Made by a program: the position numbers and the translations under genes. A stretch of DNA of 64,000 nt, taken from positions 3,584,001-3,648,000 of the forward strand of contig OZ253462.1 in assembly GCA_965261395.1 (NCBI GenBank), written 5' to 3'. Shown in pieces: positions 1 to 64,000 of the stretch. A model generated the notes under the pieces. That model was not told where the DNA came from and searched no databases. It worked only from the letters and a program-made list of their open reading frames with translations. Numbering within the stretch: position 1 is the first letter of the stretch; each line of letters starts with the position of its first letter. Source of the stretch: Candidatus Latescibacterota bacterium (lineage in GTDB: Bacteria > Latescibacterota > UBA2968 > UBA8231).

Positions 1-528
1 GGCATGGTTGGGCAGGGTGGTGCGATAGACCGGCTCGTATTTGAAGACGTCGGCAGTGGCTTGGATGCGCGCCCCGGTGGTGCCATAGACGGTGAACTGT
101 CGCAGCGGGCGGGCACCCTCTTGGTCGGGGAAGGTCAGGCGAATGTGGCGGGCGAGGACGGCGCGCCCCAAGTCGATATCGAGGAACCAGTTTTTGAGCT
201 GGTCGGCCGAGTCGGGCTGCCAGAAGGTCGCGGGATCGCCGTCGATGGCGTTGGCAGCGGTGGTGCGCCCGCTGCCGGCCTGCCAGATGCCGCCTGCTAC
301 TTCGCCTCGTTGCTGGGTGGAATGGGTGAAAAGGTGGGCATCGCGGATGGCGTCCACTTCCTTGCGGTATTTGGTCAGGCGCAGCACGCCCTCCGCATCC
401 ACCTGTACTACCCCCGCCGGCATGGTCCAGCTTTGCCATTTTTCTGCGCTGTCGAAGCTCAGTAGTTCGGCCCAGCCGGGAGTGGCTAGCAAAGCGAGCC
501 AAGCTGTAAAGGCAACGAGGAAGCGCAT
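1..528 (-). CDS. Secreted protein with discoidin/F5-8-like N-terminal region (partial, runs off window start)
   Basis: Not in ORF track. ATG at 528 reads MRFLVAFTAWLALLATPGWAELLSFDS...AANAIDGDPATFWQP...WFLDIDLGRAV. Signal peptide and 'AIDGD..T.W'/'IDLG' motifs; starts 1 nt after the stop of the upstream gene. Confidence 0.75.
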   Translation of the reverse strand, partial: MRFLVAFTAWLALLATPGWAELLSFDSAEKWQSWTMPAGVVQVDAEGVLRLTKYRKEVDAIRDAHLFTHSTQQRGEVAGGIWQAGSGRTTAANAIDGDPATFWQPDSADQLKNWFLDIDLGRAVLARHIRLTFPDQEGARPLRQFTVYGTTGARIQATADVFKYEPVYRTTLPNHA

Positions 529-529
529 T

Positions 530-2542
530 TTAGTAGGCAATGCCTAGCGGGCGCAGCAGGCGTTCGCTGATCCCGTCGGATTGCAGTGCCACTTCGAGTA
601 GGTAGAGGCCGGGCGGCAGGAGTTGTCCTTGGGCGTTGCGTCCGTCCCAGCTAAGGCGCTGCGGTCCGGCAGTCTGTGGCGCAAACGACAGGCGGGCGAC
701 CTGCCGACCATCGAGAGCATACGCCCGCAGTTCGACGGGTACGCCGGCGGGTAGGCGGAAGAGGGAATAAGAGACCTGCAGCAGGTCATTTACACGGTCG
801 CCGTTGGGGGTCAAAATCGGCGTTGAAAAGCGCAGGTTCTGGATTGCGTTGACGCGACCGCCCTGCGCACTCAGCACGCGCAAGCTATTGGTCGATACGG
901 CGGCTGTGGCATCGCCGCCCTGGATGGGTTGGGGTAGGCTTTCGGCCGCGGTGTCGATGGCCTCGCCTTCAAAGGTCGTGGCGAAGACGAAGACGTCGGC
1001 GGTGAACTCGATGCGGATGGGCGCGTTGTTGGCGGCGTGGACCCGCTCGGGCAGCTCGATGAAGAACTGGTCGTCGTTGATCTCGACTCGGCGCGGCTCG
1101 ACGGGCACCAGAGGATCGCCCATCGCCAGCGTCTGCAAGTGGACTCGGCTGCCGGTGCGGATGCGCAGCGCGTCGAAGCCTCGCTCTGAGGCGGCGAAGT
1201 CGGCGCGAATATCGTAGCTGAAGTTGGTCGCCTGCCCTAGGGCCACTTCGGTCAAGCCGCGTGCCTGCGGGTCGTCGAGGCGGGCAACTTCGCCGACGAT
1301 CTGGCGAGCTAGGAGCGGTGCCTGTTCGACCCACAGCGAATCCAAGCGCGTAAAGGCGTCGAAATCCGCGCTGTCGAGGGTGATTTTGAACTGGATATGG
1401 GAGCCGCTGTGCAGATTGAGCGACTGGCCAGGCACGGTGAAGGCGGGCGACCAGAAGGTCCAGTTGTCCTCGTCATAGGCCACGGACGCGCGGACCCCAG
1501 GCCGATCGCTGGCGACGTAGCCGTAGCCTTGCGACTCCTTGAGTTCGTACTCGTAGCGCTGGCGCGAGACTTCCACCTCGCGGCCCTTGTCGTCGAATTC
1601 GCGGTAGATATTGGGGTCTTGGTCGTTACCGGTGCGCACCTCGACGCGCAGCCCGACAGCAGCTTCGGGCGCTGGGACCAAGGCACCGTCCTCCATCCGC
1701 ATGGAGGTCGCCGACCAGAACAGCCGGCCGAAGTTCACTTCCGCGCCCAGATCGATAATTTTGGATAGATATAGCACGCGCTGTGGGACCCCCCGGGCAT
1801 AGAGTTCAAAGTCGCCGATGGTCCCCGGCCGCGCTTGGCCGGATAGCGAGTTTTCTTGGAGGACAAAGGTCGGATCGAGTACAGACTCGTTGCGACGCCA
1901 GCGGATGAAGCGGACATATTGGCGGGGTAGGTCGATTTGTACGGTGGGGGACAGGTTTTCGGCGACGTCGGCGATGAGCGGGCCGATGCGCGCGTAGCCG
2001 TTGTGCCCGTGCCATGCGGGATCGGGTTCGGTGGCGACGCTCACTTCAAAGGCGGGCACAGCATCGTCGGCTAGTGGGGTACCGTTTGAGCGGAAGCCGC
2101 GCGGGGGTGTGAAAAAGCCGAAGCGGATGGCCGGGACGGGCACGGCTACATCGAAGGTAAACCAGTCGAAGCTCCCGAGGTCCGAGGACGGGGGGTTGTA
2201 GGTGGTGCTGTCGCCATCGACTAGGTACGTGGCGTTGTGTACGGTTCGCGAGTCGCCCAAGCCCAGCTTCCAGGCACGGGGTCGCTGGCCATCGACATAG
2301 CCGATTTCGCGGGGAAATTTCCAGGGGGACCAGTTGTCGAGGTGCGAAAAGACGGTCTGGGCCGAGGTCAGGTAGATGGGCTGGATGACCCCGGGGACGG
2401 AATCTAAGTCGATGAAGATGCGGATCGAATCGCTCGCCGACCATGCAAGGCCGCCGCTGCCGCCAAGCTGCCAAGTGCTTATTTGCGCCGACAGAACTCC
2501 GGGCAGCAGAAGTAAGGAGAGGATGGCAACGATGCGGCGCAT
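530..2542 (-). CDS. Secreted protein with C-terminal FlgD-Ig/CTD-like domain
   Basis: Signal peptide MRRIVAILSLLLLPGVLSA; C-terminus 'TPNGDRVND...WDGRNAQGQLLPPGLY'. Confidence 0.8.
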   Translation of the reverse strand: MRRIVAILSLLLLPGVLSAQISTWQLGGSGGLAWSASDSIRIFIDLDSVPGVIQPIYLTSAQTVFSHLDNWSPWKFPREIGYVDGQRPRAWKLGLGDSRTVHNATYLVDGDSTTYNPPSSDLGSFDWFTFDVAVPVPAIRFGFFTPPRGFRSNGTPLADDAVPAFEVSVATEPDPAWHGHNGYARIGPLIADVAENLSPTVQIDLPRQYVRFIRWRRNESVLDPTFVLQENSLSGQARPGTIGDFELYARGVPQRVLYLSKIIDLGAEVNFGRLFWSATSMRMEDGALVPAPEAAVGLRVEVRTGNDQDPNIYREFDDKGREVEVSRQRYEYELKESQGYGYVASDRPGVRASVAYDEDNWTFWSPAFTVPGQSLNLHSGSHIQFKITLDSADFDAFTRLDSLWVEQAPLLARQIVGEVARLDDPQARGLTEVALGQATNFSYDIRADFAASERGFDALRIRTGSRVHLQTLAMGDPLVPVEPRRVEINDDQFFIELPERVHAANNAPIRIEFTADVFVFATTFEGEAIDTAAESLPQPIQGGDATAAVSTNSLRVLSAQGGRVNAIQNLRFSTPILTPNGDRVNDLLQVSYSLFRLPAGVPVELRAYALDGRQVARLSFAPQTAGPQRLSWDGRNAQGQLLPPGLYLLEVALQSDGISERLLRPLGIAY

Positions 2543-2612
2543 GGGCAGGGCTTTCGGGAGACAAGCATATATAAAAGCTAAATACGCAAAATCGGTCGTC
2601 TGGACAAGTGGC

Positions 2613-3833
2613 CTATGCCCCGAATGGCACCAGCCAATCCTCCTCAATCCCCAAGTCGAAACCCGGTCCTCGTGGCACAAATTCCAGATAGCTGTCTTTG
2701 GGCACCAGCGCCCCCGGCTCGGCTACTTCCTCCAGTGGGATCCCCGGGTCCGAGCCGATGTAGTATTCGCCCCAAGGCGTATTGGGCATCGCCCAAGTCA
2801 AGTGTTGGCCATAGGGATCGCGCCCCCCGCCGTGGAGGCAGACTTCAAGGCCGGCGGCCTCGGCCATGTGGCAGATTTTGATACAGGCGGTCAGCCCGCC
2901 GACCCAGTGGATATCGGGTTGCAGCACGTCGAGGGCGCGGTGCTCGATCATCTGCTGGTAGGGGTAGTGCGTGTAGAAGTGTTCGCCGCTAGCTAGCGTT
3001 TGCCAGGGCAGGCACTCTTTGAGTTTGATATGGCTTTTGACGTCTTCGGGGATCAGGCACTCCTCCAGCCAGCGCAACTTGTAGGGTCTGAGGCGCTCGG
3101 CTAGGCGGACGCTGTATTCGACGTCAAAGGCCATGTAGCAGTCGAGCATGAGTTCGCAGTCGTCGCCGACCAATGCGCGGACTTCGGCGACCCGCCGCTC
3201 GTTTTGGTCTAGGCCCCACAGGCCGTCGGCGGGGCCGTATTGGCAGGGGAGTTTGAAGGCGCGGAAGCCCAACTCGCGGTACCAATCGACGTCGTCGCCG
3301 GTGGCGTAGGTGAAGATTCGCTCCCGGGCCGGGCCGCCGATGAGTTGGTACACGGGTTTTTGTTGCAGCTTGCCGGCCAGATCCCACAGCGCTAGGTCCA
3401 CGGCGCTAATGGCGACGGTGGCAATGCCGACGGTGCCGAAAGGTTTGGAGACGCGGAACATCATATCCCACAGCTTGTCGATGGCCAGGCAGTCCTCGCC
3501 TATGAGGATATGGGCGAAGGCGTCTTCGACGACCGCAGCGGTGGGCCGACCCGCGGCCGTGCCCAGTCCCCAAGTGCCGTCTTCGGCTGTGACTTTGACT
3601 GCGAAGCCGGGCCATTGCTGGGCGGCGTAGAGTTGGCGACGAGGCTTGAAGCGCGGGAAACGCGACATTGGGTTGGCTACTTCAATCTCGGTGGGCCAAG
3701 CCTTGCGGCGGGGTTGGCTCTGCTGCGCGGGGGCCGTCGAAGCGGAGAGCGTCGAGCCAGCTTGGGAACGGGCGCTGAGCGAAGGGCCGTCGGGGCGTTC
3801 GATGCGGACTAGGTCGATGGATTTGATTTTCAT
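2613..3833 (-). CDS. Mandelate racemase/enolase superfamily sugar-acid dehydratase (L-rhamnonate dehydratase-like)
   Basis: Motifs SAVDLALWDL, FKL, LMLDC, WLEE, SGEH, QPDI, CLHG; start MKIKSI at 3833. Confidence 0.85.
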   Translation of the reverse strand: MKIKSIDLVRIERPDGPSLSARSQAGSTLSASTAPAQQSQPRRKAWPTEIEVANPMSRFPRFKPRRQLYAAQQWPGFAVKVTAEDGTWGLGTAAGRPTAAVVEDAFAHILIGEDCLAIDKLWDMMFRVSKPFGTVGIATVAISAVDLALWDLAGKLQQKPVYQLIGGPARERIFTYATGDDVDWYRELGFRAFKLPCQYGPADGLWGLDQNERRVAEVRALVGDDCELMLDCYMAFDVEYSVRLAERLRPYKLRWLEECLIPEDVKSHIKLKECLPWQTLASGEHFYTHYPYQQMIEHRALDVLQPDIHWVGGLTACIKICHMAEAAGLEVCLHGGGRDPYGQHLTWAMPNTPWGEYYIGSDPGIPLEEVAEPGALVPKDSYLEFVPRGPGFDLGIEEDWLVPFGA

Positions 3834-3982
3834 TGGAGTGCTCGCGGTTTGTATTGTTATGTTGCGGCCGCCGAATGGACTGAGTAAAGGCGAGGTGTTC
3901 GAGGCTTCGAAGGTAGTTCCCACATCACGTAGGTCAAGCCGGGATGGCGTTAGAGCACATAATGTCTTTGGGATGAGTCTTG

Positions 3983-4016
3983 TTGCCGGTATTCCTTTGA
4001 TGGAATACATTAGACT
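3983..4016 (+). promoter_or_regulatory. Promoter and 7-6-7 palindromic operator of TA operon
   Basis: TTGCCG(3983)-17-TACATT(4006); perfect inverted repeat GTATTCC-N6-GGAATAC at 3989-4008. Confidence 0.6.
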
Positions 4017-4022
4017 GTCGGA

Positions 4023-4385
4023 ATGACTTGGAATGCTGAATATACGAACGAGTTTGGCGAATGGTGGGATGGGCTTGCAGAGAGCGTGCAGGACGATATT
4101 ACCGCCACGGTTGAGTTGCTCTTGGAGCACGGCCCTCACCTGCTGCATCCCTATTCATCGGGTATCCAGGGTTCACGCCACGGACATATGCGCGAGCTTA
4201 GGGTACAAAGCAGCGGTAGGCCAATTCGCGTCTTCTATGCTTTTGATCCGAGACGGGTAGCGATCCTATTGATCGGAGGCGACAAGACGGGTAATGATCG
4301 GTTTTACGAGCAGTACGTACCGGTAGCTGACAAACTTTACGATGAGCATCTTGAAACCTTGCAAAAGGAAGGATTGATCCCATGA
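4023..4385 (+). CDS. RelE/ParE (HigB/Gp49-like) type II toxin
   Basis: MRELRVQ..GRPIRVFYAFDPRRVAILLIGGDK; overlaps downstream HTH gene by 4 nt. Confidence 0.9.
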   Translation: MTWNAEYTNEFGEWWDGLAESVQDDITATVELLLEHGPHLLHPYSSGIQGSRHGHMRELRVQSSGRPIRVFYAFDPRRVAILLIGGDKTGNDRFYEQYVPVADKLYDEHLETLQKEGLIP

Positions 4386-4726
4386 GCGGGCACCGTCCCT
4401 TTAGTGAGTTGACCAAGGACTTCACGCCGGAGCGCCGTCAGCGCATTGAGGCGAAAAAGGCTGAATTGCGAGCCGCTATGCCGCTGCACGAGCTACGGCA
4501 GGCACAGGTTATGACCCAGAAGGCACTTGGCGAGACTTTGGCGGTGAACCAACCCGCCATCGCCAAGATGGAACGGCGGACAGATATGTACGTCTCGACT
4601 CTTCGCTCCTACATCGAAGCACTGGGCGGACGGCTGAAGATCGTCGCCGAGTTCCCGGAAGGCGAAGTCGCAATAACCAACTTCTCGGACGCGGGCGATG
4701 GTGTAGAGCTTCAGGATAGGGAATAA
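4382..4726 (+). CDS. XRE-HTH antitoxin (HigA-like)
   Basis: LHELRQA..MTQKALGETLAVNQPAIAKME..DMYVSTLRSYIEALGG. Confidence 0.9.
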   Translation: MSGHRPFSELTKDFTPERRQRIEAKKAELRAAMPLHELRQAQVMTQKALGETLAVNQPAIAKMERRTDMYVSTLRSYIEALGGRLKIVAEFPEGEVAITNFSDAGDGVELQDRE

Positions 4727-4735
4727 ACCGACCTA

Positions 4736-5773
4736 TTACCCGTTACCTCCCCAGGCGAGGGATTCGGCTTCGGTTGCCGACAGGGTGAGATCGGCTTCTG
4801 AGGCGGCTGGTTCTTTCCACGTGGCTAGCAGATCGGCTAACTCGGCGAGGGAAGCGGTGGTCAGCAGGCGGCGGCGCAGTTCAGAGGCTCGGGGCAAGCT
4901 CTTGAAGTAGAGCGCGAGGTGCTTGCGCGTCTCGCGGATGCCGGCGTGCTCGCCTTTGTACGCGGCCATCAGGCGGAGCTGCTCCAGTGCCAAGTTGATG
5001 CGCTCGGCGAGGGTTGCGCCGCTGCGGCCGGAAAAGAGCCAGGGATTGGCCAGTGCCGCCCGCCCGACCATGACTGCGGCACAGCCTGTTTCTCGCTGCA
5101 TGAGGCGGGCGTCGTCGAGAGTGAGTACGTCGCCGTTGCCGATGATGGGCAGCGAGGAGGCTTCGACGGCGCGGCCGATCCAATGCCAGTTGGCTCGGCC
5201 CTTGTATTTTTGCACGACGGTGCGGGCGTGAATGGCCACTGCTTGGGCACCGGCGTCCTCACAGCGGCGCACCACTTCGAGGATATTGATCTGCTCCTCG
5301 TCCCAGCCTAGGCGCGTCTTGACGATGACTGGAACCGAGACGGCTTTGACGGTGCGCTCAACGGCCTGATAGAGCCGATCCAGATCGCGCAAATAGGCCG
5401 CGCCGCAGCCTTTGGCGACGATCTTGGGTACGGAACATCCGAAATTGATGTCCACCACCTGCGCGCCGCGTCGCTCGAATTCCCGCGCCCCATTGGCGAT
5501 CAGGTCAATGTCGTTGCCGTAGATTTGCGCGGCCAGCAGCGAGATGCCGGTGTCGGCGTAGATGGGCGCGTCGGAAAAGTCGAGCATCTGCAAGCTCTTG
5601 CGCGAGCGGATGCCGATGGCGCGGCAGTTGATAAATTCAACTCCGACCAGCCGCGCCCCGAGGCGAGCGCAGATAAGGCGAAAGACCCAGTTGCTCACCC
5701 CAGCCATCGGCGCTAGGGTGAGGATGGGCATATTCTCCTTGAAGGGATTGAGCTGGTGGGGGCCGAGTTGCAC
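4736..5773 (-). CDS. dusB: tRNA-dihydrouridine synthase
   Basis: LAPMAGVS, DINFGC, VKTRLGW, AIHART, IGNGD, VMVGRAAL.NPW. Confidence 0.85.
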   Translation of the reverse strand: MQLGPHQLNPFKENMPILTLAPMAGVSNWVFRLICARLGARLVGVEFINCRAIGIRSRKSLQMLDFSDAPIYADTGISLLAAQIYGNDIDLIANGAREFERRGAQVVDINFGCSVPKIVAKGCGAAYLRDLDRLYQAVERTVKAVSVPVIVKTRLGWDEEQINILEVVRRCEDAGAQAVAIHARTVVQKYKGRANWHWIGRAVEASSLPIIGNGDVLTLDDARLMQRETGCAAVMVGRAALANPWLFSGRSGATLAERINLALEQLRLMAAYKGEHAGIRETRKHLALYFKSLPRASELRRRLLTTASLAELADLLATWKEPAASEADLTLSATEAESLAWGGNG

Positions 5774-5777
5774 GAGC

Positions 5778-6101
5778 TTACAGTGGGTTTTCCATCTGCA
5801 ACTTGGCGGCGATGGCCTTTTCTCTTTCGGCCTCGGCGATCATGCCTTTGCGCTGGTAGAACATGGAGAGGCTGGTGTGGACGAGGAAGTCGTCGGGGTG
5901 GTGCTCGGCGGCCTTTTGCGCCGCGCTGAGCGCTTGGTCGAGGTCGCCCAACTTCTCGTGGCAATGCGCCATCGCTTGGTAGGCATCGGCAAATTGCGGG
6001 TCGAGGGCGATGGCTTGGTCGAGGTCGTCCAAGGCGCCGGCGAAGTCTTGGTGGGCGAATTTGTTCATGCCGCTCTTGTAGAGGGTCATTTTGTCGGTCA
6101 T
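5778..6101 (-). CDS. Small tetratricopeptide-repeat protein
   Basis: MTDKMTLYKSG...ALDDLDQAIALDPQFADAYQAMAHCHEKLG; only the 3' part of the long ORF is credible. Confidence 0.8.
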   Translation of the reverse strand: MTDKMTLYKSGMNKFAHQDFAGALDDLDQAIALDPQFADAYQAMAHCHEKLGDLDQALSAAQKAAEHHPDDFLVHTSLSMFYQRKGMIAEAEREKAIAAKLQMENPL

Positions 6102-6203
6102 AGCGCGATTCCTTGTTGGTGATGCGTAGTCAGAAGGTAGCGCAAAGTTATATATTGATGCAACGGCGTCAGACTTGGGAAACGAGCGAACAAAGGAGGA
6201 GCC

Positions 6204-7298
6204 ATGTTGCACTGGGCTGTGTTGGGCGCGGCCTTGCTGGCCTCTGCCGCCGAGGGACAACCGCGCTTTGACATCGACTACGTAGAGAGCATTGAGCCGC
6301 GGACCTATGTGGCGCATCGCACGGCCGGGGCCATCGACATCGACGGCAATCTCGACGAGCCGTCTTGGCAGCGGGCCGATTGGACCGAGCTTTTCGTCGA
6401 TATTGAGGGCGAGCGCAAACCCGTGCCGCGCCTGCAGACGCGGGCCAAGATGCTGTGGGACGACGAGTATCTGTATATAGCCGCTGATTTGGAGGAGCCG
6501 CACGTGTGGGCCACAATTGCTCTGCGCGACGCGACGATCTACCAAGAAAACGACTTTGAGGTCTTTATCGACCCGGACGGCGATACCCATCAGTACTACG
6601 AGTTCGAGATCAATGCCCTCGGCACGGAGTGGGATTTGTTGCTGGTCAAGCCCTACCGAGACGGTGGCCCCTTCATCGGTGCTTGGGACATCGCCGGTCT
6701 GCAAACGGCGGTGCGCGTATGGGGCAGCATCAACGATCCCAGCGATGAGGATCAGGGTTGGTCTGTGGAGATGGCCTTTCCGTGGGCCGTGCTGGCCGAG
6801 GCCACGCACAAGAAGGTGCCGCCCATGGATGGCGATCAATGGCGGATCAACTTTTCGCGGGTGCAATGGGCCTTGGCTGACGATCTGGGCAAGTACGTCA
6901 AAATAGAGGGCCACAGCCCGGACAACTGGGTCTGGTCGCCGCAAGGGTTGGTTAATATGCACTACCCAGAAAAGTGGGGGTTCGTGCAATTTGCCGCCGA
7001 GGTCGTCGGGCGGCAAAAGGTGTCCTTTCGCCCGGCAGTCGCCGAGGAGGCCAAGCACGTTTTGCGCGGGATCTATTACCGCCAAAAGAATTTTCGCCGC
7101 GAGCGCGGCCGCTATGCGTCTAGCTTGGACTCGCTCGGCATGGAGGTTCGGGTCTTGCAGCACTTCCGCTGGCCGCCGGTCATCCAAGTGACCGATCAGC
7201 AATTTGAGGCGCAGCTAGAGGAAGCCGTCGATTTGGACGCAGACGGCGCAATCAACCGCTGGCTCATCCGTGCGGACTCGCGCACTTGGCGCGATTAG
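6204..7298 (+). CDS. Secreted carbohydrate-binding family 9-like protein
   Basis: Signal peptide; IDGNLDEPSW, KMLWDDEYLY, FEVFIDPDGD..YYEFEINALG, WSVEMAFPW, WRINFSR; SD AAAGGAGG. Confidence 0.85.
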   Translation: MLHWAVLGAALLASAAEGQPRFDIDYVESIEPRTYVAHRTAGAIDIDGNLDEPSWQRADWTELFVDIEGERKPVPRLQTRAKMLWDDEYLYIAADLEEPHVWATIALRDATIYQENDFEVFIDPDGDTHQYYEFEINALGTEWDLLLVKPYRDGGPFIGAWDIAGLQTAVRVWGSINDPSDEDQGWSVEMAFPWAVLAEATHKKVPPMDGDQWRINFSRVQWALADDLGKYVKIEGHSPDNWVWSPQGLVNMHYPEKWGFVQFAAEVVGRQKVSFRPAVAEEAKHVLRGIYYRQKNFRRERGRYASSLDSLGMEVRVLQHFRWPPVIQVTDQQFEAQLEEAVDLDADGAINRWLIRADSRTWRD

Positions 7299-7382
7299 GG
7301 CCGGTCGCAAAATTGCTCCGCCGCCGAAATCACCCTATACTGCCTTGCCCATATCCACGAACCATTTGCTAAGGAGGCCCTT

Positions 7383-7841
7383 GTGAAGAATGGAAAATTG
7401 ATGCTTCTGCTCGCCTGTTGTCTTTTGGCCCCAGCCGCGCCGCTGTTGGCGCACTGCGAGATTCCCTGCGGCGTTTATGGAGACGATGCGCGTTTTGCCG
7501 CGATTGAGGAAGATCTGACGACCATTGAGAAGTCCATGACGCAGATCGCGGCGTTGGCGGGCCAGAGCGACGCCCAAAGCGCGAACCAGCTAGCGAGGTG
7601 GGTGGCGAACAAGGAAGAGCACGCCAACAAAATCCAGCACGTCGTCACCCAGTATTTTATGACGCAGCGGCTCAAGGAGGTGGAAGAAGGAGATGAAGCG
7701 ATGGCCGCATATACCGATAAGCTGGTGCTTTTGCACAAGATGCTCCGGGGGGCCATGAAGTGCAAGCAGACGGTGGATGTCGGGCAAGTGGAGAAGATGC
7801 GGGCCTTGTTGCACGAGTTTAAGCACGCCTATCAAAACTGA
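7383..7841 (+). CDS. sodN: Nickel superoxide dismutase precursor with signal-peptide-like leader
   Basis: Ni-hook HCEIPCGVY directly after ..PLLA; RWV.NKEEHA; SD AAGGAGG. Confidence 0.92.
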   Translation: MKNGKLMLLLACCLLAPAAPLLAHCEIPCGVYGDDARFAAIEEDLTTIEKSMTQIAALAGQSDAQSANQLARWVANKEEHANKIQHVVTQYFMTQRLKEVEEGDEAMAAYTDKLVLLHKMLRGAMKCKQTVDVGQVEKMRALLHEFKHAYQN

Positions 7842-7865
7842 CGCATTCTTAAACCTCGCTGGTGG

Positions 7866-7905
7866 AAGCCCCGTCTCCCCTTTGTGGAGATGGGGCTTTT
7901 TTGTT
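7866..7905. terminator. Intrinsic terminator between convergent sodN and LTD gene
   Basis: AAGCCCCGTCTCC-loop-GGAGATGGGGCTT followed by T-tract on the + strand. Confidence 0.8.
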
Positions 7906-9792
7906 TTAGCGGAGGAGGAGCAGCTTGGCGTAGCGCGGGGGGCTATGCTCCATATGGAAGCGGACGAAGTACGGACCGGTAGCTGCCGAATGGCCGCGTT
8001 CGTCGCGGCCATCCCATGTCGTCTGGTGTGCGCCGGCGTGGAGCGGCGCGTCCACGAGCGTGCGCACGAGTTGGCCTTGGACGTTGTAGATGGCCACATG
8101 GACGAATGCGGCATGGGGGAGGTGGAAGCGGAGGTGGGTCGTTGTGTTGAAGGGGTTGGGCCAAACTTGGAGTGAGGTTGTAGATACCATTTCAAGTGTT
8201 TTGGACGCTGGTTCGGGTGGGGTTTCTGCGGCGCATCCGGGAGAAAAGGGAGCTTGGGTTGGCGAGGCGGTTTTGTGCGGGACAAACGCGCCGCCGTCGG
8301 GTGGCGTGCGGACGATAGACTGGTCGTCGGGCCAAGTGGAGTGGGAGACCCGGGCGACGAGATAGCCGGTTTTGTCGATTAGGTAGATGGCTTCGCCGTT
8401 GTTGGTTAGTCCGTTGCAGATAGACCCATCGGCGGTATAGACGGGGACGGTGAACCCCGAGGGGTTGCCGCCGCCGAAGAGGACCACGTACGAGTGAGGG
8501 GCAATGACGGCACCGGGTGGGAAGCAGAAGTAACCGTTTAAGGAGGCCGTATCGCCCAACTGCCAACTGGCCAAGGAAATGGTATCTGCACCAGCGTTGT
8601 AGATTTCGATGAATTCGTCTTCATAGGGATCTTGCCGACCATCGCGATTGGCGTCGCCGGCTAGTCCTTCGGGTGGGTCGGCGAGCACCTCGCTGATGAA
8701 GAGGGGGTAGGTGGGTCTGGGTCTGGGCGGCGCTGGTCCGGTCGGCGGTTCTGGGGCGTATCCGGGTGAAAAGGGTGCCCTAGTCTGCGAGGCGGTTTTG
8801 TGCGGGACGAACGCTTCCTCATTCGGTGACGTGCAGACGAGGGATTGGGCGTTGGGCCAAGTGGACTGGGAAAGAAACGAGATCTCATGGCCGTGATCGT
8901 CGATCAGGTGGATAGACTCACCGCTGTCGGTCAGACCATCGCCGATGGTTCCGTCGTCGGTATAGACAGGGATGGTGAACCCCGCCGGGTTGCCGCCGCC
9001 GAAGAGGACCACGTACGAGTCGGGGGCAATGACGGCATCGGACGGGAAGCGGAAGTAACCGCGCAAGGATCCAGCGTCGCCCAAGCGCCAGCCGGCTAGG
9101 GAGATGGGAATAGGGCCGGCGTTGTAGATTTCGATGAACTCGTCTTCATACGGGTCGCGCTGACCATCTCGATTGGCGTCGCCGGCTAGTCCCGGAGGTG
9201 GGTCGGCGAGCACTTCGCTGATGATGAGGGAATAGGTCAAGGAATGCTGCGTTCCCGGGGCGTGTCCGGGTGAGAAGGGGGCCTTGTTATGCGAGACGGT
9301 TTTGTGCGGGACGAACGCGCTGCTGTCCGGTGAAGTGCAGACGAGGGATTGGTCGTCGGGCCACGTCGATTGGAAGAGGGACGCGACCTCATCGCCGTGC
9401 TTGTTGATCAGATGGATGGACTCGCCGGTGTCGGTTAGTCCATCGCCGATGGTTCCGTCGTCGGTATAGACGGGGATGGTGAACCCCGAGGGATTGCCGC
9501 CGCCGAAGAGGACAACGTACGAGCCGGGTTCAATGACAGCGCCGGGCGGGAAGCGGAAGTAATTGCTCAGGGCCCCCGCGTCGCCCAATCGCCAACCGGC
9601 TAGGGAGATGCGACGTGAGCCGGTGTTGTAGAGTTCGATGAATTCGTCTTCATGCGGGTCGCACAGACCGTCGCGATTGGCGTCGCCCGGCGGGTCGGCG
9701 AGCACTTCGGTGATGATGACGTTGGCTGCGGCGAGGGATGGGAGCAAGAGCAGCGTCAGCAGGGCGAGGTGTATGTATCGGAGGTAGAACAT
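7906..9792 (-). CDS. Secreted lamin-tail-domain repeat protein (3 LTD modules + FlgD-Ig/CTD-like tail)
   Basis: Signal peptide; 3x I(T/S)EVLADPP..DANRDG...EDEFIE.YN.G...ISLA.W; tail WPNPFN...IYNVQGQLVRTLVD...WDGRDE...KLLLLR. Confidence 0.85.
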   Translation of the reverse strand: MFYLRYIHLALLTLLLLPSLAAANVIITEVLADPPGDANRDGLCDPHEDEFIELYNTGSRRISLAGWRLGDAGALSNYFRFPPGAVIEPGSYVVLFGGGNPSGFTIPVYTDDGTIGDGLTDTGESIHLINKHGDEVASLFQSTWPDDQSLVCTSPDSSAFVPHKTVSHNKAPFSPGHAPGTQHSLTYSLIISEVLADPPPGLAGDANRDGQRDPYEDEFIEIYNAGPIPISLAGWRLGDAGSLRGYFRFPSDAVIAPDSYVVLFGGGNPAGFTIPVYTDDGTIGDGLTDSGESIHLIDDHGHEISFLSQSTWPNAQSLVCTSPNEEAFVPHKTASQTRAPFSPGYAPEPPTGPAPPRPRPTYPLFISEVLADPPEGLAGDANRDGRQDPYEDEFIEIYNAGADTISLASWQLGDTASLNGYFCFPPGAVIAPHSYVVLFGGGNPSGFTVPVYTADGSICNGLTNNGEAIYLIDKTGYLVARVSHSTWPDDQSIVRTPPDGGAFVPHKTASPTQAPFSPGCAAETPPEPASKTLEMVSTTSLQVWPNPFNTTTHLRFHLPHAAFVHVAIYNVQGQLVRTLVDAPLHAGAHQTTWDGRDERGHSAATGPYFVRFHMEHSPPRYAKLLLLR

Positions 9793-9899
9793 GACAGTTA
9801 TTCCCCTTTCCAAAGAACCACTACCGCTATTTAAGACTGTCCACGTTGTCCTACAGATCCCGCCTGTCGGATCAACAGACCCGGCGAAGTGAGCCTACT

Positions 9900-9931
9900 T
9901 CGTCTCCCTTTGTGGAGATGGGGCTTTTTTG
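9900..9931. terminator. Truncated copy of the 7866 terminator hairpin
   Basis: CGTCTCCCTTTGTGGAGATGGGGCTTTTTT; right arm matches the 7886-7902 arm. Confidence 0.6.
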
Positions 9932-9933
9932 TT

Positions 9934-12807
9934 TCAGCGGAGGAGGACGAGCTTGGCGTAGCGCGGGGGACTATGTGCGCTGTGGGAGCGGGCAAAGTAC
10001 ATACCGGTGGCCGCCGAATGGCCGCGTTCGTCGCGGCCATCCCATATCGTTTGGTGTCCACCAGCGTCCAGCGGTGCGTCCACCAGCGTGCGCACGAGTT
10101 GGCCTTGGACGTTGTAGATAGCCACGTGGACGGATGTGGCATGGGGGAGGTGGAAGCGGAGGTGGGTGCTTGCGTTGAAGGGGTTGGGCCAAACTTGGAG
10201 TGAGGTCGTAGATACCATTACAGGGATTTTGGACGCTGGTTCGGGTGGGGTTTCTGTGGCGCGTCCGGGTGAAAAGGGGGCTTGGGTTGGCGAGGCGGTT
10301 TTGTGTGGGACAAATGCGTTGTCTTCCAGTGAAGTGCGGACAATAGACTGGTCGTTGGGCCAAGTGGACAGGGAGATACTGGCGACGAGATGGCCGGTTT
10401 TGTCGATTAGGTAGATGGCTTCGCCGCTGTCGGTTAGTCCATCGCTGATAGTTCCGTCGTCGGTATAGACAGGGATGATGAACCCCGAGGGGTTGCCACC
10501 GCCGAAGAGGACCACGTACGAGCCGGGTTCAATGACGGCACTGGGTGGGAAGCGAAAGTAATCGTCTAGGGATCCCGCGTCGCCTAGCTGCCAGCTAGCC
10601 AAGGAAATGGTATCTGCGCCGGCGTTGTAAAGTTCGATGAACTCGTCTTCATACAGATCGCGCTGGCCGTCTTGGTTGGCGTCGCCGGCTAGTCCTGCGG
10701 GCGGGTCGGCGAGCACTTCGCTGATGAAAAGGGGATAGGTGGGTTCAACGGGCAGCCCTGGTTCGAGCGGCGGTTTTGGGGCGTATCCGGGTGAGAAGGG
10801 GGCTTGAGTCCGCGAGGCGGTTTTGTGTGGGACAAGCGCTTCCTCGTCTGGTGAGGTGCGGACGAGGGATTGGTCGTCGGGCCAAGTGGCCTGGGAGAAG
10901 AACGCGACCTCATGGCCATGGTTGTCGATCAGGTGGATAGACTCGCCGCTGTCGGTCAGTCCATCACCGATGCTCCCATCGTCGGTATAGACGGGGACGG
11001 TGAACTCCGAGGGGTTGCCGCCGCCGAAGAGGACGATATAGGAGTCGGGTTCAATGACAGCGTCGGACGGGAAGTGGAAATACCCACTTGGGGATCCCAA
11101 CCTCCAGCCGGCTAGGGAGATGGGCACGGGGCCGGCGTTGTAGAGTTCGATGAACTCGTCCTCATACGGGTTGCTCCGACCGTCTCGATTGGCGTCGCCA
11201 GCCGGGCCTTCAGGCGGATCGGCGAGTACTTCACTGATGATGAGGAAGTAGGTCAAGATGGGCTGTGTTTCTGGAGCGTGTCCGGGTGAGAAGGGGGCCG
11301 CGGTCGGCGAGGCGGTTTTGTGCGGGACAAACGCGCTGCTATCCGGTGAGGTGCGGACGAGGGATTGGTCGTCGGGCCAGGTGGCCTGGGAGAGGAACGA
11401 GACCTCATCGCCATGATCGTTGATCAGGTGGATGGCTTCGCCGCTGTCGGTCAGACCATTGCCGATTGTTCCGTCGTCGGTATAGACGGGGATGATGAAC
11501 TCCGAGGGGTTGCCGCCGCCGAAGAGGACGACGTACGAGCCGGGTTCAATGACAGCATCGGACGGGAAGCGGAAGTACTCGCTTCGGGATCCCGAGTCGC
11601 CCAAGCGCCAACCGGCTAGGGAGATGCGACGTGAACCAGCGTTGTATAGTTCGATGAATTCGTCTTGATGGGGACTGCTCCGACCGTCTCGATTGGCGTC
11701 GCCAGCCGGGCCCTCAGGTGGATCGGCGAGCACTTCGCTGATGATGAGGGAGTAGGTCAAGTGTCCGGGTGAGAAGGGTGCCTTGGTCGGCGAGAGGGTT
11801 TTGTGCGGGACGAACGCGTTGCTATCCGGTGAGGTGCGGACGAGGGATTGGTCATCGGGCCAAGTGGCCTGGGAGAGGAACGCGACCTCATGGCCATGGT
11901 TGTCGATTAGGTGGATGGACTCGCCGCTGTCGGTCAGACCATCGCCGATGGTTCCATCGTCGGTATAGACGGGGATGGTGAACTCCGAGGGGTCGCCGCC
12001 GCCGAAGAGGACGAGGTACGAGTTGGGGTCAATGACAGCGTCGGACGGGAAGCGGAAATAACCGCTCAGGGATCCTGCGTCGCCCAAGCGCCAGTCGGCT
12101 AGGGAGACAGAAACGGGGCCGGTGTTGTAGAGTTCGATGAATTCGTCTTCGTGTGGGTTGCTCCGACCGTCGCGATTGGCGTCGCCGGCTAGCCCCGCAG
12201 GCGGGTCGGCGAGTACTTCGTTGATGATGAGGGAGTAGGCCAAAGGGGGCCGCGTTCCCGGGGCGTGTCCGGGTGAGAAGAAAGCCCCGGTCGGTGAGAC
12301 GGTTTTGTGCGGGACAAATGCGCTGCTGTCCGGTGAGGTGCGGACGAGGGATTGGTCGTCGGGCCAAGTGGCCTGGGAGAAGAACGCGACCTCATCGCCA
12401 CGCTTGTTGATCAGGTGGATGGCTTCGCCGCTGTCGGTCAGGCCATCGCCGATGGTTCCGTCGTCGGTATAGACGGGGATGGTGAACTCTGAGGGGTTGC
12501 CGCCGCCAAAAAGGACGACGTACGAATCGGGTTCAATGACGGCACCGGATGGGAAGCGGAAGTACTCGCTTACGGATCCTGTGTCGCCTAATCGCCAACC
12601 GGCCAAGGAGATGGGAACGGAACCGGTGTTGTAGAGTTCGATGAATTCGTCTTCGTGCGGGTCGTGCCGACCGTCGCGGTTGGCGTCGCCAGCCGGTCCT
12701 TCAGGCGGGTCGGCGAGCACTTCGGTGATGATGACGTTGGCTGCGGCGAGGGATGGGAGCAACAGCAGCGTCAGCAGGGCGAGGTGCCCGTATCGGAGAC
12801 AGAACAT
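9934..12807 (-). CDS. Secreted lamin-tail-domain repeat protein (5 LTD modules + FlgD-Ig/CTD-like tail)
   Basis: Five EVLADPP modules; signal peptide and tail near-identical to those of 7906..9792. Confidence 0.88.
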   Translation of the reverse strand: MFCLRYGHLALLTLLLLPSLAAANVIITEVLADPPEGPAGDANRDGRHDPHEDEFIELYNTGSVPISLAGWRLGDTGSVSEYFRFPSGAVIEPDSYVVLFGGGNPSEFTIPVYTDDGTIGDGLTDSGEAIHLINKRGDEVAFFSQATWPDDQSLVRTSPDSSAFVPHKTVSPTGAFFSPGHAPGTRPPLAYSLIINEVLADPPAGLAGDANRDGRSNPHEDEFIELYNTGPVSVSLADWRLGDAGSLSGYFRFPSDAVIDPNSYLVLFGGGDPSEFTIPVYTDDGTIGDGLTDSGESIHLIDNHGHEVAFLSQATWPDDQSLVRTSPDSNAFVPHKTLSPTKAPFSPGHLTYSLIISEVLADPPEGPAGDANRDGRSSPHQDEFIELYNAGSRRISLAGWRLGDSGSRSEYFRFPSDAVIEPGSYVVLFGGGNPSEFIIPVYTDDGTIGNGLTDSGEAIHLINDHGDEVSFLSQATWPDDQSLVRTSPDSSAFVPHKTASPTAAPFSPGHAPETQPILTYFLIISEVLADPPEGPAGDANRDGRSNPYEDEFIELYNAGPVPISLAGWRLGSPSGYFHFPSDAVIEPDSYIVLFGGGNPSEFTVPVYTDDGSIGDGLTDSGESIHLIDNHGHEVAFFSQATWPDDQSLVRTSPDEEALVPHKTASRTQAPFSPGYAPKPPLEPGLPVEPTYPLFISEVLADPPAGLAGDANQDGQRDLYEDEFIELYNAGADTISLASWQLGDAGSLDDYFRFPPSAVIEPGSYVVLFGGGNPSGFIIPVYTDDGTISDGLTDSGEAIYLIDKTGHLVASISLSTWPNDQSIVRTSLEDNAFVPHKTASPTQAPFSPGRATETPPEPASKIPVMVSTTSLQVWPNPFNASTHLRFHLPHATSVHVAIYNVQGQLVRTLVDAPLDAGGHQTIWDGRDERGHSAATGMYFARSHSAHSPPRYAKLVLLR

Positions 12808-12871
12808 GATCTATCAAGCCAAAGCGACGGGGCAGGTTCTTAGAAGCCGTTATCAACTGATAATATATAGA

Positions 12872-12907
12872 AACCCCGTCTCTCGGCATGGAGATGGAGT
12901 TTTTTTC
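12872..12907. terminator. Third homologous terminator-like hairpin
   Basis: AAACCCCGTCTC-TCGGCATG-GAGATGGAGTTTTTTT. Confidence 0.6.
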
Positions 12908-12912
12908 TTGCT

Positions 12913-15900
12913 TCAGCGGAGGAGGACGAGCTTGGCGTAGTGCGGAGGGCCATGTGCGATGTGGAAGCGGGCGAAGTACGGGCCGGTGGCCGCCGAGTGG
13001 CCGCGTTCGTCGCGGCCATCCCATCGCGTTCGGTGTATGCCGGCGTGGAGCGGCGCGTCCACGAGCGTGCGCACGTGTTGGCCTTGAACGTTGTAGATAG
13101 CCACGTGGACGGATGCGGCTTGGTGTAGGTGGAAGCGAAGGTGGGTAGTTGCATTGAAGGGGTTGGGCCAAACTTGGAGCGAGGTTATAGATGCGATTAC
13201 AGGAATTTTGGACGCTGATTCAGGTGGGGTTTTGGGGGCGTGTCCGGGTGAGAAGGGGGCCTCGATCGGCGAAGCGGTTTTGTGTGGAACAAACGCACCG
13301 CTGTCGGGGGGCGTGCGGACGATAGACTGGTCGTCGGGCCAATCGTCGTGGGAGACGCGGGCGACGATGCGGCTGGTTTTGTCGATAAGGTAGATGGCTT
13401 CGCCGGTGTTGGTCAGGCCGTTGCCGATGGTTCCATCGTCGGTATAGACGGGTACGGTGAATCCCACTGGATTGCCGCCACCGAAGAGGATGGCGTACGA
13501 GCCGGGGGCGATGAAGGCACCGGGGGGGAAGCGGAAGTAATCGAGCAGGGATCCCGTGTCGCCCAACTGCCAACTGGCTAGGGAGATGGTATCTACACCG
13601 GCGTTGTAGAGTTCGACAAATTCGTCTTCATGCGGGTCGTAGTGGCCGTCTTGGTTGGCGTCGCCGGCTGGTCCTTCAGGCGGGTCAGCGAGCACTTCGC
13701 TGATGAAGAGAGAGTAGGTGGGGCGGGGTGGCGTTTTGGGTTTTTCTAGTTCAGTCGGCGGTTCTGGGGCGTATCCGGGTGAAAAGGGGGCCTTGGCCTG
13801 CGAGGCCATTTTGTGCGGGACAAACGCGCCGTCGTCCGGTGGCGTGCGGACGAGGGATTGGTCGTCGGGCCAAGTGGAGTGGGAGAGGAACGAAACCTCA
13901 TCGCCGCGATCGTTGATCAGGTGGATGGACTCGCCGGTGTCGGTCAGGCCATCGCCGATGGTTCCGTCGTCGGCATAGACGGGGACGGTGAACCCCGACG
14001 GGTTGCCGCCGCCAAAGAGGACGAGGTAGGAGTCGGGTTCAATGACAGCGTCAGGCGGGAAGCGGAAGTAATCGCTTAGAGAGCCCGCGTCGCCCAACCG
14101 CCAACCGGCTAGGGAGACAGGAATAGGGCCGGCGTTGTAGAGTTCGATGAACTCGTCTTGATACCCGTCGCGCTGGCCGTCGCGATTGGCGTCGCCGGCT
14201 GTACCGGAAGGCGGGTCGGCGAGCACCTCGCATATGAAGAGGGGATAGGTCAAGGCGGGTCGCGTTGCTGGGGCGTGTCCGGGTGAGAAGGGGGCCTCGG
14301 TCGGCGAGGCAGTTTTGTGCGGGGTAAACGCTTCGCCGTCCGATGGGATGCGGACGAGGGATTGGGCGTTGGGCCAAGTGGCGTGGAAGATAGACGTGGC
14401 CTCATAGCCATGGTCGTTGATCAGATGGATGGACTCGCCGCTGTTGGTCAGTCCATCGCCGATGGTGCCGTCGTCGGTATAGACGGGGATGGTGAACCCT
14501 AAAGGGTTGCCACCGCCGAAGAGGACGACGTACGAGCGAGGGGCAATGACAGCCTTGGCTGGGAAGCGGAAGTAGCCGCTTAGGGAGCCCGCGTCGCCCA
14601 ACCGCCAGCCGGCTAGGGAAATGGGAACGGGACCGGCGTTGTAGAGTTCGATGAACTCGTCTTCATGCGGGTCGTGCTGACCGTCGCGATTGGCATCGCC
14701 CGCCGGTCCTTCGGGCGGGTCGGCCAGCACTTCGCTGATGAAGAGGGGATAAGTCAATATGGGCCGTGTTTCTGAGGCGTGTCCAGGTGAAAAGGGGGCC
14801 GCGATCGGCGAGGCGGTTTTGTGCGGAACAAAGGCTCCGCCGTCCGCTGGGGTTCGGACGAGGGACTGTTTGCTGGGCCAATCGTCGTGCGAGACGATAT
14901 CGATCTCGTGGCCATTGTTGTCGATCAGGCGAATCTCCTCGCCCTTGCCGGTCAGTCCGTTGCCGATTTTTCCGTCGTCGGTATAGACGGGGGTCGTGAA
15001 CCCCGTTGGGTTGCCGCCGCCGAAGAGGACGATGTACGAGTGCGGGGCGATGACTGCATCGGCTGGGAAGCGGAAGTGGTTCTTCAGAGATGTGCTATCG
15101 CCTAGCCGCCAGCCGGCCAAGGAAATGGGAACCGAGCCGGCGTTGTACAGTTCGATGAATTCGTCTTCGTACGTGTCGCGCCGACCGTCGCGATTGGCGT
15201 CGCCAGCGAGGCCGGAAGGCGGGTCGGCGAGGATTTCGCTGATGAAGAGGGGATAGTCCGGTTTGGGGATGATGTGGGTGTGGCCGGGCGAAAAAAGGGC
15301 CTTGGTCGTCGAGGCGGTTTTGTGCGGGACAAAGAGGCCACCGTCGGATGGGTTGCGGACGAGAGACTGTTTGCTGGGCCAAGGGCTGTGCGAGACGACG
15401 TCGATCTCGTGGCCATTGTCGTCGATCAGGCGAACCTCTTCGCCCTTGCCGGTCAGTCCGTTGCCGATTTTTCCGTCGTCGGTATAGACGGGGACAGTGA
15501 ATCCCGACGGAGTGCCGCCGCCGAAGAGGACGATATAGGAGTTGGGTTCAATGACGGCGTCGGGGGGGAATTGGAAGTGATTTTTGAGCACCGTGCTATC
15601 GCCCAACCGCCAGCCGGCTAAGGAGATGGGCACGGGCCCGGCGTTGTAGAGTTCGACGAATTCGTCTTGATATGTGTCGCGCACTCCGTCTCGATTGGCG
15701 TCGCCAGCGAGGCCGGAAGGCGGGTCGGCGAGGATTTCGCTGATGAAGAGGGGGTAGGAGGGCTTGGGGATGATGTGGGTGTGGCCGGGCGAAAAAAGGG
15801 CCTTGGTCGTCGAGGCGGTTTTGTGCGGGACAAAGAGGCCACCGTCGGATGGGTTGCGGACGAGAGACTGTTTGCTGGGCCAAGGGCTGTGCGAGACGAC

Positions 15901-17472
15901 GTCGATCTCATGGCCATTGTCGTCGATTAGGCGAATCTTCTCGCCCTTGTTGGTCAAGCCGTTGCCGATTTTTCCATCGTCGATATAGACGGGGACGGAA
16001 AATCCCGACGGATTGCCGCCGCCGAAGAGGACGACGTACGAACCGGGTTCAATGACGGTGTTGGCTGGGAACTGGAATGAGTTTTCCGGCGATGTGCTGT
16101 CGCCTAAGCGCCAGCCGCTTATATCGACGGGTACTGAACCGGCGTTGTAGAGTTCGATGAACTCGTCTTCATACCCGTTGCGCTGGCCGTCTTGGTTGGC
16201 GTCGCCGGCTGCACCCGTAGGCGGGTCGGCGAGGACTTCGCTGATGAAGAGAGCATAGGTAGGTATAGGTTCGGGCGGTGTTTCGGATTCGGGTGCTTCT
16301 GGCGTTTCGGGTTCGGGTGTTTCAGGTACTTCCGGCGTTTCGAGTTCGGCATCTGTGGCGCGTCCGGGAGAAAAAGGCTCCCCGGTCGGCGAGGCGGTTT
16401 TGTGTGGTTCAAACGCGTCGCCGTCGGGTGGATTGCGGACGATAGACTGGTCATTGGGCCAAGTGCTGTGCGAGACGACCGAGACTTCCGTGCCGGTGTC
16501 GTCGATCAGGCGAATATCCTCGCCCGTGTTGGTCAGTCCGTTGCCGATGCGCCCGTCGTCAGTATAGACGGGGACGGTGAATCCCGACGGGTTGCCGCCG
16601 CCGAAGAGGACGACGTATGAGCTGGGTTCAATGACGGCGTCGGGCGGGAATTGGAATGAGTTTTCCGGCGACGTGCTGTCGCCTAAGCGCCAGCCGCTTA
16701 TATCGACGGGTACTGAACCGGCGTTGTAGAGTTCGATGAACTCGTCTTCATACCCGTTGCGCTGGCCGTCTTGGTTGGCGTCGCCGGCTGCACCCGTAGG
16801 CGGGTCGGCGAGGACTTCGCTGATGAAGAGAGCATAGGTAGGTATAGGTTCGGGCGGTGTTTCGGATTCGGGTGCTTCTGGCGTTTCGGGTTCGGGTGTT
16901 TCAGGTACTTCCGGCGTTTCGAGTTCGGCATCTGTGGCGCGTCCGGGAGAAAAAGGCTCCCCGGTCGGCGAGGCGGTTTTGTGTGGTTCAAACGCGTCGC
17001 CGTCGGGTGGATTGCGGACGATAGACTGGTCATTGGGCCAAGTGCTGTGCGAGACGACCGAGACTTCCGTGCCGGTGTCGTCGATCAGGCGAATATCCTC
17101 GCCCGTGTTGGTCAGTCCGTTGCTGCCAATTTTTCCGTCATCGGCATAGGCGGGGACGGTGAATCCCGACGGATTGCCGCCGCCGAAGAGGACGACGTAT
17201 GAGCCGGGTTCCATGACGGCGTTGGCTGGGAACTGGAAGAGCTTGTCCGACGGCGAGCGGTCGCCCAACCGCCAGCCGCTTATATCGACGGATGCGGAAC
17301 CGGCGTTGTAGAGTTCGATGAACTCGTCTTCATAGGTATCGCGCTGGCCATCTTGATTGGCGTCGCCGGCGTCACCCGTAGGCGGGTCGGCGAGGACTTC
17401 GCTGATGACGACTGTAGCTTCGGCGAGGGACGCGAACGCAAGCAGGATAACGAGGGGTAGGAGACGGGCCAT
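12913..17472 (-). CDS. Secreted lamin-tail-domain repeat protein (8 LTD modules, Pro/Glu/Thr linkers, FlgD-Ig/CTD-like tail)
   Basis: Eight E(V/I)LADPP modules; ETPEVPETPEPETPE linkers; signal peptide. Confidence 0.88.
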   Translation of the reverse strand: MARLLPLVILLAFASLAEATVVISEVLADPPTGDAGDANQDGQRDTYEDEFIELYNAGSASVDISGWRLGDRSPSDKLFQFPANAVMEPGSYVVLFGGGNPSGFTVPAYADDGKIGSNGLTNTGEDIRLIDDTGTEVSVVSHSTWPNDQSIVRNPPDGDAFEPHKTASPTGEPFSPGRATDAELETPEVPETPEPETPEAPESETPPEPIPTYALFISEVLADPPTGAAGDANQDGQRNGYEDEFIELYNAGSVPVDISGWRLGDSTSPENSFQFPPDAVIEPSSYVVLFGGGNPSGFTVPVYTDDGRIGNGLTNTGEDIRLIDDTGTEVSVVSHSTWPNDQSIVRNPPDGDAFEPHKTASPTGEPFSPGRATDAELETPEVPETPEPETPEAPESETPPEPIPTYALFISEVLADPPTGAAGDANQDGQRNGYEDEFIELYNAGSVPVDISGWRLGDSTSPENSFQFPANTVIEPGSYVVLFGGGNPSGFSVPVYIDDGKIGNGLTNKGEKIRLIDDNGHEIDVVSHSPWPSKQSLVRNPSDGGLFVPHKTASTTKALFSPGHTHIIPKPSYPLFISEILADPPSGLAGDANRDGVRDTYQDEFVELYNAGPVPISLAGWRLGDSTVLKNHFQFPPDAVIEPNSYIVLFGGGTPSGFTVPVYTDDGKIGNGLTGKGEEVRLIDDNGHEIDVVSHSPWPSKQSLVRNPSDGGLFVPHKTASTTKALFSPGHTHIIPKPDYPLFISEILADPPSGLAGDANRDGRRDTYEDEFIELYNAGSVPISLAGWRLGDSTSLKNHFRFPADAVIAPHSYIVLFGGGNPTGFTTPVYTDDGKIGNGLTGKGEEIRLIDNNGHEIDIVSHDDWPSKQSLVRTPADGGAFVPHKTASPIAAPFSPGHASETRPILTYPLFISEVLADPPEGPAGDANRDGQHDPHEDEFIELYNAGPVPISLAGWRLGDAGSLSGYFRFPAKAVIAPRSYVVLFGGGNPLGFTIPVYTDDGTIGDGLTNSGESIHLINDHGYEATSIFHATWPNAQSLVRIPSDGEAFTPHKTASPTEAPFSPGHAPATRPALTYPLFICEVLADPPSGTAGDANRDGQRDGYQDEFIELYNAGPIPVSLAGWRLGDAGSLSDYFRFPPDAVIEPDSYLVLFGGGNPSGFTVPVYADDGTIGDGLTDTGESIHLINDRGDEVSFLSHSTWPDDQSLVRTPPDDGAFVPHKMASQAKAPFSPGYAPEPPTELEKPKTPPRPTYSLFISEVLADPPEGPAGDANQDGHYDPHEDEFVELYNAGVDTISLASWQLGDTGSLLDYFRFPPGAFIAPGSYAILFGGGNPVGFTVPVYTDDGTIGNGLTNTGEAIYLIDKTSRIVARVSHDDWPDDQSIVRTPPDSGAFVPHKTASPIEAPFSPGHAPKTPPESASKIPVIASITSLQVWPNPFNATTHLRFHLHQAASVHVAIYNVQGQHVRTLVDAPLHAGIHRTRWDGRDERGHSAATGPYFARFHIAHGPPHYAKLVLLR
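16073..17123. repeat. Near-perfect intragenic duplication, 579-bp offset
   Basis: 16073-16544 matches 16652-17123 with one mismatch seen; alternative-frame ORFs 16119..16454 and 16698..17033 are identical. A second 501-bp-offset duplication starts at ~15191/15692. Confidence 0.9.
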
Positions 17473-17714
17473 GCCCCTGCTTATGCAAAGAGCGGGCCAA
17501 TCTGTCGGCTATGCCGTTATTTATTTAGGAACAGATAGTTATGGGAAGACCGCTGCTCTTTGAAGCCGGCGACGATGGTCCATTGGGGACACAGCGGCGC
17601 AGACTCTGGGTAACGCTTCTCCCGTCATTTCGCTACGATCAGCGGCGAGGCTTGGCCCCACTGGCCGGCGAAGACAAAATTGGTTAGGGCTTTGTGGGTG
17701 CGGGACTGTGTTTC

Positions 17715-18629
17715 TCAGATCCAGCGGTAGGTGCGGGCACCGCGGCTGGAGACGCGGGCAAGCTTCCAGGCTGTCAGCCACTCTTGGCGGTCGTGGACCA
17801 CCAGTTCGGGATGCTCTTGGCTGCGGACGAGGAGGCCGGGGAGGTGGGGCCGGCCATTGGGCTTGCGGGCGTCGTTCCAGCGCAGGTCCATGCTCCAGCG
17901 GATCGCGTCCGAGCCATTGGGCTGGCTGCCGTGGGGGGTGCGGCAGTGGATGGCGATCAGGCCGCCGCGTTGGACGGGGATGGTGACCGGGTCCCAAGGC
18001 GGCAGTTCCTCGGGCGCGACGGTGAAGCTGCCGCCTTGGTCGGCGGGCGGGCGCACGTGCCGGCGCAGCGGCTCTTGGTGGCAGCGGGGATAGATCATTA
18101 GGGTGCCGTTTTCTTCGTCCGCATCGACGAGGGGGATCCAAGTGGTGACGATGAGCGTATCGTCGGCTTCGGGCAGGAGCACGCCGAGGTCTTGGTGCCA
18201 AGCCGTCGAGCGCGCCCATTCGTTTTGTGAGAAGTTGCCGGCGTACTCGTCGCTGGCCGGGACTTTGGCGCGGATGTGCTGGCAGGAGTTGGCGTAGATT
18301 TCCGGGCCGATCAGGGATTCGAGCAGAGCGAGCAGCCGTGGGTTGTGCAAAAAGGCGAAGATATTAGGCCCTAGATTGGCGGGGAAGTTGATGCCGGCCG
18401 TGGCGCTAGCGTCGGCTTTGGCGAGGGGAATCAGGCGTTCTGTAAAAGGCAACTCCGCATAGTCGCGTTCTATTTTGCCGGCGGCCAGCAGGCGTTGGGC
18501 CGCTTGATCGACGATTTCCTCCAGTTCCGCTTGGACCGGGTCCAGGTCTTCGGAGGACAAGGCGTTGGGCACGTGGACGTAGCCTTCGGCGTGGAAGAAT
18601 GCGAGCTGCTCCGGGCTAAGGCCGGTCAT
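17715..18629 (-). CDS. Phytanoyl-CoA dioxygenase (PhyH) family Fe/2OG oxygenase
   Basis: FFHAEGY, WHQD, TTWIPLVDADEENGTL, TPHGSQPN.S..IR. Confidence 0.9.
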   Translation of the reverse strand: MTGLSPEQLAFFHAEGYVHVPNALSSEDLDPVQAELEEIVDQAAQRLLAAGKIERDYAELPFTERLIPLAKADASATAGINFPANLGPNIFAFLHNPRLLALLESLIGPEIYANSCQHIRAKVPASDEYAGNFSQNEWARSTAWHQDLGVLLPEADDTLIVTTWIPLVDADEENGTLMIYPRCHQEPLRRHVRPPADQGGSFTVAPEELPPWDPVTIPVQRGGLIAIHCRTPHGSQPNGSDAIRWSMDLRWNDARKPNGRPHLPGLLVRSQEHPELVVHDRQEWLTAWKLARVSSRGARTYRWI

Positions 18630-18637
18630 GGCGCGTT

Positions 18638-19564
18638 TTAGAAAGTGCCGATGATCGAGACCCGATGGACTTGGCCTAAATCGGGAGAGGAGGAGTAGGC
18701 ATAATCGACTGCGTAGCGGTCCATGATCAGGCCAGCCCCGGCGCTCAGGCCCAGCGGCTCCTCGTCTTGGCCACCGGTCTGTTGGGTGGTGTAACCGGGT
18801 CGGATATAGAGGCCCGCGGCGAGTTGGATCTCAAGGCCGAAGGCTAGGTAGGAGTCGTTGTCGTTGGGCAAGTTGAAATCGGCCACCAAGAGCACGGGCA
18901 CCGGCATGTGCGCGAGGCGATGGGCCATGCCCAGCCGGATGTGTACCGGTAGCGAGTCCTTGAAGCCCTCGGTGTAGCCCGAGCGCACAAAACCGAGATT
19001 GGCGATGGCTGCGCCGAGGGTCGTGCCCTCGATCGGGACGCGAACGAGAAGGCCGAGATCGGCGAGATAAGCGTCTGAAGAAAACTCGGCGATATTTGAA
19101 TAAACGGCTTTTAGATTGGCGCCGACGGCTAGCCAGTCCGGCCCGAGCTGTTGGGCCACAGACAGATAAGCGGCGAGGTCGGTCGCCGAGAAGGTCCCCA
19201 AATCGCGTCCTTCCGCATCGGTATGCCACAAGTCGCCGTAGGATACGTAGTGGACGCTCAGGGCGTGTACGCGCGACCCCTTGGGGGCGGCGATGGAGGC
19301 GAAGCCGGCTTGGGAATCGACGAAATAGCTGTTGTAGGCGAGCGCGGCCGTACGCTCGCTTAGGCCGAAAAGCCCGGCCGGATTCCAGGCCGATGCCTCG
19401 ATGTTGCCAGACACGGCCGCATAGGCTCCACCGAGCGCAGCAGCTCGGGTGCCGACGCCGATCTTGAGAAAGTTGAAACCCGTGGTGCCGGCGTTGGGGT
19501 TGATCGCCGCAGCGGGCGTCAAGGTCGAAAGGAGGATGCAGGCCGCGAGGGCGCAGTATTTCAT
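18638..19564 (-). CDS. PorV/PorQ-family outer-membrane beta-barrel protein
   Basis: Signal peptide; FLKIGVGTRAAALGGAY, WNPAGL, DYAY, C-terminal HRVSIIGTF. Confidence 0.8.
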   Translation of the reverse strand: MKYCALAACILLSTLTPAAAINPNAGTTGFNFLKIGVGTRAAALGGAYAAVSGNIEASAWNPAGLFGLSERTAALAYNSYFVDSQAGFASIAAPKGSRVHALSVHYVSYGDLWHTDAEGRDLGTFSATDLAAYLSVAQQLGPDWLAVGANLKAVYSNIAEFSSDAYLADLGLLVRVPIEGTTLGAAIANLGFVRSGYTEGFKDSLPVHIRLGMAHRLAHMPVPVLLVADFNLPNDNDSYLAFGLEIQLAAGLYIRPGYTTQQTGGQDEEPLGLSAGAGLIMDRYAVDYAYSSSPDLGQVHRVSIIGTF

Positions 19565-19588
19565 AGTTGATCTCCGGTATGTACTATC

Positions 19589-21034
19589 TCAGGCGGCAGC
19601 TTGTTCGAGGGCGTAGGCTGCGCGCAGCAGGCGGGCTTCTTCGAGGGGCGGGGCCAATAGTTGCACGCCAATGGGCAAGTCGCCGCGGCTTTGAGCAAAG
19701 GGCACGGATATGGCTGGAATCCCGGCGAGATTGACCGAGGCTGTGTAGATGTCGTTGAGGTACATCTGCAAGGGGTCGTCGAGCTGTTCGCCGAGGCGGA
19801 AGGCGGTGGTTGGGGCCACGGGCGAGAGTAGCACGTCGCAGGCGGCAAAAGCGCGGGCAAAGTCTTCGCGGATCAGGGTGCGAACCTGCTGGGCCTTGCG
19901 GTAATACGCGTCGTAGTAGCCGGCGCTCAAGGCGTAGGCCCCGAGCATGATGCGGCGCTTTACCTCGGTGCCAAAGCCCTCACTGCGCGTCTGCAAATAC
20001 AGCTCTTGTAGGTCGGCGTGGCCCTCGGCGCGATAGCCGTATTTGACGCCGTCGTAGCGCGCGAGATTGGCCGATGCCTCGGCCATGGCGATGATGTAAT
20101 AGGTACTGATGCAGTATTCGGGGTGGCCGGCTATAGGAAGCTCGATATCTACGAGCTCGGCCCCCGCATCCGCAAGGGCGTTGGCTGCATCTTGGGCCGC
20201 ACCGGCTACTTCTGCGTCGAGTGCGGCGGGGAAATGCTCGCGCGCCAAACCCACTCGCAGGCCGCGGGCGTCCCCTTTGAGCGCGGCCCGATAGTCCGGC
20301 ACGGGTGCGGCGCTGGAAGTCGAGTCGCAGGGATCGTGCCCGGCGATGGCTTGGAGCAGGGCGGCGGCGTCTTCGACATCTTTGGTCACGGGTCCGATTT
20401 GGTCGAGCGAAGAGGCGTAGGCTATGAGTCCGTAGCGCGATACGCGGCCGTAGGTGGGCTTGAGGCCCACGACGCCGCAGTAGCTGGCGGGTTGGCGCAC
20501 TGAGCCACCGGTGTCTGAGCCAAGGGCGAGGATGGTCTCGTCGGCGGCTACCGCCGCGGCCGAGCCGCCGCTGGAGCCACCCGGCACTCGCTCGGGGTCG
20601 CAGGGGTTTAAGGTGGGGCCGAAATAAGAGTTTTCGCAGGACGAGCCCATGGCGAACTCGTCCATGTTGGTCTTGCCGATGAAGACGGCGTCGGCGGCGC
20701 GCAGCCGCTCGACGGCTGTGGCGTCGTAGGGGGCGATGAAATGTTCGAGGATTTTCGAGCCACAGGTGGTGCGCCCACCGCGCACGCAGAGGACGTCCTT
20801 GAGGGCCAAGGGAATCCCCGCCAAAGGCCCCAACGCCGCGCCTGTCGCGCGCCGCTGGTCGATGTCGTCGGCGTGGGCTAGGGCACCCTCTGGATCTACG
20901 CTGATGAAGGCGTTGATCTGGCCGTCGATTTCGCCGATGCGGTTGAGTGCGGCCTCGACTAGCTGGCGGGCAGTGATTTCCCCTTGTTGCAGTCGATCGC
21001 TGAGTCCGTGGGCCGTGGCTTGGTTGAGCGCCAT
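19589..21034 (-). CDS. gatA: Glu-tRNA(Gln) amidotransferase subunit A
   Basis: [46 protein letters not shown]. Confidence 0.96.
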
Positions 21035-21037
21035 GAG

Positions 21038-21274
21038 TTAGGAGGCGGCTTGGTCCTTATCGTTGGACTGAGGCTCGGTCTGGGCAGGGGGGACCGTAGG
21101 CCGAGTAGGTTGCTTCGGGGCCTCGATTTCGTCCTGCACGTCGCGCATGGCGGTGCGGAACTCGCGGATGCCCTTGCCCAAGCCCTGAGCCATCTCGGGG
21201 ATGCGCTTGGCGCCGAAGATAAGCAGAATGACTACGAAGATGATGAGTATTTCCCAGTGGCCCATACCGAACAT
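21038..21274 (-). CDS. tatA: Twin-arginine translocase TatA/E
   Basis: ILLIFGAKRIPEMAQGLGKGIREFR. Confidence 0.93.
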   Translation of the reverse strand: MFGMGHWEILIIFVVILLIFGAKRIPEMAQGLGKGIREFRTAMRDVQDEIEAPKQPTRPTVPPAQTEPQSNDKDQAAS

Positions 21275-21298
21275 GGCTCTATCTCCCGAAAGATGTTT

Positions 21299-21580
21299 TC
21301 AATAGCTGTGGCGGAAGTAGTACCAGCCTACGAAGAGTCCCAACATAGTGATTAGGTTGAACTTTAGCGACAGCTCAAACGAAAAGGACAGGATGATAAG
21401 GTTGAACATATGCGGCCCTATGGAATACTCCACGTAGCGCAAGAGGGCGAGTTCGACGATAGTATCGGGGCCGACCACGGCCGTAAGGATAAACCGCAGC
21501 ATTTCGCCGACGAGGTTGGCACCGATCATCGTAGTGAAGAGGATGAGGATGAGGTGACTGACAGGTTTATCGCGCAGCAT
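21299..21580 (-). CDS. Small membrane protein (DUF4321-like)
   Basis: 93 aa with two hydrophobic segments; 'FNLIILSFSFELSLKFNLITMLG'; operon context. Confidence 0.6.
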   Translation of the reverse strand: MLRDKPVSHLILILFTTMIGANLVGEMLRFILTAVVGPDTIVELALLRYVEYSIGPHMFNLIILSFSFELSLKFNLITMLGLFVGWYYFRHSY

Positions 21581-21593
21581 TATAACTTATAAC

Positions 21594-22289
21594 TCAGGCG
21601 TGTTGCGTGACGTCGCCGTGCAAAAGACGAAAGACCCAGCGAGAAGGCCCGGAGAAGACGTACACGAGGATCATGGGAAAGAAAAAGCTGCTGTCGTAGA
21701 TGGTCAGCCCGACTGTAGTGACAAAGTAAAGCTGTTTGAAGCGGTCGCTGAGGGAGGTGCCGCGAAAATTGGGAACGCTGTCGTAGTCGAGCCGACTGAC
21801 CATCAGGAAGGACAGCACTAAAATCAGCAGCACGGCCAGCGGCGTGGCATGGGGGATGGGCCAGGCTTTGGCAAAGACCACGTATTGGGTGAGGCAGACC
21901 GCAGCCGTGGGAATGGCCAATCCCATGTAAAATTCGCCGCGCTCACCCTCTAAGTTGAGTGCGTTGAAGCGGGCAAGGCGCAGGGCACCGCACAGCAGGT
22001 ACGCGAAGGCCAACGCCAGCCCCCAGCCCGTTGGCAGATGGGCCTGATAGATGATGGCAGCGGGCACGATGCCAAAAGTGCAGGCATCGACGATGGAGTC
22101 GAACTGGAGCCCAAACAGGGAGTCGCGCCCCATGACCCGGGCGAGTTGGCCGTCCATTTTGTCGAGTACCGCGCCCAAGAAGATGAGCCAAGCGGCTGGC
22201 ACGTAGTTGCCGCTAAAGGCGTAGTGCAGGGCGAGGAATCCACAGAACAGATTACCGATGGTGAACGCAGTGGGTATGAACCGCCTCAT
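21594..22289 (-). CDS. pssA: CDP-diacylglycerol--serine O-phosphatidyltransferase
   Basis: D..DGQLAR.....S.FG..FDS..D motif; ALRLARFN. Confidence 0.88.
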   Translation of the reverse strand: MRRFIPTAFTIGNLFCGFLALHYAFSGNYVPAAWLIFLGAVLDKMDGQLARVMGRDSLFGLQFDSIVDACTFGIVPAAIIYQAHLPTGWGLALAFAYLLCGALRLARFNALNLEGERGEFYMGLAIPTAAVCLTQYVVFAKAWPIPHATPLAVLLILVLSFLMVSRLDYDSVPNFRGTSLSDRFKQLYFVTTVGLTIYDSSFFFPMILVYVFSGPSRWVFRLLHGDVTQHA

Positions 22290-22308
22290 TTTTGCATCCT
22301 TCCTGCCG

Positions 22309-23448
22309 CTAACGCCGCGTCCGGTAGGGACGTTCTTCGAGGGTCAGGTCTAGGTTGTGGTATTCGTTGTGGCGCACCACGCCGAGCGCGGCGACTTCGC
22401 CGATGCGCAAGCCGCGCAGCACGCCAATGGCCTCGTTGGCGCTGCGGATATTCTCGTCGTTGATCGCGACGATCACATCGCCGACTTCGAGGCCCGCCAG
22501 TTCGGCCGGACTGGAGCTAGCCACTCTGACGACTAGGGCACCGTCGGTGGAATCGAGCCTTAGGTATTCCGCTAGATTTGGGGTGATGTCTTGGACGGAC
22601 AGGATGCCGGTCCAAGGACGGCGAACTTGGCCGTGCTGGCGAATTTCCTCCAAGAAGCTCGCGGCCGTGTCGATGGGAATGGCGAAGCCAATGCCAATAG
22701 AGCCGCGAGAGTACTCACCACCAGTATAAATAAAGCTGTTGATGCCGATGACCTCGCCATCGGCATTGACCAAGGGGCCGCCGCTGTTGCCGAGATTGAT
22801 GGCCGCATCGGTCTGAATCATGTCTCGATAGTAGTAATCGCCTTGGGGTTCGGAAAAGTCGCGATCTAGGGCGCTGACGACGCCGATGCTGACGGTAGGC
22901 CCCAAATCGAAAGGGTTGCCAATGGCAATGGCCCATTCGCCGACCAGAATATCGCCCGAAGTCCCGAGGGGCGCAACCGGCATGTTACCGTCATCTACCT
23001 TGAGGACGGCGAGGTCGGAATTGAAGTCTGAGGCCACGTAGTGGGCCTCAAAGGTGCGGCCGTCGGGCTCGGGCAGAGAGACCGTGATCTTTTGTAGCCG
23101 GCGCGGGTCGCCGACGACGTGACTATTGGTGAGAATGTAGCCCTCGTCATCGACGACAAATCCCGAGCCGGTTTGGTCTTGGGGCACGTAGTAAAAAGGC
23201 GAGAAAAAGTTCCAAAAAGGGTCGCCGCGATATCTGTCGCGATTCCTGTATAGATGCTGGACGCGCTCGCGGTAGCGCACGTGGAGGCTGACGACCGAGG
23301 GCTGCACCCGCTCCACGGCTCGCACTACAGCCGTGCGGCGCGACTCCCCAATGGACGCGCTGGCATGGTCCAGAGCCAATGCCAGCAGGGCGAGTGAGCA
23401 GATAAAGCGCAAGGTTGTACCTCGGGAAATAGGACTCGTCAATGACAA
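22309..23448 (-). CDS. HtrA/DegQ-type serine protease with one PDZ domain
   Basis: GSGF, TNSHVV, DLAVLK, IQTDAAINLGNSGGPL, PDZ. Confidence 0.92.
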   Translation of the reverse strand: MSLTSPISRGTTLRFICSLALLALALDHASASIGESRRTAVVRAVERVQPSVVSLHVRYRERVQHLYRNRDRYRGDPFWNFFSPFYYVPQDQTGSGFVVDDEGYILTNSHVVGDPRRLQKITVSLPEPDGRTFEAHYVASDFNSDLAVLKVDDGNMPVAPLGTSGDILVGEWAIAIGNPFDLGPTVSIGVVSALDRDFSEPQGDYYYRDMIQTDAAINLGNSGGPLVNADGEVIGINSFIYTGGEYSRGSIGIGFAIPIDTAASFLEEIRQHGQVRRPWTGILSVQDITPNLAEYLRLDSTDGALVVRVASSSPAELAGLEVGDVIVAINDENIRSANEAIGVLRGLRIGEVAALGVVRHNEYHNLDLTLEERPYRTRR

Positions 23449-23496
23449 GGAATCATATAATAATCATACACATAAGTTGCACGTATTGCACAGCCG

Positions 23497-23802
23497 CTAG
23501 TCCGGCAATTTGCCACCTAGGCTCAGGATCGCATCAAAGCGGTCGTTTTTGGCAGCTTTATTCCTCTTGGTAATGCCGCATTTGATACAGCGGTGGACGA
23601 GGATGTAATCGCCGCGTTTGATGGTAAACCCCACCGGCTCCATCAAGCCGCGACAGCGCTCGGCGCGATCGCCTGGGTTTACATCGACGTGTTGGCTCCA
23701 GAGGCATTCGGGGCAGTGGTTGGTGTAGCCATTGCCCTGCACGGGGAAGCCACAATTCCCGCAGGTAAAATTTTCAATGTGCCGCTGGAATTTTTTGGGC
23801 AT
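23497..23802 (-). CDS. RNHCP-domain protein
   Basis: FTCGNCG...YTNHCPECLWSQHVD..PGDR...C.GLMEP...HRC.KCG. Confidence 0.88.
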   Translation of the reverse strand: MPKKFQRHIENFTCGNCGFPVQGNGYTNHCPECLWSQHVDVNPGDRAERCRGLMEPVGFTIKRGDYILVHRCIKCGITKRNKAAKNDRFDAILSLGGKLPD

Positions 23803-23835
23803 TTAGGCTAGGCCATTTCCGCGCTGAAACCGTAC

Positions 23836-24582
23836 TCACCGCGCAGGGCTATCTGGGTACGCCACCCACAGCAGGCAGAGGCCGCGCGCAGGGGCCGTGG
23901 CTCCGGCCGCGGTGCGGTCGCCGTTGGCGAGCAGGTCGGCGATAGCTGATGGTGGCCGCGTGCCGCGTCCGATTTCGACCATCGTGCCGACGAGGATCCG
24001 CACCATGTGGCGGAGGAAGCGGTTGGCCTCGATTTCAAAGACTAGCTCGGGGCCGCGTTGGGACCAAGCCGCATCGAAGATGTGGCAGGTTAGGTGCTCG
24101 GGGATGGGAGCTTGTTTGCAAAAGGCTCCAAAAGAGCGTTCGCCGCAGAGCGAGCGGGCGGCTGTGGCCATGGGGGCCAAAGATAGCGCCGAATAATAGG
24201 TCCACACCTGAGTGCGGTTGACGGCGGCCTTGCCCTGGTGAATGCGGTAGCGATAGCGCTTGCGGGTCGCGCTGTAGCGGGCGTGGAAGTCTGCGGCGAC
24301 CTCGTCGGCGGCGCGCACGGCAATGTCTGGGGGCAATAGGCCGTTGAGGCTGCGAAGTAACCTATCCGTGGGCAGCGCGCCCTCGGTCTGGAAATGGGCT
24401 ACCTGCCCGAGGGCATGAGTTCCGGCGTCCGTGCGGCCCGCGCCGATGAGGTGGACCGGCTCTTTGAGCAGGATGTGCAGGGCTTGTTCGAGCGCGTCTT
24501 GCACGGTGCGGCCGCTCTTTTGGCTCTGCCAGCCGACGAAGTGGGTGCCGTCGTATTCGACTACCAAGCGCAGCGTCCGCAT
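23836..24582 (-). CDS. truA: tRNA pseudouridine(38-40) synthase
   Basis: YDGT.F.GWQ, AGRTDAGTHA, FHARYSA, FLRHMVR. Confidence 0.95.
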   Translation of the reverse strand: MRTLRLVVEYDGTHFVGWQSQKSGRTVQDALEQALHILLKEPVHLIGAGRTDAGTHALGQVAHFQTEGALPTDRLLRSLNGLLPPDIAVRAADEVAADFHARYSATRKRYRYRIHQGKAAVNRTQVWTYYSALSLAPMATAARSLCGERSFGAFCKQAPIPEHLTCHIFDAAWSQRGPELVFEIEANRFLRHMVRILVGTMVEIGRGTRPPSAIADLLANGDRTAAGATAPARGLCLLWVAYPDSPAR

Positions 24583-24586
24583 CGCC

Positions 24587-25387
24587 CTAACGCAGATAGT
24601 ACACAAGTGCGACCAAACCTAGAGCGGCCAAGGCGGATAGACCGTCGGCGCGGCCAAAGCGAAGTGGGCGATAGTGGGTGCGTTCGGCCCCGCTGGCGTA
24701 GCAGCGGCTCTCCATGGCCAAGGCGAGGCGGTCGGCGCGACCGCAGGCCGCGACGAGGAGGGGCACGAGCAAGGGGACGAGGTTTTTGATGCGGCGCAGC
24801 AAAGGGCCGCTAAAGTCGGCCCCGCGCGCTAGTTGGGCTTTGCGCAGGCGCTCAGCTTCGTCGAGGAGCACGGGAATAAACCGCAGGGCAATGGAGATCA
24901 TTAGCGCCATGTCGCCGGCCGGAAAGCCGAAGCGGCGCAAGGGATTGAAGAGGCGCTCTAAGCCGCTGGTTATCTCCATCGGCGCGGTCGTGAGCGTCAA
25001 GAGCGTGGCGGCGACGATGGCCGCGGCCAGCCGCGCGGTGAAAAAGGCCCCCAAGTGCAGGCCCTCGGCGGTCAGGACGTGATCGGAAAAGGGCAAGGGC
25101 AAAACGGGCCGACCAGGCGTGAGCAGCGCGTGGAGGGCAAAGGTGAACAGAAAGAGCCAAGCAAAGGTTTTGAGTTGGCGCAGGATGAGGCGCGAAGGCA
25201 CCCGTGCCAAGGCGATGGCCACAAGCAGGAAGGCCGCGAGTATCAGCAGGGCGTACGCGTTGGGTGCTGCAAAGGCCGCCAGCGTCAGCGCGAAAACGGC
25301 CCCTAACTTGGTGCGCGGATCGAGGCGGTGGATCGGCGAATCGAGCGCGATGTAGCGGCCGAGCGCGATGTCCTGCAAAAAGGCCAA
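24587..25387 (-). CDS. ecfT: ECF transporter transmembrane component T
   Basis: SPIHRLDPRTK, IALRFIP, AQLARG, AMESR. Confidence 0.9.
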   Translation of the reverse strand: MAFLQDIALGRYIALDSPIHRLDPRTKLGAVFALTLAAFAAPNAYALLILAAFLLVAIALARVPSRLILRQLKTFAWLFLFTFALHALLTPGRPVLPLPFSDHVLTAEGLHLGAFFTARLAAAIVAATLLTLTTAPMEITSGLERLFNPLRRFGFPAGDMALMISIALRFIPVLLDEAERLRKAQLARGADFSGPLLRRIKNLVPLLVPLLVAACGRADRLALAMESRCYASGAERTHYRPLRFGRADGLSALAALGLVALVYYLR

Positions 25388-25391
25388 GGGG

Positions 25392-26357
25392 CTAGGGCAA
25401 GAAGCGGTTGGTGAAGACCGCTTCGGCGTCCACGACGCCGTCTTTGATCAGGCCAACGGCCACCATTTGTTCCAGTAGCTTCTGCCAGCGCTCTAGGCTC
25501 ATGCTGCCGAGGCCGTTTTGTTGGGCGACCGGGTCGAGGATCATGGCGATGGATTCGGCGGCACCATAGGCGAGAATGTCCATGCCCATCTCGGGGTTGA
25601 GGCTGTTGATATGGCGGTTGGTCGCCTCTGGCTCGGCGAGGTATTGTTCCCAGCCTTTGACGCTGGCGCGGACTACGGCCTCGACGATCTCAGGCTCGGC
25701 GGCGATGCGCTCTGCGGTGGTGATGAGCACGCTGGCATAGGGGTTGAAGCCAGTGTCGGCTACGAGCAGGGCCTTGGGATCGCCGCCTTTGGCCTTGGCG
25801 ACGAAAGGCTCGCTGAAGACGTAGCCCTGCTGGGCGAAATTCTCGTCCACGAGGAATTGGGCCACATTGCCGGGGTAGGGGACGATAGTGACGCCTTCAA
25901 ACGGGTATTTCCAGCGCAGATAGTGCGAGAAGGCCGGGCGTTGGGACAAGGCCAAAGTAATGTTTTTGATTTGCGAAATGGAGTCGATGCCTGCGCTCTC
26001 GTGGACCATGATGCAGCGCGGGCTGATCTGGTAGGAAGCCATGAGCGCGACCACGGGTATCTGCTGGGCGCGGGCGTACAGAATGTCGTCGGCATTCGTT
26101 ATGCCAAAGGCTACCGCACCAGTGGCCACGCGCTGGATGACTGGCGCGTCCGGGCCGCCGCCGAGGATTTCGACCTCAACGCCGTTTTCCTCGTAATAGC
26201 CGTGGACTGCGGCCGCGTACAAGCCGCCGTGTTCGGCTTCCGGGAACCAGTTGAGCGCGAGTTGGACCTTGGGCAGGGCATCGGCTGTGGGTGCTTCTTT
26301 TTCAGCAGCGCAGGCGACGAGCGCGAGGAGGGCTGCCAAAAGCGGGTATTTGAACAT
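25392..26357 (-). CDS. ABC substrate-binding lipoprotein, NMT1/THI5 family
   Basis: Lipobox LVAC; LNWFPEAEHGG, GYVFSEPF. Confidence 0.88.
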   Translation of the reverse strand: MFKYPLLAALLALVACAAEKEAPTADALPKVQLALNWFPEAEHGGLYAAAVHGYYEENGVEVEILGGGPDAPVIQRVATGAVAFGITNADDILYARAQQIPVVALMASYQISPRCIMVHESAGIDSISQIKNITLALSQRPAFSHYLRWKYPFEGVTIVPYPGNVAQFLVDENFAQQGYVFSEPFVAKAKGGDPKALLVADTGFNPYASVLITTAERIAAEPEIVEAVVRASVKGWEQYLAEPEATNRHINSLNPEMGMDILAYGAAESIAMILDPVAQQNGLGSMSLERWQKLLEQMVAVGLIKDGVVDAEAVFTNRFLP

Positions 26358-26406
26358 AACGGGAATCCTCGTGGTGATTGTGAGTGATAGCTGGCGCGCC
26401 GCTATT

Positions 26407-27189
26407 TCAATCGGGCGCGCCCGTCCAGCGTCTGAGCAAGAAAGTACTCAAGCTGCTCACGGTGGTAAATAGTCCCAAACCGAGCAACGTGCAAAACAGA
26501 ATGCAGGCGAAGAGGTAGTCGGTCTTGGCTTGGCCGTTGGTGAGGATGATCAAGTAGCCGAGGCCAAAGTCATCGGTGCCGTAGCCGGCGAAGAACTCGC
26601 CGACGATTGCGCCGATGACCGACAGGCCGCTGGAGATACGGGCACCGACCAGCATCTGGGGTACGGCCCCGGGGACGCGGAGCTTGAATAGCACCTGCCA
26701 GCGGCTGGCCTTGTTGAGCGCGAAGAAGTCGAGGATATAGGGATCGACGCGAGTCAGGCCGTCGGTGGTATTGGCGATGACCGGGAAGAGGGCGATGATG
26801 AAGGCTACGGCCACCACGCCTTGGAGGCCGTAGCCGATCCACAGGATGATCAGCGGCGCGATGGCGACGATGGGCATGGTCTGCAAGAAGATCGCGTATG
26901 GATAGAGGCTGCGCTCGATGAGGCGCGACTGGGAAAACAGCAGGGCGACCAAGAAGCCAAAGACAAAACTGAGAGCAAAGCCCAAGAGGGCACCCAAGGC
27001 CGTCAGCAGGGTAGCCGACAGCAGGCGCGGCAAGTTGTCGGCTATGGCGCGGGCCACGAGCAAGGGCCCGGGCAGCAGAAAAGGCTTGATCGCGAGGAGC
27101 GAGACTGCGCCTTGCCAAACGCACAGGACCAAGGCGAAAAACAGCAGCGGAGGCAGGGTGTTGGTCGTTAGGGAGCGCAGTCGTCTCAT
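26407..27189 (-). CDS. ABC permease (SsuC/NitT family)
   Basis: QTMPIVAIAPL, GAIVGEF, GLGY. Confidence 0.9.
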   Translation of the reverse strand: MRRLRSLTTNTLPPLLFFALVLCVWQGAVSLLAIKPFLLPGPLLVARAIADNLPRLLSATLLTALGALLGFALSFVFGFLVALLFSQSRLIERSLYPYAIFLQTMPIVAIAPLIILWIGYGLQGVVAVAFIIALFPVIANTTDGLTRVDPYILDFFALNKASRWQVLFKLRVPGAVPQMLVGARISSGLSVIGAIVGEFFAGYGTDDFGLGYLIILTNGQAKTDYLFACILFCTLLGLGLFTTVSSLSTFLLRRWTGAPD

Positions 27190-27926
27190 GGGTCGTCGGC
27201 GTGGGCGAGCTGGCGCGAAATCCCGTTGGCTATGCGAATGAATTCAGGGGCGCTGCGCAGGTACGGCGAGCGCGGATAGGGAAACGGGATGGGGATGTCG
27301 GCGAGGATGCGGCCGGGACGCGCGCTCATCACGAGGACCCGCTGGCTGAGGAAGACGGCTTCGGAGACGTTGTGCGTGACGAAGAGGCCGGTCCAGCGAT
27401 CTTCTTGCCACAGGCGCAACAGTTCCTCGTTGAGCCGCTGGCGGGTGATTTCGTCGAGTGCGCCAAAAGGCTCGTCGAGGAGCAGGATCTGGGGACGGGT
27501 CACCAGTGCGCGGGCAATGGAGACCCGCATGCGCATGCCGCCGGAGAGCTGGGCTGGGTACGCAGCGGCAAAGTCGGTTAGGCCGACCAGCGCAAGCGTC
27601 TGGGCGACGCGCTCGTCGGCGTCCTCGCGGCGCAGCTCTAAGGGGAGGGTGATGTTGTGCGCGACCGATCGCCAAGGCAGCAGCGTGGCGTCTTGGAAGA
27701 CGAAGGCGAGACCGAGCGGATCGTGGCCCTCCACGCGCAGCTCGCCGCTCGTGGGCGCGTCGAGGCCGGCTACGAGGCGGAGGAAGGTGGATTTGCCGCA
27801 GCCGGAAGGGCCGACGATGGAGACGAATTGACCGCGGCCAATTGCCAAATCGAGGCCGTGCAGGGCTTCAACTCCGGAGGGGAATTGCTTGGCGAGGCCC
27901 TCGGCGACGACTAGCTGAGGCTCCAT
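27186..27926 (-). CDS. ABC ATP-binding protein (SsuB/NitT family)
   Basis: GPSGCGKST, LSGGM, LLLDEPFGALD. Confidence 0.92.
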   Translation of the reverse strand: MEPQLVVAEGLAKQFPSGVEALHGLDLAIGRGQFVSIVGPSGCGKSTFLRLVAGLDAPTSGELRVEGHDPLGLAFVFQDATLLPWRSVAHNITLPLELRREDADERVAQTLALVGLTDFAAAYPAQLSGGMRMRVSIARALVTRPQILLLDEPFGALDEITRQRLNEELLRLWQEDRWTGLFVTHNVSEAVFLSQRVLVMSARPGRILADIPIPFPYPRSPYLRSAPEFIRIANGISRQLAHADDP

Positions 27927-28853
27927 TTAACCTCGGGGGTGGTAGGTCTTGTGGACTTCTTTGAGATAGCTGAGGTCGAGGTGCGTGTAGATCTGGGTGG
28001 TGGAGATGTCGGCGTGGCCCAACAGCTCCTGCACGGCGCGGAGGTTGGCACCGCCTTCTAACAGATGCGTGGCAAAGGAGTGGCGCAGGGTGTGAGGGCT
28101 GATCTCCCTGCCGATGCGGGCCTTGTCGCCGGCGGTTTTGATGATTTTCCACACGCTCATCCGCGAGAGCGGGCCACCTTGGGCATTGAGAAAGACGTGG
28201 TCGCTCGAGTCGGGCCGAGCGAGGTGGGGGCGGCCTTGGCGCAGGTAGCGTTTGAGCGTGCGAGCGTCTTTGGCCGCGATGGGTACGATGCGCTCGCGTC
28301 GGCCGCGGATGCGGACGAGACCCCGCGCTAGCAGCAAGGCTGCCTGTTGCAGCGCGGTCAGCTCGGAGACGCGGATGCCAGTGGCGTAGAGCACGGCGAG
28401 GATGGCCCGGTCGCGCTGGCCCAGCGGCTCGTCGGGGTCGGATGCGTCGAGGAGGGCGGCGATTTCCTCGACCGAGAGCACGTCGGGCAGACGGCGTTCC
28501 AGTTTGGGCGAGTCGAGGAGTTCGGCCGGGTTGTGTGTGGTCGTGCCTTGGAGCAGTAGATACTGGTGGAAGCGCTTTATCGAGGTGAGGTTGCGGGCCA
28601 TGGTGGAAGCAGTTAGGCCGGCGTCGCTCAGCGAATGAAGCAATTGGGCGATATGCTGGTGTTGGACGGCTTCTACGCGCTTGACGCCTTGGGCGGACAG
28701 GTGGTGCAGATAGCGGTTGAGGTCGCGGCGATAGGCGTCGAGGGTATTGGCTGCTAGCCCATTGTCGCGCTCCATGGCCTTGAGGAAGCGCTCGCAGGGG
28801 ATGGACAGGGCCGCTGGCAGCGGGCGTTCAGGAACGGATTTTGGGCGGGCCAT
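27927..28853 (-). CDS. xerD: Site-specific tyrosine recombinase XerD
   Basis: NTLDAYRRDL, LYATGIRVSEL, SPHTLRHSFATHLL, LLGHADISTTQIY. Confidence 0.88.
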   Translation of the reverse strand: MARPKSVPERPLPAALSIPCERFLKAMERDNGLAANTLDAYRRDLNRYLHHLSAQGVKRVEAVQHQHIAQLLHSLSDAGLTASTMARNLTSIKRFHQYLLLQGTTTHNPAELLDSPKLERRLPDVLSVEEIAALLDASDPDEPLGQRDRAILAVLYATGIRVSELTALQQAALLLARGLVRIRGRRERIVPIAAKDARTLKRYLRQGRPHLARPDSSDHVFLNAQGGPLSRMSVWKIIKTAGDKARIGREISPHTLRHSFATHLLEGGANLRAVQELLGHADISTTQIYTHLDLSYLKEVHKTYHPRG

Positions 28854-30678
28854 GGTCCGGGCCGTTGAGATGGGCGAGCAAGGCGTCGGCCTGCTTGCGG
28901 CTAAAGCCGGGGAGGGCGGCGATATGCTCGGCTGGCGTGGCGGCGATGCGCTTGACCGAGCCAAAGGCAACGAGCAGTGCCCTGCGCTTTTGCGGGCCAA
29001 TGCCGGGGACGTGGTCCAAGGTTGAACTCAGCGCGCTCTTGGCGCGTTGCTGGCGGTGGTTTTTGAGCGCGAAGCGGTGGGCTTCGTCGCGCAGCATCTG
29101 CAACAGGCGCAGGCTGGCCGAGGTCTTGGGTAGCAGTAGAGGATCGCGCTGGTCCGGTAGGAAGACTTCCTCAAAGCGCTTGGCGAGGCCGACGACGGGT
29201 TGGTCTGCTAGGTCTAGCTCGTGCAGGGCGGCGACCGCGCTGGTAAGTTGGCCCGGCCCACCGTCGATGAGCAGCAAGTCGGGTCGCGGCTCGTTGCGCT
29301 CGGCCAGGCCGCGGAAGCGGCGATGGACCACTTGGTGGATAGAGGCGTAGTCGTCGGGTTGGGCGAGGTCGCGGATTTTGAAGTAGCGGTACTGGCTGCG
29401 CTTGGCCCGGCCGTCGATAAAGCAGACCACCGAGCCGACCGGATGCTCGCCTTGGAAGGTGGAGATGTCGATGCCTTCGATATGGCGGGGCGGGGCCGCT
29501 AGCTGCAAGTCGCGCTGGAGGGCATAGACCGATTGGGGGATGCGGTCGCGCTTCATCTCACGCTTGTGCTGGCGTTCGGCGAGCATCTGGGCGGCGTTTT
29601 TGGCGGCCATGTCCAGCATATGCGCCTTGGCACCGCGCTGGGGGGTTGCCAACTCGACCTTGCCGTCGGCTTTTTGCGACAGCCAAGCGGCCATCGCGTC
29701 GGCATCTGCTAGCTGGTCTGGCAGGTGGATTTCGGGCGGGACAAAGTCGTTTTGCAGGTAGAATTGCCGCGCAAAGGCCGAGAGGATTTCCCCGTCTGAG
29801 GACTCCATGACCCCGCCGAGGAAGTGGTGCTTCTTGCCGAGCAAGCGGCCCTCGCGGATTTCGAGGACGCTGCAACAGGCTTCGTCGTCGCTGCGAGCCA
29901 TGCCGAGGACGTCGCGGTCAACCGGGTCGTCGAGGACGACCTTTTGGCGCGCGCGCATGGACTCTAGCGCTTGGATCTGGTCGCGGAAGCGGGCTGCTTT
30001 TTCGTAGCGCATGTCTTCGGCGGCCTCGGCCATGCGCTTTTGCAACTCGCGGATCACTTCGGCATTCTGGCCGCGCAAAAAGCGCACGGCCCGCTCGACG
30101 GTTTTGCGGTAGTCATCGACCGAGACGAGGTTTTCGCAGGGGCCTTCGCAGCGCTTGATGTGGTATTCGAGGCACAGCGGCACCTTGTCTGAGGGTAGCT
30201 GGGCGTTGCAGGCGCGGATGGGGAAGACCTTGCGCAGCATGTCGAGGGTAGTGTGCATGGCGCGGACGTTGCTGTACGGGCCGAGGTAGCGCGAGCCGTC
30301 GCGGACTACGTCGCGGGTGGCGAAGATGCGGGGGAAAGGCTCGGCGGTGATGCGGATGTAAGGATATTTCTTGTCGTCTTTGAGCAGGATGTTGTAGCGC
30401 GGTTTGTGCGTGCGGATTTGGGTGGCTTCGAGGATGAGGGCCTCCTGCTCGCTACCCGTTACGATGTAGTCGATATCGGCGATGTTGCGGACTAAGGCTT
30501 TGAACTGACGCCGGCCATCGCTGCCCGACGCACGAAAGTACGAGCGCACCCGGTCGCGCAGGCTTTTGGCTTTGCCGATGTAGATGATCTGCCCGTCGCG
30601 CCTTTTCATAATATAGACGCCGGATTCGTTGGGCAGAGCGTCGAGTTTGAGGCGCAGATCTTCGGAGAGGTTGTTCAT
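28828..30678 (-). CDS. uvrC: Excinuclease ABC subunit C
   Basis: GIY-YIG (GVY..IYIGKAKSLR), UVR domain, IEGIDIS, LIDGG.GQ, RDEAHRFA, HhH. Confidence 0.96.
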   Translation of the reverse strand: MNNLSEDLRLKLDALPNESGVYIMKRRDGQIIYIGKAKSLRDRVRSYFRASGSDGRRQFKALVRNIADIDYIVTGSEQEALILEATQIRTHKPRYNILLKDDKKYPYIRITAEPFPRIFATRDVVRDGSRYLGPYSNVRAMHTTLDMLRKVFPIRACNAQLPSDKVPLCLEYHIKRCEGPCENLVSVDDYRKTVERAVRFLRGQNAEVIRELQKRMAEAAEDMRYEKAARFRDQIQALESMRARQKVVLDDPVDRDVLGMARSDDEACCSVLEIREGRLLGKKHHFLGGVMESSDGEILSAFARQFYLQNDFVPPEIHLPDQLADADAMAAWLSQKADGKVELATPQRGAKAHMLDMAAKNAAQMLAERQHKREMKRDRIPQSVYALQRDLQLAAPPRHIEGIDISTFQGEHPVGSVVCFIDGRAKRSQYRYFKIRDLAQPDDYASIHQVVHRRFRGLAERNEPRPDLLLIDGGPGQLTSAVAALHELDLADQPVVGLAKRFEEVFLPDQRDPLLLPKTSASLRLLQMLRDEAHRFALKNHRQQRAKSALSSTLDHVPGIGPQKRRALLVAFGSVKRIAATPAEHIAALPGFSRKQADALLAHLNGPDHGPPKIRS

Positions 30679-30692
30679 CAGAAAGGGATACA

Positions 30693-30747
30693 GATTGACA
30701 TATTGTAACGAGGGTATGCGTTTTGCCGGACCGCGTCAAGACGGGTG
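30693..30747. repeat. Left copy of 55-bp imperfect direct repeat bounding the TA/transposon island (contains putative uvrC promoter)
   Basis: 45/55 identical to 37086-37140; minus-strand TTGACG-17-TACCCT. Confidence 0.8.
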
Positions 30748-30762
30748 CTTTAGAAAAGAGCG

Positions 30763-30810
30763 TTGACCGCTTTGTTGCAAACGGCTATAATTATGACAAG
30801 TATGCCATAA
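30763..30810 (+). promoter_or_regulatory. sigma70 promoter and 7-6-7 operator of second HigBA-like operon
   Basis: TTGACC(30763)-17-TATAAT(30786); TTATGAC-N6-GCCATAA at 30791-30810. Confidence 0.75.
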
Positions 30811-30861
30811 ATTAGAAAAGCAGCAAGGACTTACTTCTTACACAAAGGAGAAATCACAGTC

Positions 30862-31227
30862 ATATCGACGATTCACAAGGCAGAAAGAGTCGTAACATGG
30901 GTTGGGGACTCGCTTGATCAAGTCCGCAGTTTTCCCCAACCCGCGAGAAGAACCATTGGTGAAGCTTTGCGTTTTGCTCAGTGGGGTACTAAACACCCGA
31001 AGGCAAAACCGTTGCAGGGGATTGGTCTAGGTATATTGGAGATTGTCGCCCGTTACGACACGGATACATACCGCGCCATTTATACTGTCAGAATCGGCAA
31101 GACCATCTATGTGCTTCATGCGTTTCAGAAGAAGTCCACTCGTGGTAGCAAAACTCCGAAGCAGGAAATTGACTTGATTAAACAGCGACTGAAGATAGCG
31201 CGATCGATGGAGACAAAAAATGAGTGA
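30862..31227 (+). CDS. RelE/ParE (Gp49-like) toxin, probable non-canonical ATA start
   Basis: Family-like N-terminus VVTWVGDSLDQVRSFP lies upstream of the TTG at 30967; DTYRAIYTV..IYVLHAFQKKS; SD AAAGGAG at 30844-30850. Confidence 0.8.
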   Translation: MSTIHKAERVVTWVGDSLDQVRSFPQPARRTIGEALRFAQWGTKHPKAKPLQGIGLGILEIVARYDTDTYRAIYTVRIGKTIYVLHAFQKKSTRGSKTPKQEIDLIKQRLKIARSMETKNE

Positions 31228-31549
31228 AGAAGTCAAATTCGAGCCAAGCTCTGGAAATGTGTTTAAGGACCTGGGATTCTCTAATGCGGAAGCTGAACGC
31301 GAACTGGTGAAGGCCGACCTCGCCTTGGCAATCTACAGCATCCTCAAAGAGCGCAAAATGACCCAGACAAAAGCCGGAGAAATCCTCGGCGTCAATCAGT
31401 CGGATGTATCGCGCTTGAAAAATGGTGATTTTGACCGCTTCAGTGTGGAGCGTCTGTTTGCGTTTCTCAATCGGCTCAATCGCAACGTCGAGATTCGCAT
31501 TACGTCGGCAGAAGATTTGCAGGGACACCAGCGAGTCGTTGCGGTATAG
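31220..31549 (+). CDS. XRE-HTH antitoxin (HigA2-like)
   Basis: SSGNVFKDLGF, MTQTKAGEILGVNQSDVSRL, FSVERL. Confidence 0.9.
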   Translation: MSEEVKFEPSSGNVFKDLGFSNAEAERELVKADLALAIYSILKERKMTQTKAGEILGVNQSDVSRLKNGDFDRFSVERLFAFLNRLNRNVEIRITSAEDLQGHQRVVAV

Positions 31550-31646
31550 CGGCGCGGCCTTCGCCCAATCGGCCACTACTTGAGCAAGAGCAGTCGCCGG
31601 GTCTGCTCGCCGCCGGGATAGTGAAGACGGGTGAAATAGACACCGA

Positions 31647-31698
31647 TTGAGCAAAGAGGGCGATAATGGTATTGGTATCCAGTAGGTATCTACCATTC
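31647..31698 (-). pseudogene. VapC/PIN toxin 5' remnant split by the transposon
   Basis: Removing the element and one TSD restores ATG AAT GGT AGA TAC CTA CTG GAT ACC AAT = MNGRYLLDTNTIIALFAQ (ATG at 36165); PIN similarity is lost after ~18 codons. Confidence 0.75.
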
Positions 31699-31809
31699 GG
31701 TAGTGTCGCAGTTTGAAATCTGGCCTAAAACACCTGAATTATGGCACGCAGATTGCCTAGTTTCGGCGGATTGACTGGAATCACTGCCCAGTCCCTCCCA
31801 AGGACGAGC

Positions 31810-31872
31810 GGCGCGGATGTCTTGGGCATCCGCGCCGTTTTGCTTGACATCGGTCAATTCACTGTGTACTGT
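31810..31872 (+). promoter_or_regulatory. Hairpin plus sigma70 promoter inside transposon left end
   Basis: GGCGCGGATGTC-TTG-GGCATCCGCGCC-GTTTT, then TTGACA(31844)-17-TACTGT(31867). Confidence 0.65.
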
Positions 31873-31904
31873 CCATGTAACCTTTGCTCTGGAGGAAACT
31901 CACC

Positions 31905-32090
31905 ATGCCTAAAGGCCCTCAAGGACAGCGTCGTCCAGCCGATGCTGTCGGCTGTGCCGTTCAGGTGGCCCGCATCGCCACCGGCGAGGAACAGGAAGAT
32001 ACGCCTCAAAAGCAGCCTTCGACGCTCAAGCGTCTCCTAGACAAGGCCGCGCCCCTGTTCAAAAAGCCAGCCCATCAGAAAAACCGGTAG
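31905..32090 (+). CDS. Small basic protein MPKGPQGQRRPAD... (transposon accessory gene)
   Basis: SD GGAGG, own promoter, 61 aa; function unknown. Confidence 0.7.
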   Translation: MPKGPQGQRRPADAVGCAVQVARIATGEEQEDTPQKQPSTLKRLLDKAAPLFKKPAHQKNR

Positions 32091-32111
32091 AACGAAGGCT
32101 CGAACCGAAGA

Positions 32112-32303
32112 TTATTCTTCTCGATCCCTGTTGGCGTCTGTCAAACTCTGGCGTTCCAACTCTTCCTTAACAAGCCAATGCAACGCTGCAACCGTGTCTT
32201 TCTCCAGCTCCAGCACATCCTTCAAGGCGGCGTTGTTGGGCATCATATTGCTTTTTCCGTGCCGAATAGCCTTGAGCAATTCGATAAGCTCCATATCCTT
32301 CAT
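32112..32303 (-). CDS. Hypothetical 63-aa protein (variable partner, cassette A)
   Basis: Strong SD AAGGAGGTG overlapping the stop of the 73-aa ORF. Confidence 0.65.
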   Translation of the reverse strand: MKDMELIELLKAIRHGKSNMMPNNAALKDVLELEKDTVAALHWLVKEELERQSLTDANRDREE

Positions 32304-32501
32304 CGTCTCACCTCCTTGCCAAGATGATTTTCGGTGTGCGAGCGATCTGCATGGAGCGGGAGAGGATTCGTTCCATCTCCATATAACGGTACATCTCCAC
32401 TTCCTCGCGGATCTGATTGCGTTCTTCTTGCAACTGGAGACACAAGTTCCACGATCCGGAGCCGGGCGGCTGCGGTATGCGTGGGGCTTGTTCTAGTTCG
32501 G
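32299..32501. repeat. 203-bp direct repeat, copy A
   Basis: One mismatch seen versus 34844-35046 (offset 2545). Confidence 0.92.
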
Positions 32502-32529
32502 GGGTAACAGTACTATTAGAATTGACCAT
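32308..32529 (-). CDS. Conserved 73-aa protein (cassette A)
   Basis: Paralog of 34853..35074; SD GAAGGGAG lies within a hairpin. Confidence 0.7.
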   Translation of the reverse strand: MVNSNSTVTPELEQAPRIPQPPGSGSWNLCLQLQEERNQIREEVEMYRYMEMERILSRSMQIARTPKIILARR

Positions 32530-32636
32530 CGAAGAGTCTCCCTTCGTTGGTTACGCCCGCCGCGCCCGCCAAAGACGCGAAAGGCTGGATAATGGCCCCT
32601 CTTCGATCCTGGAATCAGGAGTCGAAGAGGGGCCGA
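32523..32636 (+). ncRNA. Putative cis-antisense sRNA A (three stem-loops)
   Basis: TTGTTC(32488)-17-TACTAT(32511) embedded in the ORF; hairpins 32524-32552, 32555-32585, 32594-32634, structurally mirrored in copy B. Ends are estimates. Confidence 0.55.
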
Positions 32637-32650
32637 AGTATGACGGCGAG

Positions 32651-32679
32651 AACGTATGGGTCCCGCCCCGAGAAGTCAA
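32651..32679 (-). promoter_or_regulatory. Sense promoter of cassette A
   Basis: Minus strand TTGACT(32679-32674)-17-TACGTT(32656-32651). Confidence 0.55.
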
Positions 32680-32787
32680 CCCACTTCTGGTTGATGAATT
32701 TCTGCCATTAGGCATCTATCCTTTGGGACTTATATACTTGGCTACACAGTGAGAACTTGACGTTGGTACACTACCATTCCCTAAAGT

Positions 32788-33387
32788 TCAGCCGCAACCG
32801 GCATCCTCTCCGAAGTACACGGACTGGACGTGTTCAACGTAGGCTAAATCTTCTTTGTAGTATTCGTATCGCTCATATGCCCGTTTAAGTCTACTTTCTA
32901 AGTCGTTCCAGCATTGTTCTCCGCAATCTGTTCCTATCCATAACTCGTCCATTAGAGCCGATATTTCTTTCACTGCGCAAGCATATCGCTCGACCTTGTA
33001 CTGGGACGATTCAACTTCTCGAAATACAATCGTCTCTAGCGTTGTGTTGCAAAGAGGCTCATGGAAGAGTTCTTCAGGATCAAATATCCAAACTCTTTCT
33101 GACCGATCTTGGGGATTTCTTATCTCAGTATCGGTATAAACGACGATAGGAGGGGTGTAGTGGTCTCCGTGGCCCTCATAGTTGAAAAAAGTCCCATATT
33201 CACTGTCGATGTAATCTAAGAGTCTGAGATTCCCGCTTTCAGTAATGAATACGGCTTTTACCACCGTATCGAGAATAGCCGCTTCGCAGGGGAACTCTTG
33301 GGTTACTGGTTTAAGGGCCTCCTCGGAAGAGGTTGGAGGCCCTGCACGGCATCCTACAAAAGCGATGAGGAGAATAAATAAGCCCAT
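32788..33387 (-). CDS. Hypothetical lipoprotein-like protein; 5' end probably cut off by IS5 insertion
   Basis: Hydrophobic segment plus FVGC; in frame with 34583..34656 once the IS and one TSD are removed. Confidence 0.65.
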   Translation of the reverse strand: MGLFILLIAFVGCRAGPPTSSEEALKPVTQEFPCEAAILDTVVKAVFITESGNLRLLDYIDSEYGTFFNYEGHGDHYTPPIVVYTDTEIRNPQDRSERVWIFDPEELFHEPLCNTTLETIVFREVESSQYKVERYACAVKEISALMDELWIGTDCGEQCWNDLESRLKRAYERYEYYKEDLAYVEHVQSVYFGEDAGCG

Positions 33388-33397
33388 AGCTTTCTGT

Positions 33398-34582
33398 GGC
33401 TTTGTTGCATGAAAACCGGTCGGGGCCGTGTTGGCTTCTTTCGCGTGTGATTTACGCTTTTTTGGTTAGCGGATAGGACTCAGGTTTCGCCAACGCCCGC
33501 ATCCGGTTGAGCAAGGCACAGCCCAACCGCGCTTCGGTCTGTTGGTTGGTTAGGGTTCGGGTGCGCAAGGTGTCACCAAGTATCTGTTTGTAGCGGCCTA
33601 TCTGCGTTTCGGCTACCGAGCGTCGATGATAGCCGCTCTCGTGTTTCCAACCTCGACGGCCCCGTTTGCGGATGGCTCGAATCGTCTCATCGCGGGGCAA
33701 CGGCTCGGCGTTGGTGTTGCCATGTTGCTCGATTTTGGCGTCCTTGCGCGGCGGAATGATCGGATGAATAGGTGCCCCCTGCTCGGGCGCGGCCAACGCC
33801 TTGAACACCTTGCGTTTGTCATAGGCCCCATCGCCGCCCAACGCCTCCACGGGGGCCTCGATCTGTGCCAGCAACGGCTCCACCTGCCCCGCATCATCGT
33901 GGCTATTCGTCGTCAAGGTCTGCGCGACGATCTCGCCGGTGGCTTCATTAACCCCGAGGTGCAATTTGCGCCACGTGCGCCGCTTGCTCCAGCCGTGCTG
34001 ACGCACCTTCCATTCGCCTTCGCCATACACTTTCAGCCCGGTCGAATCCACCACCAAGTGCATCGGTTGGTCTCCCCGCTGGGGCGGCCACGCCACGGCT
34101 AAACCCGCCTGACGGCGCGACAGGGTCGTGTGATCGGGCACCCGCAGATCCAAGCCCATCAGGGCCAACACCGAAGCGACAAACCCCTCGGTTTGGCGTA
34201 GGGGCAAGTGATACAAAAGACGCAGCGTCAACGCCGTTTGGATGGCGACCTCCGAAAAGGTATATTGCGCCCCCCGCTGAGGCGGCCCTTGATAATACCA
34301 AGCTTCGACGGCCTGGGGCGTGAACCACACCGTCAGACTACCGCGCTGTTGCAGCCCGGCCTCATAGTCGGCCCAATTACGTACCCGGTACACGACGTTG
34401 GAGCGACGGCGAGGCGAGCGACCAGGCTTGACGGAAGAGGGGCAAGACGATAGGTTGGCCATGACAGGTTCCTTGGACGAGAAAGCATGGGTTTTTTGGC
34501 GAAAGTCGTGCTCAATCTACTGAGGAGCCTGTTTTTATTCAACCGATCAACCGAAAAAAACACCAATTCATGCACCAAAGCC
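33398..34582 (-). mobile_element. IS5-family (IS903 group) insertion sequence, 1185 bp
   Basis: 16-bp TIRs GGCTTTG(T/G)TGCATGAA (15/16 match); 9-bp TSD GCTTTCTGT (33389-33397; 34583-34591). Confidence 0.93.
33452..34462 (-). CDS. IS5/IS903-group DDE transposase
   Basis: YRVRNWADYEAGLQQRGSLTVW, VPDHTTLSRR, VDSTGLK, WRKLHL, DGAYD, GYHRRSVAET. Confidence 0.95.
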   Translation of the reverse strand: MANLSSCPSSVKPGRSPRRRSNVVYRVRNWADYEAGLQQRGSLTVWFTPQAVEAWYYQGPPQRGAQYTFSEVAIQTALTLRLLYHLPLRQTEGFVASVLALMGLDLRVPDHTTLSRRQAGLAVAWPPQRGDQPMHLVVDSTGLKVYGEGEWKVRQHGWSKRRTWRKLHLGVNEATGEIVAQTLTTNSHDDAGQVEPLLAQIEAPVEALGGDGAYDKRKVFKALAAPEQGAPIHPIIPPRKDAKIEQHGNTNAEPLPRDETIRAIRKRGRRGWKHESGYHRRSVAETQIGRYKQILGDTLRTRTLTNQQTEARLGCALLNRMRALAKPESYPLTKKA

Positions 34583-34656
34583 GCTTTCTGTTGGGAATAG
34601 TTAGACTTAGAGGGGATTAGCTTACCGTGATCGGCTAGATCCTTTATGATGGACAT
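34583..34656 (-). pseudogene. Detached 5' end (MSIIKDLADHGK...QQKA) of the 32788..33387 gene
   Basis: SD AAAGGA, ATG 3 nt after the upstream stop; frame joins GC|T ATG GGC across the TSD. Confidence 0.6.
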
Positions 34657-34659
34657 GGG

Positions 34660-34848
34660 TCAGTCCTTTCTTCGCGTGCGATTGAACTCGTCGATTCTAT
34701 CCTTCCACCTCAAGGTATAGCGAATGCGGACTAGATCTGAATCCTCTAATACTTCGGGATATGGCTCGCCAAGAGCCTTTGTCTCTTGGTAGAAACGATC
34801 TTCCTCAAGGTCTAATTCGATCCACTGCTTATCTGAAGAAATGTTCAT
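34660..34848 (-). CDS. Hypothetical 62-aa protein (variable partner, cassette B)
   Basis: Same SD/ATG context as 32112..32303 but unrelated sequence after ATGAA. Confidence 0.65.
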   Translation of the reverse strand: MNISSDKQWIELDLEEDRFYQETKALGEPYPEVLEDSDLVRIRYTLRWKDRIDEFNRTRRKD

Positions 34849-35046
34849 CGTCTCACCTCCTTGCCAAGATGATTTTCGGTGTGCGAGCGATCTGCATGGA
34901 GCGGGAGAGGATTCGTTCCATCTCCATATAACGGTACATCTCCACTTCCTCGCGGATCTGATTGCGTTCTTCTTGCAACTGGAGACACAAGTTCCACAAT
35001 CCGGAGCCGGGCGGCTGCGGTATGCGTGGGGCTTGTTCTAGTTCGG
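34844..35046. repeat. 203-bp direct repeat, copy B
   Basis: Matches 32299-32501. Confidence 0.92.
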
Positions 35047-35074
35047 AGGGAATGGTACTATTGTGAGTGGCCAT
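34853..35074 (-). CDS. Conserved 73-aa protein (cassette B)
   Basis: Differs from copy A only within the first 10 aa and at one internal residue. Confidence 0.7.
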   Translation of the reverse strand: MATHNSTIPSELEQAPRIPQPPGSGLWNLCLQLQEERNQIREEVEMYRYMEMERILSRSMQIARTPKIILARR

Positions 35075-35183
35075 TAGAAGAGTGTTCCTTCTATGGTTAC
35101 GCCCTCGGCGCTCTAGGCAAGCGCTTCAGGCAAAATATTGGAGGCCCCGCCTCAACTTTGGGATTGAATCAGCGGAGCCTCAT
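35068..35183 (+). ncRNA. Putative cis-antisense sRNA B (three stem-loops)
   Basis: TTGTTC(35033)-17-TACTAT(35056) with TG extension; hairpins 35069-35098, 35101-35131, 35141-35181. Ends are estimates. Confidence 0.55.
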
Positions 35184-35205
35184 ATAGTAACGCAACAACA
35201 CCAAA

Positions 35206-35234
35206 ATCATACTCGCCTAACCGATCCTCGTCAA
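35206..35234 (-). promoter_or_regulatory. Sense promoter of cassette B
   Basis: Minus strand TTGACG(35234-35229)-17-TATGAT(35211-35206). Confidence 0.65.
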
Positions 35235-35303
35235 GTCGTAAAATCCCTATTTCAAAGTGAAATTTTCTTGTATAAGTCGGTGTTTTTGCGTATATGATGA
35301 GGC

Positions 35304-36086
35304 ATGAACCGACTGCCTTTAGACAAGCGTCTCCTGCTTCTGAACATGCTGGTGGAAGGCTCGTCGATGCGGGCGATCAGCCGCGTGGCGGATGTGTCCA
35401 TTAACACGGTCTGCAAGATGCTCGCCGACGCGGGACCCGTCTGCGCCCGCTATCACGACGAGATGGTGCGCTCAATGGATGTGCGCCGGGTCGAAGTGGA
35501 TGAGGTGTGGTCGTTTTGCTATGCCAAGCAGAAGACGGTCAACCAAGCTCCCGATCTGCCAGACGGTGCCGGCGACGTATGGACGTGGACGGCGATTGAT
35601 GCCGACACCAAGCTGATGCTGGCCTACGAGGTCGGCGACCGCTCCTTAGACACGGGCTTGGAGTTTCTGGAGAATCTGCGCGAAAGGCTGGCGAGCCCGG
35701 TCCATTTGGCCGCGGACGGCTACAACGTCTATCTGTCCGCGGTTGAGCAGGTCTTCGGCGAGGAGGCCAAACACCTGCTACGAACCGAAGGCGAGTCCAC
35801 GTCCTACGTGGAGCGGCAAAACCTGACCATGCGCATGGGGATGCGGCGGTTTACCCGCAAGACCAACGGCTTCAGCAAAAGGCTGGAGCGCCATGTGAAT
35901 ATGCTGTCGCTGTACTTCGTGCATTACAACTTCGTCCGAATCCATTCTTCGCTTAGGATGCCCCCGGCGATGGCCGCTGGGCTGACGGACACGCTTCACG
36001 ATATGGAGTGGCTGGCCGAGATGATCGAGGCTGGACTGCCCAAGCCGCAAAGACCCAAGAAATATCGCCCCCGAACCGCAAACTAA
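35304..36086 (+). CDS. IS1-family transposase (single ORF, HTH + DDE)
   Basis: LVEGSSMRAISRVADVSINTV HTH; VEVDEVWSF, WTWTAIDADTKL, AADG, TSYVERQNLTMR..RRFTRKTNGFSK. Confidence 0.9.
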   Translation: MNRLPLDKRLLLLNMLVEGSSMRAISRVADVSINTVCKMLADAGPVCARYHDEMVRSMDVRRVEVDEVWSFCYAKQKTVNQAPDLPDGAGDVWTWTAIDADTKLMLAYEVGDRSLDTGLEFLENLRERLASPVHLAADGYNVYLSAVEQVFGEEAKHLLRTEGESTSYVERQNLTMRMGMRRFTRKTNGFSKRLERHVNMLSLYFVHYNFVRIHSSLRMPPAMAAGLTDTLHDMEWLAEMIEAGLPKPQRPKKYRPRTAN

Positions 36087-36154
36087 AAGTCCCCTTGGCA
36101 ACAACCGTGCCAAGAGAACTTTTTTCAGCCTCCAATTTCAAACTGCGACACTAC

Positions 36155-37024
36155 CTACCATTCATCGGGATCTACGCTTTCGCAATCGGCTTGGATCGCT
36201 TCAGCCATCTTGTCCAAGTCTTCTCTATCTATTGTTCCTGCAAAGCGCAGCAGAGTCTTGCCGGACGCGCCTTCCATCTCGGACTTTGCTAACGAACGAA
36301 CGAATTCCAGGACCTCCGCTTGTTGGCCTTTTCCCAATTTATGGATCTCATCAAGAATTTCTTTTTCTATAGACGTATCTTTCATTTTCAGCCCGTGTTC
36401 ACGAGTTATACATGGCTGATCGGGCGATAGACGCGGGTTTTGTCCGATCCATGCGCTCACGAGTTCTGCAATCCTCGCTGGCATCAGGACGCGCAACCCA
36501 ACGAACTCGTCGAGGTCAGCAGGAGAGAGCTTGCTCGCAATCGCGCCGAGGTTCTCTTCAATCTCTCCCAACCAAGCGAGGGCGCGAATCGCATCGCCGG
36601 CTGGCCGGTGCGGTGCTACCAACTGCCAGCGCGGGGCATGGCGCAAATGCACTGTCAGGGCACCGAGTTTCAACCGACGACTGGGGCCAGAGGTCAGGTA
36701 CACCGACCGCACCGGCGTCTGAGTAGTGAGACCGAGGAAGTTCGCCGCCGCACCGCCACAGGGAACAATGGTCTCCCCCCACAGTTCCGCCAGCGCTTCA
36801 ATGACCTTCTCAACCGCGGGTGGGCGCAGACCGAAGCGAGTCTCTATAGGCCGGACATAGACGCCCTGACAGACCCGCATTAATTGTCCACGACGTGCGA
36901 GGCGCGACAGTGCTTGATCGACTGTCGCTCTGCTTCCGAGATGGAGCAACGCCCTTGGGCACAATAGCGATCCCTCGGGCAGTTCGGCGGCGCGTTGGGC
37001 GATGTGCTGAGATAGGCTTGGCAT
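36155..37024 (-). CDS. DUF6088/AbiEi-like type IV antitoxin, in frame with a 76-aa VapB/DUF2281-like antitoxin (36155..36385)
   Basis: GSRATVDQALSRLARRGQLMRVCQGVY, AANFLGLTTQTP..VYLTSGPSR; then MKDTSIEKEILDEIHKL...QAEVLEFVRSL...VDPDEW with no intervening stop. Confidence 0.75.
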   Translation of the reverse strand: MPSLSQHIAQRAAELPEGSLLCPRALLHLGSRATVDQALSRLARRGQLMRVCQGVYVRPIETRFGLRPPAVEKVIEALAELWGETIVPCGGAAANFLGLTTQTPVRSVYLTSGPSRRLKLGALTVHLRHAPRWQLVAPHRPAGDAIRALAWLGEIEENLGAIASKLSPADLDEFVGLRVLMPARIAELVSAWIGQNPRLSPDQPCITREHGLKMKDTSIEKEILDEIHKLGKGQQAEVLEFVRSLAKSEMEGASGKTLLRFAGTIDREDLDKMAEAIQADCESVDPDEW

Positions 37025-37085
37025 GGTCGTATCCATCGGTATAATGTCAGAAATATAGCGTAGAAACTGACTTAAACAAGGAGAG

Positions 37086-37128
37086 GATTGACATATTGCA
37101 ACGAGGATATGCCTTTCGCCCGGCAGCA

Positions 37129-37140
<12 letters not shown>
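37086..37140. repeat. Right copy of 55-bp island-bounding repeat (includes rlmI stop codon)
   Basis: 45/55 identical to 30693-30747; minus-strand TTGATG-17-TATCCT. Confidence 0.8.
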
Positions 37141-38340
<1,200 letters not shown>

Positions 38341-38361
38341 TTTCCGCGATGGCTCCGCGCC

Positions 38362-39087
38362 CTAATCCCAGCTCGGGATCGGGGTCTGAAGCGGATCGTC
38401 GATCCAGAGAAAGCGCCCGTTGACGTTGCTCTCGATGATGTCGATCACGAGCTGGGCCGCCTTCTCCGGCGGATCCCCACCCGTTTGCTCCACCCATGCC
38501 ACCCAGTCGTGGTAGCCGCTCTCGCTGCCGGTGCCCATCTTGTCGCGGATATCCGCCCACATCGCGGTCTTAACGTCGCCGGGATGGATGACGTTCGCCG
38601 TGACGCCCGTCCCCTCCAGCTCGGCGGCAAGGTGGCGGGTGAACTGGTTGAGAGCGACCTTCGCAGTGCCGTAGGCGCTGTTCAGCCGCCCGGGTGTGTG
38701 CAGCGACGCCGCAGACGAAAGGCTCACGATCCGGCCCCATCCTGCGTCCAGCATTCCGTCCAAGAACGCGCGGGATACGAGATAGGGCCCCACCGCATCA
38801 ATCATGAGCGTTTCGACCCATTCCTCGGGTTCGCTGTCCTTTATGAGGGCGATCGGGCCGAAGACCCCGGCGGCATTGACGAGAACGGTGGGCCGGCCGA
38901 GCTCGGCTTCGACCGCGGTTTTGAGGCGGTCAACATCGGCCGGGTCCGAGACGTCCGCCGTGAATCGCGCCGCGCGGCGCGCGACGGTTGCGACGGCAAG
39001 GCCGCGCGCCTCCAGCGCATCTGCGATTGCCCGTCCGACGCCGCGGCTGGCTCCGGTGACGACCGCGACGTGCCCCTCGAGGTTCAT
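38362..39087 (-). CDS. Short-chain dehydrogenase/reductase
   Basis: TGASRGVG, VNAAG, YGTAK. Confidence 0.9.
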   Translation of the reverse strand: MNLEGHVAVVTGASRGVGRAIADALEARGLAVATVARRAARFTADVSDPADVDRLKTAVEAELGRPTVLVNAAGVFGPIALIKDSEPEEWVETLMIDAVGPYLVSRAFLDGMLDAGWGRIVSLSSAASLHTPGRLNSAYGTAKVALNQFTRHLAAELEGTGVTANVIHPGDVKTAMWADIRDKMGTGSESGYHDWVAWVEQTGGDPPEKAAQLVIDIIESNVNGRFLWIDDPLQTPIPSWD

Positions 39088-39089
39088 GG

Positions 39090-39890
39090 TCAGGCCTCGG
39101 CGGGCACGATGGGATTGTGCGAGTCACTTAGGCGCTTCCGCTCACTGCCCCAGTTGCCGGCGCTGCCGTTCCAGTAGCGGGTGTCGGCGGGGCTGTACGA
39201 GAAGAGGTAGGACCAGCGCGGCTTGTCGGTGGTGTTGTCCGGGCCCCCGTGGACGGTGTATCCGTGATGCACGGTGCAGTCTCCCGGCTGGTAGTGGAAG
39301 GGCGGCGAGAGCTCCAGCACGGACGTCAGATTCGGGAACTGCTTGAGCAGGTCGCCTTGGTCGTCCTTGAACACCGAACCCAGCGGTCCTTCGCGATGGG
39401 AGCGGCTGACGAACCGCATGGCACCCATCTCGGGTGTGACTTCCGCCAGCGCCAGCCAGAACTGGAGCTCGCCGACCCGGTCGGAGCCATGCTCGGACGA
39501 GTCCTGGTGATAGGTGGACCCGGCTGCTCCGGGGAGCTTGTTTAGGAGGAGATCCACGCGATAGCGGAGCGGAACGTCCACGCCCTTGAGCCGCTTCCTG
39601 TTCACGAGGCGCGTCGCGTTTTGTGCCATGCGCTCGCTGAACATGAATGAACGAAACGGCTCGGTCTCTTGATTCCGAGCCAAGTCGGCGACCGGCTTGC
39701 CGGGGCCAATCTCCTGACTGTTGCGATCGGCCCACTCCCGTCCGACGCGCAGGAGCTGTGCGGCGAAGTCCGGGGCGACGAGCCGCGGCATCATAACCCA
39801 GCCGTATTCGTGGTAGAAGGCCACCTCCTCGTCTGTGACCTCCCGGAGGACGGCCTCGATCTCGTGCTCTGTCATTGCCTGTCCCATCAC
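39090..39890 (-). CDS. PhyH-family dioxygenase
   Basis: FYHEYGW, YHQD, FWLAL.EVTPEMGAMRF, VHGG..N....R. Confidence 0.88.
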   Translation of the reverse strand: MMGQAMTEHEIEAVLREVTDEEVAFYHEYGWVMMPRLVAPDFAAQLLRVGREWADRNSQEIGPGKPVADLARNQETEPFRSFMFSERMAQNATRLVNRKRLKGVDVPLRYRVDLLLNKLPGAAGSTYHQDSSEHGSDRVGELQFWLALAEVTPEMGAMRFVSRSHREGPLGSVFKDDQGDLLKQFPNLTSVLELSPPFHYQPGDCTVHHGYTVHGGPDNTTDKPRWSYLFSYSPADTRYWNGSAGNWGSERKRLSDSHNPIVPAEA

Positions 39891-39913
39891 TCGTGCTCCT
39901 ATTGCGTTACGCC

Positions 39914-39996
39914 GCTCTCCGCCGCGACAGCGCGTACGGACGCGTACGGATCGGAAGGATAAGAAGCCTTTATGGACGCGTTGTCAAGGGGCCGTA
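39914..39996 (-). promoter_or_regulatory. Duplicated promoter/leader element, copy 1 (20-bp spacer)
   Basis: Near-identical to 42110-42182; minus strand TTGACA(39987-39982)-20-TATCCT(39961-39956). Confidence 0.6.
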
Positions 39997-40004
39997 GCTG
40001 GGGT

Positions 40005-40712
40005 TCATGGTCGGGCCTCCGTCAGCGCGGAACAGGCCTGGACGAACTCCGCCGACGTGGAGGTGTAGCCCACCACGTGCTCGAAGTTCCGCAGCATGAT
40101 CTTGCGCAGCCACCCCCCTTCCGGCAGGCTGTCGTCCACCGTATCGGGGTACTCGGCCGACAGGGTGCAGTCCCGCAACATCACCACCCGGTAGTTGTGT
40201 TCCACCGCGCCGGCACAGGTGAAGTAGAGGCAGGACCGCTGCGAGAATCCCACGGCGATCAGGGTCTTGATGCCGTGGCAGCGCAGGTGATAGTCGGTGT
40301 GGGTCTCGTGAAACCCCGACCACTCTCGCTTGGGAAAGTCCGGCTCGTGGGCGAGGGGCTGAATCGACGGCGAGTAGTTCGGCTGCAACGGTCTGCGCTC
40401 CGGTGCTGGGCGGTCGGCGGCATCTTCGCTGCCCCAGCGGGTGCCGTGGATCTCGCGCTTGATACTGCCCGGTTCGTCACACAGAGAGAAGTCGTTGTGG
40501 ATGAAGAACACGTGCATGCCGACGGCGCGGGCGGACTTCAGCGCTGGCGCAATCCCCTCCTCGACGCAGGGATTCCCCCCGCCGCAGTCCGAATCCACGA
40601 CCATGAAGGCGGTGGTCTCCAATGGCAGGTCGAGGTCGTCGAAACGCTCTCCGTTGGGATTGTCGGGGCCATAGCCGGAATACCATCTCACTGGAAGTTG
40701 TATCGTCGCCAT
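40005..40712 (-). CDS. Isochorismatase-family cysteine hydrolase
   Basis: TAFMVVD, FPK..WSGF..T, GIKTLIAVG....C. Confidence 0.85.
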   Translation of the reverse strand: MATIQLPVRWYSGYGPDNPNGERFDDLDLPLETTAFMVVDSDCGGGNPCVEEGIAPALKSARAVGMHVFFIHNDFSLCDEPGSIKREIHGTRWGSEDAADRPAPERRPLQPNYSPSIQPLAHEPDFPKREWSGFHETHTDYHLRCHGIKTLIAVGFSQRSCLYFTCAGAVEHNYRVVMLRDCTLSAEYPDTVDDSLPEGGWLRKIMLRNFEHVVGYTSTSAEFVQACSALTEARP

Positions 40713-40775
40713 CTTTGCATCTCCTTGTTCAGGGGTGGCTCAAAGGAATCTACGCAGCCGGCGCTGATCAGCCGA

Positions 40776-42098
40776 TCAGACTTGGTCGAGTGCGTCCTTG
40801 AGGCTTTTCTCGACGAGGTCGAAGAGCTCGTCAACCTGGGGCTCGTCGATGATGAGGGCGGGCACGACGGCGAACCAGCTCGGATCAACCCGCAGGATGA
40901 CTCCGTTCTGCAGAGCCGTCTTCTTGAGCGCCTTGCCCAGCTCCGGGAACGGCTCGAGGCTTGACGTATCCTTCACCAGCTCAACCCCCCTCAGCAACCC
41001 CTTGCCCCGCACCTCCCGCACGACGCCGAGCGATTTCAGGCCTTCGAGCTTGGCGGCGAGGTAGTCGCCCATCTCGCGGGCATGGGCATCGAGGCCGCTC
41101 TCCACGATCTCGTCTACCACGGCGATGCCGACCGCGCAGGCCAGTGGATGGCCAGCGTAGGTGTGACCGTGGGCGAAGTTCTCGCCGGGCTCGTAGAAGT
41201 GCTCCCCCATCCCCTCGCGAGCCATCAGCGCTCCGAGGGGAATGGCGCCACTCGACAGCCCTTTGCTGCCGCAGATGATGTCCGGCGTCACCCCGAAGGT
41301 GTGGGCGGCAAACATCGCTCCCGTGCGACCGAAGCCGGTGATGATCTCGTCGTAGATGAGCACGACGTTGTGGCGGTCGCAAGTGTCGCGGATGATCTGG
41401 AAGTACTCGTCCGTGGGCGTGATGATACCCCCAGTGTTCGACACCGGTTCGAGGATGATGCCGGCCACTGTCTCTGGATCTTCACTGATGATGACGTCCT
41501 CGAACTGCTGCGCCGCGAATCGGTTCGCCTCATCCCAGTCGCCGAAGCGATCGCGGTAGTGAGTTGGGGGGAATACTTTGAGGAAACCCGGCGGGGCCGG
41601 CTCGAATGGGGTTTTGCGCTCTCCGGTACCGCTGGCCGCCATGGCTCCCATGGTGGCACCGTGGTAGGCCTGGTAGCGGCTGATGAACTTGTACTTGTGC
41701 GGATGGCCCGACTGCTTGAAATACTGGCGCGTGAACTTGATCGCCGCCTCCATAGACTCCGAGCCGCCGCTGAAAGCTTTCACGTAGTTGAGGTCGCCGG
41801 GCGTGACGCTGCCGATCTTCTCGACGAAGTCGAGCGTCACGTCGGCAGTGCCGTGCATGGGTGGCGCGAAGGCGAGCTTGTCCCATTGGGCCCGCATGGC
41901 CTCTTCGATGCGCGGATGACGGTGGCCGAGCAGGGTTGAGTAGATACCGCTGATGCCGTCGAAGTAGCGTTTCCCGTCCGTGTCCCAGTAGTAGAGCCCT
42001 TCCGCTCGCGACACGATGAGTGGATTGTTCATGAACTCGGCCGTCGACTGGTAGTCGAGGAAGGTTCTTCTGAGCAGCTTCTCCTGTCGCGCGTTCAC
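40776..42098 (-). CDS. Class III PLP-dependent aminotransferase
   Basis: SGGSES, YHG.T, ILEP, DEIITGFGRTG, SKG, HGHTYAGHP. Confidence 0.93.
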   Translation of the reverse strand: MNARQEKLLRRTFLDYQSTAEFMNNPLIVSRAEGLYYWDTDGKRYFDGISGIYSTLLGHRHPRIEEAMRAQWDKLAFAPPMHGTADVTLDFVEKIGSVTPGDLNYVKAFSGGSESMEAAIKFTRQYFKQSGHPHKYKFISRYQAYHGATMGAMAASGTGERKTPFEPAPPGFLKVFPPTHYRDRFGDWDEANRFAAQQFEDVIISEDPETVAGIILEPVSNTGGIITPTDEYFQIIRDTCDRHNVVLIYDEIITGFGRTGAMFAAHTFGVTPDIICGSKGLSSGAIPLGALMAREGMGEHFYEPGENFAHGHTYAGHPLACAVGIAVVDEIVESGLDAHAREMGDYLAAKLEGLKSLGVVREVRGKGLLRGVELVKDTSSLEPFPELGKALKKTALQNGVILRVDPSWFAVVPALIIDEPQVDELFDLVEKSLKDALDQV

Positions 42099-42109
42099 GT
42101 TTATCGCTC

Positions 42110-42217
42110 CCTCTCCGCCGCGACAGCGCGGGCGGATCGGAACGATAAGAAGCCTTTATGTAGGCGTTGTCAAGGGGCCGTATTGACAACGTATTGGTAA
42201 GGGCACTTTATCGTTCC
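42110..42217. promoter_or_regulatory. Divergent pair of 20-bp-spacer promoter-like motifs
   Basis: Minus: TTGACA(42173-42168)-20-TATCGT(42147-42142); plus: TTGACA(42183)-20-TATCGT(42209). Confidence 0.6.
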
Positions 42218-42271
42218 TAATCCGCACCACGTGGATGGAGGCGCGAGGGTTGAGACACTAAAGGGGGAACG

Positions 42272-43417
42272 ATGAACCAGAAGAGTGATCCAGAACCGAC
42301 AGCGGAGGCCGTCCCGATCCAGGGTTTCGAGAGGGCAGTTACCGACTACGAGGCGTCGAAGACTTGGCAGCCCGTGTCCGACCGCGTGATTCGCGTAGGT
42401 ATCGCCGGGTATGGCGTGTGCAATTTCGGTGCGGCCTTCCATTTCCAGGACCACCCGAATGTGACCGTTGCCGCGGTTGCCGAATTGGACCCCGACAAGC
42501 GAGCCGAACTGGCCAGAGCATGCCGCTGTGCGACCGCTTATTCCTCGTGCGAAGACTTGATCGAGGACGACTCGCTCGAGGCCGTTTTCGTTGCCACCGA
42601 CGCCCCGAGCCATGCCCGGCTGGCCATTGCCGCGCTCAAAGCCGGCAAACATGTTGCATCGGCCGTGCCCGCCGCGTGGGGATCACTGGAGGATGCGGAT
42701 GCGCTTTTCGCCGCTGCCAAGACGGCCGACCGCAGCTACATGATGTTCGAAACCTCGTACTTCCACGAAGATCTCTATAACATGCGGGAGTTGTACCGAA
42801 CTGGCGCGCTGGGAAAAGTCGTCTATGCAGAGGGTGAATACTGGCACTACTTCCCGACGCCGCTGGCCGCGCACGGGGGCTGGCGCACCGGGCATCCCCC
42901 GCAGTGGTATCCCACGCACTCCAATGCCTACTACATGGGCGTCACCGGCGGGAGCTTCACCGAGGTCTCCTGCATGGGCATGCCCAGCAGCGTCGATCAT
43001 CTGAAGGCTGCAAACAACCGCTACGGCAACCCGTTTGGCACTGAAATCGCGCTATTTCGCACCAGCGACGGCGGCATGGCCCGGATGGCGGTTAGCTGGG
43101 ACACGCCGGGTGTCGGCGGGGAGACGGGTCGGATTCGCACGGAGAAGGGGACCTTCTACGGCAAGTTCCAGAATGACGGGCAGGATCCTGTGCCGGCAAC
43201 ATTCAAGCGCCCACCTCTTCCTCCGAGGGTGGAGGCCGGCGCGCACGGTGGCTCCCACGGCTACCTGATGTGCGAGTTCGTCGAGGCGATCCTGCTGGAC
43301 CGCACGCCCCTCGTCGATGTGGCCCAAGCACTTAACATGACGGTCAGCGGCATCGTCGCTCACGAGTCGGCGCTGAAGGACGGCGAACTGCTGAAGATCC
43401 CGCAGTACACTCTGTAG
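42272..43417 (+). CDS. Gfo/Idh/MocA family oxidoreductase
   Basis: IRVGIAGYG, AVFVATDAPSH, GKHVASAVP, YPTH, GAHGGSH. Confidence 0.9.
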   Translation: MNQKSDPEPTAEAVPIQGFERAVTDYEASKTWQPVSDRVIRVGIAGYGVCNFGAAFHFQDHPNVTVAAVAELDPDKRAELARACRCATAYSSCEDLIEDDSLEAVFVATDAPSHARLAIAALKAGKHVASAVPAAWGSLEDADALFAAAKTADRSYMMFETSYFHEDLYNMRELYRTGALGKVVYAEGEYWHYFPTPLAAHGGWRTGHPPQWYPTHSNAYYMGVTGGSFTEVSCMGMPSSVDHLKAANNRYGNPFGTEIALFRTSDGGMARMAVSWDTPGVGGETGRIRTEKGTFYGKFQNDGQDPVPATFKRPPLPPRVEAGAHGGSHGYLMCEFVEAILLDRTPLVDVAQALNMTVSGIVAHESALKDGELLKIPQYTL

Positions 43418-43464
43418 GCCCCATCGCGTTAGATCTGCAAGAAATAGTCGTCGCTTCTGGCTGA

Positions 43465-45978
43465 TTACTTGAGGTAGAGCAATCGCCGCGTCTGTGCTCC
43501 GTCGGGGTGGCGCAGGCGGGTGAGATAGACGCCGGCTGCCAACGGAGCGCCCCGCTGGTCGCGGGCGTCCCAGCGGACTTGGTAGAAGCCGGCGAGCTGG
43601 AACTGGTTTACCAGCGTGCGCACGGGCTGGCCCAAGACGTTGTAGATTTCCAGCCGCACCAGGCCGGGAGTGGCAAGGCGGTAGGCGATCTGAGTGCTGG
43701 CGTTGAAGGGGTTGGGGAAGTTGGGGTCTAGGCCGCTGGTGATCGGAATCGCCGGCGTGGTGACCTCCACGGCTGTTGCTACGCCGGACAGGTGAAGAGG
43801 CAAGTCGGCGGATTTGACGAGTGTGTAGCCGCTATGGCTTGAGGGCAGCCTCGGCAACGGTCCGATATCAACAGTGGCGGCGTCAATGGTACTGGCCGTG
43901 CGAGCAACGGTGAGAGTACCGCTTATTCCGCGTCCGGTGGGAATCGTGACGTGGCTTGCCCCACCGACGAGGCTGCCGTTTATAACTTGGACCGGAAGGA
44001 CAATATCAAAGGGCGCGCCGGTGTGAGCCCTAGCTCTGAACCCGGTTTCCCCAACCAATTCCAGTGAGATAGTAATGGGCAGGAGATCGACTTGGTTACC
44101 GTCTAGGCTGAGCACTTCCAGTGTTAGTCCATCAAAGACGCCCGCTTCCAACGTCGTTAAGTCGTTGTCAAACAGGTAAAGCGTTGTCAGCGCGTTTAGT
44201 CCATCAAAGACGCCTGCTTCCAACGTCGTTAAGTCGTTGTCAAACAGCCAGAGCGTTGTCAGATTGTTTAGTCCGTCAAAGACGCCTGCTTCCAACGTCG
44301 TTAAGCCGTTGTGAGACAGTCTGAGCGTCGTCAGATTGTTTAGTCCGTCAAAGACGCCCACTTCCAACGCCGTTAAATCGTTTTCTTCCAGGTAAAGCGT
44401 CGTCAGCGCGTTTAGTTCGCCAAAGACGCCGACTTCCAACGCCGTTAAACCGTTGCCTTCTAAGTCGAGCAATTATAGAGCTTTTAGCTCGTCAAAGACG
44501 CCCGCTCTCAACGTCGCTAAACCGTTATAAGACAGGTAAAGCGTCGTCAGATCGCTTAGTCCATCAAAGACGCCTGCTTCCAACGTCGTTAAGCCGTTGT
44601 AATATAGGCCGAGCGTCGTCAGATTGTTTAGTCCGTCAAAGACGCCCACTTCCAACGCCGTTAAATCGTTGTGAGACAGTCTGAGCGTTGTCAGATTGTT
44701 TAGTCCGTCAAAGACACCCGCTTCCAACGTCGTTAAATCGTTGCCTTCTAAGTCGAGCAATTCTAGAGCTTTTAGCTCGTCAAAGACGCCCGCTCTCAAC
44801 GTCGTTAAGTCGTTGTAAGACAGTCTGAGCGTCGTCAGATTGTTTAGTCCATCAAAGACACCCGCTTCCAACGTCGTTAAATCGTTGCCTTCCAAGTTGA
44901 GCGTCGTCAGATTGTTTAGTCCATCAAAGACACCCGCTTCCAACGTCGTTAAACCGTTGTCAAACAGGTCGAGCGATCCCAGATTGTTTAGTCCATCAAA
45001 GACACCCGCTTCCAACATCGTTAAACCGTTGAGATACAGGCTGAGGGCTGTTAGTGTCTTCAGTCCATCAAAGACGCCCGCTTCCAACGTCGTTAAACCA
45101 TTGCCTCCTAGGTTAAGCGACTCTAGGGCGTTTAGTCCATCAAAGACACCAGCTTCTAAGGTCGTTAAACTATTATACAGGTCGAGTGTAGTCAGAGCGC
45201 TTAGTCCGTCAAAGACTCCCACTTCTAAGGTCGTTAAACTGTTGTTGTGCAGGCTGAGTGTGGTCAGAGCGCTTAGTCCATCAAAGACACCCGCTTCCAA
45301 CGTCGTTAAACCATTGAGATACAGGCTGAGCGTAGTCAGGGCGTTTAGTCCATCAAAGACGCCCGCTTCCAGCGTCGTTAAATCGTTGTTGTGCAGGCTG
45401 AGTGTGGTCAGAGCGTTTAGTTCATCAAAGACGCCCGCTTCCAACGTCGTTAAACCATTTTCTTCTAGGTCGAGCGTAGTCAGGGCGTTTAGTTCATCAA
45501 AGACGCCCGCTTCCAACGTCGTTAAATCGTTGTAGGACAGGCCGAGCGTAGTCAGGGCGTTTAGTTCATCAAAGACGCCCGCTTCCAACGTCGTTAAATC
45601 GTTGTAAGACAGTCCAAGCGAGTCCAATGCTATCAGTCCATCAAAGACGCCCGCTTCCAACGTCGTTAAATCGTTGATAAGCAGATCGAGCGTTGTCAGC
45701 GCCGTCAGCCCGGAAAAGTCGCCGATTTTCAGTGCTGCGATACCGGCTCTTCTAAGATTGAGCTCACTAATCGCTGTTAGGTGCGCCTCCGTCACAGCAC
45801 CGCAGTCGCTTACACCCGCTTGCTGTACAATCGCGTCGCGCACTTGCGTGGTGCGGTCGCAGACGGGAGTGATTTGTGCACTTGCTGGCTCGGCAGCGAT
45901 CAGCAGCAGCATGCCTGGGGTTGCTGTCAGGAGGAGGGATGCGGCGCGAGATTGGGTCCATAGAGATGAGAGCGACAT
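43465..45978 (-). pseudogene. Secreted LRR protein (~23 x 24-aa repeats + FlgD-Ig/CTD-like tail) interrupted by one in-frame TAA at 44473-44475
   Basis: ORFs 44473..46161 and 43465..44472 abut in one frame; the sister repeat has GAA (KALELLDLEGN) where this one has TAA; SD AAGGAG before ATG 45978; tail PNFPNPFNAST...WDARD. Confidence 0.85.
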
Positions 45979-46018
45979 AGGAGACTCCTTCAGGTAAAGG
46001 TATGGCGCAATTTGCTCG

Positions 46019-47362
46019 TCAACTGAGATACTGCTTGGCCTCTTTGCCCACCAGCTCGCGCAGGTCGGGGTCGTTGATGCAGAAGATGCGGAAAATTTTG
46101 GCTTGGTCTTCGAAGTTGTGTAGCAGCGAATCGCGCAGGCGGGAGACCTCTGGATCGGCAAAGGTCAGGGGATCGGTCTTGTCGGCGGGGAGCGTGCGGC
46201 CGTAGAAGACCCTGAGATCGACTTCGGGGGTCTTGTTGAAGCTGGGAATGTCGATGAGGATCTCGTGGCCTTGGAGCGGGCGGCCAAGCCGCTGGCCGAA
46301 GACTTGGCACAGCTCGATTTCCTTGGCGCGGCGCTTGTAGGGATGGCGGAAGAGAAAGTCGAGGCCGTGCATCAGGGGCTGGGTGCGCTCGCTGGGGTGG
46401 ATGACAGCTCCGACCTTGTAGAGGCGGCGGTGGATCGTGCCCTCGAGGAGCTGGGCGGACGTTTCCAGCCCTAGGCGCTGCTGCTCGTGCTGGAGGCGAG
46501 CGATCAGCCCACTCTCGGTGAGGCGGTGGAAATCGGAGAAGTCGAGTCGGTTGTGCGGATGGAGGAGGATCTCTTGCACGGCGCGCTTGAACATGGCCGA
46601 CGCCGAGCGCACCCCGTGGTGCCAGTACACGTTGCGGTACATTTGGTAGTTGGTAAAGACAAGGGCTTCGACCGCGGAAACGCCCTTACTGGTGATGGCC
46701 AGCCGCTGGCGCTCAGGGTCGAACTTGATGGAGTCGATCAGGCGGTCGCGGTTGACGCTCTCGCCGAAGGGCACGCCGCAAAACATGGAATCGCGCAGGA
46801 GATAGTCGATTTTGTCGGGGTCGAGGGTACTGCTGAGGATATTAGCCAGCAGCAGGTCTTCGGGGGCAACCGCGCGGCCGCTGTTTTCGTAGTCGATGAC
46901 GTTGGCCACGCGCGCTGGATCAATCTGGAACTTATCGGCGATCGTCTGGTAGATTTCGCCGTCTTGGTCCTCAATGATTTGCCTCGCGCCTTCTTCGTGG
47001 CGGATGAAAAAGGGCCTTAGCTCTTCGAGGGTATGCGAGAAGGGGTAATGGCCGATATCGTGGAGCAAGGTGGCGGCGATGAAGACGCGCACGTCCTCGT
47101 CGCTCAGCACGAGGGGCGGGTCCGAGTCGAGGAGACGGGCCAGAAACCGCTTGGCCAAGTGATAGACGCCCAGCGAGTGCTCAAAGCGGGAGTGGCGCGC
47201 CCCTGGGTACACCAGATGCACGTAGCCGAGTTGGGTGATGTTGCGCAGGCGCTGGAAGGCCCGAGTATCGACGAGGGCGAGGACGGGATCGGGGAAGTGA
47301 ATGTAGCCCCAAACCGGGTCGCGAATGACCTTGCCTTCTTCGGCTAAAAGTGGATAATCCAT
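46019..47362 (-). CDS. HD-domain phosphohydrolase (YwfO/SAMHD1-like)
   Basis: IRDPVWG, FQRLR.I.QLG, HSRFEHSLG, LLHDIGHYPFSH, DPDKIDYLLRD, MYRNVYWH. Confidence 0.92.
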   Translation of the reverse strand: MDYPLLAEEGKVIRDPVWGYIHFPDPVLALVDTRAFQRLRNITQLGYVHLVYPGARHSRFEHSLGVYHLAKRFLARLLDSDPPLVLSDEDVRVFIAATLLHDIGHYPFSHTLEELRPFFIRHEEGARQIIEDQDGEIYQTIADKFQIDPARVANVIDYENSGRAVAPEDLLLANILSSTLDPDKIDYLLRDSMFCGVPFGESVNRDRLIDSIKFDPERQRLAITSKGVSAVEALVFTNYQMYRNVYWHHGVRSASAMFKRAVQEILLHPHNRLDFSDFHRLTESGLIARLQHEQQRLGLETSAQLLEGTIHRRLYKVGAVIHPSERTQPLMHGLDFLFRHPYKRRAKEIELCQVFGQRLGRPLQGHEILIDIPSFNKTPEVDLRVFYGRTLPADKTDPLTFADPEVSRLRDSLLHNFEDQAKIFRIFCINDPDLRELVGKEAKQYLS

Positions 47363-47372
47363 AGTGTTGGCC

Positions 47373-47493
47373 AATCTAGGGGAGGCGTGTTACCCTGTCA
47401 AGAAATGCGCACCGAACTCATTATGAAAGCGATACTTAGGGCATTTTATTGCGCGGGTCGTCCATTGACACAAAACCGATTGGCTCCTATCTT
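47373..47493. promoter_or_regulatory. Divergent sigma70 promoters for HD gene and ndk operon
   Basis: Minus TTGACA(47401-47396)-17-TAGATT; plus TTGACA(47465)-17-TATCTT(47488). Confidence 0.65.
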
Positions 47494-47548
47494 TCAAAAT
47501 TTTGTTATAACTATGGGACACACTTGCTGAGGAAATAATATTCTTTTT

Positions 47549-47950
47549 ATGGAACGCACATTGATGATCATCAAGCCCGATGCAGTCGCCAAAAACGCCA
47601 TCGGCCAGATTATTGCCCGCGTCGAAGGCGAGGGGTTCGTCGTGCGCGCGCTGCGCATGGTCGAGCTATCCGTCGAGCGGGCGGGTGCCTTCTACGCCGT
47701 GCATCAGGAGCGGCCCTTCTACGGCGAGTTGGTGGAATTTATGACCTCGGGGTCGGCGGTGCCGATGATGCTAGAGCGCGCCGACGCGGTGGCACATCTG
47801 CGCGGTTTTATCGGTCCGACCAACAGCTTGGAGGCACCTGCCGGCACGATTCGCGGCGACTTTGGCACGGACGTACAATGCAACGCCGTCCACGCCTCGG
47901 ACTCAGCGGCCAACGCCGAGTCTGAGATCGCGTTTTTCTTTGCCGACTGA
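47549..47950 (+). CDS. ndk: Nucleoside diphosphate kinase
   Basis: ERTLMIIKPDAV, GTIRGDFG, NAVHASDS. Confidence 0.96.
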   Translation: MERTLMIIKPDAVAKNAIGQIIARVEGEGFVVRALRMVELSVERAGAFYAVHQERPFYGELVEFMTSGSAVPMMLERADAVAHLRGFIGPTNSLEAPAGTIRGDFGTDVQCNAVHASDSAANAESEIAFFFAD

Positions 47951-47957
47951 ACACGCC

Positions 47958-48497
47958 ATGAGCGCCTTGTTAGTACTCGACGATCTCGCAGAGGGACCCA
48001 ATGCGCTCTCCTTTGAGCTACGTGCAGAGGAACTGGAGCTGAAAGACGAACTTTTTGCCTTTCCCTCCATTGTTGAAGTCCGCCTCGAGGTGCGTCGTGC
48101 CCTCGGCAACTTCAGAATCGACGGGGTCATCACCTGCCGCATCGCCGGCGAGTGCTATCGCTGTCTAGAGGAAGTACAAGAAGGGGTCTCGGCGCGGTTC
48201 CGCTTGCTCTTGCAGCGTCGCCAGGCTACCCCTGAGGAGCTAGCGTCGGCCGAACAAGACGGGTTCATCGAGATCGTCGATCCCGGGACGCGCGAGGTCG
48301 ATTTGCGCGCGTACCTCCGCGAATCCGTTATCTTGGACTTGCCGATGCGAATACCCACCCCGGACGCCGATGGGCGGTGCCCGCACTGCGGTGTTGACGG
48401 AGCCGACGAACCCACTGCCGAAGAGGAAAAAGGAGCCGACCCGCGTTGGGCCGCCCTCGCGCAGATCGAATTTTCGCAACCCAAAGAAGGTTCTTGA
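47958..48497 (+). CDS. YceD/DUF177 family protein
   Basis: CYRCL, CPHCG, DPRWAAL; upstream of rpmF. Confidence 0.9.
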   Translation: MSALLVLDDLAEGPNALSFELRAEELELKDELFAFPSIVEVRLEVRRALGNFRIDGVITCRIAGECYRCLEEVQEGVSARFRLLLQRRQATPEELASAEQDGFIEIVDPGTREVDLRAYLRESVILDLPMRIPTPDADGRCPHCGVDGADEPTAEEEKGADPRWAALAQIEFSQPKEGS

Positions 48498-48509
48498 GAG
48501 GAGTTCCCC

Positions 48510-48692
48510 GTGGCTGCAGTACCTAAAAGAAGAATTTCGCGCACCCGCCGCGACAAGCGGCGCACTCACTGGAAGATCAAGGCGGCGGCAAGGAGTACTT
48601 GCTCCCACTGTGGACAAGCCACCCTGCCCCATCGCGTCTGCCCGAGCTGCGGCTTCTATCGAGGCCGCGAATACGTCGAGCCTGAAGTGTAG
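48510..48692 (+). CDS. rpmF: 50S ribosomal protein L32
   Basis: AVPKRRISRTRRDKRRTH, CSHCG, HRVCPSCG.Y. Confidence 0.96.
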   Translation: MAAVPKRRISRTRRDKRRTHWKIKAAARSTCSHCGQATLPHRVCPSCGFYRGREYVEPEV

Positions 48693-48714
48693 GCTGTTCG
48701 GGGCGGATGATTGC

Positions 48715-49719
48715 GTGGGTGAAGAGGAGAAAAAATTTCGCGCGGCCATTACGGCGACTGCGCACTTCCTGCCCGACAAGGTGGTCACCAACGCCGATAT
48801 GGAGCAGATGGTAAACACCTCGGACGAGTGGATCCGCACGCGCACTGGCATTGCCGAGCGGCGCTTCCTGCCAGCGGACGCGCCGACCTCCACCATGGCC
48901 AACGCCGTGGCCCACGAGCTGTTGGCGCGTCGTGGAATCGCCGCCGCCGACCTCGACCTGATCATCGTCGCGACCATTACGCCAGACATGATCTTTCCGG
49001 CGACGGCCTGCTTGGTGCAACACGCCATCGGTGCCAGCCGGGCCTGGGCCTACGACTTGTCAGCGGCTTGTTCCGGCTTTGTCTTCGCCGTGGCGACGGG
49101 GGCCCAGTTCATCGAAAGCGGTGCCCATCGCCGGGTGATGGTCATCGGTGCCGACAAAATGAGTACGATACTCGACTTCCAAGATCGCTCGACCTGCGTG
49201 TTGTTCGGTGATGGGGCTGGTGGAGTGTTGTTGGAGCGCGGCGAGGACGGGGCCGGCCTGATCGACTTTGAGCTATACTCTGACGGCTCTGACGTCGAAT
49301 GCCTGCACATCAAAGGGGGCGGCAGCCTGTATCCCCCCTCGTACGAGACCGTAGATAGAGGCCTGCACTACATCCGCCAGCAGGGGCGCACGGTCTTCCG
49401 GTTCGCTGTGGAAAAAATGGCCGAAGTGTCGGTCAGCCTACTGGCGCGCAATGGCCTTACGGGCGACGACCTCAAGCTCTTCGTGCCGCACCAAGCCAAC
49501 AAGCGCATCATCGACGCCGCGGCCACACGCATGAAGCTCCCCCCAGAAAAAGTGATGATCAATATCGACCGCTACGCCAACACCACGGCCGCGACTATTC
49601 CCATTGCCTTGGCAGAAGCCGCTGATCAAGGCCGGTTGGAGCGCGGCGACTTGGTGCTAATGACCGGCGTCGGCGGCGGTCTCACCTGGGGCAGCGCCCT
49701 GTTTCGCTGGGGGCACTGA
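48715..49719 (+). CDS. fabH: 3-oxoacyl-ACP synthase III
   Basis: TSDEWIRTRTGI, AACSGF, HQAN, YANT, GGGLTWG. Confidence 0.95.
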   Translation: MGEEEKKFRAAITATAHFLPDKVVTNADMEQMVNTSDEWIRTRTGIAERRFLPADAPTSTMANAVAHELLARRGIAAADLDLIIVATITPDMIFPATACLVQHAIGASRAWAYDLSAACSGFVFAVATGAQFIESGAHRRVMVIGADKMSTILDFQDRSTCVLFGDGAGGVLLERGEDGAGLIDFELYSDGSDVECLHIKGGGSLYPPSYETVDRGLHYIRQQGRTVFRFAVEKMAEVSVSLLARNGLTGDDLKLFVPHQANKRIIDAAATRMKLPPEKVMINIDRYANTTAATIPIALAEAADQGRLERGDLVLMTGVGGGLTWGSALFRWGH

Positions 49720-49720
49720 G

Positions 49721-50650
49721 GTGGGCGGGCGCGCCTTTTTGTTTCCGGGACAGGGTTCGCAGGCGGTGGGCATGGCCCGCGACCTCTACGAGCAGCACGA
49801 GTCGGTGCGTGCGCGCTTTGCCGAGGCCGACGAGGTGCTGGGTTTTTCGCTCAGTACGCTTTGCTTTGAGGGACCGGTCGAGCAACTGGCGCAAACCAAC
49901 GTTACGCAGCCGGCCGTCTTCGTCCACAGCGTCGCCGTTAGCGAATTGCTCGCCGCTGCTGGATTACAGCCTGTGGCCGTAGCTGGACACAGCCTCGGGG
50001 AATACTCAGCGCTGGTGGCGGCCGGAGTGTTCTCCTTTGCGGAGGCCCTGACACTCGTGGGTACGCGTGGCCGGTTGATGAAGGAAGCTGGCCGAGAGTG
50101 GCCAGGGACGATGGGGGCGGTGATCGGTTTGGAAGATGACCACGTCATGGCCCTGTGCCAACAGGTAGCCGATGTGGGGATCGCAGTGGCCGCCAATTTT
50201 AACGCTCCAGGCCAAGTCGTGGTGTCGGGTGAGCCGGCCGCGGTGACACGGGTGGGCGAGTTGGCCACCCAAGCCGGCGCTCGGCGCGTCGTCGAGTTGG
50301 CCGTCAGTGGGGCTTTTCACTCGCCGCTGATGGCGTCGGCGGCCGTGGAGATGGAGTCGCTGTTACAGGCGGTGCCCTTTGCGCGGCCGCGCGTGCCGGT
50401 GTTGACCAATGTCTCGGCTGCGCCCGTAGAAGACCCAGAAAAACTGCGGCTGCACCTAATCCATCAGATCACTGGTCCAGTTCGCTGGAACGCGACGGTG
50501 CACCAGCTAGCGGCCATGGGCATCAACCGCGCTTTTGAGGTAGGGCCGGGGGCCGTGCTACGGGGGCTGGTGCGTCGCACCGCGCCCAAGCTCGCGGTCG
50601 CACTGGCGGGTACCGTTGAAGAAGTCACCGCCGCAAAAGGAGCGGGATAA
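49721..50650 (+). CDS. fabD: Malonyl-CoA-ACP transacylase
   Basis: FPGQGSQ, GHSLGE, SGAFHS. Confidence 0.96.
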   Translation: MGGRAFLFPGQGSQAVGMARDLYEQHESVRARFAEADEVLGFSLSTLCFEGPVEQLAQTNVTQPAVFVHSVAVSELLAAAGLQPVAVAGHSLGEYSALVAAGVFSFAEALTLVGTRGRLMKEAGREWPGTMGAVIGLEDDHVMALCQQVADVGIAVAANFNAPGQVVVSGEPAAVTRVGELATQAGARRVVELAVSGAFHSPLMASAAVEMESLLQAVPFARPRVPVLTNVSAAPVEDPEKLRLHLIHQITGPVRWNATVHQLAAMGINRAFEVGPGAVLRGLVRRTAPKLAVALAGTVEEVTAAKGAG

Positions 50651-50651
50651 T

Positions 50652-51398
50652 ATGGGTCTCTTGGACGGAAAAGTCGCGCTGGTGACGGGTGGGTCGCGGG
50701 GCATTGGCCGGGCCATTGCCCTGCGCTTGGCCGCAGAGGGCGCGGACTTGGCGATCTGTGCCCGCAACGCGGGGGCGGCTGGCGAAGTGGCCGCGGCCAT
50801 TGAGGTACTGGGCCGCCGCTGCCTCGTGCGTCAGGCCGATGTCGCCGACGCTGAGCAGGCGGCCGATCTGGTGGCGGCGACGATCGCGGAATTGGGTCGG
50901 CTAGACGTGCTGGTCAACAACGCCGGCGTCACCCGCGACAATTTGCTGATGCGGATGAAGGAGGAGGATTGGGACGAGGTCTTGGCGATCAATCTCAAGG
51001 GGGCCTTCAATTGCGTCCGGGCCGCGGTGCGTCCCATGCTCAAGGCTCGCGGCGGACGGATCGTCAACATCACTTCGGTCGTGGGATTGCTGGGCAATGC
51101 CGGCCAAGCCAACTACGCTGCGTCCAAAGCTGGGTTGATCGGCCTGACCAAGAGCTTGGCGCGGGAGTTGGCCTCGCGCGGGATCACCGCCAACGCCGTG
51201 GCCCCGGGGCTGGTGCCGGAAACGGGCATGACGGACGGGTTGACGCAACAGCAGCAGGAGCAGATGATTGCCACGGTGCCGCTGGGCCGAGCGGGGACGC
51301 CGGAAGACGTGGCTCACGCCGTGGCGTTCCTAGCATCGGATCAAGCCGCCTATATCACCGGTCAGGTCTTGTCCGTGGACGGCGGTATGGCCATGTGA
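50652..51398 (+). CDS. fabG: 3-oxoacyl-ACP reductase
   Basis: TGGSRGIG, NNAGVTRD, NYAASK. Confidence 0.95.
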   Translation: MGLLDGKVALVTGGSRGIGRAIALRLAAEGADLAICARNAGAAGEVAAAIEVLGRRCLVRQADVADAEQAADLVAATIAELGRLDVLVNNAGVTRDNLLMRMKEEDWDEVLAINLKGAFNCVRAAVRPMLKARGGRIVNITSVVGLLGNAGQANYAASKAGLIGLTKSLARELASRGITANAVAPGLVPETGMTDGLTQQQQEQMIATVPLGRAGTPEDVAHAVAFLASDQAAYITGQVLSVDGGMAM

Positions 51399-51508
51399 TA
51401 GGTGTTAAAAAATTGCCCATCACCTATATTTAGACCCTGATTTTAAGACCGCAGACTTATTCGCCAGAGCGGTAAAACTGTTCACTCCTTTCCCAAGAGG
51501 AACACACC

Positions 51509-51748
51509 ATGGCTTCTATTGAAGAACGCGTGAGAGATCTGGTCGTCGAGCAGCTCGGCGTGAGCCAGGATCAAGTAAATTCCCAAGCATCTTTTATTGA
51601 CGACTTGGGGGCCGACTCGCTCGATACCGTCGAGCTGGTCATGGCCTTTGAGGAGGAATTCGGGATCGACATCCCAGATGAGGACGCCGAGAAGATGGTG
51701 GTCGTAGCCGACGCGATTAAATACCTAGAAGAGAACAGCAAGGCGTGA
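51509..51748 (+). CDS. acpP: Acyl carrier protein
   Basis: [20 protein letters not shown]. Confidence 0.97.
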
Positions 51749-53004
51749 GCGGAACTCCAGTGCAGAGGCGCAGAGTCGTCGTCACGGGCTTGGGGGTCTT
51801 AGCGCCCAATGGCAACGACCTGCCGACGTTCTGGGACGCGCTCCTAGCCGGCCGCTCTGGGGTCGGGCCGATCACCAAGTTCGACGCTTCCCAACACCGG
51901 ACTACGATCGCCGCCGAGGTCAAGGGTTTCGACCCGGAGGCGGTCATGGACCGCAAGGATGCGCGCCGCAACGATGCCTTCACGCACTACGCGGTCTGCG
52001 TGGCCAAGGAGGCGTTCGGCCGCGCCCAGCTCGACATGGAAGCGGTGGATCCCGAGCGCGTGGGCGTCATCTGGGGCTCGGGCATCGGCGGGATTCAGAC
52101 CCACGAACAACAGCACACCATCCTGATGGAGAAAGGCCCTAGGCGCATCAGCCCGTTCTACGTGCCGATGATGATTTCCGACATGGCCCCGGGCGTGATC
52201 TCCATGGAACTAGGGGCCAAAGGGCCTAACTACGCCACGGTGTCGGCTTGTTCGTCGGCTGCCCATGCCCTCGGCGAATCGGCGCGCAAGATCCAGTATG
52301 GAGAGGCCGACGTGATGGTGACCGGTGGCTCGGAAGCGGCCGTCACTCCTATTTCCATGGCCGGCTTTTCCTCGGCCAAGGCGCTATCGACGCGCAACGA
52401 CGAGCCCGAGCGGGCCAGTCGGCCCTTTGACGCCGAGCGCGATGGCTTCGTGCTCGGCGAAGGGGCCGGAGCCGTCATCTTGGAGGAGTTGGAGCACGCG
52501 CAAAGGCGCGGAGCCGAGATCTACGGAGAATTCCTCGGGCTGGGTTTTACCGCCGACGCCTATCACCAGACGGCGATGGCACCGGAGGCAGAGGGCGGTG
52601 CGCGGGCCATGCGCATCGCGCTGCAGGACGGGGGCTTGGAACCGGGCGACATCGGGTACGTCAATGCCCACGGCACCTCGACGCCCATGGGCGACCAGCA
52701 GGAGACCGCGGCGCTCAAGGCGGTCTTCGCCGGCCACACCGACAGCATGGCCGTAAGTTCGACCAAGTCGATGACCGGACATCTGTTGGGCGCAGCCGGA
52801 GCCATCGAGAGCATCGCCTGCATCATGGCGCTCAAAAGCGGGGTCCTGCCGCCGACGATCAACTACGAAAACCCCGACCCCGAATGCGACCTCGACTGCG
52901 TGCCCAATAAGGCGCGCCGCATGCGGGTAAACTACGCCCTCAACAGTTCTTTTGGCTTTGGCGGCCACAACGCGGCGCTGGTGTTTGGTCGCTTCACCGG
53001 CTGA
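51745..53004 (+). CDS. fabF: 3-oxoacyl-ACP synthase II
   Basis: [29 protein letters not shown]. Confidence 0.96.
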
Positions 53005-53032
53005 CGCACTCCCCGAGCACGCCCCGAGCACG

Positions 53033-53052
53033 CCTCGTGCAAACGAGGTTTT
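53033..53052 (+). terminator. Intrinsic terminator after fabF
   Basis: CCTCGT-GCAA-ACGAGG-TTTT. Confidence 0.6.
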
Positions 53053-53070
53053 CAATCGGGCATTAGGCAG

Positions 53071-53832
53071 ATGAGCTGGATTTCAACGCTGTGGAATCGC
53101 CGCAAGTCGGCGGGCGACCCAGAAAAGCTGGCCTTGGGTTCGCGGCGCGCCCTCGAAAATTTGTTGGGCCACCACTTTAAGAACAAGGATTTGTTGGTCA
53201 AGGCCCTCAAGCATCGATCGTATGTGTACGCTGAGGAGGGCAGCGACCGCATTGAGTCGAACGAGCGGCTCGAATTTCTCGGCGACGCCGTGCTAGAGGT
53301 GTTGGTCACCGAATACCTCTTCCGTCGCTTTGAGACCAAGGGCGAGGGCGATTTGACCCAGATGAAGTCGCAGTTAGTTAGCCGCACGGTGCTGGCGCGT
53401 CAAGCGGATCGCCTCGGGGTGGGGGCCTTTGTGTTGCTGAGTACGGATGAGCGCGAGGCCAGCGAGGCCAACGGCGGGCAGCAGCCGTCGATTCTCTGCG
53501 ACGCCTTGGAGTCGCTGATTGGGGCGATTTATCTCGACGGTGGCTTGGAGGCCGCCCGCGCCTTTGTCCGGCGCGCGGTGCTGGCAGATTTTCATCAAAT
53601 AGTCCAACAAGACGTGAACTTCAAGAGCAAGCTGCTCGAATACTCGCAGAGCTTGGGCAACGGCCACCCCCGCTACTTGGTTCACGCCGAGGAGGGGCCT
53701 GACCACGACAAAATCTTCAGCGTCCAAGTGTGCATCACCGGCCAGCGCATGGGTTGGGGCCAGGGGCGGAGCAAGAAGGAGGCGCAACAGATGGCGGCCA
53801 AGGACGCCCTCGAAAGTTTGGACGTGCTCTAA
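53071..53832 (+). CDS. rnc: Ribonuclease III
   Basis: NERLEFLGDAVL, DALESLIGAIYLD, dsRBD GRSKKEAQQMAA. Confidence 0.96.
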   Translation: MSWISTLWNRRKSAGDPEKLALGSRRALENLLGHHFKNKDLLVKALKHRSYVYAEEGSDRIESNERLEFLGDAVLEVLVTEYLFRRFETKGEGDLTQMKSQLVSRTVLARQADRLGVGAFVLLSTDEREASEANGGQQPSILCDALESLIGAIYLDGGLEAARAFVRRAVLADFHQIVQQDVNFKSKLLEYSQSLGNGHPRYLVHAEEGPDHDKIFSVQVCITGQRMGWGQGRSKKEAQQMAAKDALESLDVL

Positions 53833-54611
53833 TGGGCCTTGCTTGGCGCGTCGTCGATACGGGTGCGAACTGTGGCGCGTACAACATGGGCGTCGATCAG
53901 GTGCTCGCCGCCGCCGCGGCCCAAGGCCCGGTGCTGCGCTTCTACGGCTGGGACCCACCGGCCGTCTCCTGTGGCTGGAACCAGCAGCCCGAGCGCGAGG
54001 CCAATGTAGAAGCCTGCCGCGCGCTGGGCATTGACTTGGTGCGTCGGCCCACGGGCGGGCGCGCGGTACTGCACTGGGAGGAATTGACCTACAGCGTTGC
54101 CTGCGCCGCGGAGGCATTGGTCGCGGGCGGTGGGATAGAGGCCACGCACCGCCAAATCGGCGCGTGCTTGGCCGAGGGGCTGCGGCTGTTTGGGGCTTCC
54201 GTCGAGCTGGAAAGGGCCGGCCGTTGCATTGGGGTCTCCCGGTCGGGTCCTTGTTTTGGCAGCACGGCGCGCTGGGAGCTCAAGTGCGGGCAGCGCAAGC
54301 TGGTCGGCAGCGCGCAGCGGCGCTACGGACGCCGCTTGCTGCAACACGGGTCAATCTTGCTCGGCCGGGCGCACGAGCGCCTACCGCAACTTATGCGGAT
54401 TGACGAAGGCGCACGGCAAAAATGGACCCGACGGGTACGAGCGCACAGCACGGATTTGCAGTCCTGTATGGGTCGGCCAATCGATCGGGCCGAGTTAGTC
54501 AATTGCTTAGTCGAGGGCTTTAGGCACCAACTCGGCGCAACGATGCACTGGAGCGCGCTGGCCGCCGACGAAGTGCGCCGGGCTGCGGCCTGGGAAAGGG
54601 ACAGCGCATGA
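53832..54611 (+). CDS. Lipoate-protein ligase A / LipM-like octanoyltransferase
   Basis: [35 protein letters not shown]. Confidence 0.88.
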
Positions 54612-55588
54612 TCGCGCAAGATCCCCTGCTGGAGGTCCGCGACTTGCGGACCTACTTCCACACCGAAGAAGGCGTCGCTCGCGCCGTCGATGGGGTGTCG
54701 TTTGCGGTGGGGCGAGGCCAGACGCTGGGGCTAGTCGGCGAAAGCGGCTGCGGCAAGAGCGTCAGCGCCTTCTCGATCATGCGCTTGGTGCCCGATCCAC
54801 CGGGCCGCATTGAGGCCGGGCAAGTCCTGTTCAAGGGGCGCGATTTGCTGGCGCTGGACGAGGAGGAGATGCGCCGAGTGCGCGGCGACGACATCGCGAT
54901 GATTTTCCAAGAGCCGATGACGAGCCTCAATCCGGTGCTGACCTGCGGGTTCCAGATCGCCGAGGCCGTGGTCTTGCACCAGCAGGTCCCCATGCGGGAA
55001 GCGCGCGTCCGGGCGGTCGAGATGCTGCATCTGGTGGGGATCCCAGCGCCCGAACAGCGGATCGACGAATACCCCCACCAACTGTCAGGTGGGATGCGCC
55101 AGCGGGTGATGATTGCCATGGCGCTGTCGTGCAACCCAGACGTGCTGATTGCCGACGAGCCGACCACAGCTCTCGACGTGACGATCCAAGCGCAGATCCT
55201 CGCGCTGTTGGAGTCGCTGCAAGAATCTCTGCAAATGGCGATTGTGATGATCACCCACGACCTCGGGGTGATCGCCGAGACCGCCGACCAAGTGGCGGTC
55301 ATGTACGCCGGCCAAATAGTCGAACACGCGGCCACGCAAGCGCTCTTTGCCCGCCCGCGGCACCCTTATACGCGCGGATTGCTGCGCTCGATTCCGCGGC
55401 TAGACGACGAGCAGGAGCGCTTGGACATCATCCCGGGCGTGGTGCCCGACGCCCGCGCCTTCCCACAGGGGTGTCGCTTTGCCCCGCGCTGCCCGCTGGC
55501 CGACGCCCACTGTCGGGCGGAAACGCCGCCGCTAGAGGAGATTGAGGCCGGGCACTGGGCGAGTTGTTGGAAAGCGGGGGACGCATGA
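54608..55588 (+). CDS. Oligopeptide/dipeptide ABC ATPase (OppD-like)
   Basis: [17 protein letters not shown]-terminal Cys cluster. Confidence 0.92.
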
Positions 55589-56613
55589 GCCAAGCCGCGC
55601 CCTTGGTCGAGGTCAAGGGACTCAAAAAACACTTTCCCGTGCGTCGAGGGTTTTGGAGCCGGGTGCAGGCCCACGTCAAGGCCGTTGACGGGGTTGATCT
55701 GGCAATTGGGCGCGGCGAGACCTTGGGCGTAGTCGGCGAGAGCGGCTGCGGCAAGACCACGCTGGGGAGGCTCATGTTGCGGCTAGTCGAGGCCACGGCC
55801 GGGCAAGTGCTCTTTGGCGGGGTTGACCTGTTGGGATTGGGCAAGGAGGCCATGCGGCGGCAGCGGCGGGACATGCAGATCATCTTCCAAGACCCGTATG
55901 CGTCGCTCAATCCGCGGATGACGGTGGGTGGCATTATCGGCGAGGCCCTGAAGGTCCACGGGCTCGCCGAGCGCGGCGAGTTGGCCGAGCGGGTGGGGGA
56001 ATTGCTGGAGATGGTCGGGTTGCCGGTGGATTGCGCGCGGCGCTACCCGCACGAATTTTCCGGCGGCCAGCGCCAGCGCATTGGCATTGCCCGCGCCTTG
56101 GCGGTGCAGCCGCGGTTTATCATCGCCGACGAGCCCGTGTCCGCGCTGGACGTCTCGGTGCAGGCCCAAATCATCAACTTGTTGCAGGACCTACAGCGCG
56201 ATTTGGGCCTAACCTATATGTTTATCGCCCACGACTTGAGCGTAGTGCGCCACATTTCAGATCGGGTGGCGGTGATGTACTTGGGTCGCATAGTCGAAGT
56301 GGCGGCTCGCGATCAGCTTTACCGCCAGCCGTCTCATCCCTATACGCGCGCGCTGCTGGCGGCCGTGCCCGTACCCGACCCGCGGACTAAGCCCCAGCGC
56401 GTCCTCTTGGAGGGCGACGCGCCCAATCCGGCGGCCGTGCCCTCGGGATGCCCCTTTCACCCGCGCTGCCCAGAGCGCGAAGCGATCTGCACCCGCGTGG
56501 TGCCGCGCCTCGTTGATCTGGGTGGCGGCCACTGCACAGCTTGTCTGCTCCGCTATCCCGCGGAGTTGAAGAACCGGCTGGCTGCTGAGGCTAACGAAAA
56601 AAACGCAAGATAG
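55585..56613 (+). CDS. Oligopeptide/dipeptide ABC ATPase (OppF-like)
   Basis: [24 protein letters not shown]. Confidence 0.92.
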
Positions 56614-56630
56614 TAGGAGAACGATAGCTT

Positions 56631-58451
56631 ATGATGACTTTGTTGCGCCAAAAGACGGTGTTCGTTCTGTGGTTTGTGATATTCGCCTTCATCGGCTTGA
56701 TCGTCGTCGAATGGGGAGCCGACTACTCGGGTCCGAGCACCAACAGTGCCGGCGATGCGGTCGGCGTGATCAATGGCGAGACCATTTCGCTCCAGCAATT
56801 CCAAGACGCGCTGCGGCGGATAGCGCGCCAAGTGCCGCAAGAGCAGCGCGCCGATCAGGCCCTGCTGGTGAGCCAGGTGTGGGACTACTACGTCCGCGAG
56901 ATCATCCTGACCCAAGAGTACGAGCGCTTGGGCTTTGAGGTGACCGACGGGGAAATCGCCTTTTACACGCGGAACAAGCCCCCGCAGGCCGTGCGCGAAT
57001 TCGAGGTTTTTCAGACCGACGGTGCGTTCGACATGGACAAGTACGTCCAGTTCATCGGCAATCCGGCCAATCTCAGCGATCCCAACAACCAAGCCATAGT
57101 CCTGTGGATCGAGAGCACGATTGAGCGGCAATTGCTCGATTACAGGTTGCAGAGGATGTTGCGGGGTACCGCGCAGGTGAGTCCTAACGAGGCGCGCCAG
57201 TACTTTGCCGAGGCCAACGAAAAGGTGCGCCTCGAATACGCATTTGCCCCCAGCGACGCTGCGGATAGTGAGATCGAGGTCGCCGCCGAAGATTTGGCTG
57301 CCTACTACCAAGAGCACGTGGCCGACTACGAACATCCCGATCAGGTAAAGCTGGAGTACGTGCGCTTTCCCAAGGAGCCCAGCGCGGCGGATTCGCTGGA
57401 GACCAAAGAGGAGATCGAGCGCCTGCGCCAAGAGATCGAGGCCGGTAAGGATTTCGCCGAGTTGGCTGGGGTGATTTCCGACGACGAAGGCTCAGCCGCC
57501 CGAGGCGGCGACCTCGGTTTTTTTGCTCGCGGCCGGATGGTCGCGCCCTTTGAGGAAGCGGCGTTCGCCTTGGCACCCGGCGAGCTCTCCGGGCCGGTGC
57601 AGACGCTCTATGGTTGGCATCTGATCAAGGTGGAAGAACGCTTGGAGGAAAGCGGCGAGGAGCAGGTGCACGCCCGCCACATCCTACTCAGATACCAGCC
57701 CTCGCGCACGACTGAAGATAGCCTGCGCAGCTGGGCTGAGGCGTTTCAAGAGCAGGCCGCGGCCGAGGGATTTGCCGCCGCGCTCGCGGTCTCTGGCACC
57801 GAGGCGACGCCCACGAATTTCCTGCGCAAGAGCCAAGCCGTGCCGGGCATTAGCGCGAACACCACTTGGCTCGTCAACTGGTTTTTTGAACAGGAGCCTG
57901 GGGCCGTCAGCCAAGTGATCGAGGACGATCTGGGGCTGTGGGTGGCGCATCTAGTGGCCAAACGCCCTGAGGGCACAGTGCCCCTGGACGAGCTAAGGGA
58001 TCAGCTTGAGCCGTTGGTGCGCACGCGCAAAGAAGCCGCCCGCGCCGCCGCCCAGCTAGAGGCCGTGCGACGGGAGGTAGAAGCCGGGACCACCTTGGCG
58101 CAGGTAGCCCAAAATGCCGGGCTAGAGTTGCACACTCCCGAGGCTTTTGCGCGCACCGAATCGGTGGAGGGCCTAGGCCGCGCTAACGCGGTGATCGGCG
58201 CGGCCTTCCGCTTGCAAGAGGGCCAGCTCAGCGAAGTGATTGAGGTTGCCGAAGGCGGCAAGCGAGGGGCTTACTTGCTGAAGCTGCTGGAGAAGACGCC
58301 GGTAGATGAGGAGCAATTCGCCGCGCAGCGCGAGCAGGTCGTCGCTCAGCTACAAGCACAGCGCGAGCAGGAGGCCGTGCAGAATTGGTTCGCGCACTTG
58401 TACGAGACGGCCGAGATCGAGGACAACAGACATCGCTTTTTCACGTTTTAG
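56631..58451 (+). CDS. PpiD/SurA-like parvulin peptidyl-prolyl isomerase
   Basis: N-terminal TM helix, SurA-N region, FAELA...[19 protein letters not shown]. Confidence 0.9.
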
Positions 58452-58465
58452 ATCGGAGAGGAATC

Positions 58466-59377
58466 ATGTCAGCAGCACCGGGGCAAACGCAAATCGGCTT
58501 TATCGGCTTGGGTATCATGGGCGCGCCCATGGCCAAAAACTTGCTCAAAGCCGGTTATCAACTCAACGTGTACAACCGCAGCGACCGGCCGCGCGTTGAC
58601 GAGGTCGTCGCGGCCGGCGGTGTGCGCGTCAGCTCGCCCAAAGAGGCGGCGACGGGTGCGGACGTCATCATCAGCATCGTCACGGACACGCCCGATATGG
58701 AGGCCGTACTCGTGGGAGAGGAGGGCGCGATCCACGGAGCCAAAGCGGGCGCGGTCGTCATCGATATGAGCACGGTTTCGCCCAAAGTCACCCGCGAAGT
58801 GGCTGCCGCCTTGCAGGAACGGGGCGTGGCCATGCTCGACGCGCCCGTCAGCGGCGGGGATGTGGGCGCGATCAACGGCACCCTGTCGATCATGGTCGGC
58901 GGCGACGAGGCCGTCTTTAATCAGTGCCTACCGGTCTTTGAGGCGATGGGCACCAACATCAACCTGATCGGCTCCAACGGCGCGGGTCAGACTACCAAGC
59001 TCTGCAACCAGATCGCGGTTTCGGTCAACAATATGGCTATGGCCGAGGCTCTGATGCTGGCGGCCGCGGCGGACCTCGATGTGCAGAAGGTCATTGACGC
59101 CATCAGCGGTGGGGCGGCTGGCTCTTGGCAGTTGAGCAACTTAGGCCCGCGCATTGCCGCTGGCGATTTTGATCCGGGCTTTATGGTCTATTTGCAGCAA
59201 AAGGACCTGCGGTTGGTCTTGCAGGCAGCCAACGATGTCAAGCTGGCCTTGCCGGCCGTGAGCATCGCGCACCAGTTCTTCAACATCGTCGAGCGCGCTG
59301 GTTGCTCCGAAGAGGGAACCCAGGCGCTAATCAAGGCCTATGAGGCCCAAGCCGGCAAAGAGGCGAGGGCCAAGTAG
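58466..59377 (+). CDS. beta-hydroxyacid dehydrogenase (GarR/MmsB family)
   Basis: IGFIGLGIMGAPMA, DAPVSGG, KLCNQ, KDL. Confidence 0.9.
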   Translation: MSAAPGQTQIGFIGLGIMGAPMAKNLLKAGYQLNVYNRSDRPRVDEVVAAGGVRVSSPKEAATGADVIISIVTDTPDMEAVLVGEEGAIHGAKAGAVVIDMSTVSPKVTREVAAALQERGVAMLDAPVSGGDVGAINGTLSIMVGGDEAVFNQCLPVFEAMGTNINLIGSNGAGQTTKLCNQIAVSVNNMAMAEALMLAAAADLDVQKVIDAISGGAAGSWQLSNLGPRIAAGDFDPGFMVYLQQKDLRLVLQAANDVKLALPAVSIAHQFFNIVERAGCSEEGTQALIKAYEAQAGKEARAK

Positions 59378-59396
59378 CTCTCCGGGGTTGGCGTCG

Positions 59397-60188
59397 GTGC
59401 CACTCGAACTAAAAAAGGTCGGGGTCCTGCTGCGCGACCAGGATTTGGACTATCCGGTCGCCGAGGTGCGCGACCTTTTTGCCGCGCATGGGATTGTAGT
59501 GCGCTTTATCGAGGAAGATGAGCGCCCGGACGACCTAGACTTGGTCATTGCGCTCGGCGGCGATGGTACGGTGCTCCGCGCCTTTGCGCGTTTCCCACAG
59601 CGGCCGGTGCTGGCGATCAACTTTGGCACCGTCGGCTTTTTGACCGCTGGGGACCGCAAGGACTTGGCGCGCATCGTCCAGCTCTTAGTCGATGGCCAGT
59701 ACTTCGTCAGCGAGCGCTTGGTGCTTTCTTGCCGCTATCCCGGCGGCGAGAGTCTGGTCTTTAACGAGGTGACCCTGCGGGCGCACCACAAGATGCTCTC
59801 TACGGATGTCTTTGTTGACGACGCCAAAATCCGCACCATTCGCGGCGACGGCGTGGTCGTCGGCACGCCGACGGGTAGCACCGGGCTGTTGCTGTCGATG
59901 GGTGCGCCGCTGGTCATGCCCGAAGTGCGCTGCATGTTGCTCGACGGCATCAACGAATACAACTTCACATCGCGGACCTTGATTCTGCCGGCCGAGAAAC
60001 GGGTGCGGCTGAGCGTCAGATCCGAGACCTTGGACAGTCACGTGGCGCTCATTGTCGATGGCCGCGAGATATGCAGTTTAGCCCCCGAACAAGAGGTGTA
60101 CGTCGGCCAAGCCGCACATACGGCGCGGCTGATATACCTCGACGACAATTACTTTTTTCACAACTTGTCTGAGAAGCTTTCTTGGTAG
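59397..60188 (+). CDS. nadK: NAD(+) kinase
   Basis: GGDGT, NE, DGVVVGTPTGST, VDG, KLSW; start uncertain. Confidence 0.85.
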   Translation: MPLELKKVGVLLRDQDLDYPVAEVRDLFAAHGIVVRFIEEDERPDDLDLVIALGGDGTVLRAFARFPQRPVLAINFGTVGFLTAGDRKDLARIVQLLVDGQYFVSERLVLSCRYPGGESLVFNEVTLRAHHKMLSTDVFVDDAKIRTIRGDGVVVGTPTGSTGLLLSMGAPLVMPEVRCMLLDGINEYNFTSRTLILPAEKRVRLSVRSETLDSHVALIVDGREICSLAPEQEVYVGQAAHTARLIYLDDNYFFHNLSEKLSW

Positions 60189-60266
60189 GGTTGTATCTGT
60201 ACATTGGCGGACAATCGAGTCGAATTTAGTATCAATTTTAAGTAACAACGGCATGGAGGAGAAAAG

Positions 60267-61037
60267 TTGACCTATATCGATTCTGACCAGCACGAAGCTA
60301 AGGAAACTGGGACAAAGGCGTGGGACCGGATCATGGCGTCGTCGTTGGCGCTTCCCGGAACGAAAGTTGACCGCAACAGCTTTCTTTATTCTCAACTCCA
60401 TAATTATTGCGATGAGACACAGACTAAGGAGGCAATTGAAGACAGGCCCGCTAACGCTGGAATACCATCTAAGCTGATTGATAGGTTGGCTGATGCCTGC
60501 ATTAAGTCGCATGTGCGTAAAGCTGCTGCGATTTCATTTGGGACTGGCTTGCCGGGTGGTTGGGCGATGGCGGTCACAATTCCCGCCGACCTAGTTCAAT
60601 TCTATTGGCACGCAATCGTCTTATCCCAGAAGTTAGCGTACTTATATGGCTGGCCAGATTTACTGAAGGAAGACGAGGCTGACGAAGAGACCAAGGCGAA
60701 GATTACACTGCTCATCGGAGTGATGATGGGTGCTCAGGTGGCTAACAAAGTAATAAGCGAGGTGGCTGAGCGATTTGCTAGCGAAATTGCGCGACGTCTT
60801 CCGAGGCAGGCGCTCACTAGGACTGCGTACTACCCGCTAATCAAACAGATTAGCAAATGGATTGGAATTAACGTCACCAAGAACACCTTTGCGCGTAGTG
60901 TGTCAAAATTCGTGCCAATTGTTGGCGGACTTGTTTCCGCCGGCGTGACTGCGGCAATGATGAAACCTATGGCCAAGCGACTGAAGAATCACCTAAGAGA
61001 GTTGAGATTAGCACATCCTGATGGTCATGACGGGTGA
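60267..61037 (+). CDS. EcsC-family protein
   Basis: LPGTKVDR, GLPGG.AM..TIPADL.Q, QKLAYLYGWP, KFVPIVGG; SD GGAGG before TTG. Confidence 0.75.
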   Translation: MTYIDSDQHEAKETGTKAWDRIMASSLALPGTKVDRNSFLYSQLHNYCDETQTKEAIEDRPANAGIPSKLIDRLADACIKSHVRKAAAISFGTGLPGGWAMAVTIPADLVQFYWHAIVLSQKLAYLYGWPDLLKEDEADEETKAKITLLIGVMMGAQVANKVISEVAERFASEIARRLPRQALTRTAYYPLIKQISKWIGINVTKNTFARSVSKFVPIVGGLVSAGVTAAMMKPMAKRLKNHLRELRLAHPDGHDG

Positions 61038-61110
61038 GACAGGTGGTTACACCTCGTCGGTAAAGTCTGACTGAGGCCAGATTTTGGACGTTGACAGGAG
61101 GCAAAAATCC

Positions 61111-62334
61111 ATGGAAAGCAAGATTAAGCAAGTTGACAAGCAAGCTAATAGTAACGGACAAGCGACAAATCCGCGCATTATCATCGACGCTAGCTACATT
61201 CGCGGCATGAAAAAGGACGGTGCGCCGCTTCGCGCCATAAGTGAACAAGGTGGTCGCATAGTTATAACCGATACTTTAGTTTACGAGCTTTACAGAACAC
61301 CCAATCGCAAGCAATGGCTCACAGCAAAGCACAAGCTTGCGAGATTTCGGGATGCTATCGAGGCGTGGGAACATGTACCCGTGATGTGCAATAGGGAACT
61401 TAAAGAGAACCGTCCATACGGCGATCCTTTCCATCGTGAAAGAACTGAACGTCTGCGGGAAATGTTAGCAAATGATTCGCAGTCTGACCATAGTACTTCA
61501 CTTCTAGAACGAGAAGATCTTGCTATACCTGAACTATTTCAAAACTTCGCAGAGCTTGATAAGGATATTGGTGAGGAGATAACGGAAAAGATCAAAGATA
61601 AAGCATCCCATGATAACGAGGTAGTGAAAACTTGTTACGCCTTAGTCAACGATCCAGATAATATTCGGTCGATGATAAAGGTAATTATGTTCGTGATGAA
61701 GGGTGATATAAATGTCTTACTAAATCCCAACGATGTAGATAAAACTTGGGCTATATGGCACTTTTCCAAATCACTCCTTACTGTGTTCTGCGACTGCCTA
61801 CGTCAAGGTGAGCATGCGTTTAGGGAAATATCTGAGAAACGTAAGGAACGTTTGAACAATATAATACATGACTTAGACTACTTGATTTTATTGGCATTCG
61901 CAGATGCGATTGCATCTCGCGAAACAAAAGGGGAGCTATTTTACTATAGGCGCTGGATGTTTGGCGATGCCTCAAAACCGTTAATAAGCTATTATGAAAA
62001 CGAAAGAATCAGTCTTTTTGTACAAAAACTCAGACAGATGTCCAAAATCATCACGATTTGCGTAGTCGAACAATTAGATGGCTATACATGCTCTCTCGAT
62101 CCTTGGAGCAAAATATCACCAAAAATACAGAATTCGGAAGAGTTACCTGCGAGCGTGTTTATATCACGTGGTACAAAAGGACATTTTGAGTTATTTCATG
62201 GCTCAACATGGGAACACATTACAGAGATCCTAACGGGCTGTTCGGCATCAGAGCTTTGGGCTTCTGGTGAGGTCGTGTTTGTAGATCCAAGGACGAAGGA
62301 AATATTATTTACACCTTCTACACAACATGTCTAA
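61111..62334 (+). CDS. Hypothetical protein, PIN-like N-terminus plus distinct C-terminal ~100-aa region
   Basis: IIIDASYI, IVITDTLVYEL, N..HD.DY, IASRE; AT-richer codons; SD AGGAGG. Confidence 0.65.
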   Translation: MESKIKQVDKQANSNGQATNPRIIIDASYIRGMKKDGAPLRAISEQGGRIVITDTLVYELYRTPNRKQWLTAKHKLARFRDAIEAWEHVPVMCNRELKENRPYGDPFHRERTERLREMLANDSQSDHSTSLLEREDLAIPELFQNFAELDKDIGEEITEKIKDKASHDNEVVKTCYALVNDPDNIRSMIKVIMFVMKGDINVLLNPNDVDKTWAIWHFSKSLLTVFCDCLRQGEHAFREISEKRKERLNNIIHDLDYLILLAFADAIASRETKGELFYYRRWMFGDASKPLISYYENERISLFVQKLRQMSKIITICVVEQLDGYTCSLDPWSKISPKIQNSEELPASVFISRGTKGHFELFHGSTWEHITEILTGCSASELWASGEVVFVDPRTKEILFTPSTQHV

Positions 62335-62812
62335 AAAAGATCTGTACACTGGTAGGGCTGGTCATCTAGCAGTTATGGCGGAGCTTCTTATTCGAGGATG
62401 GAATACAGCCATTCCAGAAGTAGATGTGGGTGACGATATTTTCGTCGTCCACGATAGCGATGGGAACCTGCACCGAGTGCAGGTGAAGACGACGGCTACA
62501 GCGAAACCACTGAAGAACGGACGTGGATATACCTCACAATTTAAGGTTCCACTCTTACAGCTTGAGACGCCAAAATCCCCAGATATAACATATATTTTTG
62601 CTGTTCGGATCTACGATAATTGGGATGCTTTTGTCGTAATTGATAGGGAGAGTCTGTATCGTGAGCACCAGGAGCATGGCATCGGGAGTAAAGACAAGAA
62701 CAGTCTTGTATTGCGACTGCGATTCGAGGGAACGAGAATTATTTGTAGTCGGCACGACTTGTCGCAATACAGAAACGACTGGGATACGCTCTTCCCTGTT
62801 ATAGAGCATTGA
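62327..62812 (+). CDS. PD-(D/E)XK superfamily nuclease
   Basis: G.AG.LAVMAELL.RGWNTAIPEVDVGDD...RVQVKT; overlaps upstream gene by 8 nt. Confidence 0.75.
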   Translation: MSKKDLYTGRAGHLAVMAELLIRGWNTAIPEVDVGDDIFVVHDSDGNLHRVQVKTTATAKPLKNGRGYTSQFKVPLLQLETPKSPDITYIFAVRIYDNWDAFVVIDRESLYREHQEHGIGSKDKNSLVLRLRFEGTRIICSRHDLSQYRNDWDTLFPVIEH

Positions 62813-62847
62813 TAGCACCTCGTAACAGAGTGTGCTGTACGAAAAAT

Positions 62848-62900
62848 TTTCTTGGTAGAGGAGATGCTATACACGTGGTGGTAATCGGTGCAGATCGACC
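62848..62900 (+). repeat. Degenerate copy of RBS + 5' end of the 63307 gene
   Basis: TTTCTTGGTAGAGGAGAT identical to 63286-63303; IHVVVIGADRP vs MRVAVIGADRP (ATG>ATA). Confidence 0.8.
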
Positions 62901-62933
62901 TGAAGGTCGCATGGCAAAAGGAGCAGGCGAAAC

Positions 62934-63266
62934 GTGGCAACAGTCAAAATTAGAATACAAACGCAAAATGGGGAACGAGCACCCATTGTGCCCGTCGTCT
63001 TTCCAAACATCAAAGATGTCGTCGTGTTTGCGAAAAGACTCCATGGCAAAGGACAGCTATGGGTCGGTGAGGCATTTGGCTGGCCGGCAGAATACAATCC
63101 CGAAAAGTCTGATCCGCCACTGGACTCAAAAATGACCTTTACTCCCGCGGATTTCTGCATTGGTGAGAGTGGCATTTGGTTTTATTCCCTTATGTGGGAA
63201 AATGGTAAAGCAGAAGAGCCTGTTGCTTTTTTGGATGATAGAAATATCACTGAAATGGTGTCATGA
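62934..63266 (+). CDS. Hypothetical 110-aa protein
   Basis: GTG start after SD AAAGGAG; fills the gap between the repeat copies. Confidence 0.65.
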   Translation: MATVKIRIQTQNGERAPIVPVVFPNIKDVVVFAKRLHGKGQLWVGEAFGWPAEYNPEKSDPPLDSKMTFTPADFCIGESGIWFYSLMWENGKAEEPVAFLDDRNITEMVS

Positions 63267-63306
63267 TTCTGAACAGCACGATGACTTTCTTGGTAGAGGA
63301 GATACT

Positions 63307-63906
63307 ATGCGCGTAGCGGTAATCGGCGCGGACCGCCCTTGGGGAGCGCTGCTAGCGGCTGGGTTGGGCGCGGGGTTTGAGGTGGTGGCGCTCGGAGCAG
63401 AAGACACCAGTGACCTAGCTGGCTATCGGCAGGTCGATTTGCTCCAGCGCGAGGCATTAGACCCGGCGCTGGCAGGTGTGGAGGCCATCGTCCACGCGGC
63501 GGGCGGCGATTCGGGCGGAGACGACGAAGGGGCCGTGCTCGACACTGCGGCGCGGGGTACCTACGTGGCGCTGACGGCGGCCTGTGCCGTTGGCATTAAA
63601 AAAGTGGTGCTGCTGAGTTGTCTCGATTTGGTGCGCGACTATCCGGAAGAATATCTAGTTGATCCGCAGTGGAATGCCTTACCTCGGGCCGAGGCTGGGT
63701 CGCTGGCACTGCTTATGGCCGAATTAGTCGGCCGCGAAATCGCCCGCACCGGCCAGATTGAGGTGCGCTGTCTGCGCCTCGGCGAATTGGATGCGGAGAC
63801 CACGGCTGACGACGTCGTAGCGGCCGTGCGCCAAGCCCTTGCTGCCGAGCGCGAAGGGCACCACTGGTCATTGACACACGTGGCGTCGAGCGGACGCTTC
63901 GCCTGA
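63307..63906 (+). CDS. NAD-dependent epimerase/dehydratase-like protein
   Basis: MRVAVIGAD, DL...EAL..ALAGVEAIVH.A, KKVVLLS, CLRLG; SD GAGGAG. Confidence 0.75.
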   Translation: MRVAVIGADRPWGALLAAGLGAGFEVVALGAEDTSDLAGYRQVDLLQREALDPALAGVEAIVHAAGGDSGGDDEGAVLDTAARGTYVALTAACAVGIKKVVLLSCLDLVRDYPEEYLVDPQWNALPRAEAGSLALLMAELVGREIARTGQIEVRCLRLGELDAETTADDVVAAVRQALAAEREGHHWSLTHVASSGRFA

Positions 63907-63915
63907 AGGGGTATT

Positions 63916-64000
63916 ATGGCAACGGTGAATGAAGGCAAGGTGGTGTTGTTTGGGGCGGGTGGTCCGGTCGGCGCATCGGCGATCTCCGCGCTCAAAGACC
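63916..64000 (+). CDS. Rossmann-fold oxidoreductase/epimerase (partial)
   Basis: MATVNEGKVVLFGAGGPVG; runs off window end. Confidence 0.65.
   Translation, partial: MATVNEGKVVLFGAGGPVGASAISALKD

Follow-up and report, generated by a model that had tools for sequence, protein, structure and literature searches.

Two cassettes on the minus strand of a 64,000-nt stretch of DNA from a Candidatus Latescibacterota bacterium (contig OZ253462.1, positions 3,584,001 to 3,648,000; hereafter the window) begin with leaders of a structured RNA family, and the first codons of the gene behind each leader contain a promoter-like motif on the opposite strand. Relatives of this leader precede unrelated genes in other genomes, often in or beside insertion sequences (ISs). 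Taken together, these features suggest that the module is probably a portable, IS-borne gate, in which a putative cis-antisense RNA and the structured leader would act on the cargo placed behind them, in the manner of IS200 tnpA/art200 or symE/SymR.

Anatomy of the two cassettes

Both cassettes had the same order: a sigma70-like promoter, a three-hairpin leader of 115–125 nt, a 73-aa ORF (ORF1) and a coupled 62- or 63-aa ORF (ORF2). An earlier note on this DNA had described this layout, and its sense promoters, leaders, ORFs and antisense motifs were all found in place, as follows.

32651..32679, minus strand: cassette 1 sense promoter, TTGACT-17-TACGTT (located by regular expression)
32530..32645, minus strand: cassette 1 leader, ~115 nt (HP1 32634–32594, HP2 32585–32555, HP3 32551–32525)
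32488..32516, plus strand: cassette 1 antisense promoter-like motif, TTGTTC-17-TACTAT (predicted start ~32523; predicted RNA ~32523–32640, ~120 nt)
32308..32529, minus strand: cassette 1 ORF1, 73 aa (disordered N-terminus and one long helix, residues 24–64)
32112..32303, minus strand: cassette 1 ORF2, 63 aa (start 4 nt past the ORF1 stop, behind AAGGAGG)
32067..32087, minus strand: terminator-like hairpin and T-run downstream of cassette 1
35206..35234, minus strand: cassette 2 sense promoter, TTGACG-17-TATGAT (10/12 in a consensus scan; -35 inside an IS1595-type repeat-like sequence)
35075..35199, minus strand: cassette 2 leader, ~125 nt (HP1 35181–35141, HP2 35131–35101, HP3 35096–35071)
35033..35061, plus strand: cassette 2 antisense promoter-like motif, TTGTTC-17-TACTAT (predicted start ~35068)
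34853..35074, minus strand: cassette 2 ORF1, 73 aa (90% identical to cassette 1 ORF1)
34660..34848, minus strand: cassette 2 ORF2, 62 aa (coupled in the same way as cassette 1 ORF2)
32788..34656, minus strand: 224-aa lipoprotein-like ORF, third in the cassette 2 operon (interrupted after codon 25 by an IS5-family element)

The consensus scan picked up the sense promoter of cassette 2 but not that of cassette 1. Hairpin order was identical in the two predicted leader folds, and in both HP3 buried the Shine-Dalgarno sequence (SD) and the AUG, the SD pairing with the bases that precede the AUG. Minimum free energies were -67 kcal/mol (z -6.5) for the cassette 1 leader and -50.1 kcal/mol (z -3.0) for that of cassette 2; the two scored 95.2 and 94.2 bits, respectively, with the covariance model R3 described below.

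The cassettes shared a 231-nt repeat of 96% identity, with the sequence AAGGAGGTGA between ORF1 and ORF2 of both. Identity was unevenly spread: 99.5% (200/201) from codon 11 of ORF1 to the ATGAA of ORF2, 70% in codons 1–10, 63.5% in the leaders (longest common run, 11 nt) and 59% past the ATGAA. The description of the cassettes as paralogous therefore holds for promoter, leader and ORF1 but not for the second ORFs, since the 62- and 63-aa products gave no BLASTP match to each other at E ≤ 0.05.

ORF1 was predicted to form a charged, single amphipathic helix without a hydrophobic segment. Just six proteins similar to that of cassette 1 are known (78–100% identity). One homologue has a frameshifted C-terminus, and in the sole variant allele seen, from metagenome run X6, all four changes (4/4) were non-synonymous. 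The codon score of cassette 1 ORF1 was 0.33, compared with means of -0.02 for decoys and 0.55 for real genes. A single RNA-library contig spanned 32299–32462 and then continued into a cassette-2-type ORF2; it is uninformative on strand or antisense RNA. The ORF2 products were acidic and soluble-looking, again without a hydrophobic segment. Three homologues of the 63-aa product shared an invariant core and differed in one variable loop, and AF2 modelled the 62-aa product as a small beta-alpha fold (pLDDT 75), for which a search of the PDB gave nothing at E ≤ 0.001. No match to the 73-, 63- or 62-aa proteins was found in Pfam, NCBIfam, PADLOC or PHROGs. The element that splits the 224-aa ORF (33398–34582) had 16-nt inverted repeats, a 9-bp duplication GCTTTCTGT and a transposase matching DDE_Tnp_1_5 (7e-39); removal of the IS and one duplicate put the two parts of the ORF in frame.

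The host element

The cassettes lie inside a transposon, as the earlier note had proposed.

31699..36155, no strand: IS1-family transposon, 4457 bp, holding both cassettes (inverted repeats and target duplication)
35304..36086, plus strand: gene for a 260-aa IS1-family transposase, transcribed divergently from cassette 2 (Pfam PF03400)
32755..32775, minus strand: IS1-type inverted-repeat-like sequence (GGTAGTGT...), ~75 nt upstream of the cassette 1 promoter

Its ends were perfect 21-nt inverted repeats (31699–31719 and 36135–36155), and reading of the flanks revealed an 8-bp target duplication, TACCATTC, at 31691–31698 and 36156–36163. The empty site was also found: metagenome contigs of runs X6, X7 and X10 departed from the window exactly at 31698, and those of X6 continued into sequence resembling that beyond 36163. 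The transposase, encoded by a single-copy gene in this genome, matched PF03400 (DDE_Tnp_IS1) at 7.1e-11 (43 bits, cut-off 24.1). By its transposase domain, terminal repeats, target duplication and empty site, the host element is an IS1-family transposon. The 566 relatives of the transposase were all at most 58% identical and came chiefly from Alphaproteobacteria; cassette homologues were absent from the 80 of their loci that were kept.

The repeat-like sequence at 32755..32775 matched the transposon repeat at 14 of 21 bases, the first eight being identical. Together with the repeat at 31699 it bracketed a 1077-bp unit around cassette 1, with a layout like that of a 1207-bp transposase-less element in genome G022. 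An IS1595-type inverted-repeat-like sequence was located at 35232–35253, with 5 mismatches in 22 positions against the repeat of an element in genome G075.

The neighbourhood of the window was rich in genes resembling those of toxin-antitoxin (TA) and abortive-infection systems (Gp49/HTH_37, DUF6088/AbiEi). The only match to the Rfam symR model in the region, at 31790–31841 (plus strand; E 0.27; 23.8 bits, where the gathering score is 61), lay away from the cassettes and was attributed to chance.

The leader is a structured RNA family

Covariance models of the leader (R1, R2 and R3) were searched against 76 genomes of family f1 and 87 genomes from 13 other families of the phylum. Seventeen copies were detected, in 13 of the 76 family f1 genomes and 5 of 18 genera, and none in the 87 others. 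Covariation, which the earlier note had suggested as a check on the leaders, was extensive: compensatory changes occurred at 27 of 29 base pairs of a 19-row alignment (5/6 in HP3), in which the rows are kin and fitted to the model, whose E-values are rough. Pairing was possible in 91.6% of alignment cells, against 43–46% when the partners were slid, and 0 of 500 shuffles attained any of the five measures. Searches of Rfam gave no match at the cassettes (E ≤ 1) or in 15 member loci (E ≤ 0.1). The leader is thus a genuine structured RNA family that is not in Rfam.

Sense promoter, SD and AUG were kept in 16 of the 17 copies, and TTGACN promoters stood at the equivalent position upstream of most members. 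G-U pairs fitting the sense strand only numbered 41, compared with 22 A-C cells that would pair in the antisense strand only; it may thus be chiefly in the mRNA that the structure is selected. The 10 nt after HP1 contained on average 4.2 T in the antisense direction and 3.5 in the sense direction; HP1 is not convincing as a terminator of the predicted antisense RNA.

These observations would also suit a leader acting on the sense strand alone, for instance as a 5′UTR that binds a protein or senses temperature or a ligand, with the bases of the first codons serving initiation or an N-terminal peptide and with no functional antisense RNA. The bias towards G-U pairs, the conserved SD-burying hairpin, the want of a clear antisense terminator and the likeness of the N-terminal peptides in several members (MxxSTS...) all agree with such a leader. 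The first codons themselves argue against it, as described in the next section.

A promoter-like motif conserved in the first codons

In the window, the antisense motifs occupied codons 5–14 of ORF1. They matched the consensus at only 7 of 12 positions and were not picked by the consensus scan; sites of at least 7/12 numbered 218 on the plus and 175 on the minus strand of the 64 kb (~1 per 300 nt), 34 of them on the plus strand of the transposon. The earlier note had stressed that the motif lies at the same offset in both cassettes. It is indeed present in both, but the offset follows from the 231-nt repeat, and the -35 lies within the 99.5%-identical block. From the window alone, the motif cannot be told from chance, and its significance comes solely from the wider family. 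On these data the cassettes might be young paralogues sharing a meaningless match that a recent duplication had copied.

A strict motif, TTGNNN-17-TANNNT on the antisense strand within nt 1–75 of ORF1, was defined after four members were known. It was present in 11 of the 16 copies with an AUG (9 of 14 when the two window copies were left out), against a background of 159 of 22,718 ORF starts in this genome (0.7%). Four control segments, namely the sense strand, antisense nt 76–150, antisense nt 151–225 and the leader, each gave 0/16. R3 added eight AUG-bearing copies once the motif was fixed; of these, six had it, representing 4 of 6 lineages. The earlier note's promoter-like motif facing back over start codon, SD and leader is therefore backed by the wider family, and since it recurs in front of unrelated ORFs and with unrelated spacers, a chance match spread by duplication is already hard to hold; we put its probability close to zero.

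The spacing was 17 nt in all 11 copies with the strict motif, the distance to the AUG was 14–20 nt, and the two hexamers sat in different codon phases. In the lineage of G000c, G029 and G024, the hexamers encoded residues other than those in the window, and the motif was kept while ORF1 decayed; in G024, with a frameshift and an ORF1 cut to 21 codons, it stood in another codon phase than in the close relatives G000c and G029. Persistence through the phase shift and with different residues points to a constraint on nucleotides rather than on the peptide. Together with the exact spacing, the unrelated spacers and the motif-free control segments, it makes a leader working on the sense strand alone quite unlikely.

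Five of the 16 copies had no strict motif: G022a carried CTGTTC-17-TATACT, G065 the -10 only, and G062a, G062b and G072 neither hexamer. The antisense -35 halves (TTGTTC and similar) differed from the TTGACN of the sense promoters. The predicted antisense RNAs would start between nt +7 and +13 of the ORF, with lengths of 104–127 nt.

Cargo and linkage to insertion sequences

ORFs behind the leader were unrelated beyond ~16 N-terminal codons. They had no Pfam family and no transposase domain, the transposase genes lying elsewhere in the elements. Among the cargo downstream were small ORFs, a chondroitinase-B-like gene and an AriAB/PARIS fusion gene (8.5e-61), and in 7 of 16 copies the start of ORF2 lay between -28 and +7 nt relative to the ORF1 stop. 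As the module stands before such unrelated ORFs and cargo, what is conserved is the regulatory module rather than the 73-aa gene.

Ten of the 16 copies examined were in or beside IS1/IS1595-type elements. Five lay between the inverted repeats of an element, with target duplications of 7–9 bp in three cases (3/5), and in three elements the module began within ~70 nt of the inverted repeat, so that the embedded promoter faces the end of the element. The outward promoter might then be the central part, giving a trans-acting small RNA or reading out from the IS end to drive or silence neighbours or transposase binding, with the sense ORFs secondary; retention of the motif in the lineage with a decaying ORF1 would fit. 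This seems to us highly improbable, given that sense promoter, SD and AUG are so widely kept and ORF2 coupling is frequent, that the ORF1s of G011 and G021 have a common domain past the N-terminus (E 1.6e-5), and that the window cassettes point inward, far from the transposon ends.

The earlier note had inferred that the 73-aa protein, its partner or both might be an effector silenced by the antisense RNA, in a candidate type I TA system. As a strict type I TA system, with ORF1 or ORF2 toxic and the antisense RNA as antitoxin, the module would serve transposon addiction or cell defence. SD sequestration and a predicted cis-antisense RNA across the translation start are type I architecture, the 55-aa ORF1 of G012 has a long hydrophobic stretch, one member precedes the PARIS AriAB gene, of a family for abortive-infection defence, and Gp49/HTH_37 and DUF6088/AbiEi genes lie in the neighbourhood of the window. 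Transposon-borne TA pairs also have precedent, as listed in a review (PMC12548467) that names Lima-Mendez et al. 2020. The proteins of the window fit poorly: a type I toxin is usually a hydrophobic membrane peptide of less than 60 aa, whereas the 73-aa ORF1 is longer and, like the 63- and 62-aa products, has neither a hydrophobic segment nor a family match. The wholly non-synonymous X6 allele, the frameshifted homologue and the great diversity of the cargo, which includes a secreted lyase-like gene, also speak against this reading, and we judge a type I TA system unlikely.

A model for the module

In the gate that we favour, a sigma70-type promoter, which in some copies lies partly within an inverted repeat of the IS, would give an mRNA with a 5′ leader of 105–130 nt and three hairpins, the last of which would bury SD and start codon. 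A second promoter (TTGNNN-17-TANNNT) on the opposite strand, within codons 5–16 of the first ORF, would give a putative cis-antisense RNA of ~105–125 nt running back over the first codons, AUG, SD and entire leader. Together, the folded leader and pairing with the antisense RNA would hold translation of ORF1 low, and genes downstream that begin right beside the ORF1 stop or overlapping it would likewise be kept down. With translation of ORF1 and the genes after it so restrained, the module would gate the cargo of IS1/IS1595-type elements, which in the window consists of the 73-aa helical protein and its 63-aa partner in one cassette, and of the 73-aa protein, its 62-aa partner and the 224-aa lipoprotein-like gene in the other. 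Since the two leaders are only 63.5% alike, each putative antisense RNA would be mainly cis-specific.

Comparison with known systems

In IS10, an inward promoter near the IS end (pIN) faces an outward promoter slightly inside it (pOUT), and the transcripts RNA-IN and RNA-OUT overlap at the translation start. Here a sense promoter faces a promoter-like motif, and their transcripts would overlap at the translation start; the predicted overlap is ~110–125 nt rather than ~35 nt, the target is not a transposase, and there is no sequence relation. In hok/mok/sok of plasmid R1, the antisense RNA acts on the start of an upstream frame that is coupled to the effector, in a highly structured mRNA. The module resembles it in its structured mRNA and in an upstream frame that is coupled to a downstream gene and on whose start the putative antisense RNA would act, but in the window there is no hydrophobic Hok-like peptide and no Rfam match, and the upstream ORF is a 73-aa protein that is itself variable cargo.

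The known symE/SymR pair has its antisense promoter within the target ORF (PMC1891008). SymR covers the translation start, as the RNA predicted here would, whereas no SymE-like protein (Pfam) or LexA control is evident in our case and the module is mobile, standing before many different ORFs. Elements of IS1 and IS1595 type with extra genes between their inverted repeats correspond to the "transporter ISs" described in the ISsaga paper (PMC3129680), which cites Siguier et al. 2009; in the literature searched, no report of a conserved antisense/leader module before such passenger genes was found.

[quoted passage not shown] The module has no sequence or Rfam relation to that of IS200, and its hosts are IS1/IS1595-type rather than IS200/IS605 elements. 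It has three hairpins where IS200 has one, and it would act on variable small ORFs and cargo instead of the transposase.

Structure of the transposon

A 4457-bp element with perfect inverted repeats at its ends carried both cassettes on its minus strand, and every feature that the earlier note had named (promoters, leaders, ORFs and antisense motif) was found in place.

Features of the transposon in the window
31699–31719 and 36135–36155: inverted repeats at the ends, perfect, 21 nt
both flanks of the 4457-bp element: 8-bp target duplication, TACCATTC
35304–36086, plus: IS1-family transposase, 260 aa (PF03400, 43 bits)
35234–35206, minus: promoter of cassette 2, followed by the leader, a 73-aa ORF (35074–34853) and a 62-aa ORF (34848–34660)
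33398–34582: IS5-family element with a 336-aa transposase, 16-nt inverted repeats and a 9-bp duplication, GCTTTCTGT
minus: third gene, 224-aa lipoprotein-like product, interrupted after codon 25 by the IS5-family insertion
32775–32755, minus: IS1-type repeat-like sequence
32679–32651, minus: promoter of cassette 1, followed by the leader, a 73-aa ORF (32529–32308) and a 63-aa ORF (32303–32112)
32087–32067, minus: terminator-like hairpin after cassette 1

The two parts of the lipoprotein-like gene were in frame. Contigs of three other metagenome runs left the window exactly at 31698, and those of run X6 continued past this point into sequence resembling that beyond 36163, an empty site; in this comparison only the parts of the window covered by contigs are informative. 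At 80 loci where a relative of the IS1 transposase is encoded, no cassette homologue was present.

Inside the element, one contig of run X7 joined 31870 directly to 32092, so the skipped 221-nt piece was an insertion/deletion difference between strains. One of run X6 (depth 16; shorter side 41 nt) joined 32725 to 32512, omitting the promoter, leader and first six codons of cassette 1 (32513–32724); this may reflect either a true deletion or an assembly joint. Within the 221-nt piece and convergent with cassette 1 was a 61-aa ORF (GGAGG SD; 31905–32090, plus) that had no family match. An inward-facing G+C-rich hairpin followed by TTTTGCTT (31790–31841, plus), ~100 nt in from the left inverted repeat, could, by analogy with the left-end terminator of IS200, block transcription entering the element; an Rfam symR match there (E 0.27) was dismissed as chance.

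Directly left of the transposon were paired Gp49/HigB-like (86 aa) and HTH_37/HigA-like (109 aa) genes (30967–31549, plus). A DUF6088/AbiEi-like ORF of 385 aa (36155–37312, minus) terminated exactly at the right border; as read from the flank sequences, its TAG stop is unchanged by the insertion. Copies of a direct repeat of 53 nt (83%; 30693–30745 and 37086–37138) enclosed the HigBA, transposon and AbiEi-like stretch, which sat between uvrC and a methyltransferase-like gene, and may delimit a larger island.

Comparison of the two cassettes

Both leaders folded into three hairpins (HP1–HP3), as the earlier note had described, and in the same order, with z scores against shuffles of -6.5 and -3.0. 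The last hairpin was predicted in both to pair the SD with bases preceding the AUG, and 4 of the 29 predicted pairs had changed on both sides with pairing retained. Because the leaders were only 63.5% identical and their longest common run was 11 nt, separate regulation of the two cassettes is proposed. Identity was 70% over codons 1–10, rose to 99.5% (200/201) from codon 11 through the fifth base of ORF2, and was 59% beyond. The claimed paralogy held for promoter, leader and ORF1 but not for the second ORFs (63 and 62 aa), which were unrelated.

The antisense motif TTGTTC-17-TACTAT was present in both 73-aa ORFs, but taken alone it was not significant: it matched 7 of 12 consensus positions, was not flagged by a consensus scan, and sites as good or better (at least 7/12) numbered 218 on one strand of the window and 175 on the other. 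Its shared offset in the two copies, offered earlier as evidence, follows trivially from the repeat common to the cassettes. On the two cassettes, before a wider leader family was found, antisense control was judged quite improbable.

A leader RNA family with conserved structure

A covariance model built from the two window leaders (R1) gave a full-length match in G022, another genome of the genus (E 3.8e-8); a match in G016, inside the ribosomal protein L1 gene, was rejected as chance. Models rebuilt twice (R2 and R3) gave 17 matches at E<=0.01, eight of them in the training set, spread over 13 of the 76 genomes and 5 of the 18 genera of family f1; a search at order level covered the same 76 genomes and added no copy. 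This genome had a third copy among the 17, at a distant site beyond the window; the window itself, with filters off, yielded the two known copies and no more. In a phylum sample of 151 genomes, matches occurred in f1 alone, with none in 87 genomes of 13 other families. A degenerate DNA pattern of the leader core had 6 matches in JGI metagenomes, taken as chance because R3 confirmed none (best 11.8 bits).

Covariation, proposed earlier as a check, was clear: in a 19-row alignment, which takes in two weak extra copies, compensatory changes were found in 27 of 29 pairs. Pairing cells amounted to 91.6%, compared with 43–46% for slid partners, and the observed values were reached by 0 of 500 shuffles; fitting the alignment to the model somewhat inflates pairing, but the slid controls and the count of double changes remain clear. 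G-U pairs fitting the sense strand only outnumbered A-C cells fitting the antisense strand only (41 vs 22), and structural selection may act chiefly on the mRNA. Neither the cassettes nor 15 member loci matched any Rfam family. On this comparative evidence the leader is a new RNA family.

The SD-AUG hairpin was missing in one of the 17 copies (G028) and in the two weak extra copies (G002 and a second in G011). A variant subgroup with HP1 and HP2 and without this hairpin (L113 216–326, L115 44–163 and L121 1501–1626) may represent decay of the element or another form of it.

An antisense promoter motif in the first codons

The ORFs behind the leader showed no relation to the 73-aa protein and, for the most part, none to one another; only their first ~16 codons were alike. 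A minimal sigma70 pattern, TTGNNN-17-TANNNT, antisense within nt 1–75 of ORF1, was found in 11 of 16 AUG-bearing copies from eight lineages, the window cassettes included, so the embedded promoter motif did recur beyond the window; the copies are kin, and binomial figures would overstate their independence.

Embedded hexamers in the first codons, antisense
Cassettes 1 and 2: TTGTTC/TACTAT
G064: TTGTTC/TAGATT
G011: TTGCTC/TAGATT
G012: TTGTAC/TATATT
G022b: TTGTTG/TAATAT
G075: TTGTCG/TAGATT
G021: TTGCTG/TAGAAT
G000c, G029 and G024 (one lineage): TTGCAA/TATATT
G022a: CTGTTC-17-TATACT, outside the strict motif
G065: -10 only
G062a, G062b and G072: neither hexamer found

The same pattern occurred in 0 of 16 copies on the sense strand of these 75 nt, in 0 of 16 each on the antisense strand of nt 76–150 and 151–225, and in 0 of 16 leaders; the background was 159 of 22,718 ATG-ORF starts (0.7%) in this genome. 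The rule was set after four members had been seen, and among AUG-bearing copies found by R3 afterwards the motif was present in 6 of 8 (4 of 6 lineages). Sense promoters by the same strict rule, with a 16–18-nt spacer, were found in 9 of 17 copies, and therefore the embedded motif was no less well conserved than the sense promoter.

Spacing between the hexamers was 17 in all 11 copies, with unrelated spacers and a distance to the AUG of 14–20 nt, and the two hexamers occupied different codon phases. G024 retained the motif in another reading phase than its close relatives, with its ORF cut to 21 codons, and in the G000c lineage the hexamers encoded residues other than those in the window. The constant spacing, the phases and these two cases speak for a putative promoter conserved at the nucleotide level rather than for a conserved peptide.

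A single RNA-library contig, which shows neither strand nor start, covered 32299–32462 and ran into a cassette-2-type ORF2. HP1 was an unconvincing candidate for an intrinsic terminator of the predicted antisense RNA: the T-run was weak (mean 4.2/10, vs 3.5 in the sense direction), and only G011, G012, G072 and G062a had a good one after HP1 in the antisense direction.

Insertion-sequence context and cargo

Surroundings were examined for 16 copies (all except G024), and 10 lay in or beside IS1/IS1595-type elements.

Context of the module (leader plus embedded motif)
G022b: element of 1207 bp, no transposase, IS1-type inverted repeats (GGTAGTGG...), 7-bp duplication; leader begins ~48 nt inward of a repeat
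G075: element of 1918 bp bounded by inverted repeats, no transposase, ~9-bp duplication; insertion site in a PF00144-family gene
G062b: IS1595 element of 2058 bp bounded by inverted repeats, 8-bp duplication
G012: 1920-bp IS1595 element bounded by inverted repeats
G022a: 4.7-kb IS1595 element with passengers, bounded by inverted repeats
G021 and G065: end of a transposase gene 40–55 nt upstream
G011: IS1 transposase gene convergent with the module
Window copies: transposase gene beside the module; cassette 2 -35 within an IS1595-type repeat-like sequence; cassette 1 preceded by an IS1-type repeat-like sequence

The repeat in G062b carried its own consensus promoter (TTGACA, 16 nt, TATAAT) directed into the module. 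Around G000c, G029, G064, G062a, G072 and G028, no transposase ORF with a Pfam match was found within ~3 kb.

In 7 of 16 copies the start of an ORF2 was -28 to +7 nt from the stop codon of ORF1. In G029 a fused AriAB/PARIS-like gene (L126 4206–5810, minus; 8.5e-61) had a start overlapping the ORF1 stop, and in G011 a chondroitinase-B-like gene lay directly behind ORF1; other cargo in this position included small unknown ORFs. In G065 a DNA methylase and an HNH gene followed. The third copy in this genome (L125, C1:6403264-6403380), related to that of G029, had a 68-aa ORF1, and ~600 nt past it lay a gene for a 1276-aa SNF2-type helicase with a DUF4926 N-terminus.

The 73-, 63- and 62-aa proteins

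Homologues of the 73-aa ORF were collected, as the earlier note had suggested, and only six proteins were obtained (78–100% identity), two in this genome included; by database comparison it is almost an orphan. An exhaustive representative search gave one true match and three long repetitive proteins taken as compositional, and PDB sequences gave only short chance stretches. The best E in genomes of 60 relatives was 0.017; JGI metagenomes, GTDB representative genomes, IMG/VR, plasmids and phages gave no match, the ESM Atlas nothing usable, and Pfam, NCBIfam, PADLOC and PHROGs no family. AlphaFold predicted a disordered N-terminus and one long helix (residues 24–64, pLDDT 78).

Evidence on its coding status pointed both ways. 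Codon usage favoured the 73-aa frame, which scored 0.33–0.38 per codon, against -0.33 and -0.02 for the overlapping frames, similar to the IS5 transposase (0.37) and below the mean of real genes (0.55). An X6 variant had four differences, all non-synonymous by codon reading (S26L, N38D, I40T and R58H), and one homologue had a shifted C-terminus; from this mixed evidence, selection on the protein looks weak. The 63- and 62-aa ORFs had three and two close homologues, respectively, with long invariant stretches and a variable loop, a pattern that looks protein-like. Foldseek with a model of the 62-aa protein gave no match at E<=0.001.

A proposed antisense gate and its relation to known systems

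The most likely reading, held with moderate confidence, is that the module is a portable gate in which an SD-hiding mRNA structure and a predicted cis-antisense RNA keep ORF1 and coupled cargo low. The mRNA's own fold would hide the SD; the antisense RNA, starting at nt +7 to +13 of ORF1, would pair with the first codons, AUG, SD and leader; and translation of ORF1, and with it that of the coupled cargo, would stay low. A type I toxin–antitoxin system, in which the cargo would be toxic, is considered unlikely. The portable gate, if real, would leave insertion sequences carrying a reusable antisense-RNA switch for passenger genes, beyond transposase alone.

More tentatively, a bidirectional promoter, 5′UTR and antisense-RNA unit might form a self-contained mobile gate that moves with IS1/IS1595 ends and recombines before cargo of unrelated kinds (a lyase-like gene, a PARIS AriAB defence gene and small proteins), possibly a new class of portable regulatory cassette for transposon cargo in an uncultivated phylum. 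Newly captured genes would then receive ready-made, copy-specific post-transcriptional repression, and their N-terminal codons would be set by a promoter, not by the protein; proteins with nothing else in common could have their first codons fixed by a promoter. Firing of the embedded promoter would make the leaders an RNA family specific to this lineage, with a mechanism that is clear and can be tested. To our knowledge, the host phylum has no genetics at all. The covariance model can be used for annotating these elements, the 17 natural variants, two of them diverged copies within a single transposon, form a test set for antisense-pairing specificity, and the survey yields a list of unknown small proteins that the cell or the element would evidently need to hold under tight repression.

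In the literature searched, no such module was reported for this phylum or for IS1595/IS1 passenger genes; transporter ISs themselves are already known (PMC3129680). IS200 tnpA/art200 works by the mechanism proposed here (PMC4513863), and the module resembles symE/SymR (PMC1891008). It belongs to neither family, because target, sequence and protein all differ.

Follow-up and report, generated by a model that had tools for sequence, protein, structure and literature searches.

We found that two leader copies, A and B, in the window (the whole 64-kb stretch of DNA analysed) belong to a family of ~200-nt RNA modules that lie mostly inside insertion sequences and that probably, at odds of roughly two in three, impose allele-specific cis-antisense repression on a leader ORF through an RNA of 115-130 nt. 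A covariance-model search of related genomes uncovered 12 full copies, which represent 9 distinct alleles and come from 9 genomes, all within one bacterial family; three alleles are in this genome and two in G022. Their layout is constant: a sigma-70-like promoter, a strong hairpin (SL3), SL2, and then SL1 with the ribosome site and the AUG. The ORFs that follow are mostly unrelated across copies, which indicates that the conserved unit is the leader and not the ORF.

A and B are both cargo of one chromosomal IS1-family element, which has a DDE transposase, terminal inverted repeats, a target duplication and an empty site (runs X6 and X10 share the joint 31689>36155). The transposase matches PF03400 above cut-off and NF033558 at 88 bits, under the cut-off of 100. 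The features of the region are:

31691..31698 (left) and 36156-36163 (right): 8-bp target-site duplication
31699..31719, plus strand: left terminal inverted repeat of the IS1-family element, 21 nt, 100% complementary to 36135-36155
31905..32090, plus strand: 61-aa small ORF, convergent with the cargo operon
32112..32303, minus strand: 63-aa orphan passenger gene that follows copy A
32308..32529, minus strand: 73-codon leader ORF of copy A, an orphan with near-identical relatives only; AUG within the SL1 3' arm
32488..32516, plus strand: predicted antisense promoter A, TTGTTC-17-TACTAT, inside leader-ORF codons 5-14
32524..32552: SL1-A; on the minus strand, ribosome site in the loop and AUG in the stem
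32555..32585: SL2-A; minus-strand loop UUUGGCG, which includes UUGGCG
32594..32634: SL3-A, a near-perfect 18-bp hairpin, -34.4 kcal/mol
32651..32679, minus strand: predicted sense promoter A, TTGACT-17-TACGTT
32788..33387, minus strand: orphan exported/lipoprotein-like passenger gene of operon B, 5' part at 34583-34656
33398..34582, minus strand: IS5-family insertion with a 9-bp target duplication, not part of the module
34660..34848, minus strand: 62-aa orphan passenger gene that follows copy B and has no relation to the 63-aa gene
34853..35074, minus strand: 73-codon leader ORF of copy B
35033..35061, plus strand: predicted antisense promoter B, TTGTTC-17-TACTAT
35069..35098: SL1-B
35101..35131: SL2-B; minus-strand loop UGCCUAG
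35141..35181: SL3-B; the minus (mRNA) strand folds better (-23.4 vs -15.8)
35206..35234, minus strand: predicted sense promoter B, TTGACG-17-TATGAT
35304..36086, plus strand: IS1-family transposase, divergent from the cargo
36135..36155, minus strand: right terminal inverted repeat of the IS1-family element

The predicted antisense promoters would yield RNAs of ~32523-32640 (A) and ~35068-35187 (B), and SL3-A is a candidate for both the 3' hairpin of the antisense RNA and the 5' hairpin of the mRNA. Behind copy A, the ribosome site of the 63-aa gene (32308-32317) contains the leader-ORF stop codon; the 63-aa protein has a predicted two-helix model (pTM 0.47). The exported/lipoprotein-like gene of operon B is split near its 5' end by the IS5-family insertion, of which this genome holds ~20 near-identical copies, and an IS5-free joint (33388>34583) is present in run X6. 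The A leader is uncovered in run X6, where 32512 is joined to 32725 across a stretch of unknown letters, through either a deletion or a replacement. The 61-aa ORF has no match in Pfam, NCBIfam or PHROG; by eye, the sister elements L025 and L030 carry a similar ORF.

The original prediction, that a diverged leader sits on a near-identical ORF body, was borne out: the A and B cores (32299-32501 vs 34844-35046) are identical at 202/203 positions, with a single difference at 32453/34998, and the next 29 nt contain 10 mismatches. This 203-nt identity most likely reflects a recent duplication, or a gene conversion, that left one leader-ORF body under two leader alleles. The SL1 loops are 7 nt long as claimed (AGTCTCC in A, AGTGTTC in B), and SL3, 41 nt in both copies, indeed has little sequence identity (14/41 ungapped). 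SL2 is 31 nt in both, also as claimed, but its inner stems are not different, since they share one register: 18/31 positions are identical, and an invariant GCG/CGC core is flanked on each side by altered pairs. The proposed invariant linker, TGGTTACGCCC, is not free sequence; it consists mostly of paired arms of SL1 and SL2 and varies in the wider family.

Folding against shuffled controls on both strands gave z-scores of -5.8 (plus) and -6.5 (minus) for A and of -2.4 and -3.5 for B. Among 150 random 134-nt windows of the genome, -2.4 was reached by 7, -3.5 by 1 and -5.7 by none. SL1 and SL2 without SL3 have a minus-strand z of -3.6 in both copies. The 203-nt core was rejected as a structured RNA (z -0.8 to +0.5).

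The family was assembled with two models, both of which left out SL3 and the sense promoter: R2, for which A and B were the sole input, recovered L058, L059 and L060, and R3, built from five sequences, found L079-L084 and L086. Five further loci were dropped before the count of 12. L057, in this genome, has a genuine SL1 and antisense site, but what looks like its SL2 belongs to an inserted group II intron, whose 5' end it forms; L061 and L062 are of the same type and lack SL2 and SL3, and L085 and L087 lack the scaffold. IS1- or IS1595-type elements contain or adjoin ten of the 12 copies; neither a transposase nor an IS end was seen next to L082 or L083.

Conservation in the family is one of structure. 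Directly upstream of SL2, all 12 copies have a hairpin of -19 to -36 kcal/mol even though this part is absent from the models; the best 63-nt fold of 2000 random windows reached -24 in 180 and -30 in 19. The original prediction named covariation among homologs as a test, and an anchor-based count showed that the two SL2 pairs lying above the core form in 12/12 and 11/12 copies, respectively, each with four pair types; the upper stem of SL1 alternates A-U and G-C between copies. The GCG/CGC and CCA/UG anchors served for alignment, so that their own invariance is circular, and a model-fitted covariation count was set aside because a register shift in L058 and L059 inflated it. Both strands fold across copies (z -2.3 to -7.0 sense, -2.7 to -6.0 antisense), and on both the stems are kept and the loops vary, with almost all conserved bases in stems. 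SL1 sequesters the SD and AUG in all 12 copies, and anti-SD pairing is -4.7 to -10.2 in each.

Promoter-like signals flank the hairpins on both strands. These were scored with weights based on the E. coli consensus. On the sense side, a TTG-type -35 with 16-17-nt spacing lies upstream in 12/12 copies (weak in L080). On the opposite strand, a site with 17-nt spacing is present in 12/12 copies, falls within the first 16 codons in 9/9 alleles (weak in two) and is directed back over the hairpins, so that an RNA started there would cover the SD and AUG. In seven of nine alleles it scores above 97% of 3263 genome ORF starts, a control that is GC-richer than the cargo DNA and thus makes the combined promoter p-values optimistic. 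Composition-matched shuffles equalled or exceeded the antisense site in 261/1000 cases for L060, 355/1000 for L081, 69/1000 for L082 and 2-43/1000 for the other six alleles (i.e., 6/9 pass at 5%). For L060, L079, L080 and the L083 type, the antisense -35 lies outside the model-scored stretch and is TTG in three and CTG in one. The site occurs at four different offsets from the AUG, and it is kept between L083 and L084/L086 while a one-base shift alters the reading frame, which suggests that a DNA signal is maintained there and not a peptide.

Because each copy bears its own opposite-strand signal, each likely makes its own antisense RNA. We propose that both strands are transcribed and that the antisense RNA, starting inside the first codons, would engage its own leader by loop-loop pairing and block translation of the leader ORF and, by translational coupling, of the next passenger gene. 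The leader-ORF stop overlaps the next start in 5/11 copies, and no coupled downstream start was found in the other 6/11. In 8/11 copies the ORF exceeds 95% of shuffles in length. Predicted cognate duplexes reach -151 to -175 kcal/mol, compared with -3 to -41 between alleles; the same-allele control (L083/L084) gives -131/-136. Against specificity, the cross duplex of A with B remains favourable, at -23/-24. An antisense RNA would silence the passenger of its own copy and probably not those of other copies, and with so little predicted cross-talk, several elements in one cell would regulate their cargo independently.

The idea of antisense control with diverged loops is thus supported by nine alleles, a kept scaffold and an opposite-strand site within unrelated ORFs, while orthogonality stays at the level of prediction. 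Instead of the two specificity groups first proposed there are at least nine alleles, and the likeness to plasmid incompatibility does not hold, since no replication gene adjoins the module. A homogenised ORF core describes the body shared by A and B, which is a local duplication; the family-wide unit is the leader plus the antisense promoter.

A purely cis-acting mRNA leader, in which SL3 guards the 5' end, SL1 hides the ribosome site to keep passenger translation low, and the opposite-strand site is incidental, has a modest chance of being the right explanation. In both A and B the mRNA strand gives the better fold for SL2 and SL3, sequestration of the SD and AUG is universal, and on the antisense strand only L080 and the L083 type show a clear U-tract beyond SL3; moreover, IS200 mRNA structure works independently of its antisense RNA (PMC4513863). 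Such a leader does not explain a 17-nt-spaced opposite-strand site that recurs at four offsets in unrelated ORFs and survives a frame change, nor the near-complete turnover of loop sequence. If the leader were instead a ligand- or protein-sensing switch (riboswitch-like or an attenuator), a conserved multi-hairpin structure with its own promoter upstream of the SD would be expected, as is found; we consider this very improbable because the loops vary freely, the sense strand has no U-tract terminator ahead of the AUG, no Rfam family matches, and the downstream genes (an AAA ATPase, HipA-like, DNA methylase and orphans) share no pathway. A still slimmer chance attaches to hairpins that are decayed terminators or foldbacks without shared function, by-products of tandem duplication. 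SL3-A, a near-perfect inverted repeat with 9 nt in common with SL1-A, could have arisen by template switching, but order, spacing, SD/AUG position, both promoter-like sites and compensatory pairs recur in 9 alleles and 9 genomes, which largely refutes this explanation.

A type I toxin-antitoxin (addiction) system of the SymE/SymR kind, with the first ORF as effector and the antisense RNA as antitoxin stabilising the element, is unlikely. The layout does resemble symE/symR, whose antisense promoter is embedded in coding sequence in the portion of the source available (PMC1891008), the module sits on mobile elements, and some first ORFs look protein-like (81 and 118 aa). The 73-aa ORF is predicted as a confident long helix. 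However, the first ORFs are for the most part orphans unrelated to one another, those tested have no Pfam match, most lack a hydrophobic segment by eye, and no family match pointed to a conserved toxic protein, whether a hydrophobic peptide or a SymE fold. Frames also shift among L083, L084 and L086, all four core substitutions checked (runs X6/X8) are non-synonymous, and one relative, P0006, ends in a different frame. The 73-aa ORF was rejected as a protein family: it has six near-identical relatives, forms one cluster among 1.84 billion representatives with five repeat-type partial matches, and has no match in Atlas. The structures predicted for it and for the 63-aa protein are plain helices.

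The antisense reading places the module near several known systems, and its best reading is as an uncatalogued element that resembles IS10 RNA-OUT, SymR and plasmid Inc RNA yet is none of them. Phage P1 c4-icd-ant, P4 CI and P22 sar use RNA to control a short leader ORF with which a downstream gene is coupled. Unlike these, the module has no Rfam c4/sar match, and the ORFs tested have no PHROG match. R1 CopA/tap is a further plasmid copy-control RNA system. As in the excerpted accounts of ColIb-P9 Inc/RLP/repZ and I-complex RNAI (PMC4705826, PMC10724649), the antisense RNA would cover a structured leader whose ORF is coupled to the next gene, with loops setting specificity; a UUGGCG loop in copy A may be a further likeness, and internal loops in the upper stems are another (PMC3753616, in part). 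The module differs in being chromosomal IS cargo with no rep gene or origin (what is coupled to the leader is an orphan or an AAA ATPase gene), and UUGGCG occurs in one of nine alleles (copy A). No conserved pseudoknot partner was found in the module copies, and the YUNR U-turn is not conserved in the SL2 loop (4/12 sense, 5/12 antisense).

Among mobile elements, the closest parallels are IS10 RNA-OUT/RNA-IN and IS200 art200/tnpA, which, as far as the excerpted source goes, encode a cis-antisense RNA across a translation start, with an SD-sequestering leader hairpin and loop-initiated pairing (PMC4513863); like them, the module RNA would act in trans on like copies. Those RNAs control the transposase itself. 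Here the predicted target is the passenger operon: the antisense RNA would overlap the passenger leader, and the transposase start lies >100 nt beyond SL3-B. The module also differs in its three hairpins, its many loop alleles, its occurrence in both IS1- and IS1595-type elements and its lack of an Rfam match. E. coli symE/SymR shares an antisense promoter in the target ORF's first codons and an RNA over the mRNA 5' end (PMC1891008, in part), whereas the module has no SymE/MazE-like protein, conserved ORF or sequence match; the sole SymR hit (E 1.7) lies on a different hairpin. FinP/traJ likewise has a stem-loop antisense RNA that meets a ribosome site via kissing loops (PMC9977716, in part), unlike the module in having traJ and a transfer region, and no FinO/ProQ domain was matched in this genome.

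The Rfam comparison envisaged in the original prediction produced no catalogued family for the module, in the 64-kb window or at 15 other loci: nothing reached gathering, and no hit touched the module even with cut-offs of E<=10 and E<=5. BLAST-type DNA searches of 61 relatives and 168 phylum genomes gave short chance matches only and missed the family; 72,556 plasmid records had no match, phages gave one 37-nt chance match, a GTDB 19-mer scan gave 11 hits, none reaching past ~30 nt, and viral scans gave 0, 0, 1, 13 and 0 hits, each of which proved to be a chance match when inspected. R3 found one hit in 86 phylum genomes outside the family (L085, rejected) and none in 4 unrelated genomes or 150 genomes of another phylum, which are weak negatives given strict filters and a five-sequence model. 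An SL3 pattern search was unspecific (146/168 genomes, controls alike). Literature searches on IS1/IS1595 passenger genes and insertion-sequence antisense RNA turned up no account of the module.

Allele-diversified antisense control is, in the excerpts available, a hallmark of plasmid replication and transfer. Here two IS families seem to draw on one uncatalogued RNA scaffold to control unrelated passengers, with up to three alleles in one chromosome; if so, small transposons dose risky cargo independently of one another, and nine natural loop variants on one scaffold are candidate orthogonal RNA regulators. More tentatively, and with the balance against it, the alleles may form a library of mutually orthogonal antisense switches that IS1- and IS1595-type transposons exchange as a plug-in front end, giving each element a private address. 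Two promoters of its own and a disposable leader ORF would make such a front end fusible to almost any passenger, be it a defence ATPase, a HipA-like protein, a methylase or an exported protein, and cargo would fire briefly on entry into an allele-free cell, or after element loss, before being silenced.

In RNA run X8 (unstranded contigs only), a 98% piece covers 34825-35007, outside the hairpins. Two pairings were each seen in one copy only: in B, the SL2 loop could form a pseudoknot-like pairing, 9/10 nt by eye, with the stretch before the second ribosome site, and in A, SL3 and SL1 could pair over 9 nt.

Sequence comparison of the two look-alike leader/ORF copies in the window, A (hairpins at 32524-32634) and B (35069-35181), revealed that they are genuine paralogues: 202/203 positions of a core starting at 32299 and 34844 are the same, followed by 10 mismatches within the next 29 nt. 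Three leader hairpins occupy matching positions, SL1 (7-nt loops), SL2 (31 nt) and SL3 (41 nt). Folding of the 134-139-nt segments was far more stable than that of shuffles, with z -5.8/-6.5 for A and -2.4/-3.5 for B; random genome windows reached z -3.5 in 1/150 cases and -5.7 in 0/150, and folding of the 203-nt core gave no structure signal. The comparison and z-scores bear out the original prediction of leaders that keep their shape but have diverged beside a near-identical ORF body. SL2 has the predicted length in both copies; its supposedly different inner stems are instead a single register around GCG/CGC, with pairs changed on either side. The proposed invariant linker proved to be mostly paired arm sequence that varies in the wider family.

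Both copies lie inside one IS1-family element of 4,457 bp, with the following features:
Terminal inverted repeats: 21 nt, perfect
Target duplication: 8 bp
Transposase: IS1 DDE type
An independent run contains both the empty site and an IS5-free form of the element; the IS5 insertion is a later event. The minus-strand cargo has the order promoter, SL3, SL2, SL1, 73-codon ORF and small gene twice over. In A and B, the ORF stop codon falls within the ribosome site of the small gene, which encodes 63 aa behind A and 62 aa behind B, two orphans with no relation to each other. In run X6, the core forms one contig at ~2x the depth of its flanks with three substitutions, which fits A and B having changed together, contig depth being weak evidence. 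Runs with parts of the element bear coral or sponge metagenome labels. The promoter region of a 61-aa ORF in the element (31852-31872) matches, in inverted orientation, 16/21 nt at the beginning of leader ORF A (32507-32527), and a joint in run X7 (31870>32092) bypasses this ORF. The tail of the inverted repeat (ATTTCAAA) has an internal copy at 35245-35255, immediately upstream of the transposase promoter; this copy is also present in locus L032 and is possibly a transposase autoregulation site. The element is inserted between a toxin-antitoxin pair (Gp49/HigB-like plus HTH) and a gene region of AbiEi/DUF6088 type (30967-31549; 36155-37312), and its surroundings are a local accessory-gene hot spot.

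Sequence searches of relatives, phylum genomes, GTDB, plasmids and phages recovered no family members. Trained on A and B alone, a covariance model covering SL1, SL2 and codons 1-15 found three additional full copies, and a second, five-sequence model found seven more, matching in 8/76 family genomes at E<=0.1; L084 (E 0.25) and L086 (E 0.21) were added, and L057, L061, L062, L085 and L087 were excluded from the final count. The total is 12 full copies in 9 genomes, representing 9 alleles, with L058/L059 and L083/L084/L086 as near-duplicates. Ten copies lie within or adjoin IS1-type ends or a transposase of the IS1 or IS1595 type; no such feature was found in the examined DNA around L082 and L083. 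Outside the modelled region, every copy has a hairpin of -19 to -36 kcal/mol directly upstream and a TTG-type sense promoter, weak in L080. ORFs beginning in SL1 (21-118 aa) are mostly without relation to one another. Products of genes further downstream include a HipA-like kinase, a DNA methylase, orphan proteins and an AAA ATPase whose gene is coupled through an ATGA overlap. Because recurring leader features precede mostly unrelated ORFs and genes, the leader, not the ORF, is the conserved unit. On this evidence the IS-borne RNA module is real and uncatalogued, and its loops fall into at least 9 alleles.

In the anchor-based pairing, two SL2 base pairs lie above the core, one of them paired in all 12 copies and the other in 11/12, and each occurs as four pair types; the SL1 upper stem switches between A-U and G-C while loops vary by allele. 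Since the anchor bases themselves guided the alignment, their constancy is circular, and automatic anchoring sets the SL1 upper stem in the wrong place in L081 and L082. Predicted duplex gains were -151 to -175 kcal/mol for cognate partners versus -3 to -41 kcal/mol between alleles (10/12 copies in the matrix); the predicted A/B cross duplex was -23/-24 kcal/mol, and the same-allele control (L083/L084) gave -131/-136 kcal/mol. The mRNA SL2 loop of A reads UUUGGCG, a motif reportedly named in the title of a paper on ColIb-P9 Inc RNA. Neither UUUGGCG nor YUNR is conserved among alleles.

The best opposite-strand promoter-like site within codons 2-22 is spaced by 17 nt in 12/12 copies. Its -10 box ends 13-19 nt past the A of AUG; a transcript is therefore predicted to begin at SL1 or immediately ahead of it and to read through SL1, SL2 and SL3. 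Using consensus promoter weights, the site scored above 97% of 3,263 genome ORF starts in 7/9 alleles, and composition-matched shuffles gave 2-43/1000 for six alleles, 69 for L082, 261 for L060 and 355 for L081. The -35 boxes of four alleles, TTG in three and CTG in one, fall beyond the model-scored stretch. Between L083 and L084/L086, the site is retained despite a one-base shift that alters the peptide. Across seven proteins related to the 73-aa ORF, E13 and Q14 (under -35) and S6 (under -10) are invariant and codons 8-11 (promoter spacer) variable. Core substitutions checked from X6 and the RNA run X8 were all non-synonymous (4/4).

Most likely, the module acts by cis-antisense translational repression of the leader ORF. 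For the antisense RNA we infer transcription, pairing, repression and orthogonality: arising from the opposite-strand site, it would pair with the leader and repress leader-ORF translation, and repression would pass to the next passenger by coupling where stop and start overlap (5/11 copies examined). Loop divergence may limit cross-talk between alleles sharing a genome, of which there are three here and two in genome G022. Folding is good on both strands; the contig from the one RNA run is unstranded and covers the core but none of the hairpins, and in most alleles SL3 is not followed by a clear U-tract. An inhibitory leader working solely in cis is unlikely, and an addiction module resembling SymE/SymR is less plausible again; a sensing switch seems very improbable, and a mere by-product slightly more so.

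Cis-antisense repression of this kind resembles the working of IS10 RNA-OUT and IS200 art200 (PMC4513863), of symE/SymR (PMC1891008), where the SymR promoter is embedded likewise, and of plasmid Inc/RNAI or FinP, in which leader-peptide coupling or kissing loops play a part (PMC4705826, PMC10724649, PMC3753616, PMC9977716). The module was assigned to none of these, its target being no transposase gene (IS10/IS200), SymE gene, rep gene (Inc/RNAI) or traJ gene (FinP). It matched nothing in Rfam, and no published description was found in openly accessible articles. The control type would be a variation on known antisense control; the RNA module itself is uncatalogued.

A second structured leader, marked by GTCGGG..GCTGAATA and GGTGAATAGG and unmatched in Rfam, recurs in the cargo of IS1/IS1595 elements, where it mostly precedes genes for exported or membrane proteins:
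L026, ~560-800
L029, ~60-230
L030, ~590-820
L032, ~560-790
L037, ~2290-2500
L076, 6040-6200
In L060/L076 it comes after the three-hairpin module, whose leader ORF terminates inside it. A truncated relative with SL1 and the embedded opposite-strand promoter (L057:1500-2340, this genome at about 6272040; L061; L062) precedes an orphan ORF of 183 aa in each of three genomes; at L057, an ORF-less group II intron lies on the opposite strand ~50 nt upstream of the AUG. A 1-kb non-autonomous IS1-type element (L006:5213-6240), flanked by another ~45-nt inverted repeat, retains just the final ~95 nt of the core, as a ribosome site and 26-codon mini-ORF (93% identical) before a different Cys-containing gene. 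Finally, a 17-kb stretch between IS1-type repeats (L088:1067-18307; this genome at about 6399066-6416306) contains L084, the third full module of this genome, which lies upstream of a gene for a DUF4926-SNF2 helicase fusion.
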